NCBI GenBank assembly: GCA_012839815.1
Contig: DUMQ01000146.1
Coordinates: forward strand, 6,141-70,140
DNA: 64,000 nt
Direction of reading: 5' to 3'
Source: Bacillota bacterium
GTDB lineage: Bacteria; Bacillota; SHA-98; Ch115; JABLXJ01
In this document: positions 1 through 64,000 of the stretch, piece after piece
Layout of the letters: the number at the start of each line of letters is the position of its first letter
Numbering within the stretch: position 1 is the stretch's first letter
Notes under the pieces: model-generated
Told to the model about the DNA's origin: nothing
Seen by the model: only the letters and a program-made list of their open reading frames with translations
Databases searched by the model: none
Position numbers and translations under genes: made by a program

Positions 1-2
1 TG

Positions 3-305
3 GCCGGCGAAAAGGTCGATGAGGCCAGGTTGGAGGACCTCAAGCGGACTTATGAGATCGTCAGCTTTAACCCTTACATAAAGGAGCTTTTTGTCGCCGA
101 GGCCAGGCTCGGAGAACTCGTAGCCAAGGTTCAAAAGATAATAGGGGAGGCCATAGGTGATGAGTCCCATAAGTCCCCGGACGGTTTATCAGGTGAGGAC
201 CTGCCGGGAAAGGAATCACCAGCGGACGAGCCGGAAGATGCAGTTGAAGGGACTGCGGCAAAGGGCGACTCGCGAGCGGGCGATAGTGCACCGGATGACA
301 GGTAA
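3..305 (+). CDS. YlbF/YmcA-family regulator, 5' end outside the window
   Basis: Frame open from the window edge; NPYIKELFVAEARLGELVAKVQKIIGEAI resembles the Com_YlbF C-terminal helices, followed by an acidic low-complexity tail. Confidence 0.65.
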   Translation, partial: AGEKVDEARLEDLKRTYEIVSFNPYIKELFVAEARLGELVAKVQKIIGEAIGDESHKSPDGLSGEDLPGKESPADEPEDAVEGTAAKGDSRAGDSAPDDR

Positions 306-349
306 TGCACCGCACCGGATACAGGTAATGGAGTCAGGAGGGAGGAACC

Positions 350-628
350 TTGCGATTTGAGGCGGCTATAGATAGGTTTGAGGGGAGCTTCGCGGTCCTG
401 CTCGTGCGAGGTGAGCATGGCCGGGATGCCGGGGCCGGAGATGAGGAGGATGATGGAATCGGGGACAGGGATTTGAAGATCGATTTCCCCCGGAAGCTCC
501 TGCCCCAGGATGCCAGGGAGGGTGATATACTGGCGTTCGACCTTGAGATTGACAGGGTGGCTACTCAGCGGCAGCGGGAACGCATACGAGGGCTTCTCGA
601 TAAACTCATCCAAAAGGGCGACAAATAG
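350..628 (+). CDS. DUF3006 domain protein
   Basis: IDRFEG.FAVL...PR.LLP..AREGDIL...ID..AT..RRERI pattern; GGAGG RBS before the TTG start. Confidence 0.8.
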   Translation: MRFEAAIDRFEGSFAVLLVRGEHGRDAGAGDEEDDGIGDRDLKIDFPRKLLPQDAREGDILAFDLEIDRVATQRQRERIRGLLDKLIQKGDK

Positions 629-741
629 CAAGCTAAAGGATGAAGGAAAGGGAGACCTCCATGTAGAATCCCTGCACCGGTCAGAGACAGCCGCCGGCCG
701 GAGATACCAGGTCATCAGGTGGACTGGCGGCGGGGAGGAGC

Positions 742-1146
742 GTGGTGAGCGGGAACGGGTGTAGCCGCAGGTTTAGGGGATACGGGCGCGGTTATGGGCC
801 CGGGATGCTGGATGCCGGGCCCCGACGCCTTGTCCTAAGGTCGGTGGCCCTCGCATTTGCGGTAATACTGGCCTGGTCCGCACTGTTGTCCGGGTCGGGG
901 GCGATGCCGGCGGGAGCGAGATTCCGGGCGGTTCTCGACCGCGTCGAGGGCGATACCGCCATCCTTGAGAACTTTGATAACGAGCGGGAGAGGCTTGAGA
1001 TGCCGGTCCGGCTCCTGCCGGCATGCGCCAGGGAGGGCGATGTGGTTAATGTAAATGTCGCCATCGATGTGGAGGAAACCAGGCGCCGGCGCGAGGCCGC
1101 GAAGGCGTGCCTCAATAGATTGCTGCGCCGCAAAGGCGCCGGGTGA
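742..1146 (+). CDS. Second DUF3006 domain protein with hydrophobic N-terminal extension (start uncertain)
   Basis: LDRVEGDTAIL...PVRLLP..AREGDVV...IDVEETRRRRE. Confidence 0.7.
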   Translation: MVSGNGCSRRFRGYGRGYGPGMLDAGPRRLVLRSVALAFAVILAWSALLSGSGAMPAGARFRAVLDRVEGDTAILENFDNERERLEMPVRLLPACAREGDVVNVNVAIDVEETRRRREAAKACLNRLLRRKGAG

Positions 1147-1194
1147 CCGAGCCTGGCGACCGAGTTTCGTGTTGCGCCGGGTTTCGTGTTGCCC

Positions 1195-1223
1195 TTGAAA
1201 AGCCCTGCCCGTTTCGATATAAT
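1195..1223 (+). promoter_or_regulatory. SigA-type promoter for yycJ-rlmH
   Basis: TTGAAA-17 nt-TATAAT. Confidence 0.7.
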
Positions 1224-1248
1224 TGAAGGCGTGATTTAAGGCGGAGGC

Positions 1249-2085
1249 TTGATTTCTTTGGGCACAAACGTCTGTGTGCTTGCGAGCGGGAGCTCGGGTA
1301 ATTGCACCCTCATACACACGGATACCACCACGATCCTGATCGATGCGGGGCTCCCCGGCAAGGTGGCTGTAGAACGCCTCCTTGCGGCGGATGTTCACCC
1401 CAGCGATATCGACGCCATTCTCATAACCCACGAACACACTGATCATGTGAGCGGCCTCGGCACCCTGTCGCGGGCTCTCGATATTCCTGTCTATGCAAGC
1501 GAGGCTACTTGGAAGGCTCTCGATGCGAATCCCCGTGTCTGCGGGCCTGTAAGGGAGAAGAATAAAAGGGTGATTGCTGCCGGGGAGCTTTTTAATGTCA
1601 AAGACCTTGCAATCCAGCCATTTCCAGTGCCTCACGACGCAGCGGGCCCGCTGGGATATTGCATCATCGACGGGGCGAGGAAGGTCGGGATCGCAACGGA
1701 TGCCGGACATGCGACGCAGGAGATGAAGCAGCAGCTTGCTGATTGTGATCTTCTCGTTATCGAGGCCAATCACGATGTGGAGATGCTTATGGTTGGCTCC
1801 TATCCGTGGGCTTTGAAGCGGCGTATCCTGAGCGATCTCGGGCACCTTTCGAATGAGGCGGCGGGTGAATTTCTAGGGTCCATTGTCACGGAGCGGACGT
1901 CAAATATCTTGCTTGCGCACCTCAGCAAGGAAAACAACCTCCCGGAGCTTGCCCTTCTCACGGTGATAGCGATCCTCAGGCTTAATGGCATCGCCGTTGG
2001 GAAAGACCTGCGAGTGGGTCTCACCTACCGGAATAGGATGACTCGGCCCATCAAGATCGAGAAGGGGTATTGCAAGGTTTGCTGA
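1249..2085 (+). CDS. yycJ: MBL-fold metallo-hydrolase YycJ/WalJ
   Basis: LASGSSGN, THEHTDH, HDA, EANHD, GHLSN and HLSKENN motifs; next to rlmH as is usual in Firmicutes. Confidence 0.9.
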   Translation: MISLGTNVCVLASGSSGNCTLIHTDTTTILIDAGLPGKVAVERLLAADVHPSDIDAILITHEHTDHVSGLGTLSRALDIPVYASEATWKALDANPRVCGPVREKNKRVIAAGELFNVKDLAIQPFPVPHDAAGPLGYCIIDGARKVGIATDAGHATQEMKQQLADCDLLVIEANHDVEMLMVGSYPWALKRRILSDLGHLSNEAAGEFLGSIVTERTSNILLAHLSKENNLPELALLTVIAILRLNGIAVGKDLRVGLTYRNRMTRPIKIEKGYCKVC

Positions 2086-2561
2086 ATATAAGGGTAATTG
2101 CCGTTGGGAAGTTGAAGGAGAGGTACCAGTCAGAGGGCGTTAAGGATTACCTCAGGCGCCTCAAGCCATATGCAAAAGTCGGAATCGTCGAGGTTGCAGA
2201 GGAGCCGCTGGGGAAGTCCGCAAGCCCGGCTGAGGAGGCCCTTGCCAGGCGGAGGGAGGCCGGGAGAATACTCGATCATATCAAGCCGCACTCCTACTGC
2301 ATCGCTTTGGACCGCGAGGGGGTGGCGCTCTCTTCAGAGGAGTTTTCGGCAGCGCTCGAAAAGGTGATGTTGTCCGGGACGAGCGATATAGCCTTTGTGA
2401 TCGGCGGCTCGACCGGCCTCGCCCCCGAGGTCATAAACAGGGCGGATATGAGGCTTTCGTTCTCGAGGATGACATTCCCCCACGGGCTCATGCGGGTCAT
2501 CTTGCTGGAACAAGTCTACAGGGCATTCAAGATCCTGAGAGGCGAGACTTATCATAAGTGA
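2070..2561 (+). CDS. rlmH: 23S rRNA m3-pseudouridine-1915 methyltransferase RlmH
   Basis: AVGKLKE, FVIGGSTGL, SFSRMTFPH, LLEQVYRAFKI..GETYHK. Confidence 0.97.
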   Translation: MQGLLNIRVIAVGKLKERYQSEGVKDYLRRLKPYAKVGIVEVAEEPLGKSASPAEEALARRREAGRILDHIKPHSYCIALDREGVALSSEEFSAALEKVMLSGTSDIAFVIGGSTGLAPEVINRADMRLSFSRMTFPHGLMRVILLEQVYRAFKILRGETYHK

Positions 2562-2640
2562 CCCTTTCAATCGGCCTGGTGGTGTCAGCCTGATGGTGTC
2601 CCCGCAGGCGGCATACGGGCATATCAGGTAACATGGTGGT

Positions 2641-2841
2641 CTAGCTGATTATCACGTAAAGGGAGTCTATATCATCATCACCGGCTTTCCGGAGACCCTC
2701 TCTCAATTCTACCAGGTTCTCGTCGGAGATCTCCGCGTCATACCTGCCGAGGATGCGACCGCATACTATGCGTGTAGCCTGGGATTCCTTATGCTCTTTT
2801 ACAAACTCCAGTATCCTCTTGATTTTATCATTGCGTCCCAT
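2641..2841 (-). CDS. Small hypothetical protein
   Basis: 66-aa ORF with protein-like composition and an AAGGGG RBS; co-oriented downstream of sleB-ypeB. Confidence 0.6.
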   Translation of the reverse strand: MGRNDKIKRILEFVKEHKESQATRIVCGRILGRYDAEISDENLVELREGLRKAGDDDIDSLYVIIS

Positions 2842-2845
2842 CCCG

Positions 2846-3136
2846 TCAAGATTCCCCTTTTCTTTCTTCCTTTGCCGCCTTATGCTCGGCCTTCTTATGT
2901 TCGTGTTCGGGTCCGCGTTCAGGATCGTTAACCCATTGTAAACCTCGCAGCCTGTCGGCGGCTTCCTTTGTCACCGCAGCTCTCAAGTCCATGGGTTTCA
3001 TCTTTACCTTGTCGTGACCCCCTGTCCTGCGCCCGGCCGCATTGCTTTCATGGCCTCTGTCGATGATATCGGCGGTCATTTGGCCTGGTGCAACCCCTTT
3101 CCTTGCCTGTATTGCCTGTGGCGCCGCGTTCGGCAT
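2846..3136 (-). CDS. Hypothetical protein (start uncertain)
   Basis: Fills the gap between ypeB and the 66-aa ORF; charged C-terminus; no recognised motif. Confidence 0.35.
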   Translation of the reverse strand: MPNAAPQAIQARKGVAPGQMTADIIDRGHESNAAGRRTGGHDKVKMKPMDLRAAVTKEAADRLRGLQWVNDPERGPEHEHKKAEHKAAKEERKGES

Positions 3137-3156
3137 GGGGCTAGCCTGTTTTCTTT

Positions 3157-4527
3157 CTACGTTACCTCAACGCGGCGCGGAGTAATTCGCTCGATCTTCT
3201 CCTCCTGGCCTGTGACGGCGTCTATGTACACTCGGAACTCCTCAGTATCCAGCCTCCCACGGAATTCATAGCATAGCTTTTCCCTGCCGAGGTCGTCCAG
3301 GATCACAGCCAGCCTGGCGCTTGTAATGTCCAATCTCGGGCTGACCATTGCCCTAGCTTCATTCATGGTCAGCGCGGGCATGGGCAGGACGCGCGCGCGG
3401 TGGAACGTTATATAGCCTGACCCTTCAAATCCCAGGATGGCCCCGTTATCAAGGGCGATGCGCAGCTTGATCGCATCCGGGTATATGAGCACACCATCTT
3501 GTTCAAACACATACGTTATAATGGCGACGTTCTGATATTGATCTCTATCGATGGGGCGCATGTTCTTGAATCCGCGCGACTCCAGGAACGCCGTTCCGAT
3601 CTCAGTAGCCCTGTCGAGAGACAGTTTTGAGACATTGGCGCGCCGGTCATCGAGCATCCATATGACATGGCCGCCCTTTTCCGAGATATCAACCCTCATG
3701 CTGGCACCTTGATCGCCTCCCCCGCCCCCGGGATCTGCCACAGTCACCCTGTAGGACCGCGGGTCGGTCACGACCCGGGTTACCGTAAATTGCTTGCCTT
3801 CGGTCCTTTCCGGCCCGATAAACCTCCGGGCGATCTCGATGGCCCTGGTCTCGGTTATCACAGGCCCTGTCAGGCCTCTGGGAGAGATTTTCTCAGGCGG
3901 TATGTTGCCGGCGAAATCGGGGTCAGGGAACCTGCGCATCCCGTCCTCCAGCATCTTCAGGCTCTTGGTCGCGGGGTTTATTCGCGGTTTCCGGGGCGCC
4001 CCCGGTCGCTCGGCGCTTGTCGCCGCCATGGCCCTCTGTATATCATTCCACCGGCTGCCTTCATTCATAAACGAAGCCTGCATTTTCCCGACCGTGGTGC
4101 TCATGAACTTGGCCTGGCGGTGAAGGTCACGGAGCGTCGCCCACTCGCTGGCCGTGATCGGTTGACCCTGAGCGTTCTTGACGGCGAGCGAATATGTGAA
4201 TGCCCCGAGCCTCCCTATGAACTGTTCGGTTTTTGTCAGAGGGACGGTCAGGAGAGGGAGCTGCCCGATATTTGCCTGGGCGGCCGAGGCGTGTCGCCAT
4301 ATGTCTGAAAAGGTTTGCATTCGCCCCTTTGGCGAGCTGGCAACAAGAGCCTTGGCGGTTTCGGCTTCGATCCCGTCCAGGTGGTAAGATAGCTCTTGAA
4401 AAGCTCGCTGGTACTGGTTTTCGGCCTGGATTTCAACTTGCCGTCTCAACAGGTGCTCGCGGATTCCCAAGAACGCCGTGATCACCAGGGCTATGGTAAG
4501 GACCGGTATAGCTAGTCTCCGTTGCAA
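3157..4527 (-). CDS. ypeB: Germination protein YpeB
   Basis: N-terminal TM, ENQYQRAFQEL, QLPL, C-terminal PepSY-like repeats (IYPDAIK..IALDNG, LCYEF..YIDA.TG.EE); downstream of sleB. Confidence 0.95.
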   Translation of the reverse strand: MQRRLAIPVLTIALVITAFLGIREHLLRRQVEIQAENQYQRAFQELSYHLDGIEAETAKALVASSPKGRMQTFSDIWRHASAAQANIGQLPLLTVPLTKTEQFIGRLGAFTYSLAVKNAQGQPITASEWATLRDLHRQAKFMSTTVGKMQASFMNEGSRWNDIQRAMAATSAERPGAPRKPRINPATKSLKMLEDGMRRFPDPDFAGNIPPEKISPRGLTGPVITETRAIEIARRFIGPERTEGKQFTVTRVVTDPRSYRVTVADPGGGGGDQGASMRVDISEKGGHVIWMLDDRRANVSKLSLDRATEIGTAFLESRGFKNMRPIDRDQYQNVAIITYVFEQDGVLIYPDAIKLRIALDNGAILGFEGSGYITFHRARVLPMPALTMNEARAMVSPRLDITSARLAVILDDLGREKLCYEFRGRLDTEEFRVYIDAVTGQEEKIERITPRRVEVT

Positions 4528-4559
4528 GGAACATACCTCCTAGATAAATCAGGAACATC

Positions 4560-5069
4560 TCATCTTGAGAAAACATGGTTCCCAATTTGTGTAATAATGG
4601 GCCTGGTCCAGATCCACCAGCTTACAGGTTTTGACGGATTGAAGTAGTAGAGCGCACCTCCTGTAGGATCCCACCCGCTGAGGGCATCCTGCGTAGCTCT
4701 ATAGGCATCTGCGCTTGGGTACCAGAGCCAGATGAGCCCGTTAGATACCGATTCAAATGCATCGGGCTCGAATATGACGCCCGGTATGGTCTTGGGGAAG
4801 TTCGGGCTTTCCAACCGGTTCATGATTACCGCCCCAATGGCAACCTTGCCTACGTAGGGCTCCGCCCAGGCCTCACTCTGTATCACTCTTGCCATCAAGT
4901 CTACATTATACCTGTACGAATCCCAAGGGGCCGCGATCAGGCCCTGGTCAGAAACCTTGCCGTTGCGGCTTGAAATGGCCACCGGCATAATAGGGTTCGG
5001 GTAGAATAAGAGAGATACACATATTGCAAGCAACGCCATGATGACAAGTAGAGTCAAGAATCGCCTCAT
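4560..5069 (-). CDS. sleB: Spore cortex-lytic enzyme SleB (catalytic Hydrolase_2 domain only)
   Basis: LMARVI.SEA..EPY.GKVA.GAV..NR, GWDPTGGALYYFNP, WIW.RP....IG.H.F; upstream of ypeB. Confidence 0.9.
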   Translation of the reverse strand: MRRFLTLLVIMALLAICVSLLFYPNPIMPVAISSRNGKVSDQGLIAAPWDSYRYNVDLMARVIQSEAWAEPYVGKVAIGAVIMNRLESPNFPKTIPGVIFEPDAFESVSNGLIWLWYPSADAYRATQDALSGWDPTGGALYYFNPSKPVSWWIWTRPIITQIGNHVFSR

Positions 5070-5212
5070 GGATTTCCAGCTCCCCCTCTTGGATTCTGGT
5101 TGGGAAACTCTTTGATTTATTTTCTTCCGCTGGCTGTCGTCATATTCACATTTGTAGATTCATCCTTTCAAGCTTTTAAGCCTTCAAGGTGCAGCTTTCG
5201 GGGTTTTAATTC

Positions 5213-6181
5213 TCAAATTGTCACCTTATCTATAATCCCCCTTATGATCTCTGCGGATTTCCGGAAGGCTTTCTCTTCCTCCTGGCTGAGGCTGAGCGGG
5301 ACGACCTTGCTCACTCCCTGCTTCCCAACCAGGGCTGGCACAGACAGGCATACATCGCTCACCCCTTGGTAATTATCGAGGAGTGAGGATACAGTTAATA
5401 CGGAGTTCTCATCCCTCAGTATGCTCCCGGTAATTTCCGTCATAGCAAGGCCGATTGCATAGTAGGTCGCCCCCTTCCTTTCAATGACCTTATACGCGGC
5501 ATCTCGCACCTCTTCAAAGAGTTCGCGCTGCCATGATGGATCGCACCCTCTTTCACAGAGCGGGCAGTACTCTGCCAACCTCATCCCCGCTATATTGGCG
5601 AGACTCCAGACGGGTACTTCGCTATCGCCATGTTCGCCGATTATGTAAGCGTGGACATTTCTCGCGCTTACATTACAGTGGAGGCTCAACAAGGACCGGA
5701 AGCGCAAGGTATCCAGTACTGTCCCCGAACCTATAACCATGGATGGAGGGTAACCTGAAAGTTTATAGGCAAGATAGGTCATTATGTCTACGGGGTTGGT
5801 GACTATGAGAAGAACCGACGACGTCGTATGCCTGGTAACTTTCGGTATAATGTCCTTAAAGATATCTGCATTCCTTTGTACCAGGTCCAGACGGGTTTCT
5901 CCGGGCTTCTGAGCCGCTCCGGCCGTGATTACAATTACATCCGCCCCCTCGCACTCATCGTAGTCGCCGGACCGGATGACCACGGGCCGGACAAATGGAA
6001 CTCCGTGTGCAAGGTCCATGGCCTCGCCCTCAGCCCTGGTCCGGTTTACGTCTATGAGCACGATCTCGGAGGCGAGGCCGCTTATCATGAGGCAGTAGGC
6101 AAAGGTTGAACCTACAAAGCCCGCACCTATGATGACAACCTTTCTAGGGCGCATGTCTTTTGGCATAGTGTCGTCCACCAT
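5213..6181 (-). CDS. ldh: L-lactate dehydrogenase
   Basis: GAGFVG, AQKPGETRLDL, NPVD, GEHGDSE, KGATYY. Confidence 0.96.
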   Translation of the reverse strand: MVDDTMPKDMRPRKVVIIGAGFVGSTFAYCLMISGLASEIVLIDVNRTRAEGEAMDLAHGVPFVRPVVIRSGDYDECEGADVIVITAGAAQKPGETRLDLVQRNADIFKDIIPKVTRHTTSSVLLIVTNPVDIMTYLAYKLSGYPPSMVIGSGTVLDTLRFRSLLSLHCNVSARNVHAYIIGEHGDSEVPVWSLANIAGMRLAEYCPLCERGCDPSWQRELFEEVRDAAYKVIERKGATYYAIGLAMTEITGSILRDENSVLTVSSLLDNYQGVSDVCLSVPALVGKQGVSKVVPLSLSQEEEKAFRKSAEIIRGIIDKVTI

Positions 6182-6548
6182 CCTTTATATTCCGTGGTAT
6201 TCCGTGCATGTCCGCTCCATGCTTGATATGGACATGCATGATATGAGCAGCGTAGATGAGCACCGTAGGGATGAATATGAATATGCAAGATATGAATACG
6301 CAAGATATATATGATGCTCACTACATACATTCCGCTAGTAGTGTATCCCGGTAGAGGCAAGCTAAACGGGGAGTGCGTGTAATTTCTGTGTGACTACTCT
6401 GTGTGACCACTCCTGGCCCTCAACCTTCAATCGGTGGGCGTGCCGGGGTGGCAAATAACTTATCACCTTTTTTGGAGCAGGTAGGCCAGAAACTTAGCGG
6501 TTCACAGGCGCCCCGGTGACGACGGAAAACGGGCACCTCTCAGGGGTA

Positions 6549-6577
6549 TAGACATTAAAAGAAAAATGGTGTATAAT
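6549..6577 (+). promoter_or_regulatory. SigA-type promoter of the tRNA gene
   Basis: TAGACA-17 nt-TATAAT about 80 nt upstream of tRNA-Arg. Confidence 0.65.
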
Positions 6578-6655
6578 ACATATGAACGTATGGCAGTAAA
6601 TACCCGAGCCGCATAGAGCGGCATCGACGTCAGTTGAAAGCCCCAATCATCGTGT

Positions 6656-6731
6656 GCGCCTATAGCTCAGTGGATCAGAGCGCCGGCCTCCGGAGCCGGG
6701 TGCGCAGGTTCGAGTCCTGCTAGGCGCACCA
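6656..6731 (+). tRNA. tRNA-Arg(CCG)
   Basis: Acceptor stem GCGCCTA/TAGGCGC, anticodon arm CCGGC-CTCCGGA-GCCGG, T-loop GGTTCGAGTCC, encoded CCA; 76 nt. Confidence 0.97.
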
Positions 6732-6735
6732 TTTT
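6677..6735 (+). repeat. attL core (3' part of the tRNA)
   Basis: Identical to 13084..13142 (AGAGCGCCGG...GCGCACCATTTT). Confidence 0.95.
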
Positions 6736-6816
6736 TATGTATGCGCTGCTAGCGGCCATATTGGAGCATAGAGACAATATGCCCTAAAGCTCGCAGGCCG
6801 TGGTACCTTAAATGGG

Positions 6817-6845
6817 CCTCCCACTGGAAAAGATGGGAGGTTTTT
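6817..6845 (+). terminator. Intrinsic terminator after the tRNA, overlapping the integrase RBS
   Basis: CCTCCCA/TGGGAGG stem followed by TTTTT. Confidence 0.65.
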
Positions 6846-6848
6846 GCT

Positions 6849-7787
6849 TTGGTAAGGGTTCTACGTATAGACAAGAAACTGCCTTCAACATGGCAGGAAG
6901 CCCTATCCGAATTCATCCTCTTTAAGCAGGCTCAGGGTGCATCGCCCAGGACAGTTGAAGACTATGAGTATCACATCAGGCTCCTTTTCACTCGTTATCC
7001 TGATGCCTGGAACCCATTGAATTTCAAACGAGCAGTACTAGAGCACATGGCCCAACCTGTGGCACCTGCCACCTTTAACATCCGTCGGAAGTACCTGAAA
7101 GTTTTCTTCAACTGGTGCATGGAGGAAGGCATATTCCCCGAAAACCCGTTGTCTGGCGTCTCAAAGAGAAGGGACGAAGGCCGGATCAGGAGTGTCAAGC
7201 AGGAGGTGTTAGAGCGGCTTTTGTCCCTTCCTAACCCAAAGACCTTCACTGGCCTACGTGACTATGCCTTGATCCTGCTAAGCCTTGACGTCGGGATTCG
7301 CCCGAAAGAGGCATTGTCTCTACGTGTGTGGGATGTTGACCTGGAGGATCTGACGATTACCATCAGGCGTGAGATATCCAAGACCAGGAAGACCAGTATC
7401 CTGCCTATAACTCGACAAGTTGCTGATGCTTTGAAAAGGCTCATTCATGCAAGACATCCTCAGTGGAATAAGGACGCACCGCTCTTCTGCACTAGAGATG
7501 GAACACCGTTGACGGTAAGAAGATGGGAAGCCAGGCTCAGGAAATACTCTGATATTCTGGGAGTCAACATCACCCCTTACGATCTGCGCCATAGCTTTGC
7601 CACCTTGTTCCTCAAAGACGGAGGGCACCCATTTGCCCTCCAGAAGATTTTGCGCCACTCTAGTATGGATATGGTTAAACGATACGTACAACTTACTGAG
7701 GGGGACTTAAGGGAGCAACATGAGCTTGCTTCGCCCGTCAGGAAACTCCTTCCTAAGAAGCCAAGGGTGGGTAGGATTCAGACCTGA
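6849..7787 (+). CDS. int: Tyrosine recombinase/integrase
   Basis: RDYALILL.LD.GIR..E, SKTRK, YDLRHSFAT, LQKILRH, RYV (R-K-x-R-H-Y set, first His replaced by Tyr). Confidence 0.95.
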   Translation: MVRVLRIDKKLPSTWQEALSEFILFKQAQGASPRTVEDYEYHIRLLFTRYPDAWNPLNFKRAVLEHMAQPVAPATFNIRRKYLKVFFNWCMEEGIFPENPLSGVSKRRDEGRIRSVKQEVLERLLSLPNPKTFTGLRDYALILLSLDVGIRPKEALSLRVWDVDLEDLTITIRREISKTRKTSILPITRQVADALKRLIHARHPQWNKDAPLFCTRDGTPLTVRRWEARLRKYSDILGVNITPYDLRHSFATLFLKDGGHPFALQKILRHSSMDMVKRYVQLTEGDLREQHELASPVRKLLPKKPRVGRIQT

Positions 7788-7959
7788 GAATATGCAGACC
7801 GGTGTGGCTATTAAATATAGTGCAGAAATCCAAAGACCAGGAGGAAATTAGCAAGATTTCGCGAAATAAGGGAGGAGGTGAATATTGGAAAGATTTACCG
7901 AGTCCCTATGTAATCTGTGACAGTGGCCAATCCAAAATCAAGGATGAGGAGGAAGTAAA

Positions 7960-8493
7960 ATGCGGAGTTTCATCAGCAGGATGCTTGTAGTATTGGTGAT
8001 GGTGGTAGTGGTATCAGTAACAACTGCGGCGGAAGCGGCGAGATATACCGAGCAGTTTCGGGGGATGAATTCTATCACTATAGCCGGACTTGCGACGGTT
8101 CCAGAAGGTCTGGGTATTACAAAAGAAGAATGTAAAGCTTACATCAGAGACCTTGTCTATGACGAACTTAGAAGAAAGCTGCCATCTGGGATACTACTGA
8201 ACAAAGACGAGACTTTGGCGGGTTTATCGGATGGATTTCTCTTCGTGGAGGTAATGCTAGTACACGGGCCGGGGAATTTTTTGGGCGACGTTACTCTCGA
8301 CGTCAGCCGTATCGTCACGCTATCGCCCCAAGAGCCTGGGGGGGAACCATTCGTGGCTTATGTATATTATGACACCTTCCCCCTTATTGGGAAGGCTTCA
8401 CAGTCAACCAAAGAGCTTCTGAATGAGCCAATCAGAATGCTGGTTGCGCGATTTGTCTCTGCTTTGCTTGAGGCGCGACCCGATCTAAGATAG
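7960..8493 (+). CDS. Hypothetical secreted protein (element cargo)
   Basis: Signal-peptide-like N-terminus ending in AEA; GAGGAGG RBS. Confidence 0.7.
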   Translation: MRSFISRMLVVLVMVVVVSVTTAAEAARYTEQFRGMNSITIAGLATVPEGLGITKEECKAYIRDLVYDELRRKLPSGILLNKDETLAGLSDGFLFVEVMLVHGPGNFLGDVTLDVSRIVTLSPQEPGGEPFVAYVYYDTFPLIGKASQSTKELLNEPIRMLVARFVSALLEARPDLR

Positions 8494-8674
8494 GCTCCTA
8501 GTGACGCAAGAGTGCCCAGCAAGGAGAAGGGCTGCGGAATCCTAAAGAACTAAGGGTCACGATTTACATAATGCCTATTATGCGACCCACTGCGTGGGGT
8601 GCCCTAGGAGGCATGGCAGCGGCGTCTTGCCGGCTCCCTAGGGCCTTCTGTAGGCTTGTAGACCTTCGCTCAGC

Positions 8675-8947
8675 TCATGATCCCTCCGAAGTTTCTTTGT
8701 TGGGCGGCTTTGGCGTCCGTTCCTTGTCTTTGAAGGCTAGCCACAGCAGAGCTGTAGCTCCTAATACTGCGAGGCCATAAATGATGGCAGTCCTGACATC
8801 TATGACGTCGGCATACTCCACTGAGTAGTCAATTCCTCCCTTAAGGATTACTCCATTGGGCCCATACTTGACTCTCGGTGCACCTACCAGTAAGAGGAAA
8901 AACACTATGGCTCCGGCGATTAGAATACGCCTTTGAACTTTGTTCAC
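8675..8947 (-). CDS. Hypothetical two-TM membrane protein (element cargo)
   Basis: Two hydrophobic segments; AGGAGG RBS before the GTG start. Confidence 0.7.
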   Translation of the reverse strand: MNKVQRRILIAGAIVFFLLLVGAPRVKYGPNGVILKGGIDYSVEYADVIDVRTAIIYGLAVLGATALLWLAFKDKERTPKPPNKETSEGS

Positions 8948-9277
8948 GTGAAGCTCCTCCTATCTTCATTCGGTTGGCTGTAAATGTAGTATATTTGCAC
9001 TTTTCTACATTTGCATGGATTATCCTTCCTGAGTTGGCCACACCCCCCAAGGGCCATGGCGGTTGCTTTACTTGGCTGTGCCTAAATCCGTATGTCAAAA
9101 AGCTTCTTACCATTATTTTCCATGTAGGCGTTCCTGAGAACGATGCCCCGATCTGTCTAGAATATCCCCGCCGACCGTTCGAGCACTCCTTAGGGGCTTT
9201 CCGTTTCACAGCCGACAGCTCTGCCACAAGCTCAGTGACCTCCTCACGACAGCGAGGGCACTTGAATTTTTCGCCGG

Positions 9278-9550
9278 TTAGTCATGACTCTTGCCTCCTT
9301 CCAACTTGTCGAGGAGTTCCTGAGTGGAGTAGTGTTTGCGCTCACGCTGGGTTTCAGCGATGGCGGCAGCTATCTTTTGCCTGGTCTGTTCAAGTTCAGC
9401 GCGAAAGAGAGCATCGCGCTTTAATTCCGTCACGTATTTTGGGCTATAGCCACACATGCGCGCTATGGCGTGTTGCTTGTAGTCATCGCCAGCGGCAATC
9501 AAGAAGCGAATTAGCATGTAGTGGTGGGGGTTGAGCTTTCTCAACGGCAT
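9278..9550 (-). CDS. Small HTH protein, possibly terminase-small-subunit-like
   Basis: IARMCGYSPKYVTELKRDALFRAEL HTH-like segment followed by a helical tail; GGAGGTGG RBS before the ATG at 9550. Confidence 0.55.
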   Translation of the reverse strand: MPLRKLNPHHYMLIRFLIAAGDDYKQHAIARMCGYSPKYVTELKRDALFRAELEQTRQKIAAAIAETQRERKHYSTQELLDKLEGGKSHD

Positions 9551-9693
9551 GGAAGCCACCTCCAAAAATGCATAAGTTCTGAAACTATCATGGGAAAATT
9601 CCCTTATTTTCCAGTCCCTGACTAGCGGGTCAAGGGGGTCTTATCTCTTGCATACTTCTCCCAGCATCAGATTTACACCCCCCTGCATATGTC

Positions 9694-9845
9694 GCTAACA
9701 CTGCTAATACTTCGGGGGAACCCTTGAGCCACAAGGCTTTAAGAGGTCAAAAAGTGTTAGCGCCCCCCGCTAATGGTGCTAACACTTCAGGTCCATTAGC
9801 ACCATTAGCGGTATTAGCGTTAATAGCACCATTAGCACCGTTAGT
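9694..9845. repeat. Iteron-like TTAGC array (candidate replication origin)
   Basis: TTAGC-type motifs every 9 bp at 9796, 9805, 9814, (9823), 9832, (9841); inverted GCTAA at 9694, 9703, 9769, 9778; 10-bp inverted repeat 9752-9761/9778-9787. Confidence 0.65.
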
Positions 9846-11813
9846 GCTGTTACCTACCCTGTCTAGGGTGGTGGTGGGGGTCACGGTATATTTCCCATAG
9901 CCCACCCGAATAACTTGACCCTCTTGCACGAGCTTATTCAAGAGAAAGCGTATGTTGGTTTCCTTCCTACCCAATTGGTCTGCAATCGCCTTGGGGGTCA
10001 AAACTTCACCTGCTTCCCTAAGTGTCTTAAGAATTTCCCGTCGTTCCTTACTCATGCGGTATTCTTCTGCGTCTCCTAGAATAGTCCAGCCGCCCGTTTG
10101 TAGGTCAAAGGTCAAAGCGATTTCTTTCTCCTCAATGTCTCTCCCAGTTATCAGGAGTTCCGCATCGGCCTGTCCTCGGCTTCGTTTTAACACCCACACA
10201 GCGTCAGCCGCCCCTGACAGTCCCGTCGATCCACTAGGGCTGTCGGTGAAGTCTTCGGCGTCCCGCTTGCTTGTATGATGTAAAATCAGCATGGATACCT
10301 TATGGCTGTCGGCAAGGTTCTTTAGTAGAGCTATGGCCTCATAATCTACGTCATAGAGATTGCGGTTCGGTTTTTCCCTTGGCCGAATTCGCTTCAAGAC
10401 ATCTATGACAATCAGCTTGACATTGGGATGTTCAGAAAGCCACTTTTCAAGGGTCTCCCTTCCTCCGTCGTCAAGCCTTAGCCATTCGGTTACAAGATGC
10501 AGCCCCTCTGGCACAGGGGTTCCCCTGAGCAGGATTTTTAACCTGTCTTGTAATCGGCGCTCAGAATCTTCCAAGGCTAGATACAGCACCTCCCTTGGCT
10601 CAACGCGGATTTTTCCGAATGCATAGCCGCCACAAGCCACTGCGATTGCTATTTCTAGCGCCATCCAAGATTTCCCTGATTTCGGCTTTCCGGCCAGGAG
10701 GGACACACCTTCGGTTAAAATGTCTGGTATAATCCATACCGGTTCGGGTAACTCTTTTTTCAGCAGGTCCGGTGCTGTGATTACTTTTGGCGTCCATTGG
10801 AATGCTCTAGTTGAGCCTGTTTTTGCAGCAGGATATCTGCACACGGATTTCACAATGGTGGTCAACTCGTCATCGGCCAGCGGAGGTTCGCACCGCTCCT
10901 GATTTACGGCCCTTAGCGCTGCAAGGATAGCTCCTTCGTCAGCCCCTCGTTTACGTAAGGACCCCGCAATGCTTGTTAATGTGGTGTTCCTCTGGCCTTC
11001 GGGAATGGGTTCAGCCAAAACGTCTTTAGCTACTTTGGGACGGGTTTCTAACTTATCTATCACCCACTGTGGCAGTGGTGCAAGCTCAACCTCGCCCAGA
11101 CCATGGCCTTCCTCAAAACGATAGGGCTCACCATCGGGGTGTATGGATGGTGGGGCCACAACATAGCCACCATCAGCCTTTATATCTACGCCTGGCAGAA
11201 CGGCTTTGCTGGGCACCTTTTGAGCGCCCACAGGATACGCGAAATAAAAGTGCCTACCCCTGGCAGTTCCAACGGTTGGAGTCCTAGGCACCTCGAACCC
11301 ATGTTCGGCAAGAGACTCGAACCCTTTTTCCCCATCTATGTCCAGCACTACAAGGCCTGAGACCCTGCCCGTAACAATGCCAATATTGGCCTCGGGCCAT
11401 TCCTCCCACTGTGCCTTAACCTGGTCTGGGCTGACTGGGTGGTCTTGAGCATCTTTCCAAGGAGTTAGAGGTTCCTTGGTGCGGGGCTTGAGGGGAATCA
11501 CGGAAAAGCCTCGCTGTGCATACCCTATGGCGGCTTGTCCAAGGCTGCGCCCCATATGAATTGGGAGCCCCGCGGCCTTTAAGATATCCTCTAGCGAACA
11601 TCCGTTCGCACATTTCACGTCGGTGATGGTAAATTCGTCGGCAACCCAGCCCCCTGTGATGGCCAATGCGCCTGTTGACCAGGTGGTCTTGTCTCTTTGA
11701 CAATTTGGACAATCCGCCGTCCAGCCTTTATTTGCGCGCTGGACGTTTTTGAGCTTGTTAATAAACTGTTGCAGTGGATTGCAGAGGGCAAGCATGTTTG
11801 AATTGGCGGCCAT
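9747..11813 (-). CDS. Bifunctional primase-polymerase / AAA_25 helicase replication protein
   Basis: N-terminal CxxC Zn finger, Prim-Pol (NIGIVTG, LVVLDID, GRHFYF, GGYVVAPPS.H), PriCT-1 (EGQRN..L..AG.L), Walker A GKPKSGKS, IHHT.K-like motif, C-terminal wHTH. Confidence 0.92.
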   Translation of the reverse strand: MAANSNMLALCNPLQQFINKLKNVQRANKGWTADCPNCQRDKTTWSTGALAITGGWVADEFTITDVKCANGCSLEDILKAAGLPIHMGRSLGQAAIGYAQRGFSVIPLKPRTKEPLTPWKDAQDHPVSPDQVKAQWEEWPEANIGIVTGRVSGLVVLDIDGEKGFESLAEHGFEVPRTPTVGTARGRHFYFAYPVGAQKVPSKAVLPGVDIKADGGYVVAPPSIHPDGEPYRFEEGHGLGEVELAPLPQWVIDKLETRPKVAKDVLAEPIPEGQRNTTLTSIAGSLRKRGADEGAILAALRAVNQERCEPPLADDELTTIVKSVCRYPAAKTGSTRAFQWTPKVITAPDLLKKELPEPVWIIPDILTEGVSLLAGKPKSGKSWMALEIAIAVACGGYAFGKIRVEPREVLYLALEDSERRLQDRLKILLRGTPVPEGLHLVTEWLRLDDGGRETLEKWLSEHPNVKLIVIDVLKRIRPREKPNRNLYDVDYEAIALLKNLADSHKVSMLILHHTSKRDAEDFTDSPSGSTGLSGAADAVWVLKRSRGQADAELLITGRDIEEKEIALTFDLQTGGWTILGDAEEYRMSKERREILKTLREAGEVLTPKAIADQLGRKETNIRFLLNKLVQEGQVIRVGYGKYTVTPTTTLDRVGNSTNGANGAINANTANGANGPEVLAPLAGGANTF

Positions 11814-11825
11814 CGGTCTCCCCCC

Positions 11826-12011
11826 TTAGTTACCCTGAGAAGCCCTGAGAAACTCCTCGACTGCCTCTATGGGAATTACAATCCGTCGGCCTATTCTGAC
11901 GGCTTTGAGCTTACCTGCACGAATAGCCTCATAAATCTTCGTTCGCCCAAGTCCGAGTACTTGCACCAGTTCCTCGGGGCTGTAAGCAAGTGGCTTCAGC
12001 TCTCGTTTCAT
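11826..12011 (-). CDS. Excisionase/AlpA-like HTH_17 DNA-binding protein
   Basis: YSPEEL.QVLGLGRTKIYEAIRAGKLKAVRIGRRIVIP; AAGGAGG RBS. Confidence 0.88.
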   Translation of the reverse strand: MKRELKPLAYSPEELVQVLGLGRTKIYEAIRAGKLKAVRIGRRIVIPIEAVEEFLRASQGN

Positions 12012-12033
12012 TGTTTATCCCTCCTTTTACCAC

Positions 12034-12062
12034 TTGACTGTCTTCGTTCCTTATGGTATCAT
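12034..12062 (+). promoter_or_regulatory. SigA-type promoter in the divergent control region of the element
   Basis: TTGACT-17 nt-TATCAT with an extended TG. Confidence 0.6.
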
Positions 12063-12116
12063 ACAGCCGTCCTCGGAGTTAGCCCGATGCGAGGAGTTTT
12101 GCGAGGAGTGGTAGGG

Positions 12117-13013
12117 ATGGTGTTTAAGGGGCAACGTGGCGAAGCAGTTGCTATGGAAGGTAAAATCAGTCTTCGTTATCCGCTTGAAGATTATCTCCTA
12201 CCTTTAGTGCCGAAACCGGAGGAAGAGGCTGGGCGTCCGGCTTACGTAAGGTTTGCGGCCCTTGCTGAAGCGCCCGATGAAGATATCGTCAAGTTTGCCA
12301 GCCGGTTCGGGTTGTTGGGTTTGAGGACCAGAATGGTGTACAAACTGAGAGAAGGAGACGACGGAGAGGCTGACCTGCTGGAGTTTGAAGGACACCCCGA
12401 CCTGGCCGAGGAATTAAGGGAATCAAGAGCCCGGAGCAGGACTACCGCGTGGAAGCGAGCCCTCGAACAGTCGACACCCCCCTTGGTAACAGAGGGTGAA
12501 CCAATCCTATGGTGGCGACGAGAGGCCAAACGGTTAGACCGATTGATACGCATCAGCGGTATGTTGAGAGAGGCCGAGGAAGGTGGCCTAGAAAGCGATG
12601 ATGTAGTTCAGTTGCGTAAAATGGTTTGTGAGGTTAAGGGCTGGGGTAGCCAGGATTTGATTCCAGACCTTAAGTTTCCTGAAGTAGTTGATTTCAGTCG
12701 CGATGCAATGAGCCGCCGAGTCAATAAAGTGCTAACGGGCCCATCGCGCCTCGAATACGTAGCCAAAGAGGGGTGGCGATTCTCCTATAAACCGACCACC
12801 CTGCTAGAGGCGTTATACGTTCAGTTCATCCAGGGATTGGTCGTTGGGCTTGAAGCCCGCTTTTGTAAGAATCCAAACTGCCCTCATGGCGGGTGGTTTG
12901 TGCCGAATGATCGCCGTCAGCTTTACTGTTGCAAGCAGTGCCGATGGGCCAACAACAAACGGCGACAGCCTAAGCCTAAGGCATTTCCAGTTCGAGAAGA
13001 GGGGGCCGTGTAA
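12117..13013 (+). CDS. Protein with C-terminal CGNR-type zinc finger (putative element regulator)
   Basis: RFCKNPNC...WFVP..RRQLYCCKQCRWANNKRR; GAGGAG RBS before the ATG at 12117. Confidence 0.7.
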   Translation: MVFKGQRGEAVAMEGKISLRYPLEDYLLPLVPKPEEEAGRPAYVRFAALAEAPDEDIVKFASRFGLLGLRTRMVYKLREGDDGEADLLEFEGHPDLAEELRESRARSRTTAWKRALEQSTPPLVTEGEPILWWRREAKRLDRLIRISGMLREAEEGGLESDDVVQLRKMVCEVKGWGSQDLIPDLKFPEVVDFSRDAMSRRVNKVLTGPSRLEYVAKEGWRFSYKPTTLLEALYVQFIQGLVVGLEARFCKNPNCPHGGWFVPNDRRQLYCCKQCRWANNKRRQPKPKAFPVREEGAV

Positions 13014-13083
13014 CCCTAACACCATAAAATCAGTGGGAGGCTCACAGAAGGCCAGCTACGGGCCATTTAAGGATGTGACTCTT

Positions 13084-13142
13084 AGAGCGCCGGCCTCCGG
13101 AGCCGGGTGCGCAGGTTCGAGTCCTGCTAGGCGCACCATTTT
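13084..13142 (+). repeat. attR core (duplicated 3' part of tRNA-Arg)
   Basis: Identical to 6677..6735. Confidence 0.95.
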
Positions 13143-13333
13143 ATTTTTGTGACCCAAGTTAGCGCGCGTGCGTCCTTGTCGCTTTTAGGCTTACCTCGGG
13201 TGGCGCGCCGTAGAGAGATCCCAGCGCGCTTTACTGATATCGGGCCGTGCAGAAATCAGACCAACCGATCTCATATCCGCATTCATATCATATATAGAAG
13301 GGCGAAGCAGAAGGGCGAAGCGGGGAATGAGAC

Positions 13334-13442
13334 ATGGATGACCTGACTGCGATGAAGAAGGTGCTCGCGGGTGATGAAGATCATGAAGGCGTGGCTCTAT
13401 GGGATTGCGTCTAACCTGTGCGTGGATGCGCTCAGAAAGCGA
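13334..13442 (+). pseudogene. Collapsed relic of an ECF sigma factor gene
   Basis: MDDLTAMKKVLAGDED (ECF N-terminus-like) joined out of frame to KAWLYGIASNLCVDALRKR (sigma region 2-like). Confidence 0.6.
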
Positions 13443-13454
13443 GGGGTGTTTACT

Positions 13455-14438
13455 GTGAATTTAAAGAGAAGGTTTGCGATCGTCGCTGTCATGGCAGCCT
13501 TGGTTGTGCTGTGGACAGTGCTGGGAGGGGGGCTATCCCCAGCCGCCTTTGCCCAAATCAGGAAAAGCGGCACTTCCGTTGTCTTCGGAGGCCCAATTTA
13601 CGTTCCCGCAGGCGAGACAGTTGAAGGTGATGTCGTATCCTTTGGCGGCAGGGTTACGGTGGACGGTCATGTGGACGGAAACGCCGTGTCGATCGGGGGT
13701 CCTGTCGAGATAAACGGCACTGTCGAAGGGGATGTAGTATCCGTCGGGTCCCAGGTTTCGCTGGGAGAGAACGCCAGAGTGCGCGGGGACGTTACCAGCG
13801 TAGGAGGGACGGTCGATAGAGCTGAGGGCGCTGTCATCGAAGGCAGCGTTACAAGCGGAGGTTTCCCGTTCAAGTTCAACTTCCACGGCATAATGTGGCC
13901 CGGGACCCGCTGGATGCCCTGGCATATGTCCTGGGGGCGGGGATTCTTTGGGGCTATGTGGATCGCGCGGCTTGTCGGCGCACTGGTTTTATCCCTGGTC
14001 ATTGTTGCGGTCTGGCCCAAGCACATAGCATCTGTGGCTGAGGCGATCGAGGTGAGGTTGGGGCGTGTGGCGCTCACCGGCCTGATTGCATGGCTTCTCT
14101 TTGTGCCTGCCATGATCCTCCTGGCGGTTACGCTGATCGGCATCCCGCTTATCCCTTTGTGGGGCTTGTTCTATGTGGCAGCAGGGGTTATGGGCCACGC
14201 CGCCATTGCGGTCCTGGCCGGCGACAAGGTTGCAAAGCTCGCTAATACCAGCATGACAACCTTCCTAAAGGTGATCGTCGGGGCACTCGTCATCGCGCTC
14301 CTCGGGTGGGTTCCCGGAATGGGAGTCGTTGTCGCCATCGCTGTAGCCGTGATCGGCCTCGGGGCAGTACTTGATACCAGGTTTGGAACCAACAAGCCCT
14401 GGTTCCCACCTCGCCAGCCCGTGCCTCCTAATAGCTAA
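13455..14438 (+). CDS. Bactofilin-like (polymer-forming) beta-helix plus multi-TM membrane protein
   Basis: Signal peptide, repeated V.GDVVS.GG.V...G units, then several TM helices; GAGGGG RBS before the GTG. Confidence 0.8.
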   Translation: MNLKRRFAIVAVMAALVVLWTVLGGGLSPAAFAQIRKSGTSVVFGGPIYVPAGETVEGDVVSFGGRVTVDGHVDGNAVSIGGPVEINGTVEGDVVSVGSQVSLGENARVRGDVTSVGGTVDRAEGAVIEGSVTSGGFPFKFNFHGIMWPGTRWMPWHMSWGRGFFGAMWIARLVGALVLSLVIVAVWPKHIASVAEAIEVRLGRVALTGLIAWLLFVPAMILLAVTLIGIPLIPLWGLFYVAAGVMGHAAIAVLAGDKVAKLANTSMTTFLKVIVGALVIALLGWVPGMGVVVAIAVAVIGLGAVLDTRFGTNKPWFPPRQPVPPNS

Positions 14439-14585
14439 TCCTAATAACTATAACCAACCTAAAACAACTAATCAAGGAAAACGAATAGTAAAGGCATCAA
14501 TCACGACACTCGAGGACATTCCAGGGTCTCGATGAGATGATGTCGCACCCTGTCCCTCTATTTAGGGAAAAATCGAAAAGGCGGC

Positions 14586-14612
14586 GAAGGAAATTTCTTA
14601 ATTATAGAGAAT
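14586..14612 (+). promoter_or_regulatory. SigH-type promoter of the spo0A-like gene
   Basis: GAAGGAAAT-11 nt-AGAGAAT. Confidence 0.65.
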
Positions 14613-14717
14613 TAGTTATTAGTTATAGTACTTCCCGCGGAACCTTATAGAGACATATTTTTAGAGATAAACTTGTCCCATATTTTCCATTTTCGCCTTT
14701 TTGGGGGGGTGCAGGGT

Positions 14718-15515
14718 ATGTGGGATGATGGTAAGATCAGGGTTCTTGCGGTCGAGAATAATAGGGACCTCTGCGAGATCCTTGAGGTGCTTATAAAAAA
14801 TGAGGAGGATATGGAATGGGCTGGAGCAGCCTACGACGGGTTGCAGGCCCTGGAGAAGATCAAACAGGCTACGCCCGATGTTGTGCTTCTGGATATTATA
14901 ATGCCCAACCTTGACGGTATGGGGGTCCTGCAGCGGCTTGACGAGATGGAGCTCTCCAAGAGGCCCAGGATCATCATCCTGACGGCGTTTGAGGAAGAGG
15001 AGCTAATTAAGAAGAGCGTCAAATTGGGCGCTGACTACTATGTCCTCAAGCCGTTTGACCGGGACAGCCTTATACAGCGGATAAGGCAGCTTGCCAGGGG
15101 GGACCAGGAAACGACACCCCTGCGTAAGACCAAACCGGCAAAACGCGCAGCTGAAGATAGGTTAGATGGGGATGTCTCCAGGATTCTCTACAAGATGGGG
15201 GTACCGACTTATTTTAAAGGATATATTTATTTAAAGGATGCCATCATAATGGTAACGAAGGAGATCGGGCTTTTGGGGTCTGTGACCAAGATCTTGTACC
15301 CCCGGATAGCCGAGAAATATGGGACTACGCCCTTGATAGTCGAGGCGGCCATAAGGTATACCATCCAAAAGACTTGGAAGCAGGGCAATCCGGAATATAT
15401 AAACAGGATATTTGGCTATGCGGTTAATCTGAGGGAGGGGAAGCCCCCGACTAACTCCTTTTTTATAGCGAGAATTGCGGAAGAGCTCAGACTCGGGATG
15501 GTTGAGGAAGCCTGA
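14718..15515 (+). CDS. spo0A: Spo0A-family response regulator (divergent, possibly a paralogue)
   Basis: Receiver LLDIIMP.LDG..LTAF..KPFD plus Spo0A_C (GVP...KGY.YL.DAI, VTK.LYP.IA.KY.TT, FGY, KP.TNS.FIA). Confidence 0.8.
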   Translation: MWDDGKIRVLAVENNRDLCEILEVLIKNEEDMEWAGAAYDGLQALEKIKQATPDVVLLDIIMPNLDGMGVLQRLDEMELSKRPRIIILTAFEEEELIKKSVKLGADYYVLKPFDRDSLIQRIRQLARGDQETTPLRKTKPAKRAAEDRLDGDVSRILYKMGVPTYFKGYIYLKDAIIMVTKEIGLLGSVTKILYPRIAEKYGTTPLIVEAAIRYTIQKTWKQGNPEYINRIFGYAVNLREGKPPTNSFFIARIAEELRLGMVEEA

Positions 15516-15533
15516 GGAAGCCTGGTAAGGGTA

Positions 15534-15561
15534 TTGACACAAGGGGAACGGGTGTTATAAT
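15534..15561 (+). promoter_or_regulatory. SigA-type promoter of ktrB
   Basis: TTGACA-16 nt-TATAAT with an extended TG. Confidence 0.8.
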
Positions 15562-15640
15562 AGAACAGGATTGCTGGAACCGGGACGCAAAAGACCTTCG
15601 TCGGGGCAGGCGTGTGAGCCGCCGGCGAGGTCTTTGCTAA

Positions 15641-15706
15641 TGTCACGGGGCATTTCATCTAGTGTCGCAGGGTATTTCGTCTAGTGTTGCGGGGCATTTC
15701 GTCTAG
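15641..15706 (+). repeat. 3 x 22-bp tandem repeat in the ktrB leader
   Basis: TGTCACGGGGCATTTCATCTAG / TGTCGCAGGGTATTTCGTCTAG / TGTTGCGGGGCATTTCGTCTAG. Confidence 0.85.
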
Positions 15707-15731
15707 CGAGAGTCGGGGCAGGGGTGGGAAT

Positions 15732-17105
15732 ATGGCCGGCATAGCGGATGTTATCTCTCACTTATATCAGAAGCTACCGAGGTTTCAACGGTTAACCCCA
15801 TCACAGGTCTTGGTCATCGGCTTTGCGGGCTTAATTTTTTTAGGCGCTATTTTGCTGAGCCTCCCTATCGCCTCCAGGGACGGCCAGCCGTTGCGCTTCA
15901 TTAATGCCCTCTTCACTGCAACTTCAGCTGTCTGCGTTACCGGCCTTGTTGTTGTCGATACACATGATCAGTTTTCCCTCTTTGGGCAGCTGGTGATAAT
16001 ACTCTTGATCCAAGCGGGCGGCCTCGGAATAATGGTGGTCTCGACATTGATTGCCCTCGTGCTTGGACGCCGGATAGGCCTGAGAGGCCGGATTCTGATC
16101 CAGGAGGCCATGAACCAGTTTACGCTCGAGGGAATGATAAGGCTGATCAAACAGGTCATCGCTGTGACGGCCATCGTTGAAGGGACAGGCGCGCTCCTTC
16201 TAGCGTTTCGATTCATCCCGCAAATGGGATTTGTTAAAGGCCTATATTACGGGGTTTTTCATGCAGTATCAGCCTTTTGCAACGCCGGGTTTGACCTGTT
16301 CGGGGGCTTCAGGAGCCTCATCGGCTACAGAGATGATGTCCTGGTCAACCTGGTCATGACCAGCCTTATAATAACAGGTGGCATAGGTTTCGCCGTTATC
16401 ACCGATGTCTGGCAGTACTTCAAAACAAAACATCTCGCGCTTAACAGCAAGATAGTGCTGGCGGTAACGGCGGCGCTGATCCTGATCGGCACAGCTACGA
16501 TTCTCTTGCTAGAGTGGGACAACCCGCGCACTATGGGAGATCTGCCTCTCGGCAGCAAGATTTTGAGTTCATATTTTCAGGCTGTAACGCCGAGGACGGC
16601 GGGGTTTAATACCTTGCCCATCGGCGACATGCGCAGCGCGACGCTTTTCTTCATTATCATCTTAATGTTCATCGGTGCCTCACCGGGGTCCACGGGCGGC
16701 GGCATTAAGACCACCACCTTCGGGGTTCTCGTGATCGCGGTCTGGAGCGTTGTGCGGGGCCGGGAAGACTCTGAGGCCTTTGGCCGCAGGATTCCCCACA
16801 GAGCAGTCTACCGGGCCCTTGCCGTTGCCATGATTTCGCTAACGCTTGTCGTAGTGGTTACTATGCTTCTTTCCATTACCGAGAGGGTGACGTTTATTAG
16901 GGTTCTATTCGAGGCTACGTCAGCCTTCGGTACAGTTGGGCTTTCTACCGGGATTACGCCGGGCCTCACGGCAATCGGGAAGATCGCTATAATTCTCACC
17001 ATGTTTGCGGGCCGAGTTGGTCCTCTTACGATAGCTACGGCTATAGCCCAGAGGCTTTGTATAAACGGGGTTAAATTCCCCGAGGAAAGGGTAATGGTGG
17101 GGTAA
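15732..17105 (+). CDS. ktrB: KtrB/TrkH-family K+ uptake permease
   Basis: Four pore loops: SAVCVTGL, SAFCNAGF, TPRTAGF, SAFGTVGLS; GSTGGGIKTTT. Confidence 0.93.
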   Translation: MAGIADVISHLYQKLPRFQRLTPSQVLVIGFAGLIFLGAILLSLPIASRDGQPLRFINALFTATSAVCVTGLVVVDTHDQFSLFGQLVIILLIQAGGLGIMVVSTLIALVLGRRIGLRGRILIQEAMNQFTLEGMIRLIKQVIAVTAIVEGTGALLLAFRFIPQMGFVKGLYYGVFHAVSAFCNAGFDLFGGFRSLIGYRDDVLVNLVMTSLIITGGIGFAVITDVWQYFKTKHLALNSKIVLAVTAALILIGTATILLLEWDNPRTMGDLPLGSKILSSYFQAVTPRTAGFNTLPIGDMRSATLFFIIILMFIGASPGSTGGGIKTTTFGVLVIAVWSVVRGREDSEAFGRRIPHRAVYRALAVAMISLTLVVVVTMLLSITERVTFIRVLFEATSAFGTVGLSTGITPGLTAIGKIAIILTMFAGRVGPLTIATAIAQRLCINGVKFPEERVMVG

Positions 17106-17271
17106 ACCACCAGAAAAGGCTTTATGTGGGTGACCGGGCAGGCAGGGTAGGGATCACAATTGAGTGGATAGATATGCGCCAATTTGGGTTTTCTTCATAT
17201 CATAATAGAGTGAAGGGATAGAGGCTCCTGGAGCTCTATCTTTACAAACTGATTGGGAGGGTCTAATTAGG

Positions 17272-17730
17272 ATGTTGCCGACGCCTAAAAAGTTCACACT
17301 GGTCTGCGGTAGCGCAGAGGGTAAAACCCCATTGACCGCCTTCGACAAGGCGCTTCTCGCTGCGGGGATAGGGAATCTTAACCTTTTGAAGGTGAGCAGT
17401 ATCCTGCCGCCGGGCGCCGAGTATGTTGAGAAACTCGATATAGCGCCGGGGTCCCTCACGCCCACGGCGTATGGCTCGATTATAAGTGAAGTTGAGGGTG
17501 AATTGATTGCGGCCGCGATCGGTGTGGGTATTTACGATGGCAGCTTCGGAGTTATAATGGAATATGAGGGTAAGTGCTCTAAAGAGGAAGCCGAGGAACG
17601 GATAAGCCAGATGATTCGCGAGGCGTTTGAGGTCCGGAATATACCTTTGAGCAAGATGATGATTAAGGGCGTCGAGCACAGGGTTGAGAAGATCGGTTGT
17701 GCTTTTGCCGGGGCTGCTCTCTGGTACTAA
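17272..17730 (+). CDS. pdaD: Pyruvoyl-dependent arginine decarboxylase
   Basis: AFD.ALL.AGIGN.NL.KVSSILPP self-cleavage motif; first gene of the polyamine operon. Confidence 0.9.
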   Translation: MLPTPKKFTLVCGSAEGKTPLTAFDKALLAAGIGNLNLLKVSSILPPGAEYVEKLDIAPGSLTPTAYGSIISEVEGELIAAAIGVGIYDGSFGVIMEYEGKCSKEEAEERISQMIREAFEVRNIPLSKMMIKGVEHRVEKIGCAFAGAALWY

Positions 17731-17749
17731 GGGGGTTTTGAGCGATCTG

Positions 17750-18589
17750 ATGGAGTTGTGGTTTACGGAAAATCAGACGAACGATCTCAAGCTTTCGTGC
17801 AGGATAACCAGGACTTTGCACAGGGAGAAGACGGAATTTCAGGACCTGGCTGTCGTCGACACCGTGGAATACGGGCGGATGCTGGTGCTGGACGGGGCCA
17901 TTCAGACTACAGTGAAGGATGAATTCGTTTATCATGAGATGATCGCGCATGTCCCGATGCTGGCTCACCCCGCCCCCGAGAAGGTGCTGGTGATAGGTGG
18001 CGGCGATGGCGGCACCGTGCGGGAGATCCTGAAACACCCGGGCGTACGCGAGGTTACACTCGTGGAAATAGACCGGCGCGTAATCGAGGTCTCGAGGGAC
18101 CTGCTGCCGGAGACAAGCTGCGGGCTTGGTGATCCCAGGGTGAATATCCGTATAGAGGATGGGATTAAGTATGTGAAGGAGACGAGGCGGGCCTACGATG
18201 TGATCATCGTTGATTCGTCAGACCCAATCGGGCCCGCCGTCGGGCTCTTCTCGTACGACTTTTACAAGGCCGTGTTCGAAGCTCTCGCAGACGACGGTAT
18301 GTTTGTCGCGCAGACGGAGTCGCCCTTTTTGAACCAGAACCTGATACGGCAGGTCTACGCCGATATCTCTAAGGCGTTCCCCGTTGCCAAGCTCTACCTC
18401 GCCCCGGTGCCGACCTACCCGGGCGGGCTGTGGAGCTTTACGGCGGGGTCCAAGGTATATGATCCAGCCGAGCCCCGCGACGTGGGCGAGAAGAGGCCTG
18501 AGGACCTTGAAACCAGGTATTACACCCGCGAGGTGCACAGGGCCGCCTTTGTGCTGCCGCCCTTCGTGGCCGAGCTCTTGCGCCCGTAG
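17750..18589 (+). CDS. speE: Polyamine aminopropyltransferase (spermidine synthase)
   Basis: DEFVYHEM, VLVIGGGDGG, VEID, DSSDP, PTYPGGLW. Confidence 0.96.
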   Translation: MELWFTENQTNDLKLSCRITRTLHREKTEFQDLAVVDTVEYGRMLVLDGAIQTTVKDEFVYHEMIAHVPMLAHPAPEKVLVIGGGDGGTVREILKHPGVREVTLVEIDRRVIEVSRDLLPETSCGLGDPRVNIRIEDGIKYVKETRRAYDVIIVDSSDPIGPAVGLFSYDFYKAVFEALADDGMFVAQTESPFLNQNLIRQVYADISKAFPVAKLYLAPVPTYPGGLWSFTAGSKVYDPAEPRDVGEKRPEDLETRYYTREVHRAAFVLPPFVAELLRP

Positions 18590-18603
18590 GGGGGACAAGC
18601 CAG

Positions 18604-19539
18604 GTGTTCGAAGACCTTTCATTCGAACGGGGCGACAGGTTCATCGGCGCGATCGACTCCTATGAAGCTGCGCAGATTGTCATCCTGGGCGCGCCCATGG
18701 ATTATACGTCGAGCTTCCGGCCCGGATCGAGGTTTGGGCCTGAGCGGATAAGATCCGTTTCCAGGAGTCTTGAGGAATATAGCCCCAATATGGGGAAGGA
18801 ACTTGCGGAATTTCCCTTCTTTGATGCGGGAGATCTCGCGTTGCCCTTTGGCAACGTAGCCCGAAGCCTTGAACTGATTCGCGAGGCTGCGGGTTGTATC
18901 GTCTCCGATGGGAAAATCCCGATTACCCTGGGTGGCGAACACCTCGTGACCCTCCCGGCGGTTGAAGCTGTAAGGGCCGCCTATCCGGATGTCGCGGTCC
19001 TGCATTTTGATGCCCACACTGACCTGAGAGGCGAATACACCGGCGAGCGGCTATCGCACGCCACCGTCATGCGGCTTGTGGCCGGGGTGCTTGGGTACGG
19101 CACATCGAGTCCGGGAGCGGGTCCAGGTGCACCGCGTACACCGCAACGGAGCTCCTTGTTTCAATTCGGCATCCGGTCAGGCACAAGGGAGGAGTTTGAT
19201 CTCGGCCGGGAGATGGGCACCTTGATCCCGGGGGAGCTGCCGGGTGTGCTGGTGGGCAGGCTCTCGCATTTGAAAGATAGGCCGGTCTATGTAACCATTG
19301 ACATCGATATTGTCGATCCCGCCTTTGCGCCGGGGACGGGTGCGCCGGAACCTTGCGGTATAAGCCCCCGGGAGCTCTTTGAGTCCTTGTGGGCGCTTGC
19401 AGGTGTCCATATTGTCGGCCTTGACCTGGTAGAGGTGCTTCCAGCATACGACTATGGCGAGATAACGTCACTTTTGGCGGCGAAGCTTGTGCGGGAGGCT
19501 GTTATCGTAGCCGGCCTGGGGTTGCGGCGCGGTGTTTGA
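18604..19539 (+). CDS. speB: Agmatinase
   Basis: SFRPGSRFGP, GGEH, FDAHTD, DIDIVDPAFAPGTG. Confidence 0.95.
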   Translation: MFEDLSFERGDRFIGAIDSYEAAQIVILGAPMDYTSSFRPGSRFGPERIRSVSRSLEEYSPNMGKELAEFPFFDAGDLALPFGNVARSLELIREAAGCIVSDGKIPITLGGEHLVTLPAVEAVRAAYPDVAVLHFDAHTDLRGEYTGERLSHATVMRLVAGVLGYGTSSPGAGPGAPRTPQRSSLFQFGIRSGTREEFDLGREMGTLIPGELPGVLVGRLSHLKDRPVYVTIDIDIVDPAFAPGTGAPEPCGISPRELFESLWALAGVHIVGLDLVEVLPAYDYGEITSLLAAKLVREAVIVAGLGLRRGV

Positions 19540-19674
19540 TTGTCTTAAAATAATTTTGGGCCTTTTGGGATCAATTAGATACCTGTGGGATGAAAACTGG
19601 CCAGGGGTGGTTTGTGGCCAGCAAAAGAGCCTTGTTATGATCGTAACAAATTTCACGAATACTGGGGGAGATTT

Positions 19675-19701
19675 GAAGGAGAACAAGGACAGTCGTCGAA
19701 T
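19675..19701 (+). promoter_or_regulatory. SigH-type promoter motif before the V/A-ATPase operon
   Basis: GAAGGAGAA-11 nt-GTCGAAT. Confidence 0.5.
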
Positions 19702-19783
19702 TATTGCTGGCGAAGCAAATTGGTAAGCGTTCATGGCTGGAGCGGTTTGGAGTATGGCTCTCGGCTCTAGGAGGTGAAACGGC

Positions 19784-20110
19784 GTGGCAATCGAGGCCCT
19801 GAAGGAGATAAGAGAGACTGAACTCGAGGCGGAGCGGGCGATCAAGTCGGCTCGCGATGAGGCGCGCAGGATCGTGGCTGAGGCCCGCGAAAAGGCCCGC
19901 GAGATTGTCGCGGCGGCGATCGAGGCTGCCCGCAGCGAGGCGGATAGACTGATCGCAGGGGCGGAGGCTGAGGGACAGGCTGAGGCCATATCTATTCGCA
20001 AGAGCAACGAGGAGCTTTGCGAGTCGATTATCAAGGTGGCGAGGGATCGCAAGGCCCGGGCTGTAAATTTGGTAGTGGAGAAGGTCGTGAAGGCTTATGG
20101 CCATAGCTGA
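19784..20110 (+). CDS. V/A-type ATP synthase subunit H/G (peripheral stalk)
   Basis: Ala/Glu-rich coiled coil, first gene of the operon, overlaps the subunit I start. Confidence 0.85.
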   Translation: MAIEALKEIRETELEAERAIKSARDEARRIVAEAREKAREIVAAAIEAARSEADRLIAGAEAEGQAEAISIRKSNEELCESIIKVARDRKARAVNLVVEKVVKAYGHS

Positions 20111-22046
20111 GATGCGGAAAGTTACCATAATCGGGCATCTCGCCGATCGCGCAGCGATCACCGGGGAGCTGCAGAGAGCTGGCGTCATGGAGCTTGAGCC
20201 CATTGAGGAGGAGAGCGAGTCTGGCCCGGACCTTGACGCTGAAGTCAACCCGGAAATCGGAGCTGTGGAGCAGAAGATCGCCGAGCTCAAGTTCTGTATC
20301 GATTTCCTTGATAAGCTCGAGAGGGCGAGGAAGAGCCTCATCCAGCAGTTCGCCGGTTCAAAGATACCTGTCGATCTTGAGGAGTTCAGCAACATGACGA
20401 GGGACGGGGGCTGGCTGCAGCCGGTCCACAGCCAGTGCCGGGATTACGACAGCAGGCTGTCGGCCCTGCGTAACGAGGAGAACCAGCTTCAAAACCTCCT
20501 GAAACAGCTTGCGGGATGGGCATGGCTCGATCTCCCTCTGGATGAGCTCGAGGGCACGCGTCACGCAGGTATAGTCCTGGGGAGCGTAGCCTCGAAGGTC
20601 TACGATGACCTTGTCAGCGAGGCGCGATCCGCATGCGACGGCCTTTACGTCGAGGCCAGGCAGTCGAGCGACCGGCGTGATGTCTACTTCGTGATTATCT
20701 ATGCTCGTCAGGACGAGCAGGCCCTTTTCGAGGTGCTTAAGAAGTACGAATATACGAGGCACCAGTTTCAGGGCCTGGCGGGCACGCCGCGCGAATGTAT
20801 GGAGGCTACGAGACTGCGCCTGGACGCCATATCTGCAGAGAGGGAGGGCATCCTTGGTGAGGCGCGGAAGCTCTTAAGCTACAGGACTCAAATCTATGCT
20901 ATGTATGATTCGCTCTCCCTCAAGAGGGACAGGTTGATGGCGTTGAGACAAACGGTCGTGACCAGGCGAGCCTTTGCGCTCCGGGGGTGGGCGGTCAGTG
21001 ATAATATCCCCGCGCTTCGCGACTCGCTGGTTAAGAAATTCGATTCCATCGTCATCCAGGATGAACCCCCGGCGGAGGGAGAGGCCGCCCCGGTCGCGTT
21101 GAGGAACACATCGGTTGTGACCCCGTTCGAGGCTGTGACCGAGATCTACAGCATGCCTCACCAGGATGGTATCGACCCCACTCCGTGGCTTGCGCCGTTC
21201 TTTTTTGTGTTTTTTGGAATGTGCCTCGGCGATGTGGGATATGGTATCCTCTTGACTCTGCTTTGCGTTATATTGCTCAAGAAGATCAGGATGGCCGGCC
21301 TCGGCAAGAAGCTCTTCGTGCTCCTGGCGATCAGCGGGATCTCGTCTGCGCTGATGGGGGCGGTGACGGGCAGCTGGTTTGGCAACCTGGTCAAGGTTGA
21401 ACCCTTGTGGTTTAACCCTCTCGACAACCCTCTCCTCATGCTGGGGGTTTCGTTTGCCCTTGGCCTTGTGCAGATCCTCGTTGGGCTCGGCATAAAGTTC
21501 GGGATGAACGTGAGGAGGGGACGCATTGCAGACGCCGTATTTGACCAGGGATTTTGGTTCCTGCTGATCCTGGGCCTGACGCTCGTCATGGTGGGCATGC
21601 AGGTCAAAGCGGGCGGTATATCGACTATCGCCACGTGGCTCGCGGCGATCGGCGCCCTGGGCCTCATTGCGACGCAGGGCCGGGCCAACAAGGGCGTCAT
21701 AAAGCGGCTAGCTTCCGGCGTCTTGAGCCTTTACGGGATCACAGGTTATCTCAGCGACGTGCTTTCGTATTCTCGTCTGCTTGCCCTCGGACTCGCGTCG
21801 AGCGTGATCGCCACAGTCATAGATGACCTGGCCCTCCGCTTGACCGGTATCCCCGTGCTGGGCTGGATAGCCATGGCCATCCTTCTTATAGTGGGCCATA
21901 CCTTTAACCTGCTGATCAATGTGGTGGGCTCTTACGTCCACTCAAGCAGGCTCCAGTATGTTGAGTTCTTTAGCAAGTTCTTCGAGGGCGGCGGCAGGAG
22001 GTTTGCTCCCTTCAGGGTGAGGACCAAGTATATAGATTTAGTCTAG
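20097..22046 (+). CDS. ntpI: V/A-type ATP synthase subunit I (a)
   Basis: DPTPWLAPFF, GD.GYG, SDVLSYSRLLALGL, RLQYVEFF.KF. Confidence 0.96.
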   Translation: MAIAEMRKVTIIGHLADRAAITGELQRAGVMELEPIEEESESGPDLDAEVNPEIGAVEQKIAELKFCIDFLDKLERARKSLIQQFAGSKIPVDLEEFSNMTRDGGWLQPVHSQCRDYDSRLSALRNEENQLQNLLKQLAGWAWLDLPLDELEGTRHAGIVLGSVASKVYDDLVSEARSACDGLYVEARQSSDRRDVYFVIIYARQDEQALFEVLKKYEYTRHQFQGLAGTPRECMEATRLRLDAISAEREGILGEARKLLSYRTQIYAMYDSLSLKRDRLMALRQTVVTRRAFALRGWAVSDNIPALRDSLVKKFDSIVIQDEPPAEGEAAPVALRNTSVVTPFEAVTEIYSMPHQDGIDPTPWLAPFFFVFFGMCLGDVGYGILLTLLCVILLKKIRMAGLGKKLFVLLAISGISSALMGAVTGSWFGNLVKVEPLWFNPLDNPLLMLGVSFALGLVQILVGLGIKFGMNVRRGRIADAVFDQGFWFLLILGLTLVMVGMQVKAGGISTIATWLAAIGALGLIATQGRANKGVIKRLASGVLSLYGITGYLSDVLSYSRLLALGLASSVIATVIDDLALRLTGIPVLGWIAMAILLIVGHTFNLLINVVGSYVHSSRLQYVEFFSKFFEGGGRRFAPFRVRTKYIDLV

Positions 22047-22286
22047 GGAGGCATCGTGTCCCTAAGTTAATGCACATAAATCTTTGCCCCTTTCGATACT
22101 GGCACAAGGCGCCTCGCATCTTTTCACCGGGCGCCTGGCGGACGCGGCCATGGGGCAGGCCGCTCCCGTGCACCAACTTGGTTGGTTGGATCCTGATACA
22201 TTTTTATATTGTGGGCGTATGCGTGTTATAGCAATGGCAAAGGGAGAAAGCAGGAGAAGAGAATAAGACGAGGGAGGCAACATCAA

Positions 22287-22781
22287 ATGGAGCTCACAGT
22301 CGGAACGATCTTGGGATTCTTGGGTATAGCGCTTGCGGTCGCCCTTCCGGGGGTCGGGTCAGCCATTGGCGTCGGGCTCGTTGGGACGGCGGGTTCGGGC
22401 GTCGTGACGGAGGACCCTGACAAGTTTGGCCAGATACTGCTGCTGCAGGTCATCCCCGGTACTCAGGGGATATACGGGCTCCTCTCGGGGCTCCTTCTCA
22501 TGGGCAAGCTGAATGTCTTTAGCTTCGGTAAGCCTGTGTTGCTCACCATCCCTGAGGGCGCCCTCGTGGTGATGGCCGCCCTTCCTATAGCTATAGTTGG
22601 GTGGTTCTCCGCGATACACCAGGGCAAGGTTGCGGCCGCGGGCGTCGGTGTGGCGGCCAAAAGGCCTGAGGAGCTCGGGAAGGCCGTCACCTTCGCGGCA
22701 ATGGTCGAGACGTACGCAGTTCTCGCATTCCTGGCGACCTTGCTCCTGATCTTCGGAATCCCCATCAAGGGAGTGGCGTAA
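22287..22781 (+). CDS. ntpK: V/A-type ATP synthase subunit K (c), Na+-binding type
   Basis: PGTQGIYG, SAIHQG, VETYAV as in Enterococcus NtpK. Confidence 0.95.
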   Translation: MELTVGTILGFLGIALAVALPGVGSAIGVGLVGTAGSGVVTEDPDKFGQILLLQVIPGTQGIYGLLSGLLLMGKLNVFSFGKPVLLTIPEGALVVMAALPIAIVGWFSAIHQGKVAAAGVGVAAKRPEELGKAVTFAAMVETYAVLAFLATLLLIFGIPIKGVA

Positions 22782-22784
22782 TCA

Positions 22785-23435
22785 ATGATGGAAAGCATAG
22801 AAGGCGAAAGCGCTGCGGTTGGTGGACGCGAAGGGCTTTCGCGGTTGAAAGATAGAATCCTCGACGAGGCTAGAGCGGCCGCCGAGGAGGTAAGGAGCGC
22901 GGCCCGGAAGGAGGCCGAGGCTATACTCCGGGAGGCGGAGGCGCTGGCCGAGAGACGCAGGGAGGAAATACTGAGCCGTGCCCGCGAGGAGGCGGCGGAG
23001 CGAAAGCAGCGGATAATCACCCTTGCAGAGCTCGAGGCGCGCAAGGCGATCCTCAGCGCAAAGGAGGAGCTCATCGAGGAGGTATTCCGGGAGGGGCTCC
23101 AGGCGCTGCTGGACCTCGATGAGGGAAGCTATCGTGCCATGTTGAAGGGCATGATCCTTGATGCCGCCCCCTCAGGCGAGAGTGAGATCGAGGTGATCCT
23201 ATCCGATCGGGACCGCGAGAGGCTCGGGCAAGCGTTCCTCGATGAGGTGAGCGAGGAACTCCGGGCGACTCGCCGCTCGGGCCGGTTGGCCATGTCCGCT
23301 GAGACGAGAGGGCTGGCCGGCGGGTTTATCTTAAAGACGCGGGCGATGGAGATTAATAGCTCGCTGGAGGCTATAGTGGCGGGCGAGCGCGAAGAGCTTC
23401 TGGCCAGGGTGGCGGGGATACTCTTCGGCCACTAA
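22785..23435 (+). CDS. ntpE: V/A-type ATP synthase subunit E
   Basis: N-terminal coiled coil, GGFIL...EINSS; operon position. Confidence 0.9.
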   Translation: MMESIEGESAAVGGREGLSRLKDRILDEARAAAEEVRSAARKEAEAILREAEALAERRREEILSRAREEAAERKQRIITLAELEARKAILSAKEELIEEVFREGLQALLDLDEGSYRAMLKGMILDAAPSGESEIEVILSDRDRERLGQAFLDEVSEELRATRRSGRLAMSAETRGLAGGFILKTRAMEINSSLEAIVAGEREELLARVAGILFGH

Positions 23436-23520
23436 CAAAACATCCATAAGAGAAAGTGGTTGACACCATGTAGAAGGAGCTACACCATAGAGGGAGCTGC
23501 ACCCGTAAATAGAAGGGTGG

Positions 23521-24564
23521 ATGTCAATGGTTGAATTCGAATCGAAATACGCTTATTCCGTTGCCAGGACTCGCGTCCTCGAGACGAGGCTCCTGGATTG
23601 GGGTAGGCTCGAAAGGATGCTGGATGCAGCGGACGTAGAGGAAGCGCTCAAGGTGCTGCAGGAGTCAGATTATTCCGTTGGCTTTGATTACGAGGCTATG
23701 CTTTCAAATGAACTCAAGAGGGTTTATGCCCTGCTCTCGGAGATGGCGCCCGACCCGAGGCTCGTCCGGATGTTCCTGGTAAGATACGACTTCCATAATC
23801 TTAAGGTCCTGCTGAAGGCGCGCCTGCTGTGGGAAGGCGCCGGGAGAGGTGGGGTGGATGCTGGCCAGGCGCCGCGGTCTGATCGCGTGCCGAAGCGGGC
23901 GTTGTTTGATATCGGCTCGGTCAAGCTGGAGACACTGGCGCGGGCCGTGAATGAGGGTGAGGTCCGAGACCTCCCCGAGCCGCACCGGGCGGCCCTGCAG
24001 CGCGCCTTAGCCGCATATGAAGAGACTCGTGATCCTGTTACGATAGATAATGTGCTGGACAGGGAGGCATATTCTTTCATGTGCGCCGAGGCGGCAGGGC
24101 AGGGGATCGACTTCCTTGTGGATTACCTGGCCAGGCAGGCCGACCTCATTAACATCGCGACCTTTATCCGGTCAAAGCAGATGGGCAAGGATAGGTCTTC
24201 CTTTACGGAGGCTTTCTTGCCGTGCGGCAGGCTAGAGTTGAGTAAATTCCTGGATGTGTACGACCGGCCCCCGGAGGCCATAGCGGATGAGTTTGCCGGG
24301 AGCGACTACGCACCCATTATCGAGGATGGCCTCAAGCACCTTGCGGCGGATGGAAGCCTTTCGTATTTTGAAAAGGCCCGTGACATCTACCTGCTCAATT
24401 ATCTAAAGAAGGCAAAATATGTTGCGTTTGGCCCGGAACCTTTGATCGGCTATCTCCTGGCCAAGGAGAATGAGATCCGGATGCTCAGGATCATCCTGGT
24501 CGGCAAGGCCAACGGCCTTACCAGGGAGACCATCAAGGAAAGGTTACGTGATGTCTATGTATAA
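23521..24564 (+). CDS. ntpC: V/A-type ATP synthase subunit C (d)
   Basis: AR.RVLE.RLL, YDFHNLK.LLK, FGPEPLIGYLLAKENEI. Confidence 0.93.
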   Translation: MSMVEFESKYAYSVARTRVLETRLLDWGRLERMLDAADVEEALKVLQESDYSVGFDYEAMLSNELKRVYALLSEMAPDPRLVRMFLVRYDFHNLKVLLKARLLWEGAGRGGVDAGQAPRSDRVPKRALFDIGSVKLETLARAVNEGEVRDLPEPHRAALQRALAAYEETRDPVTIDNVLDREAYSFMCAEAAGQGIDFLVDYLARQADLINIATFIRSKQMGKDRSSFTEAFLPCGRLELSKFLDVYDRPPEAIADEFAGSDYAPIIEDGLKHLAADGSLSYFEKARDIYLLNYLKKAKYVAFGPEPLIGYLLAKENEIRMLRIILVGKANGLTRETIKERLRDVYV

Positions 24565-24892
24565 GATCGGTGTTATAGGTGACAGGGACTCGGTGCTGGG
24601 GTTTCGAGCCCTCGGCGTCTCGGTCTTCCCTGTCGCCGATGCCGAGAGCGCAAAGAGAACCCTCCGCGATATAGTGAAGGAGGGGTTCGCCTGTATTTTC
24701 CTGACCGAGGCTCTTGCGGCAAATATGGGAGAGGAGTTGGAGCGGTTCAGCCGGGAGCCGCTTCCCGCCATCCTTCTTATTCCAAACAACGCGGGGAGCC
24801 TTGGCATAGCCATGCGTAAGATGAAGGCTGCCGTGGAGAGGGCGGTCGGGGCCGACATCCTATTTCAAGAAGAGGTAGGTAAGCAGCTATGA
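24557..24892 (+). CDS. V/A-type ATP synthase subunit F
   Basis: [19 protein letters not shown]...VERAVGADI. Confidence 0.93.
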
Positions 24893-26667
24893 ATGGAGGA
24901 AGGATCATCAAGGTTTCAGGCCCCCTCGTAGTCGCCGAGGGGATGCATGATGCCAAGATGTACGATGTAGTCCGGGTGGGCGAGAAGAGGCTCGTCGGGG
25001 AGATAATTGAGATTCGCGGAGATAAGGCTTCGATACAGGTCTACGAGGAGACGGCCGGGCTCGGCCCGGGGGACCCGGTATACACGACGGGCGAGCCCCT
25101 CAGCGTTGAGCTGGGACCGGGCCTCATCGAGGCCATTTACGACGGTATTCAGAGGCCGCTCGATGTTATTCGCGCGACCGCAGGTGACCGCATCGAGCGC
25201 GGCGTGGAGGCGCCGGGCCTGGATCGCACGAGGAAGTGGCGATTTGAGCCCAGGGCCAGGGTTGGTGATCACGTCGGTCCCGGCGATGTCCTGGGGGTGG
25301 TCAGTGAGACCCCTGTGGTGGAGCACCGTATAATGGTGCCCTACGGCGTCGAGGGACGGGTCGAGCAGATCGAGCCCTGCGAGGCAACTGTGACGGAGAC
25401 GATAGCCAGGATCAGCACTGCCGGCGGGGTCCGCGAGATCTCGATGATGAGCCGGTGGCCCGTTCGCAGGGGCAGGCCTTACAGGGAGAAGTTGCCGCCG
25501 GTTGAGCCCCTCATCACGGGCCAGCGCATCATAGATACCCTCTTTCCTGTGGCCAAGGGCGGCACGGCGTGCGTGCCCGGGCCTTTTGGGAGCGGGAAGA
25601 CCATCATCCAGCACCAGCTCGCCCGCTGGGCTGATGCTGATATCATAGTCTACATCGGGTGCGGCGAGCGCGGCAACGAGATGACCGAGGTGCTCATGGA
25701 TTTCCCGGAGTTGACGGACCCTCGCACCGGCGAGCCGCTCATGAAGCGGACCGTGTTGATTGCGAACACCTCGGATATGCCGGTCGCGGCGCGTGAAGCG
25801 TCGGTCTATACGGGCATCACGATTGCAGAGTACTTCCGGGACATGGGTTACAGCGTTGCCCTGATGGCGGATTCCACCTCGCGCTGGGCCGAGGCTCTGA
25901 GAGAGATATCGGGACGGCTCGAGGAGATGCCCGGCGAGGAAGGGTATCCAGCTTACCTGGGGTCCCGGGTCGCTGAATTCTACGAGAGAGCTGGCCGCGT
26001 CGTCTGCCTGGGGAAGGACGGCCGGGAGGGCAGGCTGACCGTTGTAGGGGCGGTTTCGCCGCCGGGTGGCGACCTTTCGGAGCCCGTGACGCAGGCCACG
26101 TTGAGGATCGTCAAGGTCTTCTGGGGGCTCGATGACGCGCTGGCGGCGAGAAGGCATTTCCCCGCCATCAACTGGCTGAGGAGCTATTCCCTCTACCTCG
26201 ACAGGCTCGAGGAGTATATAAAGCGTGAGATAGCAGGCGATTGGGGAGAACTGCGAAGAGAGGCCATGAAGATCCTGCAGGAGGAGTCCGAGCTGGAGGA
26301 GATCGTGAGGCTGGTTGGCGTGGATGCCCTCTCGGTGCAGGACCGCCTGACGCTGGAGACGGCGAAGTCCCTGCGAGAGGATTTCCTGCACCAGAACGCC
26401 TATCACGAGGTTGATACGTATACATCCCTTGCGAAGCAGTACAGGATGCTCAAGGCGATTCTCCATTTTCACCATGCAGCCCGAGCCGCCCTGGAGGGTG
26501 GCGCCGCGCTAAATGCCATCCTGGAGCTGCCCGTGAGGGAGTCCATCGCAAGGATGAAGTATATCCCGGAGACGGAGATGCAGAGGTTTGATAATATCGA
26601 GAGGGATATAAAGGAGCAGGTCGGTGCTCTGGGTGCGACGGAGACGGGAGGCGAGGAAGTTGCTTAA
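24889..26667 (+). CDS. ntpA: V/A-type ATP synthase subunit A
   Basis: [29 protein letters not shown]. Confidence 0.98.
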
Positions 26668-28045
26668 GGAATACCTGACAATCCGGGAGGTTGCCGGCCC
26701 CCTGATGCTTGTCGAGCAGGTGGAGGACGTAAAGTACGGCGAGCTGGTCGAGATCGAGCTTGCGAGCGGGGAGGTCCGCCGGGGGCGTGTCCTGGAGGCA
26801 TCGGGGACAAATGCCCTTATCCAGTTGTTTGAAGGCTCAACGGGCCTCAATATCTCGTCCGCCAGGGTTAGATTTCTCGGCCATGGCATCGAGCTTGCCG
26901 TATCCATGGATATCCTCGGTCGCGTCTTTGACGGCCTCGGCCGCCCCCGGGATAACGGGCCGCGGATCATTCCCGAAAAGAAGCTGGATATCAACGGGAA
27001 CCCGATAAACCCCTATGCCAGGGACTACCCGTCGGAGTTTATCCAGACGGGGATCTCCGCCATAGATGGCCTGAATACCCTCGTGAGAGGCCAGAAGCTT
27101 CCCATATTCTCGGCGTCGGGCCTGCCCCATGCCGAGCTCGCCGCCCAGATCGCGAGGCAGGCCAGGGTTCTGGCCACGGAGGAGAAGTTTGCGGTGGTCT
27201 TTGGTGCCATGGGGATCACCTTTGAGGAGGCCGACTACTTTATTTCGGACTTCCGGCGAACCGGCGCCATAGAGCGCGCGGTGCTCTTCGTAAACCTTGC
27301 CAATGACCCTGCCATTGAGCGGATCGCGACGCCCAGGATGGCCCTGACGGCCGCCGAGTACCTGGCGTATGAGCAGGATATGCACGTGCTGGTCATCCTC
27401 ACCGACATGACAAATTACTGCGAGGCCCTTCGCGAGGTCTCCGCTGCGCGTAAGGAGGTGCCGGGCCGGCGAGGCTACCCGGGCTATCTCTACACCGACC
27501 TTGCCACCATCTACGAGCGGGCTGGCCGTATAAGGGGCAGGAAGGGCTCGATAACCCAGATACCGATCCTGACCATGCCCGAGGATGATAAGACGCATCC
27601 CATAGTCGACCTCACGGGGTATATCACTGAGGGCCAGATCTTCCTCTCGCGTGACCTGCACCGCAAGGGTATCTACCCGCCGATTGATGTGTTGCCCTCG
27701 CTCTCGCGCCTGAAAGATAAGGGTATAGGTAAGGGCAAGACGCGCGAGGATCATTCGGATACCATGAACCAGCTTTACGCTGCCTATGCTCGGGGCAAAG
27801 AGGCAAAGGAACTGGCTGTGATCCTCGGCGAGGCGGCATTGTCCGATATCGACAGGCAGTTTGCGAAGTTTGCCGACGCGTTTGAGGCGCGCTATGTCAC
27901 CCAGGGCAGGGATGAGAACCGCACCATCGAGGAGACGTTGAATATCGGGTGGGAACTCCTCGCAATGTTGCCCAGGAGGGAACTCAAGCGCGTGCGCGAT
28001 GAGTACCTTGAGAAGTACCTGCCCAGGGCTGCTGCCGGGTCCTAG
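26660..28045 (+). CDS. ntpB: V/A-type ATP synthase subunit B
   Basis: [38 protein letters not shown]. Confidence 0.98.
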
Positions 28046-28077
28046 TCTAGGAAGCACAAGCCGGAGGGGTGAGGTAG

Positions 28078-28719
28078 ATGGAGGTAAGGGTGAGTCCAAC
28101 CCGGATGCAGCTCCTGCGCACGCGCAAGAGGCTCGCGGTGGCCGTACGGGGTCACAAGCTTCTCAAAGACAAGCGCGACGAGCTCATGAAGAAGTTTCTC
28201 GCGCTCGTGAGGCGTAATAAGGAGTTGCGGGAAGAGGTGGAGGAGAAGCTCGGGAAGGCCTTCAAGAGCTTCCTCATGGCCCGGGCCGTGATGCCCCCCG
28301 AGGTTATCGAGGAGGCCATCATGTATCCCAAACGGGTGCTGGAGTTTGACGCAACCAGCGTAAACATCCTGAGCGTGAAGGTCCCGAAGTTTTCGTGGGC
28401 AGAGAAGGGCGAGGCGCAGGAGAGCGAGATCTACCCGTACGGCCCGGCGGCTACCGCAAGCGAGCTTGATTTCGCCATAGGCTCGCTGGCTGAGGTCTTG
28501 CCCAAGATGATCGAGCTCGCCGAGGTAGAGAAGTCCGTGGAGCTGCTCTCGGCCGAGATCGAGAAGACGCGAAGGCGTGTGAACGCCCTGGAGTACGTCC
28601 TGATCCCGCAGCTTGAGGAGACGGCCCGCTATATCACCATGAAGCTCGATGAGATGGAGCGCGGGAACCTTACAAGGCTTATGAAGGTTAAGGAGATTGT
28701 GAGGGAGCGAGGGGCCTGA
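28078..28719 (+). CDS. ntpD: V/A-type ATP synthase subunit D
   Basis: PTRM.L, RGHKLLKDKRD, EKTRRRVNALE. Confidence 0.97.
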   Translation: MEVRVSPTRMQLLRTRKRLAVAVRGHKLLKDKRDELMKKFLALVRRNKELREEVEEKLGKAFKSFLMARAVMPPEVIEEAIMYPKRVLEFDATSVNILSVKVPKFSWAEKGEAQESEIYPYGPAATASELDFAIGSLAEVLPKMIELAEVEKSVELLSAEIEKTRRRVNALEYVLIPQLEETARYITMKLDEMERGNLTRLMKVKEIVRERGA

Positions 28720-28918
28720 CTGTGAGGCGTTGTGAGTAGTTCGAAAAACCAGGGTGGGAACTATCATTTTTTTTAGTTACAGTATATAATGTAAAAATGG
28801 AGCGGTTTTAAAAATAGGACGGTTTATGGTGCAATTTGAAAGACCTGGGAAACCTGGAGGGGCATGGCGGTAATATGCGGTGCCATGGCATGGGCGTGGC
28901 ACCTGGAGGTGGGCGGAG

Positions 28919-29887
28919 ATGAGCGGAAAGCTGACTTTTATACGGAGGAAGCCCGCCATCGGATTGGCGCTCGGGGCGGGTGGGCTCAGGGGAGCCGCTC
29001 ATATTGGCGTGCTCCAGGTCCTACTCGAGGAGGGCATCCAGCCCGACATGATCTCCGGCACGAGCGCTGGAAGCATAGTAGCCGGCCTTTATGCTTCGGG
29101 GCTTGACCCCGATGAACTAGAAAAGCTGGTACGTGGAATTCGCCCGGAGGAGCTCTTTACAATACGGATAAGTCCCAGGCTCCTGGGGAAGATGATTCTT
29201 AAAATCATCTGTGACTGGCTGCACCTGGAATGCCCCAAATTGAAGGGCGTGCCAGCTGGCATCATAGATGGGAGGGAGCTCGAGGCGCTAATAAGGAAGG
29301 CCTCGGGTGGTAAAGGCTTCGGGGATCTCCGCATACCCTGCGCCATAATCGCGACGGATATCAATTCCGGCGAGACTATAATTTTTACGGGGCCCCGGTG
29401 GATCCCCGACCGGGAGGTGCGGCCCGGCACGGTATTTATTACCGACCAGCCTGTTTCGGTTGCAGCACGCGCCAGTAGCGGTATCCCGGGCATCTTCACC
29501 CCTCTCGAGGTAAAGGGACGCTCCCTTGTGGACGGGGGCGTGAAGGACTATGTCCCGGCCGGCATCCTGAAAAGCATGGGCGCGGACGCGGTTATCGCCG
29601 TGGACCTAGGGTATGCTGGCAAGAGGCGGGAACCCGTGGACAATATCCTCGAGATAGTGATGCAGGCCAGCGATATAATGGGGCGCGAGCTCACTAATGT
29701 TAAGCTCTCGGGCTCGGCCGATGTGATAATAAAGCCAAGGATTTACGATGTAGGGCTTTTGGATTTCGACCGGATACCCGAGTGTATAGAGCGCGGCAGG
29801 GAGGCGGCAAGGGCGAGCCTGCCCGAGATACGCCGCATACTCGATAGCCTCGGCAGGGAGTATAGAGATTCTCGAGCTCGGGAATAG
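28919..29887 (+). CDS. Patatin-like phospholipase
   Basis: LALGAGG.RG.AHIG, GTSAG, DGG. Confidence 0.92.
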   Translation: MSGKLTFIRRKPAIGLALGAGGLRGAAHIGVLQVLLEEGIQPDMISGTSAGSIVAGLYASGLDPDELEKLVRGIRPEELFTIRISPRLLGKMILKIICDWLHLECPKLKGVPAGIIDGRELEALIRKASGGKGFGDLRIPCAIIATDINSGETIIFTGPRWIPDREVRPGTVFITDQPVSVAARASSGIPGIFTPLEVKGRSLVDGGVKDYVPAGILKSMGADAVIAVDLGYAGKRREPVDNILEIVMQASDIMGRELTNVKLSGSADVIIKPRIYDVGLLDFDRIPECIERGREAARASLPEIRRILDSLGREYRDSRARE

Positions 29888-29897
29888 ATACTCAGGG

Positions 29898-31172
29898 GTG
29901 ATATGCATGGCGCATACTGAGGTCCTCGATAACGGTCTTGCCGTCGTTACCGAGGAGATGCCTCACATGAAATCGGTATCCATCAGCATCTGGATCGGGG
30001 CGGGTTCACGATACGAAGATAGCAGTATTAATGGGATATCCCATTTCGTGGAGCACATGTTATTTAAGGGTACCAGGAAGCGGGACAATAACCAGAAGCT
30101 GTCCGTCGCGATAGAGGGTGTGGGCGGCACCATAAACGGCTTTACCAACAAGGAAGCTACATGTTATCTCGTGAAGGTCCCAGGCGAGCATTTTGGAATA
30201 GGCCTCGATGTGCTGTGCGATATGGTCCTCAACTCCCTCTTCCTGCCGGAGGCCATAGAGAAGGAAAGGACTGTCGTGGTTGAGGAGATCAGGATGGTCC
30301 ATGACAAGTCCGATGCCTGGGTACATATCCTACTCGACGAGCTCATGTGGCCAGGGGAGCCGCTTGGCCGGAGCATCGCAGGGACCGAGGAAGTTATTCG
30401 CTCCCTATCCCGGGATGATATCTTGAAATACGTCCGCGGCCTTTATGTCCCCAAGAATATCGTCGTGAGCATCGCGGGGAATTTCAAGACGGCGGATGCG
30501 ATCGATGCCGTGTCCCGGTACTTTGCGGATGGGAAGGGCGAGCCGGGTCGCAAGTGGGCGGAGCCCGAGGGGGGAAAGGGCGGCTCCAAGGTCTTGGTCG
30601 AGAAACGCGATATCAAACAGGCCAATTTTGCGATCGGGTTGGGCGCTTACGGGCGGACCCACCCTGACCGGTACGTCCTCGAGGTCCTCAACGCCGCCCT
30701 CGGGTGGGGGATGAGTTCCAGGCTATTCCAGGAGGTTCGCGTGAAACGGGGTCTTGCCTATGCCGTGGGGTCGGACTTTGAGACCTACGTGGATACAGGG
30801 CTCTTCAAGGTTTACGCGGGCGTGGACCCGGCCAGGGGGCCCGAGGCGACCAGGGTGGTCCTGGACGAACTCTGGAAGATTAGGGACAATGGCCTTTCCG
30901 AGGAGGAGCTGCGGTTCGCGAAGGACTTTTTCAAGGGGAGCCTCGCCCTGAGGCTGGAGGATACGCTGAATTTATCGCTTCGTATGGGCGATTCGCAGCT
31001 TCTTACAGGCCGCGTGATCCCGGTGGACGAGGTCATGGCCAAGATCGAGGCTGTAACTGTAGACGATATCAAGCGTGTCGCTGCCGATATCCTCCGCCCT
31101 GATGGCCTGAGGATGGCGGCTGTCGGGCCTTTCGAAAATGAGGAGGCCATGAAGGCAGCGATAGCGGTCTAA
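29898..31172 (+). CDS. M16 (pitrilysin) family peptidase
   Basis: HFVEHMLFKGT, SSRLFQEVR.KRGLAY. Confidence 0.95.
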   Translation: MICMAHTEVLDNGLAVVTEEMPHMKSVSISIWIGAGSRYEDSSINGISHFVEHMLFKGTRKRDNNQKLSVAIEGVGGTINGFTNKEATCYLVKVPGEHFGIGLDVLCDMVLNSLFLPEAIEKERTVVVEEIRMVHDKSDAWVHILLDELMWPGEPLGRSIAGTEEVIRSLSRDDILKYVRGLYVPKNIVVSIAGNFKTADAIDAVSRYFADGKGEPGRKWAEPEGGKGGSKVLVEKRDIKQANFAIGLGAYGRTHPDRYVLEVLNAALGWGMSSRLFQEVRVKRGLAYAVGSDFETYVDTGLFKVYAGVDPARGPEATRVVLDELWKIRDNGLSEEELRFAKDFFKGSLALRLEDTLNLSLRMGDSQLLTGRVIPVDEVMAKIEAVTVDDIKRVAADILRPDGLRMAAVGPFENEEAMKAAIAV

Positions 31173-31200
31173 GTGGGAAACCTGGGAAACTGGAGGGGAA

Positions 31201-32892
31201 ATGGTGTCGTATAACATCGCAGAGAAAATCCGGGTTGAACTTGAGGAGATGATAAGAAACTCGATCCGAGGGGCACAGGAGGAGGGCGAACTCCCGCCTT
31301 TTGATGTACCCGTTGTTCCAATAGAAGCCTCCCGGGACAGGTCGCACGGTGACTTTGCAACCACGGTTGCGCTTACGCTGGCCAGGAGCGCGCGCATGGC
31401 CCCGCGCGCTATCGCCACGATTCTGGCCAAGCGCATCAGCGCCCCCTGTGGCTATGTAGAGAGGGTGGAGGTCGCGGGCCCGGGTTTCATAAACTTCTTT
31501 TTGAATCGGGTGTGGCTCGAGGAAACTCTGATTATGATCGAGGACGCCGGCACGGCCTACGGGACCAGCGATTTTGGCGGCGGCGCCAGGATCCAGATTG
31601 AGTTTGTGAGCGCAAATCCAACCGGGCCTATGAATGTAGTAAACGCCCGGGCCGGAGCCGTGGGCGATACCCTGGCCAACATCTTCGCGGCCGCCGGCTA
31701 CCAGGTGTCGCGCGAATATTATATTAACGACGCCGGGAACCAGGTGGACGTGCTCGGCAAGTCCGTCGAGCTTAGATACAGACAGTTGCTAGGGGAGCCA
31801 GTGGAGCTCTCCCCTGAATGCTACCAGGGGGACTACATCACTGATCTCGCGCGCCGGGCCCTGGATGAAAGGGGCCGGGATATCGCCAGCATGTCCGACG
31901 ATGAGCGGCGCAACTTTTTTAAAAGCTACGCGGTCGCTGAGATACTGCGTATGCAGCGGGAATCGCTCCGGAACTTTGGCGTGGAGTTCGATGTATGGTT
32001 TTCGGAAAAGACCCTCGAGGATTCGGGGGCGGACAAGCAGGTTATGGAGATCCTGGACTCGAAGGGCCTCCTCTACGAGAAGGACGGGGCGATCTGGTTC
32101 AAGTCAACGGCCTTTGGGGACGACAAGGACAGGGTTGTCGTTAAGAGGGACGGGAAATACACATACCTGCTGCGCGACCTCGCATATCACAAGAATAAGC
32201 TCGACCGGGGTTTTGACAGGATCATAGATATATGGGGCCCCGACCACCACGGCTACGTCGCACGAACGAAAGCGGGCGTGCAGGCCCTTGGCTATCCTCA
32301 AGATGCCCTGGAGGTGCTGCTCCTCCAGCTCGTGACCCTTTACTCCCACGGGGAGCAGGTCAGGATGTCGAAGCGGGCCGGTGAGTTCATCACCATGGAC
32401 GAGCTGATCCAGGAAGTCGGCAAGGATGCCGCGCGTTACTTTTTTGTGATGAGGAACATCGACAGCCATCTCGACTTCGATATGGAGCTCGCCAAGGAGC
32501 AGTCGCAGGAGAATCCGGTGTACTATATCCAGTATGCCCACGCCAGGCTTTCGAGCATCATGCGACAGGCGGCCGAGCTTGGAGTGAAGTACGTCCCTGC
32601 GCGGGAGGCCAATCTCGGGCTCCTGGCCGAGGATGCCGAGGTGGAGCTCATAAAGAAGCTTGCGGCGTTCCCGGATGAGATCATCGCGGCTGCCCGGGAC
32701 CGGGCGCCAAATCGCATAGCCAAGTATGCGCTGGACCTGGCCGGGATGTTCCATTCCTTCTACAATAGTTACAGAGTGCTAAGCGATGACCGGGAGCTGA
32801 CTGCCGCCAGGCTGGTGCTGGCGAACGCAACCCGGATCGTCCTGCGCAATCTCCTGGGTATCCTGGGGGTTTCGGCCCCGGAGCGCATGTAA
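31201..32892 (+). CDS. argS: Arginine--tRNA ligase
   Basis: GPGFINF, EFVSANPTGP, MSKR.G, YIQYAHAR, APERM. Confidence 0.98.
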   Translation: MVSYNIAEKIRVELEEMIRNSIRGAQEEGELPPFDVPVVPIEASRDRSHGDFATTVALTLARSARMAPRAIATILAKRISAPCGYVERVEVAGPGFINFFLNRVWLEETLIMIEDAGTAYGTSDFGGGARIQIEFVSANPTGPMNVVNARAGAVGDTLANIFAAAGYQVSREYYINDAGNQVDVLGKSVELRYRQLLGEPVELSPECYQGDYITDLARRALDERGRDIASMSDDERRNFFKSYAVAEILRMQRESLRNFGVEFDVWFSEKTLEDSGADKQVMEILDSKGLLYEKDGAIWFKSTAFGDDKDRVVVKRDGKYTYLLRDLAYHKNKLDRGFDRIIDIWGPDHHGYVARTKAGVQALGYPQDALEVLLLQLVTLYSHGEQVRMSKRAGEFITMDELIQEVGKDAARYFFVMRNIDSHLDFDMELAKEQSQENPVYYIQYAHARLSSIMRQAAELGVKYVPAREANLGLLAEDAEVELIKKLAAFPDEIIAAARDRAPNRIAKYALDLAGMFHSFYNSYRVLSDDRELTAARLVLANATRIVLRNLLGILGVSAPERM

Positions 32893-32928
32893 CCCCCATG
32901 GGAAATAGAGATTGGGAGGGGCAGGGGG

Positions 32929-33699
32929 ATGGGGAGAATCGGTGATGAAGTCCGGAAGGCGGGAGCCGTCTTTGTCAAGTCCATAAAGGATTCCTACGGC
33001 TACCTCGGCACCGTGCTCATGAACAGCATTATGTGGTTCATCTGGACCATTGTCGTGGTCATGGGCGCTTCGCTGTTTACGAGGTCCATATGGGTGGTGG
33101 CGGCGATTGCACTGGTGGGAACTGCGCCTGCTACGGCTGCGGCCTCATACGTCGTGTTCCTGGCCTTGAAGAGGGAAGATATTGGGATCAGGGATTTTAT
33201 CAAGGGCTTCAGGCGATTTGGTGCCCGTGCGCTTGGCGTCATGGCCGCCGAGCTTCTCCTGGTGGCGGTTCTCGTAGCTGATATCGTATTTTGCTTCACC
33301 CACAGGAACCCCATTATAAAGGCCGTGGGCGGTATATGGGTATATGCACTTCTCTTCGTTTTGATGATGATGAACTACCTGGTCCCGTTGGTGGTCCAGC
33401 AGGACACCGGCGTCAGGAAGGCCCTGAAGCGCTCAGCCCTGCTTATCCTGGACAACCCTTTCTTCTCGATCCTCATGTCTCTTTTTAACCTCCTGGTGGC
33501 CGTCGTGTGCGTGGTTATCGCCCCTGCATTTGCGTTGCTCTTCATGGGGATTTTGAGCTTTCTCCAGGGCAATGGTGCCGTGGAGGTGCTCAAGAAATAC
33601 GATATTCATACCATCCCGGAGGAGGATCCCTACGTCCCGGAGAATCTCTCCCCCCGGGAACTCTCCGCTGAGGGAAGGAGTGCAGACGATGAGGCTTAG
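32929..33699 (+). CDS. DUF624/YesL-like membrane protein
   Basis: Multi-TM; PATAA, DFIKGFRR and ALKRSALL.LDN patterns. Confidence 0.7.
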   Translation: MGRIGDEVRKAGAVFVKSIKDSYGYLGTVLMNSIMWFIWTIVVVMGASLFTRSIWVVAAIALVGTAPATAAASYVVFLALKREDIGIRDFIKGFRRFGARALGVMAAELLLVAVLVADIVFCFTHRNPIIKAVGGIWVYALLFVLMMMNYLVPLVVQQDTGVRKALKRSALLILDNPFFSILMSLFNLLVAVVCVVIAPAFALLFMGILSFLQGNGAVEVLKKYDIHTIPEEDPYVPENLSPRELSAEGRSADDEA

Positions 33700-34330
33700 G
33701 TGGTTTGGACACGCGTGCTTTATGATAACGAGTTCCTCTTCGGGGGTCAAGATTCTCACCGACCCCTTCGATGAGACGGTGGGGTACGCCGTGCCGTCGG
33801 TGAAGGCCGACATAGTCACGGTAAGCCATGATCATTTCGACCACAACAATGTCAAGTGTGTGGAAGGCGATCCCGTTGTTGTAAAGACGCCGGGGAAGCA
33901 CGAGGTGAAGGGCATCCGCATACATGGTGTTGCCACTTACCATGATGCAGAAGCGGGCAGGAAACGCGGTCGCAACGTGGTGTTCGTGGCCGATGTGGAC
34001 GGCCTGCAGGTATGCCACCTGGGCGATCTAGGGCATACCCTCGACCCTGTCAAGGTTGGGGAGATAGGACATGTTGATGTGTTGATGGTGCCCGTTGGAG
34101 GGAATTTCACCATAGACGCCGAAGCCGCCACGAAGGTGGTCGACGCGCTTAAGCCCGCCGTGGTGATCCCGATGCATTACAAGACTCCTGCCCTGGCTTT
34201 CCCCATAGACCCTGTTGACAAGTTCCTTGCAGACAAGGATAATATAGTGCGGACGAATTCTGTGTCGCTCGAGCTTTCGGCGCAGGATATCCCGGAGGAG
34301 AGGACGGTGTACGTGCTCTCTTACGAGTGA
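33689..34330 (+). CDS. MBL-fold Zn-dependent hydrolase
   Basis: WFGHACF, TDPF, SHDHFDH, HLGDLGH, PMHY. Confidence 0.9.
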   Translation: MRLRWFGHACFMITSSSSGVKILTDPFDETVGYAVPSVKADIVTVSHDHFDHNNVKCVEGDPVVVKTPGKHEVKGIRIHGVATYHDAEAGRKRGRNVVFVADVDGLQVCHLGDLGHTLDPVKVGEIGHVDVLMVPVGGNFTIDAEAATKVVDALKPAVVIPMHYKTPALAFPIDPVDKFLADKDNIVRTNSVSLELSAQDIPEERTVYVLSYE

Positions 34331-35998
<1,668 letters not shown>

Positions 35999-36145
35999 AT
36001 TTTGAGTGCAGGGTAATAATTGTAATACTTGTTTGTAATGCTTATGTGTAATACTTGTGTCATCCTGCATGAGAAAGAGGAATTTCTGCGCGGGCGGCGA
36101 ATAAGTCGTGGTAGTAAAGTCGGGCGGGGCTTGGGGGTACGCAAG

Positions 36146-36814
36146 ATGTTGATCAAGACGACGAGGACTCTAGCTTTGAGGTGTCCTTCCTGTGGGAGGC
36201 TCGACTATCATGTATTCTCCCTTTTTTACTTCACCCACAACAGGGTTCTTAAAGTCTCCTGTCCTTGTGGCGAGACCAAGGCCGTTATATCAACCAAGGA
36301 TTACAGGAGATACTTCTTTAATATCCCCTGCATAGTCTGCGAGACCTCCCATGTGATCACGCTGGATGGATTGAGGTTCTGCCAGGACGACTTGACCACC
36401 CTGGTGTGCCCCGAAACAGCCCTGGAGCTCGGGTATCTTGGTCGCACCAAGAAGATCAAGAGCGCCATAAGGAGCTATCAATATGACGTCGAGTCTCTCA
36501 TAAACGATCTCGGCTTCGAGGATTACTTCAAGGCCCCCGAGGTCATGCTTGAGACTTTGAAGCACCTTCATAAGATTGCAAGTTCCGGTAATTTATATTG
36601 CCAATGTGGTAATTATAATATCGAGGTTGATATTTATCCTGAGAAGTTGGAGCTTCACTGTCCCAGGTGCGACAGCATAAATATAATATATGCCGAGACC
36701 AAAGATGACCTCGACGTGGTCAGGAAGGTAAAGAGTATCGAGCTTACCAAGGGCGGTTTCAATCGTATCGACACCGGCAAGTTTGGTGCGCGCAAGACCC
36801 ACAAGAAAAGCTGA
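36146..36814 (+). CDS. Hypothetical multi-CxxC zinc-binding protein
   Basis: CPSC, CPC, CIVC..H, CQC, CPRC; SigH-type motif upstream at 36076-36102. Confidence 0.75.
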   Translation: MLIKTTRTLALRCPSCGRLDYHVFSLFYFTHNRVLKVSCPCGETKAVISTKDYRRYFFNIPCIVCETSHVITLDGLRFCQDDLTTLVCPETALELGYLGRTKKIKSAIRSYQYDVESLINDLGFEDYFKAPEVMLETLKHLHKIASSGNLYCQCGNYNIEVDIYPEKLELHCPRCDSINIIYAETKDDLDVVRKVKSIELTKGGFNRIDTGKFGARKTHKKS

Positions 36815-37028
36815 GACCGCGGGCCTACACCTCTTTCCTGCAGAATTTTCCCGTATCCGTTATCCGTTTTGTTGTGTTGTCAATGGATTTCCTGCTATTT
36901 AGACAGCCTCCGGATAGACTATAATGTTCCCTTGACAAGGCCAACGGCTATAGAGGCCTGTATCATTGTATGTTTTTGTCATATAAGATATATTCAGGAA
37001 AGATAAAGATATAGATTTAGATAAAACT

Positions 37029-38339
37029 ATGGAAGGTGAATTACCCGTGTTGAATATTGCTGAATTAGAGAGCAAGACGATACCTGAATTATATGAAATC
37101 GCCCGCGGGCTGCAGATTGCGGGTTATTCAAAGATGAGAAAGAAGGACCTGATCTTCGAAATCCTTAAGGTCCAGATCGAGAAGGAAGGATTACTATTTG
37201 CAGAAGGGATCCTTGAGATAATGCCGGATGGTTTCGGTTTTCTCAGGGTCGCGGGCCTGTCGCCAAGCCAGGATGACATCTATGTCTCCCCATCTCAAAT
37301 ACGCCGTTTTAACCTCAGGACGGGTGACCTTATATCCGGCCAGGTCAGGCCGCCTAAGGAGAATGAGAAGTATTTCGCCCTCCTGAGGGTGGAGGCCGTA
37401 AATTCCACGGATCCGGAAGCCGCCGGCAAGAGGTTGCACTTTGAGGACCTTACGCCGATCTATCCAAATCAGAGGATCAAGCTTGAGACCGACCCAAAAG
37501 AGATCACAACCCGCATGATAGACATAATGGCGCCTCTTGGGAAAGGGCAGCGCGGGTTGATAGTATCGCCGCCCAAGGCCGGGAAGACGACCGTCCTCAA
37601 GAAGATCGCAAACGCTATATCCGCTAATCACCCCGAGATAGAGATTCTCGTGCTCCTGGTCGACGAAAGGCCCGAGGAAGTTACAGATATGGAGAGGTCG
37701 GTTAAGGGAGTGGTAACGAGCTCAACCTTTGACCAGCCCCCTGACAACCATATCAGGGTCGCCGAGATGGTTCTTGAGCGCGCCAAGAGGCTTGTGGAAC
37801 ACAAAAAAGACGTGGTTATCCTCCTGGATAGTATAACCCGCCTCGCCCGGGCGTACAATCTTGTAGAGCCCCCCAGCGGCAGGACATTATCCGGTGGGTT
37901 GGACCCGAGCGCGCTTCACCGGCCCAAGCGCTTTTTCGGTGCTGCGCGTAACATCGAAGAGGGGGGGAGCCTGACTATCCTCGCGACAGCTCTTGTAGAG
38001 ACGGGGAGTCGTATGGATGATGTCATCTACGAAGAATTTAAAGGGACCGGGAATATGGAGATCCATCTTGACAGGCGCCTCGCCGAGCGGAGGATATTCC
38101 CGGCGATCGATATCTACAGGTCCGGGACCCGGAAGGAGGAATTGCTCTTAACCCCAGAGGAGCTGGATATGGTCTGGCTCCTGCGGAAGGCTTTCGGGTC
38201 TCTTGGAATCGCAGATACAACCGAGCTTGTGCTGGAACGCCTGACCCATACAAAGAGCAACGAGGAGTTCAGGCAGCTTGTTGTGAAATCCCAGTTTGCG
38301 GAGAACGTCAGGGCGGTCAGCGGGGGCCTGGCCCCGTAG
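37029..38339 (+). CDS. rho: Transcription termination factor Rho
   Basis: [44 protein letters not shown]. Confidence 0.99.
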
Positions 38340-38429
38340 TTAAAATCCGTAAATTTCCACTTGCATAGTTAGCTGGGCGAATGTTACACTCTACGTTGCA
38401 GGTGAGTCACAGATCTGGGAGGACAGCCG

Positions 38430-39731
38430 GTGACTAGAATCAGGATTCAGGGCGGTAGACGACTCGATGGCATTGTGAAGATAAGCGGCGCAAAGAACGC
38501 AGCATTGCCCATAATGGCTGCATCCCTTTTATCGGACGGCGAAGTTATCCTTGAAGACATCCCGAGGCTTGAAGATGTCCGCACGATCCAGGAGGTCCTG
38601 CGCAGCCTCGGCGTCAAGGTCACAGCGGGTCAATCCGGGAAATCCCTCTTAAGGCTGGATGCCAGCAATGTAAGAGTCGCAGAGGCTCCCTATGACCTTG
38701 TGCGGAAGATGAGGGCCTCTTTTCTTGTTATGGGGCCCCTGCTGGCCCGGTTTAGATATGCCAAGATGTTTTTGCCCGGGGGATGCGCCATCGGGACCAG
38801 GCCCATTGACCTCCATTTGAAGGGCTTCGAGGCGCTAGGGGCCAGCATCACCAGGGAACATGGGTACGTCGAGGCTACGGCGAGGCATGGGCTTTCGGGG
38901 GGTCACGTCTACCTTGACTTCCCAAGCGTCGGGGCGACTGAGAATATAATAATGGCTGCGACGCTGGCCAGGGGGACCACCATCATCGAGAATGCCGCCA
39001 AGGAACCGGAGGTCGTGGACCTGGCGAGCTTCCTCAACGCTATGGGGGCGAATATTCGCGGCGCCGGAACCAATATTGTTCGCATCGAAGGCGTGGAACG
39101 TCTCGGCGGCGTAACCCATGCGATCCTGCCCGACAGAATTGAGGCCGGGACCTACATGATAGCTGCCGCTATAACTCACGCGGATGTATTCGTCAAGAAT
39201 GCATTGCCCGAACACCTCAAGCCACTCATCGCCAAGCTGCGAGAGATAGGCGTGCGCATCGATGAGGAGACCGCAGGGATCAGGGTTAGGTCCGGCGGTG
39301 TGCTGAAGAGTGTCGACGTGAAGACTATGCCGTACCCCGGGTTCCCCACTGACCTGCAGGCGCAGGTTGCGGCCTTGCTATCCATAGCCCAGGGCACGAG
39401 CATTGTAACTGAGACGGTATTTGAAAACAGGTTCATGTACGTTGATGAATTGAAGAGGATGGGTGCAAACATCAAGATCGATGGGAGGACGGCCATTATC
39501 GAGGGTGTACCTCGCCTCACGGGCGCTCCGGTCAAAGCGACCGACCTGCGGGCCGGTGCGGCTCTCATCCTGGCGGCTCTTGCTGCAGAAGGCGAAACAG
39601 AGATATCAGAGGTTCATCACATTGATCGTGGGTATGAGAATATCGAGGCTAAACTCTCGAAGCTGGGCGCGAAGATTGAGAGGATCGAGAGTGAGATAGA
39701 GGGTTCTAAACCCCTGGACGTTGCAATATAG
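38430..39731 (+). CDS. murA: UDP-N-acetylglucosamine 1-carboxyvinyltransferase
   Basis: [39 protein letters not shown]. Confidence 0.98.
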
Positions 39732-39792
39732 ATAGTATAGATTCCTTAGACAAGCATAGGCAAAGCACCTGCTGCGATCCAGGGGGCGCTAT

Positions 39793-40830
39793 TTGATGAG
39801 ACGAATAGTGTTTTTCGTCGTTGCCTTCTGTTTTGTGGTTGTCATTGTCCTTCCTTCCCTCATAGCTCTCAGGGGGTGCAGCCTTACGGTGCCTCCCGCG
39901 CCCCCGCTCGCATCGAGCCCTGAGATATCCGTATACGTCGAGGCGCAAAAGAAAATTGTCAAGATGCCCCTGGAGCAATACCTTCTGGGGGTGGTTGCGG
40001 CGGAGATGCCTGCGTCTTTTGCGCTCGAGGCTCTCAAAGCACAGGCCGTAGCTGCGCGCACCTTTGCTTTGAAGCGCATGAGGGCTTTCGGTGGCCAAGG
40101 GTGCCCGGAACACCCCGGGGCTGATGTATGTACGGATCACCGTCACTGCCAGGCGTGGAAATCCGCGGATGATATGCGGAGGATGTGGGGGTACTTTGAG
40201 TTTATCCCGTATTATTACAAGGTCTCGCAGGCTGTCAAAGCCACAGAGGGTTACGTCATAACCTACCAGGGGAAATTAATAGATGCGGCTTACCATTCGA
40301 ATTGCGGGGGCGCAACCGATGACGCTGCAGATGTGTGGTCGGCCCCGGTGCCCTATCTCCGGGGAAAGCCGTGCAATTTTCACATGGGTAGCCAGGTTTT
40401 TCGTGAACAGAAGGCCTTTAGCCTGGAAGAGCTCGAACGGAGACTGGGGGTCTCTTTTGCTGTGAGGAAGGTGATGACGCAAAGGGTGAACGGGAGGACC
40501 GTGGATGTGATCAGCCGCGTCCCCATGGCCGGGCTGGTTGATGTAATAGCTCAGTCCCCGCAGGGACGCGTGAAGACCATCCGTATAGGGGATAAGATAT
40601 TCAACGGGGCTGACCTCCGGGACAAACTGGGGCTCAGGTCCACACGGCTCTCGTGGAGGATAAGCGGGAATGAGGTCTTAATCCAGACTACCGGTTACGG
40701 CCACGGTGTAGGCATGTGCCAGTACGGGGCAGACGGGATGGCGCGGCAGGGCAAGAGCTTTGAAGATATCCTGAAGTACTATTACACAGGGGTTGAGGTG
40801 GTCAGGCTTACTACTGGCGTCGAACGGTAA
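39793..40830 (+). CDS. spoIID: Stage II sporulation protein D
   Basis: LGVVAAEMPASF..EALKAQAVAART, TD..HCQ, GYGHGVGMCQYGA; follows murA. Confidence 0.96.
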   Translation: MMRRIVFFVVAFCFVVVIVLPSLIALRGCSLTVPPAPPLASSPEISVYVEAQKKIVKMPLEQYLLGVVAAEMPASFALEALKAQAVAARTFALKRMRAFGGQGCPEHPGADVCTDHRHCQAWKSADDMRRMWGYFEFIPYYYKVSQAVKATEGYVITYQGKLIDAAYHSNCGGATDDAADVWSAPVPYLRGKPCNFHMGSQVFREQKAFSLEELERRLGVSFAVRKVMTQRVNGRTVDVISRVPMAGLVDVIAQSPQGRVKTIRIGDKIFNGADLRDKLGLRSTRLSWRISGNEVLIQTTGYGHGVGMCQYGADGMARQGKSFEDILKYYYTGVEVVRLTTGVER

Positions 40831-40844
40831 TACGGGTTTAATCT

Positions 40845-40873
40845 GCATAAAGAGGAAATAAGTGGGCATAATA
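40845..40873 (+). promoter_or_regulatory. SigF/SigG-type forespore promoter motif
   Basis: GCATA...GGGCATAATA just upstream of the spoIIQ-like gene. Confidence 0.5.
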
Positions 40874-40890
40874 AAGTCCGGGGTGATAGG

Positions 40891-41628
40891 ATGGCTAATA
40901 TGCTTAAGTGGAGGCCGCGGATATCGCCCCGGGCTTTCACGTCTATTTTCACGTCTATGATCAAGTCAGGCTTCAAATCGAGGCGCAGCCTGGTTGTGGG
41001 AATAGCGGCGGCCGGGTTCTCGGTTGGGCTCATCCTGGCGGGCCGGACCTTCCTGGCAGTGGAACTGGCGCGCGTGGCCGGGTCAGCAGGATATGCCAGC
41101 CGGGGAGTTGTCGTCTCATCTACAGGGCCACCGCAGCGGCAATGGCCAGAGGAGCGACGCCTTGGTCAGGCGGCACCGGGACCAGGCCGGGAACAGGGGC
41201 AGCGGCAGGAGGCACACCAGGAAGCACCCGAACTCATGATAGATCCGGTGGGCGGCAGGGTAGCCGTGGGGTTCGGGTGGGTGAAGCACCCGCTCTACGG
41301 CGACTGGCGGTACAATGGGGGTTGGGATATAGCGACCGAGGCCGGCGAAAGGATTCGCGCCGCGCTCTCAGGACACGTAGTTGAAGTGGGCGAAGGCGAC
41401 GCGCCGGGACGAAGGATTGTTCTCCAACACGATAACGATATTCAGACGGTCTATGGCCACTGCGAGACAATTCTCGTCGAGAAGGGCGAAGAAGTCCGCC
41501 AGGGGGACATAATCGGGCAAGTCAGGGACGAAGGCGATCCTATCGGCCCCTACCTGCATTTCGAGGTTCACAGGGGCGGCAAACCATTAGATCCCGGGGC
41601 GTTTCTGCGGCTCTCACCCCAGCGCTAG
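40891..41628 (+). CDS. spoIIQ: SpoIIQ-like M23/LytM domain membrane protein
   Basis: TM plus M23 domain with degenerate metal motifs; lies between spoIID and spoIIID. Confidence 0.75.
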   Translation: MANMLKWRPRISPRAFTSIFTSMIKSGFKSRRSLVVGIAAAGFSVGLILAGRTFLAVELARVAGSAGYASRGVVVSSTGPPQRQWPEERRLGQAAPGPGREQGQRQEAHQEAPELMIDPVGGRVAVGFGWVKHPLYGDWRYNGGWDIATEAGERIRAALSGHVVEVGEGDAPGRRIVLQHDNDIQTVYGHCETILVEKGEEVRQGDIIGQVRDEGDPIGPYLHFEVHRGGKPLDPGAFLRLSPQR

Positions 41629-41686
41629 CATATCCACCCGGTCCCCGCATATAAATGTATTAAACCAGAGGTGGGGGGCCGGGGGA

Positions 41687-41941
41687 ATGAGGGACTACAT
41701 ACGTCGCCGTGTGATTGAGGTGGCAAATTATATAATCGAGACGAAGGCTACGGTCAGGCAAGCGGCGCGCCTTTACAGCGTAAGTAAGAGCACGATTCAT
41801 AAAGACATGACCGAGAGGCTGCCTACAATGAACAAACAGCTCGCACGAAAAGTTAAGAAAATCCTTGAGCAGAACAAAGCCGAGAGACATATTCGGGGTG
41901 GAGAGGCCACCAGAAAAAAATATAAGGAGAAAAAGGAATAA
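41687..41941 (+). CDS. spoIIID: Sporulation transcription regulator SpoIIID
   Basis: ATVR..A....[23 protein letters not shown]. Confidence 0.97.
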
Positions 41942-42053
41942 TTTAAGGTCAATTCGGGAGGAAAACATGGACGTATGTAGAAGTCCCAATATTAGCATCC
42001 ATGGTATCCGCACGTTCATGCGCATCATCCAGTGGGCGAAGGGGGATCCAGCC

Positions 42054-43112
42054 ATGTTTGGCTTATCTCCAGACATTGGCATTGATCTCGGGACTGCCAA
42101 TATCAAGGTCTACGTCAAGGGAAAGGGAATAGTCCTCTGTGAACCCTCGGTCGTGGCCCTGGATAAAGAGACCAACAAGGTCCTCGCTGTAGGTAACGAG
42201 GCCCGCGACATGGTTGGACGCACCCCCGGGAATATTAGCGCCGTTCGGCCTCTCAAGGATGGGGTTATTGCTGACTATGATGTAACCGAGACCATGCTCA
42301 GGTATTTTATCGGTTCGGTATGCGGCAAGCGGAGCCTGTTCCGTCCGAGGGTTGTCATCTGCGTCCCCTCTGGCGTTACCGATGTTGAAAGGAGAGCGGT
42401 GTTTGAGGCGGCTATGCAGGCTGGTGCCCGGCGCACCTACCTCGTTGAGGAGCCGGTAGCGGCAGCGCTTGGGGCGGGGCTTGATATATCCGAGCCAAGC
42501 GGGAACATGGTCGTGGATATAGGTGGGGGTACAACGAATGTGGCCGTCCTCTCGCTGAACGGGATTGTGGTTGCCGAAGCCTTGAGGATCGGCGGGGACA
42601 AGTGCGATGAGGCGATTATAAGGCATATCAAGAAGCTGTACAACCTGATGATAGGTGAACGGACCGCAGAGGAAATCAAGATGGAGATAGGTTCCGCCTA
42701 TCCCGGGGAGGAGGTCCGGTCCATCGATATACGTGGGCGCGACCTGGTGACCGGCCTGCCCCGGACGATCAGATATACTTCGACGGAGGCCTTCGAGGCG
42801 CTCACCGAACCGGTAAGCGCCATCGTAAACAGCGTCAGGGGAGTCTTGGAGAGGACTCCTCCGGAGCTCTCGGCGGATATTGTCGATAAGGGTATGGTTT
42901 TGACGGGCGGGGGGGCCAAATTGAAGGGCCTTGACCGCTTGCTGAGAGAGGAAACCGGTATCCCTGTCCAGATTGCTGAAGATCCGCTCGGTTGCGTTGT
43001 GCGGGGGACCGGAAAGATCCTCGAAAGCCTTGTCGATTCATCATATCTATTCTCTCTTCTTGAGGTAAAATCGCGTTACCGAGAAGGATATGTAAGCGAC
43101 GCGGCGAAGTAG
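42054..43112 (+). CDS. mbl: MreB-family rod shape protein Mbl
   Basis: IDLGTAN, EPSVVA, DIGGGTT, LTGGG; follows spoIIID. Confidence 0.93.
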
Positions 43113-43166
43113 AGTAAGACTGCATAGTGTGTATAGTGCTTACTCTAACCTCGGAGGCGTGCCGCG

Positions 43167-44750
43167 ATGTCCAGGTATTTCCTCGCGTTTGTCATTTGCT
43201 TTGCCCTTCTGGCGCTCATCTTTTCTGGTTGCCTTCCAAGTTCACGCGCCCTCGCAGTTTCGGGAGAGTGTGAGCATCTCCTGCCCGGTGGTGGCCTTTC
43301 TATGGTTACGGGGGTCAGATTCGAGACCTACCCCGAAAAGGTGAGGATTGTATTCGACCTTACCTCTTCAACCACCTACCGGGTGTCGCAGATGCATAAC
43401 CCGCCCAGGATCGTAATAGAAATAGATAATGCTCATGTCCATGAGCCTTGCACGGGTGAGCCTTGCGTAGGTGAACCCCCGCAGGTTTTGTCGGTCGACG
43501 ATGTAGCGGTCCGAGCCATAAGGATCAGCCAGGTCGGGGGCGACCGCGTGCGTGGAGTGGTCGATTTGAGGTATGCGCTACCCAGGTGCCAGGTTTTCAC
43601 CCTGGAGGACCCGGACCGGATCGTCGTGGATGTTCCCAAACAATACATGGAACAGCGCCGGTTAACCATCGCAAGCGGCGTGAAGTACGTCCAGATCGAC
43701 AAGGGGACGTCGCTCGGACCGGTGATGATCGACATGCTCGATGTCGACCTGAATAACCCGAAGATCAGCGTGCGGACTGCGCTGGCTCAAGAGTCGGGCT
43801 TCGGGCGCGCCCCTGTGAGCGCGATAGTAGCTCGCGAGGGGGCGATAGCCGGGGTAAATGGCGTGTATTTCGACTCCACAGGTAGGCCCCTGGGCCTTAT
43901 AATCCTTAATGGTCAGATTGTAACTGAGCCCGTCCTCGGGCGGACGGCGCTCGGGATAACTCGCGATAATAAGGTTTTTATGGATAATGTCGATTTCAAT
44001 GCGACGGTAACCGTTATACCTGCGTCCACATCCACACCAGGCGTTGCGGAGTCGGGTAGCGAAGGCCAGGATGCCGCGACTACTTTTGCAATCGATGGGA
44101 TAAACAGGAGGCGTGGTGAGGACGAGGTTATCCTCTATACACCGTTTTTCGGCGCCACGACCGGGACCAACAACTACGGCGTCGAGGTAGCAGTTGCCGG
44201 TGGCAGGGTTGTGGAGACCGGAAATAGCAACCTCGCTATCCCGCGGGAGGGGTATGTCCTGTCGGCGCATGGAAAGGCGAAGAAATTCCTTACCGGCCTG
44301 AAGCCGGGCGATCAGATAGATATCAGGTTGGGGCTCACCAATGACTGGATGGAGAAGGGTGTAATCTATGCGGTCGGGGGCGGGCCCAGGCTCGTGGCGA
44401 ATGGACAGGTGTCCATAACCAGCACAAAGGAGCGCTTCGGGCCCGATATAGCCCTGAGCCGTGCCCCCAGGACGGCCGTGGGAATCACCGGCGACGGGCA
44501 CCTCCTCCTGGTTACCGTATCGGGCAGGCGGCCTGACATAAGCATAGGGATGACCCTGGATGAGCTTGCCGAATTCATGGTCCAGCAGGGAGCGGTCGAT
44601 GCTATGAACTTTGACGGTGGCGGTTCGTCAACGATGGTCATCCGGGGCTACGTCATCAACCTGCCCTCAGACGGTGTCGAACGCAAGGTGAGTGATGCGA
44701 TTCTCGTTTTTGTGGAGGAGTCGGGGCTATTTGACCGGGCTATTCAGTGA
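43167..44750 (+). CDS. Exported AMIN-domain + phosphodiester glycosidase (NAGPA) protein
   Basis: Signal peptide, RIVFDL/PPRIV/PDRIVVD AMIN repeats, NG.YF, GGGPRL, PRTAVG, NFDGGGSS. Confidence 0.85.
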   Translation: MSRYFLAFVICFALLALIFSGCLPSSRALAVSGECEHLLPGGGLSMVTGVRFETYPEKVRIVFDLTSSTTYRVSQMHNPPRIVIEIDNAHVHEPCTGEPCVGEPPQVLSVDDVAVRAIRISQVGGDRVRGVVDLRYALPRCQVFTLEDPDRIVVDVPKQYMEQRRLTIASGVKYVQIDKGTSLGPVMIDMLDVDLNNPKISVRTALAQESGFGRAPVSAIVAREGAIAGVNGVYFDSTGRPLGLIILNGQIVTEPVLGRTALGITRDNKVFMDNVDFNATVTVIPASTSTPGVAESGSEGQDAATTFAIDGINRRRGEDEVILYTPFFGATTGTNNYGVEVAVAGGRVVETGNSNLAIPREGYVLSAHGKAKKFLTGLKPGDQIDIRLGLTNDWMEKGVIYAVGGGPRLVANGQVSITSTKERFGPDIALSRAPRTAVGITGDGHLLLVTVSGRRPDISIGMTLDELAEFMVQQGAVDAMNFDGGGSSTMVIRGYVINLPSDGVERKVSDAILVFVEESGLFDRAIQ

Positions 44751-44821
44751 GTGGCTAGGCTCCAGGTGGCCAGGTTGCCCACAGCGCGGGCTGCCCGGGA
44801 AGGAGTGTTCAAAGAATCATT

Positions 44822-46771
44822 ATGGCTATGAGTGAAACGCCGCAGGCACGCAGGGGGTCTCCCCCGCTACTATTCCTGCTAATATTGATCTTAATCTCCG
44901 CATTAACCTCAATCATAATATCGCCGGAGACCGGCGACCTGGCCAGGGCGGCCGGGCGTGAGAGGGTTGACTATGATGATTTTATGCCCCTCAGCGCGGT
45001 TAAGCGCGGCATGCGCGGTACGGGCAAGACCGTGGTCCATGGCACGAAGGTCGAGGAATTCGGCGTGGAGGTCCTCGGAGTGCTCAAAGGCGACCTCGGT
45101 GCAGGCGACCTGATTCTCGTGAGGGTGAGCGGCAAGCCAGTTGAAGAGACAGGCGGGATATCGGCGGGGATGAGCGGAAGTCCAGTATATATCGATGGGA
45201 AACTGGTGGGCGCCATATCCATGGCCTACCAGATGTCCGATCACTTCATCGGAGCCGTAACGCCCATCGATAACATGTTGAAGCTCTTCGAAATGGTTAC
45301 ACCAGGGACCAGGACCGGCATGGTCGTTCCTGGCATGGTGCCTGTATCAACCCCGGTTATGGTGAGCGGGATAACAGGTCGGGCGCTCGATCTTTTATCC
45401 AGCCGCCTGAAGAGCCGGGGGAATTTCATTCTTGTGCCCGCGGGGGGCCCCTCATCGGGAACGCCCGGAGGCGCCCGGGCGGAACCTTACACCGGCGCCG
45501 GCAGCTCTGTCAGCACCGGCGGCACTGGCGCCCCTGGCGGCGACCTCATCCCTGGCAGCGCCTTTGGGATTCAGCTCGTCCGGGGCGACGCCAACGTCAT
45601 GGCCATAGGAACCGTAACCTACAGGCAGGGCGATAGCTTTTTGGGTCTAGGCCATCCATTTATGGCGAAAGGGAATGTTAATTTCTTCGCCAGCGGGGCC
45701 TACATCCATTGCGTGGTTCCCAGCGTGTTGATGCCGTTTAAGATCGGGACGCCGACGCAGCCCGCAGGCATGATAACCCAGGACAGGACCGCAGGCGTGC
45801 TTGGCGATGCAGGGGCAAGCCCCAAAGGCATAGCAGTCACGATCAAGGTGGACGATAGGAACCTGAAAAGGACGAGGGAATTCAGGGCCGAGGTAGTGCC
45901 TGATGAGGACCTGGCGCCCGACCTCATCACGGTCCTGGCGCTCCAGGCTGTTGATGCCACAAGCGACCGGGTCGGTCGGGGGACCTCACGGGTGAAGTTT
46001 GAGATACGCGCTAAAGGACTCGAGAACCCCATGGTGCGCGAGAATATGTTTTTCAGCCAGCACGATGTAGCCGCAAGCTCCGTCGCAGAGCTGGGCGAGG
46101 CCATTTCGCTCCTCATGACCAATGAATTCAAGGACCTTGAGATTCAGGAGGTTACAGCCCGGCTCGATATCGATGAAGGTCGTGTATCCGCAAGCATAGA
46201 GGACGCGACCGTAAAGGAGACGAATATAAAGCCCGGCGATACGGTGCATATAGAGGTCAAGATAAGGCCCTTCCGTGCCGAACCTGTGACCCGGGTGATA
46301 ACCCTGACCATCCCCGAGGATACGGCTCCGGGTAGTCTGTATGTGACTGTGAGGGGTGGCGGGGTAACGCCGGGCGGCCAGGAAGCCCACAAACCGGATG
46401 GGGGGAAGGAACCATTTAAAGAAGGCGAGAAGGGCAAGTGGGATGCCCTGGAGAAGATGGTCAAGGATTTCTCGGAGCGGGAAAAGAACAATGATATCGT
46501 GGCGGAGTTTTACCCGAGCCCAGGCGACTCGAGTGAGGCGGGCAATTCAGGCGGCCCGGGCGGCCAGGGTAGCGAGAGCGGGGACAAGGGCCCGGTTCCT
46601 ACATCCCTTGAAAGTGAGCCCATAAAAGCGAAGGTCTCCACCGAATATGTTATAGAGGGATTCAAAGAGATAGAGCTCCAGGTGGGCGAAGCGGGAGAGC
46701 CGAAGGCCGCACGCCTCACGGAAGGTGAAACCGGGGCGGTGGGTTCGGCTGTAAAGAAGTGGTATGATTGA
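44822..46771 (+). CDS. SpoIVB-like S55 peptidase domain protein
   Basis: GM.G.GKTV, GI.AGMSGSPVY..GKLVGA, GHPF, QDR..G. Confidence 0.88.
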   Translation: MAMSETPQARRGSPPLLFLLILILISALTSIIISPETGDLARAAGRERVDYDDFMPLSAVKRGMRGTGKTVVHGTKVEEFGVEVLGVLKGDLGAGDLILVRVSGKPVEETGGISAGMSGSPVYIDGKLVGAISMAYQMSDHFIGAVTPIDNMLKLFEMVTPGTRTGMVVPGMVPVSTPVMVSGITGRALDLLSSRLKSRGNFILVPAGGPSSGTPGGARAEPYTGAGSSVSTGGTGAPGGDLIPGSAFGIQLVRGDANVMAIGTVTYRQGDSFLGLGHPFMAKGNVNFFASGAYIHCVVPSVLMPFKIGTPTQPAGMITQDRTAGVLGDAGASPKGIAVTIKVDDRNLKRTREFRAEVVPDEDLAPDLITVLALQAVDATSDRVGRGTSRVKFEIRAKGLENPMVRENMFFSQHDVAASSVAELGEAISLLMTNEFKDLEIQEVTARLDIDEGRVSASIEDATVKETNIKPGDTVHIEVKIRPFRAEPVTRVITLTIPEDTAPGSLYVTVRGGGVTPGGQEAHKPDGGKEPFKEGEKGKWDALEKMVKDFSEREKNNDIVAEFYPSPGDSSEAGNSGGPGGQGSESGDKGPVPTSLESEPIKAKVSTEYVIEGFKEIELQVGEAGEPKAARLTEGETGAVGSAVKKWYD

Positions 46772-46815
46772 TATAAATTCTCCGCCAGAGGATATATCTT
46801 TCGGCTGATCATATT

Positions 46816-46842
46816 GAAGGAATGGCAGGCGGGGTGTCGAAG
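46816..46842 (+). promoter_or_regulatory. SigH-type promoter motif overlapping a 0A-box (TGTCGAA) before tamB
   Basis: GAAGGAATG-11 nt-GTCGAAG; TGTCGAA at 46835-46841. Confidence 0.5.
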
Positions 46843-46921
46843 TGTACCTTGTCTGCCATTCCTGACTTTTTGGCATAATGATCCATTCATGATGAGGAAT
46901 TTCCTGAGGAGGCGCCTGACC

Positions 46922-49900
46922 ATGAGCATGAGGAAGAAGGCTCTTATCCTGGCTGTTTTCATGAGCGCGCTGGTTGTCGCGGTGCTGTCAGGATATTACT
47001 TGCTTGAGCGCGGTGTGATCGGCGAACGGGTCAGGCTTGCCGCCGCGGCCGAGCTCGAGAGGCACCTTGGCGTGGAGATGAAGATAGACAAGGTTACGCT
47101 TGGCGCTCCCGGGGTCGCCAGGGTATCGGGCGTGAGGGTTAGAATGAAGGATGCCTCGTATGGGGCGTATGGGAGCACTGATTTGCTCAGCTCTCCTGAG
47201 GTCGTTGTGAATTATAACCCTCTTGAGATCTTCGTCCGGAAGTCGGGCGTAGCCGGTAGTATAAAACGAGTCACGTTGGTCAGGCCAAGAATCGTGCTTG
47301 CCAGGGATGCAAGGGGCCACTGGAACCTCGGGGACCTTCTTGAAGGGAAGGCCCTTCAGCTTCAGGGTAGCGGGCCGGGCCGTTTCGCCGGCGACCTCGA
47401 GATAGTCGACGGCGAGATCACGATAATCGACGTGGGGGAACCTGGCTCCAGGGAGACCTTTGCCAATATCAACGGTCAACTGTCCCTTGCGAAGGAGGGC
47501 GTTGTCACCGGGACAGTGGAGCTTGGCACCACAAAGCCCGTAAGCGGCAGGAGCAATGGGAACGGCAGGGGTGGCAAGGTTTCGGCGGATGGGTGGTTCA
47601 ATTATCGGGATCGATCCTACAGCTTGAGGGTCAAGGCTGATGCCCTGCCTGCTACGTATGCCGGATTGAAAGGGAAGAGCATAAGCCTGGGGGGCTTTAA
47701 GCTCCCGGAGGGTGTGTGGGTTTCAAACGCACCGGAAGCTCTTGTGGGGTTCCTTAAGATTCTCAAGGAGTTTTCGGCGGAGGCTACGGGTGATATTGAG
47801 TTCAGCGGCACCGCGGGCTCGGAGCCATCGTTCAAAGGGAAAATCTCCATTGCAAAAGGCGTTCTTGATTTGAGCAAGGTCTACCCCGGGGTGGATACCC
47901 TTTCCGGCGAGGTTGAGGGGGAAGTGAGCTTCGAGGGCGGGTCAGGCAGCGATCCTGTATATTCAGGAAGGCTTACCCTGAAGAAGGCCAGGGTGGACCT
48001 GCGCAATATGCCAGGCGGCATAGTTCGCTTTGGTGGCGACCTGAGCGGTAATATGGCCTTCAAGAGCGAGGGGGCCTCGGATCTATCCATAAAGGGGAAG
48101 GTCGTCCTCGATAAGGGCGATATCGTCGCAAGGGATATATACCGGGATGTAAGGTCGTTATCCGGCGGGGTCGATGGCGAGATCGATTTTGGCGGCAGGA
48201 TCCCTGTGGGGCTCCTGGCAGCTGGAGGAAGCCCGGGCCCGGAGAAGGCGGGCAAGTCAGGGGAAAACGGCCTGAATAAGGCCGGAGATATCGAAGCACT
48301 TCTAAAAAGTGTAGATTATAGCGGACGAATATCAATCTCAGGCGGTCACGTGGATATAGGCGCGATTTTCCCGGGGATTGACGGGATAAGCGGCCCGCTG
48401 GACGGCCAGGTGAATTTCCAGGGGAAGGCCGGGGAGAAGCCGGGCTATCGTGGGGTCCTCCGTATGTCAGGTGCCAAGGTCAGGGCGGGGGATCCCAAGA
48501 GCGGGTTCAAGCTGGTGGAGGGGCCTGTGGATGGCGAGATTAACTTTGAAGGGACATTGGGTAGTGCTCCACGCTACTGGGGCAAGATGAATCTCAAGAA
48601 GGCCAGGATAGAGCTAGGGGATGCCAAGCTACCTGCCAGCCTCGAAGGGCAGTTCGAGTTCAAGGATAGGTCGATGGGGACGGCGACGGCGGCCGCCGGC
48701 GGCCTGGAGATTGGCATAACCCGGGCGTCTGCCGTAGTTGATGGCTCGGAAGTAACGTTTTCCGGGCGCATATGGCCCGGCAGGCATGCGAGGGTCGACC
48801 TTTCGGTGGCGGCGCCCGAATTCAATATGGAGAGCTTGAACAGGCTCGGGGAGCTGTCGTCCAGGTTTTTGCCGGCACCTGTATCTGCGCTATCCGGGTC
48901 CAGGGTCAGCGGTAAGGCCGCGATCAACCTCCGGATTCGAGGCTATGTGGGCGCGCTCTCATGTGACGGCACGGTGGCCCTTGCTGGCGGGTCGCTTAAA
49001 CTAAAATCCCTCGCCGTGCCCATTGAGAAGGTGAAGGGCCAGGTAAGATTCAGCGGGGATAGCGTAGATGTGGTTTCACTCGAAGGTATGCTTGGCACGG
49101 CTCGCGTGAAGGTCCTGGGGAGCATTAGAAATGTGAATGATCCGAACCTGGACCTGAGGCTTTCGGCTGATGGCCTTGATATAGCTACTGTAGCCGGCAT
49201 GGTCGATCAGGTTAAGGTGGCCGCGCGCGGCAAGGGAACGATCGAGGCTACGGTCAAGGGAGGCGTCGATGCCCCCTTCATCACAGGGGAAGCCAGTTTT
49301 GACAGACTCTCTATTGGAGACGGTAAATTGCAGAAAGCGAGGATTGCTTTTCGCTATGGTAACGGCTCCCTGGAGGTGAGGGAGTTATATGGCTCGGTGG
49401 GCGGTGGGACGATCTCGGGCGACGGCGTCCTGGCGTTTGACACCGGGACCGGGTCATCGAATAGCTTCAGGGCACGGAACTCCCTATTCACTCTGAAGGC
49501 TCAGAATGTTGACCTGGAGGCGCTCGGCGCGCTGGCGTCGGGGGCTGGAGCAGCGCCCGGACCGGGGTCCGGGCTGAATATAAATGACCTCGGGCTCCGC
49601 GGCCGCCTGACGGGGAGCGCCATTGTGAAGGGCTCGGGCAATAACTACAGGGCCACGGGGTCGTTCGACGTCACTTCAGGAACCATTGGACAATATCCTT
49701 TTGATCATGTGGAGGCCGACACGCGATTCACCCGCGAGGGGATAGCTTTTGACCGGTTGGTTCTCCAGTGCGGCAAGACGGGCATCCACGCCCGCGGGGA
49801 GGTTAGGCTCGCTGCGAAATCGGTTAGCATCGGTCTCACGGGCCGGGATATCGACCTTAAGGCCCTTATGGGCCTGTTTACCCCGGGCCAGGGGTGGCTG

Positions 49901-52633
49901 GCGGGGTCTGCGGACTTCGTGGGCTCCCTCGGAGGGCGATTTGGTGAGCTCCGGCTGGAGGGAATTGTCGATGCCAGAGATGGCATGGTCGGCGGGGAAA
50001 GGTACCAGAGCCTGAGGGGTAAGGTGGCTGTGAGCAGGACAATGCTCCAGATGTACGGCGTCAGCATAAAGGACGGCCCGGTTGGCTATAATCTAACAGG
50101 TGTAATCGGGTTTGCCGGGGGCCCCGTAGATGTGTCCATGAAGGTGATGGATGCTGACGCCCGCCAGCTTTTGAGGCTTTCAAAAGTGGAGGCGGATATC
50201 ACGGGTACTGTATCCGGCTCCCTCCATATGTCAGGCGTCCCGGGCAAGCTTTCCACCGAGGGGTCCTTAACCCTCGCGCCAGGAACCATCCAGGGCTGGA
50301 AGGTTGATAGAGCAGACCTCTCCTTCAGCAGTGATAGTGAAGGCTTTAAGATCAGGGGATTCGAGGCCCGCCGCAATGGATCGCAGGTCTTTGCCAGCGG
50401 CCGGATCCGGACTGGAGGGGGATCGAAAGGCGCGTTGGACCTTAGTGTTGATGCTAAGGGGTTGAAGGTTGAAGATATCTACCGCGGGGGCGAGGGTCAG
50501 ATATCCCTCACAGGAGTGGTGGATTTTAAAGGGAAGGTGGGCGGCACGCTCTCCAATCCGGCTGCGAAGGGTGAGTTGGAGGCCAGGAATATGACGCTTG
50601 AGGGCGCGAGCTTCGCCTCCGCCAGGGGGATTATAGAAATCCGGGATGGCACCTGCACATTCTCGCCGGTGACCCTGGATGACGGCCGCGGAGAGCTTGT
50701 CGTAACAGGGCGCGCCGGCCTTAAGAAGGACTCCCCCTTGAACCTCAACATCGACGCAAGGCGGGTCCGCCTGAGGAATATCGTTTCAGCGTTCGGACCC
50801 TCCGCCCGGGTTGCAGGTGTGGCTGATATAGACGGTGAGGCGAGCGGGACCATAAAGATCTCGGGGACCCTGGGCCGGCCTAGTTTCTCGCTTAAGGTGA
50901 CTCTGGAGGCCGCCAGGGTTGGCGACGTAAACGTAGGGAAGGTTACAGCCGATGTCTCAGGGGAGGATGGCAAGGTTATCCTGAAATCGCTGCTGGTGGC
51001 TCACGGGAGGGGAACCCTGGGTGCCTCGGGGAGGTTTGTGCCAGGCAGGGATGTTGCGCTCATCGCCGAGGCCAGGCGATTCGACCTGAGCGCGCTGGGG
51101 AAGTTTTTCAACCTGCGCCACAGGCTCACAGGGAGCGCCAACCTCACGGTGAATGTGAGCGGCTCCGCCGACTCGCCTATGGTCACATGCTCGGGTGAGA
51201 TAGCAAATGGAGGCTTTGACAGGCTCTACTTCGACCGTGTAACGGGGACGTTGAGATTCCGTAATGGGGTGGTTTCTCTCGAAAAGGTCCTCGTCACCCA
51301 GGGCCAGCACCGGTTGAATGTATATGGTTCGGTGCCCGTGCCGGATAGATACCTGGCGGCGCTCGGGCTAGGCAAGCCCGGACGGGGAGGGGCGCAGGCG
51401 CGAACCCTTGACCTGTATATCGATATACCGCACGCCAACCTGTCTCTTTTGGGGCTCCTGAGCGACCAGATAGAATGGGCTGAGGGTTCGGGGTCCGTCG
51501 GACTTCACTTTACGGGCTCGCTCGATTCGCCGCGCATAAAGGGCGCGGTGAAGGTTGACGGGGGCAGCGTCAAGCTCGCCCCTCTCCGGGACGCCATAAC
51601 CGGACTAAAAGGAAGTATCATCTTTGAAGGGGACAGGGCGAAAATCGATAAGATAACTGGGACCACGAGGGGCGGGGAATTTACCCTCGGTGGGCAGGTC
51701 GCGTTCAAGGACTTCAGGCGGCCGTATCTTGACCTCCAGATTAAGTCTAATGCCCTGCGCGTTGCAACAGGGGGGCTTGATGCTGTTATAGATGCAGATT
51801 TGACGGTCAAAGGCCCCGCCCAGCTACCGCTGGTTGCAGGTGTGGTGAAGGTACCCAGGGCCCGGATCGGTTTTGGCGGCTGGCGCTTTGCGAGCGGTAC
51901 CCCCTTTAATGCCAAGCTGGATGTGGCTGTTTCAACGGGCAACGATGTCCGCCTGGCCACGAATGGTATAGATGCTGAGCTTCGCGGTAGCCTGAAGGCT
52001 ACAGGAACCTTCAAGAAACCGGCGCTGGTTGGCGAGGTCGAATCCCGGCGTGGCACGTTCGCCTATTTCGGGACGGAGTTCAGACTGAGGGAGGCATATG
52101 CCGAGTTCACCGAGTTTCAGGGTCTGGAGCCCACCATCGATGTGCGTGCAGAGACCGTGGTCGACACAACTCGGATACACCTCGCTTTGAGGGGAAGGCC
52201 TGGCGCGATCCAGACAGACCTGACCTCCGATCCCCCCATGTCGCAGGAGGATATTCTTGCCATGTTGAATTACCCGGGGGCTGTAGCCAGGCTCGCCCAG
52301 GGTGATGTCGAGGGGGTTATGAAGGACGAAGCCATGAGGCTCATCGACCAGCAGCTGCGGCTCCAGGTCGTGGGTAGCATCGAAAACATGTTCAAGAACG
52401 CGCTCAGCCTGGACGAGTTCCGGCTCGAACGCAGCAAGGAGCAGCAACTTACGCTCAAGCTGGGCAAGTATGTTGTTGACAACCTCTACCTGAGCTACTC
52501 TACGACCCTTGGCCCCGTGCGGCACGACGTCTTGAAATTCGAATACATTCAAGGGCGCCACCTCATATTCAACGGGCAGCTTGAGGATGAGGGGCAATAC
52601 AGCGTCGGGGTTGAGGCGAGGTTCCGGTTTTAA
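46922..52633 (+). CDS. tamB: TamB/AsmA-family translocation and assembly protein
   Basis: N-terminal TM, ~1900 aa Gly-rich all-beta repeats, C-terminal TamB motifs (LTSDPPMSQEDIL, LGKY..DNLYLSY); precedes bamA. Confidence 0.9.
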   Translation: MSMRKKALILAVFMSALVVAVLSGYYLLERGVIGERVRLAAAAELERHLGVEMKIDKVTLGAPGVARVSGVRVRMKDASYGAYGSTDLLSSPEVVVNYNPLEIFVRKSGVAGSIKRVTLVRPRIVLARDARGHWNLGDLLEGKALQLQGSGPGRFAGDLEIVDGEITIIDVGEPGSRETFANINGQLSLAKEGVVTGTVELGTTKPVSGRSNGNGRGGKVSADGWFNYRDRSYSLRVKADALPATYAGLKGKSISLGGFKLPEGVWVSNAPEALVGFLKILKEFSAEATGDIEFSGTAGSEPSFKGKISIAKGVLDLSKVYPGVDTLSGEVEGEVSFEGGSGSDPVYSGRLTLKKARVDLRNMPGGIVRFGGDLSGNMAFKSEGASDLSIKGKVVLDKGDIVARDIYRDVRSLSGGVDGEIDFGGRIPVGLLAAGGSPGPEKAGKSGENGLNKAGDIEALLKSVDYSGRISISGGHVDIGAIFPGIDGISGPLDGQVNFQGKAGEKPGYRGVLRMSGAKVRAGDPKSGFKLVEGPVDGEINFEGTLGSAPRYWGKMNLKKARIELGDAKLPASLEGQFEFKDRSMGTATAAAGGLEIGITRASAVVDGSEVTFSGRIWPGRHARVDLSVAAPEFNMESLNRLGELSSRFLPAPVSALSGSRVSGKAAINLRIRGYVGALSCDGTVALAGGSLKLKSLAVPIEKVKGQVRFSGDSVDVVSLEGMLGTARVKVLGSIRNVNDPNLDLRLSADGLDIATVAGMVDQVKVAARGKGTIEATVKGGVDAPFITGEASFDRLSIGDGKLQKARIAFRYGNGSLEVRELYGSVGGGTISGDGVLAFDTGTGSSNSFRARNSLFTLKAQNVDLEALGALASGAGAAPGPGSGLNINDLGLRGRLTGSAIVKGSGNNYRATGSFDVTSGTIGQYPFDHVEADTRFTREGIAFDRLVLQCGKTGIHARGEVRLAAKSVSIGLTGRDIDLKALMGLFTPGQGWLAGSADFVGSLGGRFGELRLEGIVDARDGMVGGERYQSLRGKVAVSRTMLQMYGVSIKDGPVGYNLTGVIGFAGGPVDVSMKVMDADARQLLRLSKVEADITGTVSGSLHMSGVPGKLSTEGSLTLAPGTIQGWKVDRADLSFSSDSEGFKIRGFEARRNGSQVFASGRIRTGGGSKGALDLSVDAKGLKVEDIYRGGEGQISLTGVVDFKGKVGGTLSNPAAKGELEARNMTLEGASFASARGIIEIRDGTCTFSPVTLDDGRGELVVTGRAGLKKDSPLNLNIDARRVRLRNIVSAFGPSARVAGVADIDGEASGTIKISGTLGRPSFSLKVTLEAARVGDVNVGKVTADVSGEDGKVILKSLLVAHGRGTLGASGRFVPGRDVALIAEARRFDLSALGKFFNLRHRLTGSANLTVNVSGSADSPMVTCSGEIANGGFDRLYFDRVTGTLRFRNGVVSLEKVLVTQGQHRLNVYGSVPVPDRYLAALGLGKPGRGGAQARTLDLYIDIPHANLSLLGLLSDQIEWAEGSGSVGLHFTGSLDSPRIKGAVKVDGGSVKLAPLRDAITGLKGSIIFEGDRAKIDKITGTTRGGEFTLGGQVAFKDFRRPYLDLQIKSNALRVATGGLDAVIDADLTVKGPAQLPLVAGVVKVPRARIGFGGWRFASGTPFNAKLDVAVSTGNDVRLATNGIDAELRGSLKATGTFKKPALVGEVESRRGTFAYFGTEFRLREAYAEFTEFQGLEPTIDVRAETVVDTTRIHLALRGRPGAIQTDLTSDPPMSQEDILAMLNYPGAVARLAQGDVEGVMKDEAMRLIDQQLRLQVVGSIENMFKNALSLDEFRLERSKEQQLTLKLGKYVVDNLYLSYSTTLGPVRHDVLKFEYIQGRHLIFNGQLEDEGQYSVGVEARFRF

Positions 52634-52687
52634 AAAGAGGCCTGGAAGGGATTTCATTATGCTGAAACATTTTGCTGATTGGCACGG

Positions 52688-52714
52688 GCAGGAATTGTAC
52701 CCGATGAGTCGAAT
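52688..52714 (+). promoter_or_regulatory. SigH-type promoter motif before bamA
   Basis: GCAGGAATT-11 nt-GTCGAAT. Confidence 0.6.
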
Positions 52715-52762
52715 CCATATGCCTCAGGGGGTCTTTCTGGGGCGCAAAAGGAGGCAGGATCG

Positions 52763-54493
52763 GTGGTAAGGTTGAAGAAGGTGCTGGTTTCGATAGCTGT
52801 CATGACAGTCATGCTCGGGATGATTGCGGTAGGTCAGGTCGCTTCCGGAGCTGAGACGCAGGGGAGCAAGATCGTTGCCATCGAAGTCCAGGGCAATTCG
52901 AATATCCCATCTGAGACTATTCTCGAAGCTGTGAAGGTTAAGGTAGGAGATACGCTCTCAGAGGAAAAGGTCAAGGCGGACATGAAGGCTATCAGCGACC
53001 TGGGCTATTTCTATAACGTGAGCGCGAGGACCGTGCCTCACACCGGGGGTGTCCGGCTGGTATATGAGGTGGTCGAGAACCCGAAGCTTAAAAGCATTAC
53101 ATTCAAGGGTAACAAGATGGTGAGCACAGATAAGCTAGACTTGCTCATGAGCGTAAAGATCAATGATGTGCTCAACGTCAAGAAACTCAACGGTGACCTG
53201 GAGCGGATCCTAAAGTACTACTATAATCAAGGCTATTCGGCCCGGATATCCGATGTCAGCGTTACCCCGGAAGGCGAGGTCACGATCTCGATTGTCGAGG
53301 CCACCATCGGGGCAATAAAGGTCGAGGGGAATCAGAAGACGAAGACCAAGGTGATTACCAGGGAGATCTCGGTCAAGCCCGGTGATATCTTCGACGTCAA
53401 TAAGATTCGCGAGGACATGAGGCGCATATACAACCTTGGCATCTTTGAGAATGTCGATGTCAAGCTGGATCTCAACAAGGAGACGGATAGCTATAGCGTC
53501 AACTATATTGTTAAGGAACGCCGCACGGGCAGCGCAAACCTTGGGGTTGCCTGGAGCTCAACGGAAGGGTTCCTCGGGTACATAGATGTGGGCGATGAGA
53601 ACTTCCTCGGGAACCACCAAAAGGTCAATTTGAGATGGGAATTCGGTGCTAACAAGAATATGTACGAGATAGGCTTCTATGAACCCTGGCTTGATGCAAA
53701 AAGGACCTCCCTCGGTTTCAACCTCTATAATCGCAGGACGGATATCGAAAGAAGCTGGGATGGCGAGGTCTATACGTACAGCGTTGCAGGCGACCCGCCT
53801 GAGAAGGTAAAATACACCGAGATACGCAGGGGCGGCGACATCACGATTGGACGGCCGCTCAACCTTGATACCCGGCTCTACCTGACCTTGAGGATCGATG
53901 ATACGGATTTGAGACCCATAACCGAGGGCCTGGGCTGGGTCAACCCTGCGAGCGGCGAAACGAGGAGCGTTACCGTTGCTGCTGTTAACGACACGCGGGA
54001 TAACATTATGAACCCTTCGTCGGGCAGCCGGAAGAAGCTATCCGTGGAGCTTGCCGGAGGCCTCCTGGGCGGGGATTACACCTTCGGTAAATACCAGGTC
54101 GACGGCAGCACGTATTTCAAGACACGGCCCGATCAGGTCCTGGCGCTGCATCTCGCTGCCGGCTTCTCTAGCGGCGAGCTCCCACTGACGGAGCAATACA
54201 AGGTAGGCGGGTCGGAGTCGATCCGCGGGTACAAGTATGGCCGGTTCTACGGCGACAAGATGCTGTATGCCAACGCAGAATACCGTTTCCGGATCACCAA
54301 AGGCCTCCAGGGCGTACTATTCGTCGATGCTGGCAACGCCTGGGTTAACGATGAGGCGATGGATCTCAATAGCCTCTATACGGGCCTCGGTGTTGGAGTA
54401 CGTATCGACACGCCTATCGGGTTGTTGCGTATCGATTATGGGACCGGGCGTGAGGGGGGACAGACTTATTTCAGCTTCGGCCAGACATTCTGA
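52763..54493 (+). CDS. bamA: Outer membrane protein assembly factor BamA (Omp85)
   Basis: Signal peptide, three POTRA-like repeats (I.V.GN), GG..SIRGY, FVDAG.A, G.GVR..TP.G..R.DY, C-terminal FGQTF. Confidence 0.94.
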   Translation: MVRLKKVLVSIAVMTVMLGMIAVGQVASGAETQGSKIVAIEVQGNSNIPSETILEAVKVKVGDTLSEEKVKADMKAISDLGYFYNVSARTVPHTGGVRLVYEVVENPKLKSITFKGNKMVSTDKLDLLMSVKINDVLNVKKLNGDLERILKYYYNQGYSARISDVSVTPEGEVTISIVEATIGAIKVEGNQKTKTKVITREISVKPGDIFDVNKIREDMRRIYNLGIFENVDVKLDLNKETDSYSVNYIVKERRTGSANLGVAWSSTEGFLGYIDVGDENFLGNHQKVNLRWEFGANKNMYEIGFYEPWLDAKRTSLGFNLYNRRTDIERSWDGEVYTYSVAGDPPEKVKYTEIRRGGDITIGRPLNLDTRLYLTLRIDDTDLRPITEGLGWVNPASGETRSVTVAAVNDTRDNIMNPSSGSRKKLSVELAGGLLGGDYTFGKYQVDGSTYFKTRPDQVLALHLAAGFSSGELPLTEQYKVGGSESIRGYKYGRFYGDKMLYANAEYRFRITKGLQGVLFVDAGNAWVNDEAMDLNSLYTGLGVGVRIDTPIGLLRIDYGTGREGGQTYFSFGQTF

Positions 54494-54592
54494 CGGCTTC
54501 GGTCAGGCATTTTGTTATACCTTCGGGTAGGAAGAATGATATCATCAGTCATTAGTCATCGGTCATCAGTATTGAAAGATTGAAAGGAATGA

Positions 54593-55063
54593 TTGAACAT
54601 GCGCAGGCTCAACATTAGGGCTCTGGCTCTTGGTTCGATAGGGATTGTCGTTGTGGCTCTTATAGCGGCGGGGGGATTCACCCTGGTACCACGGGCCGCG
54701 GGTCAGAGCAGCCAGGTTATTGGCTATGTTAACGTGAACAAGATATTTGCAGAGTACCCGGATTTCCAGAAGGGCATGGCCGCGCTGCAAAAGGAGCTCC
54801 AGGCCATGCAAAAGGAGCTTGATGCGAAGGTCGAGGGGCTTGATACTAACAGTAAGGTAAAGATGCGTGACGAATACCAGGCCAGGCTGGATAAGCGTAA
54901 AGCCGAGGTGCTCGGGCCCCTGGAGAAAAAGGTCAACCAGGCGATCGAGGATGTAGCTAAGGCGTCCGGGGTTTCCGTGGTGCTCTCGAATCAGGCAGTG
55001 ATCTATGGTGGAAAGGACCTCACGGATGAGGTCATAAAGAGGCTTGGTGGGTCGAAGAAGTAA
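54593..55063 (+). CDS. skp: OmpH/Skp periplasmic chaperone
   Basis: Signal peptide, IGYVN...IF..YP, AI..VAK..G..VVL, YGG.DLT..V. Confidence 0.9.
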   Translation: MNMRRLNIRALALGSIGIVVVALIAAGGFTLVPRAAGQSSQVIGYVNVNKIFAEYPDFQKGMAALQKELQAMQKELDAKVEGLDTNSKVKMRDEYQARLDKRKAEVLGPLEKKVNQAIEDVAKASGVSVVLSNQAVIYGGKDLTDEVIKRLGGSKK

Positions 55064-55247
55064 CCTGATAAGCCGTTATCAGTCGGTTATCCTCGTTGTT
55101 TTGGTTGTAGTTGTTTTGTGGTGCGGCGGCCGGGCGCATGTGCTTTGCTTAATGCTTTGCGCAATGCGCTCGGTTGCTCGTTTTGACGCTAAATCGAGGC
55201 TCATACCGGATGATGGGGTTAGCCTGGATGACCAGGGGGCGCTTTGG

Positions 55248-56447
55248 ATGAAGACTGTGAAGCTGGCGTTGTCGTCGAAGGAGTTGAAAAGGAGATCCTT
55301 AATAGCCAGGATAGCTGGCATCGGTTTGGTTTTTTTGTGCCTCTCGAGCTTCGCAGGGGTTTGGGGGAGGGAGAGTAGACCTCGTGCCTTTGTAGATATG
55401 ACCCGGGCATTAGAGGGACACCCTGGATGGGGAAAGATCCGGGCCATCGAGCGGGAGATGGAGGAGAGCAAGGCGAAATGGCAGGACTATGTAGATAACT
55501 CCCTCCTGACGGAGCAGGACATCAATGCTTACTACGCCAGGGTTAAGGCGCGGCTCGAGGAGGAGGCCCGGGAGGTAGAGAAAAAGCGGTCGGCCAGCGT
55601 TCAGAACGAGGCCGCGGCCATGGCGAAGAAGATCGACCGCTACAAGGATGATGTGAGAGCAGCGGTGGACCAGAAGGTCCAGGCGCAGGCTGAGATCTTG
55701 CGGCAACAGGTGGAAGACGATCTCTACGCCGAGCAGGGGAGATTGAACAATGAATTCGATGAGTTCAAGAAGGAGATCGCCAGGGGTTATTACCTGCCTA
55801 TGTTGAACCTCCAACTCAAGCTGAAGCTCGCCCAGCTCAAGGAGGTTGAAAGGAAGGCCCTGGAGGCTGAGCTGGAGAGATTGCAGAGTGAAATGGAGGG
55901 CCAGATAAGGTCGAAAGACGAAGAGCTGAAGAAACGATATGAACAATACGCCAACGAAAGGTGGCAACAGGCCGAGGAACAGCTCGAGGCGTTTCGAGCT
56001 GAAGAGGCGAAGGCCGCCGCTGATATGGTCGCCCGTTACGGGGCAGAGCTCGAGCGGGAGTTCGAGTCGAAAGTGAAGCTGGTGGATGAGAAGCTGAGCA
56101 AGGACGCTCAAAACCACAGGGAGGAGATCATAAGGGAAGCCAACGCTGAGCTCCAGGCGAGGCAGGCCGAGCTCGGTTCGAGGCTGGCTGCCGAGGAAGA
56201 GCGTTTTCGAAGGCGCTACGATGCCCTGCGGGAGGAGAGGGCCGCTCTCGAGGCTGAGATGAGGAAGGAGATCGAGACTGCCGCGCGCGCTATCGCTGCC
56301 GCGCGTGGCCTCGACGTTCATTTCATTGAGGGGTCTCAAACCGGAGAGGGAGGGCCCCAAGACACCGGGACAGGTGGGGTACAGGGCAAGATGTTAGATA
56401 TTACTGACGACGTCATCCAGTATCTTAATTCTCCTCCTCATGCCTGA
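55248..56447 (+). CDS. Elongated OmpH/Skp-like coiled-coil protein
   Basis: AFVDM..AL..HP start, long E/K/R/A coiled coil, AIAAARGL.V...DITDDV end. Confidence 0.7.
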   Translation: MKTVKLALSSKELKRRSLIARIAGIGLVFLCLSSFAGVWGRESRPRAFVDMTRALEGHPGWGKIRAIEREMEESKAKWQDYVDNSLLTEQDINAYYARVKARLEEEAREVEKKRSASVQNEAAAMAKKIDRYKDDVRAAVDQKVQAQAEILRQQVEDDLYAEQGRLNNEFDEFKKEIARGYYLPMLNLQLKLKLAQLKEVERKALEAELERLQSEMEGQIRSKDEELKKRYEQYANERWQQAEEQLEAFRAEEAKAAADMVARYGAELEREFESKVKLVDEKLSKDAQNHREEIIREANAELQARQAELGSRLAAEEERFRRRYDALREERAALEAEMRKEIETAARAIAAARGLDVHFIEGSQTGEGGPQDTGTGGVQGKMLDITDDVIQYLNSPPHA

Positions 56448-56448
56448 A

Positions 56449-56505
56449 GGGGCTGTTGAAGAATTGGCAAAAGGGGGTTCAAAAAGAGACTTCTTCAACA
56501 GCCCC
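56449..56505. mobile_element. 57-bp MITE/IS-end remnant
   Basis: 15-bp perfect terminal inverted repeats GGGGCTGTTGAAGAA/TTCTTCAACAGCCCC flanked by TGAA direct repeats (56445-56448, 56506-56509). Confidence 0.7.
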
Positions 56506-56536
56506 TGAAGGCGGGGGCTAAGCGTGGTTACAAGAG

Positions 56537-57814
56537 ATGATATATAACGAGGTGAGAAATTTGGGCGAGGGTGAAAATTTGGATATCAAGGTCGAGCCCG
56601 GGGCAGGGGCTGCGCCCGACGCCGGGGTCGGTCCCGGGGCCGCGGTTGGAGCTGGGGCCAGAGTCAGGGTAAAGGACCTGGCCCGCCTCGTGGGTGGTGA
56701 GCTCATCGGGGACCCTGGTGGGTTTGATATTGAAATCGCAGGTGCTGGATCGACCGAAGGTGTAGGAGAGGGACAGGTCACCTTTGCGGTGGATGCAAAG
56801 CACCTGCAGGCCGCTTTGAAGAGCAGAGCTGCCTGCGTAATCACCTCGCCGGCAGCTTTATCGTCGTTATCATCGCTACCGTCGCCATCGACGCTGCCAT
56901 CGCCAGCGCCGCGGGCGTCGCGGGGGGGTACGCCGGCGGCGTCTCCAACGCAGCAGGGGTCGACCAAACCAGTTATCCTTGTGAAAAATCCGCGCCTCGC
57001 CTTCGCCAGGGTGCTCGAGGTCTTTGCGCCGGAATTCGAGCCGCCCGCTGGTATTCATCCAACCAGCGTCATCGGCGAGGGCGTTGTCACCGGTACTGGT
57101 GTGTCTATCGGGCCGTTTGTAGTCGTTGAGCGGGGCGCCAAGATTGGAAACCGGGTCGTCCTGTATCCCGGGGTTTACATCGGCCATGAAGCCGAGATCG
57201 GGGACGGCACGCGCATCTATGCAAATGCAGTTATACGGGAGCGGGTCAAGATCGGTAGAAATGTGGTGATCCACCCAGGGGCCGTCATCGGGGGCGATGG
57301 CTTCGGCTTTGTCCAGGACGATGAGGGCGCGCACCACAAGATACCTCAGATCGGGACCGTAATAATCGAGGATGAGGTTGAGATCGGGTCCAACGCATGC
57401 GTGGACCGGGCGACGACGGATGCCACGATAATAAGGCGGGGGACCAAGATAGATAACCTGGTCCAGATCGCCCACAATTGCCTAATCGGGCGGAATGTGA
57501 TAATAGCTGGCCAGGCAGGTATAGCCGGGAGCGCGATACTTGAGGACGGTGTGGTTCTTGGGGGCCAGGTCGGCGTTGTCGATCATGTAAGAATCGGCCA
57601 GGGTACGATTATTGGCGGCATGTCGGGTGTTACGGGGAGCATCCCGCCCGGGTGTTTTTACTCGGGTAACCCGGCGCGCCCGCACCAGGAGGACCTGGCG
57701 ATCGAGGTGGCGAGGCGGAGACTCCCTGAGCTCATGAAGACCGTAAAGAATCTGGAGGCGAGGATCAAGGAGCTTGAAAATCTGCTGAATCCTGGAACTA
57801 GGCCGCGGGAATAA
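56537..57814 (+). CDS. lpxD: UDP-3-O-(3-hydroxyacyl)glucosamine N-acyltransferase LpxD
   Basis: NPRLAFA, hexapeptide repeats, [30 protein letters not shown]. Confidence 0.95.
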
Positions 57815-57902
57815 ATAACTTTTCCACACCGACCTGGATTTGCTTAAATCTGCTAGGGTAGAAGGTTTTTGGACCTTGAAGGCGAAAGATATATAATAAT
57901 TA

Positions 57903-58913
57903 ATGTTGCAGGAAATATATCCAGAAGGTGGGAAAGAGTTCATGCCCGGAAGAATTGCTATGCCTGGAAAGCCTAAAAGGTCACGGGTCGTTGCCCCGTT
58001 TATTTCTACCCTCGCAGTATTTGTCTGCATGTTGGTGCTGGGCTCCATGTTGATGCCGGGAGTCGCTATGCCGGCATACGCTTGCGTTGGTGCGCGGCCT
58101 CTGGCCATGGGCGGTGCGTTTGTCGCCGTGGCCGATGATTCCTCGGCGGTTTACTGGAACCCGGCGGGCCTGGCGCAGCTCAAGTCCAAAGAGCTTTCGT
58201 TGACTTACACCCTTAACAACAGGGATACATTTAATTACGATGAGTTTCTGGTTTACGCTGAGCCTGACACCGGTAAAGGGGCAGGAGGCATAAGCTGGAT
58301 CAAGGAGCACTACCTTCTTCGAGTGGATGACGCAGGGGAGTTGTACTATTCCAGCAACTGGTTTACCTATTCATATGCCAGGCGCCCATCACGTGATTTT
58401 TACGTCGGTGCAAATATCAGGTATGAGAAACACAGCCTCTATCGCCCCAATGTAGTGGAGGCGACGGGCAATCGGTGGGGCATTGACCTGGGCATGCTAT
58501 ACAAGGCCACCCCCAGGCTTTCGCTGGGGCTGCTCGTCCAGGATATAAACGGCTCGCCGGTCGCGTGGAGCGACGGGAGCGAGACCCTTACAGCTGTAAA
58601 TATAAGGCCCGGTATAGCCTACCGGCCGGATAACGCGACCACGGTTGCCCTTGACCTCTATGATATAGCTGGTGAGGGTGGGCCGCCCGGCACGATCCGG
58701 TTTGGCGTCGAAAGGTGGCTGACGAAGAAGTTCGCCATCCGGGGCGGCTACTATCAAATCGACGAGACGAGCGGGTCGATCACGGCGGGGGTCGGCTACA
58801 GGTCTGAGAAGGATAACTTTGAGTTTGACTACGTGTTCCTCGGGCCGGGTCTCAGGGCTGGCGATAAGGGCCTTGGCAATACCCATCAGATAGGGGTGTC
58901 GCTAAGGTTTTGA
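57903..58913 (+). CDS. Outer membrane beta-barrel protein (PorV/FadL-like, UPF0164-type); start may be downstream
   Basis: GARPLAMGGAFVAVADD.SA.YWNPAGL, amphipathic strands, C-terminal Phe. Confidence 0.8.
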   Translation: MLQEIYPEGGKEFMPGRIAMPGKPKRSRVVAPFISTLAVFVCMLVLGSMLMPGVAMPAYACVGARPLAMGGAFVAVADDSSAVYWNPAGLAQLKSKELSLTYTLNNRDTFNYDEFLVYAEPDTGKGAGGISWIKEHYLLRVDDAGELYYSSNWFTYSYARRPSRDFYVGANIRYEKHSLYRPNVVEATGNRWGIDLGMLYKATPRLSLGLLVQDINGSPVAWSDGSETLTAVNIRPGIAYRPDNATTVALDLYDIAGEGGPPGTIRFGVERWLTKKFAIRGGYYQIDETSGSITAGVGYRSEKDNFEFDYVFLGPGLRAGDKGLGNTHQIGVSLRF

Positions 58914-59077
58914 GGTGATATGGTTTTCCTCAACCTCATCAGGTGCTACTCAAGGATATGACCGCGGTGATACCCATATAGGCCCCTTACCCTCCTAAGC
59001 TCCTGTTTTAACTTCTCTATCTCTTCCTTTTGCTTCTTCCTTTCCCCGGCAAGGGCGTCGTCGATGGAGGTGGGGAC

Positions 59078-60271
59078 ATGAGTAATGAGGGGAAACCTGA
59101 AGTCGGAGAAAAAACCGAAGTTGGTATCGGGCTTGTGGGATACGGGTTCATAGGGCGAGTCCACACGCTCGGGTATATGAATATATCCATGTACTACCGC
59201 GGCCTCGGGTGGAAGCCGAGACTTGCGGCCGTGTGTTCGAGGTCGGAGACCAACCGGCGCGAGGCCGTGGGGGAGGCGGGGTATGCGTGGTCGTGCGCGG
59301 ATTTTCGCGAGCTTGTGGCGCGCGAGGATGTTGACGTTGTCGACTGCTGCACCCCTAACGATACCCATCTCGATATAGCCCTGGCTGCCCTGGAGGCCGG
59401 CAAACACGTCTACTGCGAGAAGCCGCTTGCCAGAAATGTAGATGAGGCGCGGCAGATGGCGGAGGCCGCAAGAGAGGCCGGGAGGCGGGCGGGCGTCAAG
59501 ACGCAGGTAGCCTGCATCTACAGGTTCATCCCGGCGGTGATGCGGGCGAAGCAGCTCATAGATGAGGGTGCCCTGGGCAGGATATTTCACTTCAGGGCGG
59601 CCTACCTCCACTCGGGTTACGTCGACCCGATGCGGCCGGTCAGCTGGCGCCTGAGCAAGGCCCAAGGGGGCGCCGGCGCCATCTACGACCTCGGCGCCCA
59701 TATTCTGGATCTCATGTATTATTTGCTTGGCGACTATGTGGAGGTAATGGCGTCGCTCGAGACGTTTATAAAGGAGCGTCCATCCCAGGCGGACCGGTCC
59801 GTGATGGTTCCGGTGGACGTTGATGATTTCGCCCTGATCCAGGCCAGGATGGAGAACGGGGCCATAGGAATCATAGAGGTATCCCGGGTGGCGACGGGCG
59901 CAAACGATGAGCTCCGTTTCGAGATTCATGGGAGCGGCGGCGCCCTGGCTTTTAACCTCATGGATCCGAACTGGTTGTGGTTCTACGATGATACGCGCCC
60001 TGGCTCGCCCATAGGCGGCCTGAAGGGCTACACAAAGATCGAGACCATACAGAAGTTCCCTGAGCCCGGCGGGTTCCCGGGCCCGAAGTTCGCCGTGGGA
60101 TGGATAAGGTTCCACTTCGCGAGCGAGTATGAATTCCTGGCCAGCATCCAGGAGGGGCGCCAGACAACGGGGGCGACCTTTGAGGACGGGCTCCGGATTC
60201 ACGAGGTAATGGACGCCGCCATGCGGTCCGCCGAGGAGCGGGAATGGGTAAAGGTCAACCATCGTAATTAG
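59078..60271 (+). CDS. Gfo/Idh/MocA family oxidoreductase
   Basis: GLVGYGFIG, TPND.H, GKHVYCEKP, DLGAH..D. Confidence 0.93.
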   Translation: MSNEGKPEVGEKTEVGIGLVGYGFIGRVHTLGYMNISMYYRGLGWKPRLAAVCSRSETNRREAVGEAGYAWSCADFRELVAREDVDVVDCCTPNDTHLDIALAALEAGKHVYCEKPLARNVDEARQMAEAAREAGRRAGVKTQVACIYRFIPAVMRAKQLIDEGALGRIFHFRAAYLHSGYVDPMRPVSWRLSKAQGGAGAIYDLGAHILDLMYYLLGDYVEVMASLETFIKERPSQADRSVMVPVDVDDFALIQARMENGAIGIIEVSRVATGANDELRFEIHGSGGALAFNLMDPNWLWFYDDTRPGSPIGGLKGYTKIETIQKFPEPGGFPGPKFAVGWIRFHFASEYEFLASIQEGRQTTGATFEDGLRIHEVMDAAMRSAEEREWVKVNHRN

Positions 60272-60652
60272 GAATGGGAAACGCCGAAAGTCTGTTGCAA
60301 CCCCTAAGTTTCATAGAAGGCATATATCATATGACCAGTGATATGGGCAACATATAGTCTCCAGTCGTGTATCGTGTATGGAGGAATCTGCCGAAATATG
60401 TTGAATTTGGCCTCTGGAGCATACTCTAAAAGTATGCAGTCTTAAAGCATACAGCTCCGCCGGGGCTTATTTTTTTACCGGCCCCGCTCCCGCGGGGGCG
60501 GGGCACTCGTGCCTAGCGCGGGTTCGGGCTATGGCAGACTCGAATCAGCGGACTCGAGCCACACTTATACAATCTATATGTTTGGAAAGGTGGAGAGCGT
60601 GGCTGGAAGCCAGGTGTCAGAGGTTGGATTCAATTCAGGCGGTGAAGTTGAC

Positions 60653-60760
60653 GTGAACAAGGCTGTGGAAATAGCAGATGGGGTTTATTGGGTCGGGTAT
60701 AGCGATGAATCCGCAGGACTCCGCTATGGTAGAAGCCCGGAAAGCTATCCGGGCTTCTAA
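60653..60760 (+). pseudogene. N-terminal relic of an MBL-fold (FprA/ODP-like) gene
   Basis: VNKAVEIADGVYWVGYSD..AGL, then runs into a terminator hairpin. Confidence 0.5.
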
Positions 60761-60765
60761 TTTTT
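60730..60765 (+). terminator. Intrinsic terminator
   Basis: TAGAAGCCCGG/CCGGGCTTCTA stem followed by a T run. Confidence 0.7.
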
Positions 60766-60867
60766 AGGTTTTTGGGCTTCATTGTCCGGCATGCCTGCCG
60801 TTGACGCACGCACGGCCCGGCGAATGAATATACTAAGGTAGCCGTCGAATGGAAGGGGGAGACTGCT

Positions 60868-61131
60868 ATGTCCCAAGAGCTATATAAGGACAATTCCGAT
60901 ATGAATAGGGTCGCCGGCGGCAGTGGCGGCGATAGCGGCGCGCCGGAAACCGGAGCAGCCAATAGAGCGGTGAAGCCGCTTTCATATTATGGTGAGCTGG
61001 CACGGGCATATGTGCCGGTTCAAATCTACGGGGAGAGATTCAGCCCTGCTGAAGCCTTGATGCGGGGAACGATATTCCCCGAGCTCTATAGGCCCTATGA
61101 GCCATCACGCACATCCACACCATCTATTTAA
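60868..61131 (+). CDS. cotJA: Spore coat associated protein CotJA
   Basis: LARAYVP.Q.Y...F.P.EAL.RGTIFPELYRPY. Confidence 0.92.
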   Translation: MSQELYKDNSDMNRVAGGSGGDSGAPETGAANRAVKPLSYYGELARAYVPVQIYGERFSPAEALMRGTIFPELYRPYEPSRTSTPSI

Positions 61132-61326
61132 TATTTTGATACTTATTTAATACCTTGATAATTAATGCCGATGCTTTGATGCCAATGATTTGATGCTCCG
61201 GATGCCATGTTTGTCAACACGGCCGGATATGCCGGGAGTCTGTGTTGCAGTTGCGCCGGTGAGCAGGATGGCTCTGCGGTTCTGGTTAATCTTTCATGGA
61301 CTCTGACGATGCGGGGAGGGTTGACC

Positions 61327-61593
61327 ATGGATCAAAGACGTCAGGATTTACTGCGCATAATGGAACTTGAGTTTACAGCCATAGATCTCAACCTGTTCCT
61401 TGATACACATCCCCAGGACCAGCGCGCTCTGGCTGATTATAATGCCGTTGCCCAGGAACTTATGCGGGCGAGGATGACATACGAATCACGTTACGGACCG
61501 CTCCTGAATTATGGTTTAAGTCCAAGCGCAGATACGTGGCGCTGGATCGAAGAGCCGTGGCCCTGGGAGATCACGTTCGACAGGGAGGATTGA
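61327..61593 (+). CDS. cotJB: Spore coat protein CotJB
   Basis: DLNLFLDTHP.D..AL, YGPL, W.WI..PWPW. Confidence 0.95.
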   Translation: MDQRRQDLLRIMELEFTAIDLNLFLDTHPQDQRALADYNAVAQELMRARMTYESRYGPLLNYGLSPSADTWRWIEEPWPWEITFDRED

Positions 61594-61599
61594 TCATCT

Positions 61600-62175
61600 A
61601 TGTGGGTTTATGAGAAAATTCTGGAATACCCGATCAGGGTATCCGGGCCGAACCCTAGACTAGCTAAGGATATCATCACCCAATATGGAGGGCCCGATGG
61701 GGAACTCGCAGCCTCGCTGCGGTATCTCACCCAGCGGTATTCTATGCCGATTCCGCAGGCCAAAGGGGTGTTGACCGATATAGGAACGGAGGAGCTTGCG
61801 CATATGGAGGTCGTGGCATCCCTGGTTTACAATCTCATCAAGGATGCTTCGATTGATGAGATCATCAGGGCGGGCCTTGACGCATACTACGCCGACCATG
61901 ACCGTGCGTTATATTTCGTGAATGCAGCGGGTGCTCCGTGGACTGCAACCTACATCCAGTCGAAGGGGGACCCCATAGCGGATATACATGAAGATATGGC
62001 AGCTGAACAGAAGGCACGAGCTACCTACGAATACTTGATCCAGCTTTCGGATGACCCTGGTGTCACAGATGCATTAAGGTTCTTGAGGGAGAGGGAGGTA
62101 GTCCACTTCCAGCGTTTCGGTGAGACCCTCAATCTCCTTCACGAACACATGGAACGCAGGAGGGTGTTCTACTAA
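61600..62175 (+). CDS. cotJC: Spore coat manganese catalase CotJC
   Basis: MW.YEK.L.YP, QYGGPDGEL, DIGTEELAH, EDMAAE, REVVHFQRF. Confidence 0.96.
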   Translation: MWVYEKILEYPIRVSGPNPRLAKDIITQYGGPDGELAASLRYLTQRYSMPIPQAKGVLTDIGTEELAHMEVVASLVYNLIKDASIDEIIRAGLDAYYADHDRALYFVNAAGAPWTATYIQSKGDPIADIHEDMAAEQKARATYEYLIQLSDDPGVTDALRFLREREVVHFQRFGETLNLLHEHMERRRVFY

Positions 62176-62290
62176 GCTAAGTTAGTGCGCAAACCAGACC
62201 TTCCGCAGGTGACAGCTAACAGTGCCGCACAGTGGCCGGGGTGTCTCGCATCCCTCCTCGTTAGTTCTGGGCTAGATTGGAGGGATGCTG

Positions 62291-62476
62291 ATGGCAGTCG
62301 AGATTCTGAGGGAGAGATGGACGGGCAAGGTGCGTAAGGTGACCATAGGCGCCACGAAGGACGCCGTGGGACAGGGCGAGCGTGGTTAACTGTTACTCTA
62401 TCATGGAGCGCGTTAGGCTCGGCTCGCTCCAGGGGGCAGGATGCTGGCGATGCCCGTCCAGGTGGCGCGGAGGGCC
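62291..62476 (+). pseudogene. acsD: Collapsed relic of acsD/cdhD (corrinoid Fe-S protein small subunit)
   Basis: MAVEILRERWTGKVRKVTIGATKD fused, with frameshifts, to YSIMERVRLGSLQG-RMLAMPV; GGAGG RBS upstream. Confidence 0.7.
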
Positions 62477-62490
62477 GGGGGCATGTAAAT

Positions 62491-62528
62491 GCTGAGCTGG
62501 CGGAACAGAGGAATGCCGCCAGCTCAGC
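62491..62528. terminator. 13-bp hairpin between convergent transcription units
   Basis: GCTGAGCTGGCGG/CCGCCAGCTCAGC; no strong T-tract. Confidence 0.5.
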
Positions 62529-62604
62529 GTGCAGCAACTGCTGATATTGCTACACGGAAAAGTCCGGCGGACTTCAGGTCCCGTTAGGCAAAAAATCCTG
62601 ATCG

Positions 62605-63993
62605 TCAATCCTTTATGGTCACCGCGTTATTCTTGATCACATCCCTGTACCAGAAGGCGCTCTTTTTCCAGATGCGATCGCGGTCGGGCGAGCGATAATC
62701 GACGTAAATGAGCCCGAAGCGCTTGCTGTAGCCGTAAGCCCATTCGAAATTATCCATCAGTGACCATACGAAATAACCGGCGACATTGACGCCGTCCTCT
62801 ATCGCACGGTGAACCTGGATGAGGTGGGCCTTAATATAGTCGAGGCGACCGTCGTCCTCTATTTTGCCCGCTTCATTAACCCGGTCTTCATAAGCGGCTC
62901 CATTCTCAGTGATGTAGAGGGGTACGTCGCCATAGTCGCGCCGGATGCGGGATAAAAGGTCGTAGATGCCTTCGGGGTATACCTCCCAGCCCATCTCGGT
63001 GTACTTACCTTCGGGCCGTACCAGCGCGCCTCCAGTTATGCGATCCACCGGGCTTGCGGTGCCCTCGTCGCCCGGCCCGAGAGCGCGGATCACGTTTCTG
63101 AAATAGTAGTTTACGCCAAGGAAGTCCACCGGGGACCCGATCAGTTCAAGATCCCCATCTCCCGTTTTTGGAGGGGCGACCTTCTCGTCAAATAGCACCC
63201 ATATGTCTTCAGGATAGGTGCCTTTGAAGATCGGATCCAAAAACCACCTGTTGCTGGTGCCATCCACCCGCCGGGCGGCGATAATATCTGATTCATCGGA
63301 GGATGCGGGGTATACGGGATGGAGATTCAGCGTTATCCCAATCTTGCCACCCTTTATACCTAAATCACGGAATGCCTGGACGGCCTTGCCGTGTGACAGT
63401 AGGAGGTGATGGGATACCTGGATTGCGGATGAGAGGTCTTTGAGCCCCGGCGCGTGCACGCCGAGGGCGTGGCCGGCATAAGCGGTTGCCCACGGTTCAT
63501 TATGGGTGATCCACATCGGGACCCTATCGCCGAGCTCGTTGAACATTATGGAGGCATATTCTGCAAAATAGTCTGTCGTGGCCCTGTTGATCCAGCCCCC
63601 TTTATCCTGTAGCGCCTGGGGTAGATCCCAGTGATACAAGGTAATGGCGGGCTTTATATCCGCTTCGAGGAGCAGGTCCACGAGGCGGCTGTAAAAGTCG
63701 AGGCCCTTGCGGTTGACCTGGCCCTTGCCTGCGGGGAGCACGCGCGGCCACGAGATGGAGAAGCGATAGGCCGTCACGCCGAGGTCCCTCATGATGTGAA
63801 CATCGTCGCGATACCGGTGATAGTGGTCGCAGGCCACATCGCCCGTGTCACCGTTCAGGATATTGCCTGGCGTGTGGGTGAAGCGGTCCCATATCGATTC
63901 CCCCTTGCCATCTTCGGCTGGTGCGCCCTCGATCTGGTACGCGGCCGTTGCAACACCCCATAGAAATCCCCTGGGGAATTCATACTGGCCCAT
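62605..63993 (-). CDS. GH1 beta-glucosidase
   Basis: FLWG.ATAAYQIEG, YRFSISWPR, HNEP acid/base, ITENG nucleophile, DNFEW. Confidence 0.97.
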   Translation of the reverse strand: MGQYEFPRGFLWGVATAAYQIEGAPAEDGKGESIWDRFTHTPGNILNGDTGDVACDHYHRYRDDVHIMRDLGVTAYRFSISWPRVLPAGKGQVNRKGLDFYSRLVDLLLEADIKPAITLYHWDLPQALQDKGGWINRATTDYFAEYASIMFNELGDRVPMWITHNEPWATAYAGHALGVHAPGLKDLSSAIQVSHHLLLSHGKAVQAFRDLGIKGGKIGITLNLHPVYPASSDESDIIAARRVDGTSNRWFLDPIFKGTYPEDIWVLFDEKVAPPKTGDGDLELIGSPVDFLGVNYYFRNVIRALGPGDEGTASPVDRITGGALVRPEGKYTEMGWEVYPEGIYDLLSRIRRDYGDVPLYITENGAAYEDRVNEAGKIEDDGRLDYIKAHLIQVHRAIEDGVNVAGYFVWSLMDNFEWAYGYSKRFGLIYVDYRSPDRDRIWKKSAFWYRDVIKNNAVTIKD

Positions 63994-64000
63994 AGAGTTC

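Follow-up and report, generated by a model that had tools for sequence, protein, structure and literature searches.

A candidate terminator/antiterminator pair divided by the attachment site ahead of a Xer-like integrase gene

Outside lambda, little is understood, to our knowledge, of how integrated elements keep integrase (Int) low and yet have it ready once they excise or enter a new cell. The lambda sib element lies downstream of int and destabilises the int mRNA through RNase III, lowering Int from the non-integrated genome. Lambda-type attP arms carry several copies of one consensus without insertions, which are bound by the N-terminal domain of Int. In trp, pyr and T-box attenuators, the alternative structures adjoin each other, and the choice between them falls to a ribosome, protein, tRNA or ligand.

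State-dependent control of int has been described for ICEKp1, and also for ICEclc and ICEEc1 (Liu et al., Nucleic Acids Res 2026, PMC13023037). According to the parts of that paper drawn on here, a 15-bp sequence at the 3' end of ICEKp1 relieves a terminator in the int 5' UTR, as indicated by functional evidence, and base pairing of this sequence with the stem-loop was suggested in silico only. In ICEclc, the far-end outward promoter Pcirc is joined upstream of int only in the circle, raising Int for reintegration (Sentchilo et al. 2003, via the review PMC5812530). As described in the passages of the review drawn on here, Pcirc acts by promoter relocation only, with no mention of terminator/antiterminator pairing or RBS sequestration.

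A near-identical mechanism has already been proposed for ICEKp1 (PMC13023037); what we describe is another integrase family, with the first comparative support from sequences. As far as ICEKp1 is characterised in those parts of the paper, both systems have an int gene adjoining and co-oriented with a tRNA gene, whose promoter would read toward int when the element is integrated, and both have terminator stem-loop(s) in the int 5' UTR, termination being a sequence-based prediction in our case. Once ICEKp1 has excised, int is transcribed across attP from a promoter at the opposite end; the present counterpart is a consensus match together with a co-oriented last gene. Whereas the far-end 15 bp of ICEKp1 counters the terminator functionally, the complement found here is 21 nt or longer and its action is predicted from folding. 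The ICEKp1 group consists of large conjugative elements of Proteobacteria with other integrases. By contrast, the present 6.4-kb primase-helicase element, from a biogas-fermenter metagenome genome, encodes a 312-aa Xer-like Int, and the stem-loop ahead of the gene is one canonical intrinsic terminator with the Shine-Dalgarno (SD) sequence as its 3' arm. Translation would consequently be gated too, unlike in ICEKp1. The evidence for the present system comes from comparing 20 elements and a phage and not from experiment.

The element and the hairpin ahead of int

The window, meaning the whole 64-kb stretch of DNA analysed, harbours a mobile element of 6.4 kb (6677-13142) sitting in a tRNA-Arg gene. 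This tRNA-Arg(CCG) gene (6656-6731, + strand; Rfam tRNA, 71.1 bits) is the integration target and is regenerated by the element. The attL core (6677-6735), a 59-bp direct repeat with 100% identity to the attR core (13084-13142), starts immediately 5' of the anticodon stem and ends 4 nt beyond the tRNA 3' end. The attR core corresponds to the 3' portion of the tRNA that the insertion has displaced, and the original T-rich tail comes after it. Adjoining the target gene at one element end and on the same strand is int (6849-7787, +), a tyrosine recombinase gene that begins with TTG and has no in-frame start codon further upstream. The catalytic domain (PF00589, Phage_integrase) spans residues 116-283 (E 4.1e-28; 98.7 bits versus a cut-off of 27.1), and residues 13-293 match positions 164-446 of the 611-position profile phrog_1. 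An N-terminal arm-binding domain is absent from this 312-aa protein: Pfam gives PF00589 only, and there is no room N-terminally.

The replication module is a 688-aa primase-helicase with profile matches to Prim-Pol, PriCT_1 and AAA_25 (9747-11813, − strand). Next to it lies the gene for a 61-aa excisionase/AlpA-like HTH_17 protein (11826-12011, −; HTH_17 E 1e-13, phrog_66), a candidate directionality factor and candidate binder of arm DNA. The last gene (12087-13013, +), whose product has a Cys-rich C-terminus, had no Pfam or PHROG-type profile match and no homologue in the 19 other elements compared. We read the whole as an integrative primase-helicase element with a small Xer-like integrase, one that presumably continues to excise.

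Between the tRNA gene and int lies an intrinsic-terminator-like hairpin followed by a T-run and spacer (6816-6848, +, with T-run and spacer at 6841-6848; about -18 kcal/mol by RNAfold). Positions 6816-6825 pair with 6831-6841 through 10 base pairs (7 G-C) with one bulge, closing a 5-nt loop (6826-6830). The hairpin of the earlier note was thus recovered, with a stem slightly larger than the 7 bp it had assigned. TTTTT begins at the last stem base, and the features of an intrinsic terminator (a G+C-rich stem, a short loop and a U run within a few nucleotides) are all found; a simple terminator scan overlooked the hairpin because of the bulge. The int SD, GGAGG at 6836-6840, resides in the 3' arm and is followed directly by TTTTT, with an 8-nt spacer to the start codon. 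The claim that the int RBS is itself the 3' arm of the post-tRNA terminator hairpin was confirmed in both coordinates and letters. These features suggest that transcription would terminate at 6816-6841. Rfam 15 covariance models run over 6400-13400 matched only the tRNA and its attR fragment; neither the hairpin nor the right arm gave a hit at E<=1.

The far-end complement and its counterparts in relatives

The left 21-mer (6806-6826, +) begins 10 nt ahead of the hairpin, runs through its 5' arm (anti-SD) and ends on the first base of the loop. Its exact complement is found in two halves within a right-arm segment (13031-13072, +), a candidate antiterminator on the basis of complementarity and predicted folding: 13031-13041 (11 nt) complements 6816-6826, and 13063-13072 (10 nt) complements 6806-6815. 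The two halves are in nested order, adjacent on the left and separated by 21 nt on the right, and those 21 nt can pair further with 6797-6809. The nested, exact complementarity pointed out earlier was hence reproduced, as was the separation of about 200 nt on the circle, which measured 203 nt across the junction. The duplex energy between the left 21-mer and the 120 nt before attR was -33.6 kcal/mol, a value reached by 0 of 2000 shuffled right arms (mean -15.1, minimum -25.6). When all 2470 60-nt windows of the element were compared on both strands, the right arm was the best partner of the hairpin 5' region (z -5.4). The flank outside the anti-SD was also complementary, at 10/10 nt.

Using a fixed script, we found the same hairpin (SD in the 3' arm, T-run, start codon) at 34 of 41 homologous int loci versus 19 of 819 random positions. 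Two of the seven misses (L064 and L068) do have the hairpin and T-run, and it is a canonical start next to the hairpin that is missing. Both ends were mapped for 20 elements, comprising 17 distinct ones and 3 near-duplicates. Their arm sequences are unrelated among elements sharing the architecture of hairpin and complement. The + strand right arm was the best partner of the 5'-arm region in 11/20 when all element windows on both strands were considered, and it ranked in the top 1.7% of windows in 8 more; L077 possessed no right-arm complementarity to the hairpin 5' arm. A cognate right arm was better than every foreign arm in 17 of the 20 elements, L024 and L082 being among those whose cognate arm was not the best. 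With the 5' arm alone the cognate was best in 10/20 and with the 15-nt upstream flank alone in 8/20, compared with 1/20 for a 3'-arm control. In 19/20 elements the distance of the complementary segment from attR is about 2-120 nt. The segment follows the hairpin 5' arm at whatever position the hairpin takes, from ~10 to ~200 nt from the core.

In the close pair L056/L058, one compensatory change (T:A to C:G) and one change giving G·U were observed. The Moorella phage MTATph1, deposited in attP form and with an int 44% identical, carries a segment 13-33 nt before its tRNA-like core that complements the 5' arm and loop of an SD hairpin (17/19 plus a bulge). This segment is the best hairpin partner in the 3.9-kb locus on both strands. 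Cumulatively, these sequence comparisons support the recurrence, across homologous elements, of a terminator/RBS hairpin and a cognate complement before attR. In homologous elements, where the earlier note had proposed to look for covariation, the architecture recurs, cognate arms are preferred and one compensatory pair is seen.

The repeats may, however, act as DNA. As inverted accessory sites (arm-type or operator) in the P and P' arms, they would be bound by the HTH_17 excisionase-like protein, which the element encodes, by Int or by a host bending protein. Such sites would shape the attP intasome or repress int, and their overlap with the hairpin 5' arm would amount to autoregulation. The mismatches among 17 elements bear on this point. 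Transitions were near-symmetric (11 of G·U type on the + strand versus 8 on the − strand, plus 28 transversions), and the duplex energies of the two strands differed by a mean of 0.03 kcal/mol. With no strand asymmetry, protein-binding inverted repeats stay a live rival, since the data suit a DNA repeat no less than an RNA helix; the symmetry of a DNA repeat likewise survives the compensatory change in L056/L058. Clear arm motifs of 3-5 copies, often with an inverted pair 55-110 nt before the core, are present in relatives L025, L053, L058, L059 and L060, and the Moorella phage has one motif in four copies around the core. The multi-copy motifs of several relatives look like protein sites and are separate from the complement. 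The degenerate motif GGCYCAnnnAAGG is present as two direct copies on the right arm, 21 bp (about two helical turns) apart, and one inverted copy on the left, and the CCATTTAAGG half in our element could belong to this class of protein-site motifs. The only 9-mer family with 3 copies in the arms of this element is formed by the right-arm segment and the two hairpin arms.

The layout recalls lambda-type attP in that repeated sequences occur in both arms around a tRNA-derived core. In contrast to that type, one copy is always the terminator 5' arm, and Int has no N-terminal arm domain, its phrog_1 match beginning at profile position 164. Further points weigh against DNA sites. The complementary segment tracks the hairpin 5' arm and is always in a stretch transcribed toward int, and the match covers the 5' arm and its flank, not the 3' arm. 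Bulges and insertions (21 nt in our element, 1-3 nt in others) set the copies apart, a difference that an RNA helix should tolerate and two copies of one protein site usually should not. Over the whole window the degenerate motif occurs 10 times against an expectation of 10.6, showing no enrichment. We consider inverted DNA sites around attP, an alternative that the earlier note had itself raised, unlikely: the strand-symmetric complementarity agrees with it, while an Int lacking an arm-binding domain does not.

Predicted folding before and after excision

Partition-function calculations gave the hairpin of our element a probability of 0.98 in attL RNA and 0.00 in attP RNA, the outcome expected in the earlier note from folding both forms. 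The probability stayed at 0.98 when the right arm of the attP RNA was shuffled, and likewise with foreign right arms, and the minimum-free-energy fold of the attP RNA includes the long-range helix. That this pairing would outcompete the terminator, as the earlier note claimed, is predicted by folding for this element and not for all relatives. The hairpin loses more than half of its equilibrium probability in attP in only 9/20 elements, and is unchanged at equilibrium in 6/20 (L053, L056, L059, L060, L064 and L068). The unpaired probability of the SD rose from 0.00 in attL to 0.23 in attP in our element and from a mean of 0.03 to 0.20 among the 20, with a rise of more than 0.2 in 6/20. Of the proposed freeing of the RBS on the circle, then, a partial release is predicted at equilibrium and a full one is not. 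When the modelled RNA was truncated immediately ahead of the 3' arm, pairing between the 5' arm and the cognate right arm reached P>=0.5 in 18/20 elements (mean 0.72); with foreign right arms, 5'-arm pairing in the same RNA averaged 0.44. These models lead us to infer that 13031-13072 would pair with 6806-6826 in RNA.

The elements without an equilibrium switch, 6 of 20, would suit the absence of any coupling. The hairpin would then do no more than replace the terminator of the tRNA gene or insulate that gene, and slow the translation of int. The right-arm match would be a by-product, for instance of a purine-rich SD-like stretch or as a relic of past tandem insertions. SD-like purine runs are present in right-arm segments, even foreign arms show 5'-arm pairing at the mean probability just given, and elsewhere in the genome, in unrelated contexts, there are 9 further copies of the 11-mer CAGTGGGAGGC. 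This explanation is opposed by the superiority of cognate over foreign arms in 17/20, by right arms that are the global best of thousands of windows in 11/20, by the shuffled arms that never reach the observed energy, and by a match that reaches the flank beyond the anti-SD, here in full and with flank-alone cognates best in 8/20. We regard it as very improbable.

Transcription toward int and a proposed switch

A promoter-like site of the host tRNA-Arg gene (6549-6577, +; TAGACA, 17 nt, TATAAT; 11/12 in a consensus scan only) is the likely source of read-through toward int in the integrated state. Facing attR, the promoter placed at 12034 by the earlier note was present as a consensus match (12034-12062, +; TTGACT, 17 nt, TATCAT, TG-extended; 10/12, consensus scan only). 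The predicted transcript of the last gene would hold the right-arm segment in its 3' UTR; a weak terminator-like site within that gene (12845-12859) counts against the read-through model. Among the 20 elements, strong sigma-70-like promoters (>=10/12) within 300 nt of the right end were found on the + strand in 8 and on the − strand in none. The remaining elements, ours included, have a long + strand ORF stopping 70-165 nt before the core. By consensus and ORF data, the complementary segment is always downstream of that ORF stop or promoter at the right end; in L057/L062 a strong promoter is situated downstream of the segment, and a transcript from that promoter would lack it. These observations support transcription of the right end toward attR in all 20 elements, and suggest that on the circle it would cross attP.

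Transcription of the right end raises the question of whether its RNA acts in trans. A right-end transcript made in the integrated state, from the last gene or an outward promoter and ending at the displaced tRNA tail after attR, would pair with the tRNA-int leader and open the hairpin, so that the Int level would follow right-end promoter activity, not the circular state. The same complementarity and specificity data are consistent with this scheme, as are the outward promoters or co-oriented ORFs at the right end. It would account for the Int supply needed for excision, and would suit L057/L062, in which the nearest promoter is downstream of the segment. However, termination is decided within seconds during transcription, and a trans RNA should be a poor antiterminator unless abundant, judging from known attenuators. 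The conserved position of the segment, about 2-120 nt from attR in 19/20, is required for action in cis on the circle and not for action in trans. Action in trans appears distinctly improbable.

We lean, at slightly better than even confidence and on sequence and folding models, toward an int control region that is a terminator/antiterminator pair divided by the attachment site. In the integrated state (attL), RNA from the tRNA-Arg promoter would fold into the hairpin at 6816-6841 with its U-run, so that transcription would stop 1-8 nt short of the int start codon and the SD would be buried; Int would arise by leakage only, sufficient for rare excision. The hairpin and its complement probably meet on one RNA only after excision as a circle. 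Right-end transcripts, from about 12034 and through the last gene, would then cross attP. As 13031-13072 is made first, it would pair with 6806-6826 and further upstream upon their emergence, before the 3' arm exists. With the terminator blocked, RNA polymerase would enter int, the RBS would be at least partly opened, and Int would go up when the element needs reintegration. The earlier idea of an integrase off when integrated and on when circular is supported in so far as the predicted attL hairpin is lost in attP; its off state cannot be absolute, because excision itself needs Int and repression in attL must leak.

Such a switch would resemble lambda sib in being a cis RNA element located across attP from int, whose presence on the int transcript is decided by integration and excision. 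Unlike sib, it lies upstream of int, would act on termination and the RBS, and would raise Int on the circle. With trp, pyr and T-box leaders it shares exclusive helices that compete for the terminator 5' arm, the upstream competitor being transcribed first and pairing more extensively; by contrast, the choice would be made by DNA topology, which places the competitor in cis or 6 kb away. As with Pcirc of ICEclc, in the review's description (PMC5812530), circularisation would place an outward far-end promoter upstream of int.

The present family offers a much cleaner case than ICEKp1: its terminator is single and canonical, the RBS lies in the terminator 3' arm, the complement measures at least 21 nt and natural variants are many. 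These features would make the idea directly testable by compensatory mutation. If true, it would be the first such switch backed by comparative covariation, and would carry what is so far one experimental hint, from ICEKp1, over to integrases and hosts unrelated to it. We give an even chance to the family-wide reading, in which small Xer-like integrases of primase-helicase islands and at least one Moorella phage, from many genera of one phylum, sense topology by a modular RNA switch split by attP. An RBS-hiding terminator would lie on one side and its cognate antiterminator on the other, with Int made efficiently only from the circle and the two halves co-evolving in each element. Confirmation would imply the following: 1) the read-out of DNA topology via RNA folding is a recurrent solution in mobile elements; 2) a sequence signature is available for locating element ends and the orientation of attP; and 3) a compact part exists for synthetic circuits that report excision.

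Element anatomy and the int-leader hairpin

An integrative element of 6.4 kb occupies the tRNA-Arg(CCG) gene at 6656-6731 of the window and is bordered by a 59-bp perfect direct repeat (6677-6735 and 13084-13142). Its + strand encodes a 312-aa tyrosine recombinase with a TTG start (Int, 6849-7787), a small ORF without family (7960-8493) and the last gene of the element (about 12087-13013). On the − strand lie two small ORFs, also without family (8675-8947 and 9278-9565), a Prim-Pol/PriCT_1/AAA_25 primase-helicase (9747-11813) and a 61-aa HTH_17 excisionase-like protein (11826-12011). Neither Pfam nor PHROG gave a match for the last gene, and it has no homologue among the 19 other elements compared here; its product carries a Cys-rich C-terminal stretch (C..C..H, then CC..C) that is zinc-finger-like in appearance. 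The primase-helicase gene has at its 3' end (9793-9852) a 24-nt unit that occurs in four overlapping copies with 9-nt periodicity and codes for an Asn/Gly/Ala-rich tail.

The genome assembly comprises 2.8 Mb in 163 contigs with 55% G+C. The stretch is contained in none of the listed RNA runs and in four DNA runs only, all from one biogas-fermenter metagenome study. Because their contigs break at the tRNA repeats, no circle junction or empty site is seen in them, and they have no bearing on excision or expression either way. In these runs the tRNA parts (6634-6867 and 12952-13185) reached a summed contig depth 10-40 times that of the element, and many contigs diverged directly past the tRNA 3' end, leaving loose ends at 6732-6740 and 13140. 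The tRNA sequence is therefore common to other organisms in the sample.

The earlier note had placed the ribosome-binding site of int in the 3' arm of a 7-bp terminator hairpin. On re-reading the window, all of its coordinates and sequence letters were correct and the hairpin is present, but its size had been understated, as 6816-6825 and 6831-6841 form 10 pairs with one bulged A. The loop is GGAAA, TTTTT follows the hairpin, and GGAGG (6836-6840) is separated from the TTG start by an 8-nt spacer. The left 21-mer (6806-6826), which overlaps the 5' arm, is indeed the exact reverse complement, in nested order, of 13031-13041 plus 13063-13072 in the stretch before attR (the right arm), and 6797-6809 is a predicted additional pairing partner for the 21 nt between these two blocks. 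The duplex energy of -33.6 was matched by 0 of 2000 right-arm shuffles (mean -15.1, minimum -25.6), and of 2470 windows covering both strands of the element, the right arm ranked first as a partner. The complementarity between the left 21-mer and the right arm is not due to chance.

Folding of whole-arm duplexes gave long composite structures that were uninterpretable, and targeted tests were used in its place. The tRNA was the sole family matched in an Rfam search. A degenerate motif, GGCYCAnnnAAGG, matched the window 10 times against 10.6 expected, a count that is not significant. The 2.8-Mb genome contains CAGTGGGAGGC 11 times, twice inside the element; base composition would presumably give about 2 genome-wide. 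The 9 copies outside the element have apparently unrelated contexts, some being ordinary ribosome-binding sites.

Hairpins and predicted cognate pairing in homologous elements

Many genomes of the window's phylum carry members of the Int family (38-76% identity), and 43 loci were examined. Hairpins were counted over 41 of them, after an N-masked locus (L087) and a duplicate (L088, of L022) had been dropped, by a fixed script whose pattern was a stem of 6 or more pairs carrying an SD-like run on its 3' side, followed by a T-run and then a start codon. The pattern was present at 34 of the 41 int-homologue loci, compared with 19 of 819 positions drawn at random from these loci. Having the SD inside the terminator is therefore a hallmark of the Int family.

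Tests of the right arm covered the 20 of 43 loci, the window's element among them, whose two ends are marked by an att repeat of 24 nt or more (17 distinct elements and 3 near-duplicates); the remaining 23 were left out for a contig end, no repeat found, or N-masking (L087). The target genes of these 20 elements are tRNA-Arg, Trp, Leu, SeC, Glu, Thr and Gly, and their arm sequences are mutually unrelated. In 11 elements the hairpin 5'-arm region had its best partner, element-wide and on either strand, in the + strand stretch immediately before attR; in 8 further ones this stretch ranked within the top 1.7%, and L077 failed. Cognate right arms outscored all foreign right arms in 17/20, the exceptions being L024, L077 and L082. 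The cognate arm was best for the 5' arm alone in 10/20, for the 15 nt upstream of it in 8/20 and for the 3' arm in 1/20. By these comparisons, the predicted pairing specificity resides in the 5' arm and the 15 nt upstream, not in the 3' arm.

Between the closely related elements L056 and L058, one base pair has changed in compensatory fashion, and one other change gives G·U. Genome contigs searched with Int yielded one relative of 46% identity, and metagenome contigs one of 40% and two of 24-25%; none is close enough for fine covariation. In two elements (L057 535-594 and L062 536-595) the att repeat contains a promoter-like TATAAT and the tRNA-Leu 5' half, not the 3' half. Both would restore the 5' part of their target tRNA-Leu, and in both a strong promoter adjoining attR is downstream of the complementary segment.

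The closest relative (L021, 6330-6545 on contig C5 of genome G001) has an Int 76% identical to that of the window, with one TAG stop in int, and occupies the chromosomal site that corresponds to 6560-6870 of the window, with the same LDH gene as neighbour. The tRNA-Arg there is truncated past the anticodon arm and followed directly by a right-arm-like sequence (GGCCAGCTA..GGGCCATTT) fused to a left-arm-like sequence; neither a right end nor the tRNA 3' half was found within 11 kb. The SD hairpin is retained with improved pairing. This locus looks like a decayed, immobilised copy and was unusable as covariation material. The window's own genome has two further integrases of the family, on contigs C73 (4804-5730, 54% identical) and C39 (998-1588, 53%). 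The former, which possesses an SD hairpin, adjoins tRNA-Trp; no right end could be located for it, and it was left out of the counts.

Folding, transcription direction and the nature of the repeats

Pairing on the excised circle was proposed to displace the terminator stem and free the ribosome-binding site, so that integrase is off when integrated and on when circular. From the int leader of the integrated element (attL) to that of the circle (attP), the predicted hairpin probability fell from 0.98 to 0.00 in the window and from a mean of 0.81 to 0.44 among the 20 elements, dropping by more than half in 9/20 and remaining unchanged in 6/20. It stayed at 0.98 in the window with shuffled or foreign right arms (means over the 20 elements 0.78 and 0.80, respectively). 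When the RNA was cut before the 3' arm, the 5' arm was predicted to pair with its cognate right arm at a probability of 1.00 in the window and 0.72 on average (at least 0.5 in 18/20), compared with 0.69 and 0.44 for foreign right arms. The predicted probability of an unpaired SD rose from 0.00 to 0.23 in the window (mean 0.03 to 0.20), and full release of the ribosome-binding site is not predicted by the folding model. Of the two halves of the proposal, antitermination therefore has the better support.

In 8/20 elements attR is faced by a near-consensus sigma-70 promoter (10 of 12 or better) no more than 300 nt away, and such a promoter points the opposite way in 0/20. In the other elements, the window's included, a long + strand ORF stops 70-165 nt before the core, and the complementary segment is positioned between the ORF stop or promoter and the core. 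Consensus scanning of the window located promoter-like sites at 12034-12062 (TG-extended) and, for the tRNA, at 6549-6577.

We consider a terminator/antiterminator pair split by attP to be the best explanation, and a somewhat probable one; the earlier interpretation is partly supported, and the observation behind it is confirmed. A version of the RNA model acting in trans would account for the supply of Int for excision, and we regard it as conceivable but unlikely. The main rival, that the complementary segments are protein-binding repeats in DNA, appears unlikely. An RNA helix and an inverted DNA repeat are not told apart by comparison because their predictions are identical unless G·U marks one strand: duplex energies on the + and − strands differed by a mean of 0.03 kcal/mol, and 11 G·U-type transition mismatches on + stood against 8 on −, neither of which separates RNA from DNA. 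Separate multi-copy arm motifs resembling protein sites in several relatives fit the DNA reading, and the CCATTTAAGG half of the window might be of this class. Against it, Int is without an arm-binding domain; the terminator 5' arm is invariably one of the copies, at any distance from the core; bulges and a 21-nt insertion set the copies apart; and the complementary segment is always within the stretch transcribed toward int, as oriented by predicted promoters and ORFs.

The separate motifs, of 9-13 nt in 3-5 copies per element (for example CACACGATT or CACTGGACT), were seen in L025, L053, L058, L059 and L060, both in the left arms and, on the right, 45-110 nt ahead of the attR core. The usual arrangement is an inverted pair in the right arm, its members some 25-45 nt apart, plus one or two left-arm copies. 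Such motifs may represent either protein sites or RNA hairpins.

Related systems and a phage with the same hairpin

Lambda sib retroregulation is the classical attP-split cis RNA element. Unlike the system proposed for the window, it acts downstream of int and with opposite sign. A promoter relocated on the circle is known for ICEclc as Pcirc (reviewed in PMC5812530). For ICEKp1, a recent study (Liu et al., Nucleic Acids Res, March 2026, PMC13023037) showed the following: 1) in the integrated state the tRNA promoter drives int, which is attenuated by 5' UTR stem-loops; 2) after excision a 3'-end promoter takes over, and the terminator is relieved by a 15-bp sequence at the 3' end; and 3) base pairing is suggested by in silico folding, for which the authors call for validation. 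The idea of the earlier note is thus the mechanism proposed there. Compared with ICEKp1, the system proposed for the window belongs to an unrelated, much smaller integrase family, its canonical terminator also contains the ribosome-binding site, its complementarity is longer, and it is backed by comparison of many natural variants. Our literature search found no description of the int-leader/right-arm architecture for the Int family, ICEKp1 being the nearest published case (PMC13023037).

Moorella phage MTATph1 (OR602862.1; L092, 1296-1515), whose int is 44% identical, was deposited in the attP context. It has a partial tRNA-Phe that carries a tRNA gene annotation, and a TCCTCTG..TAAA motif occurs in four copies around the core. 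The same hairpin is present, and its complement, located 13-33 nt upstream of the tRNA-like core, is the best partner within the 3.9-kb locus. MTATph1 could be an experimental model with a cultured host.
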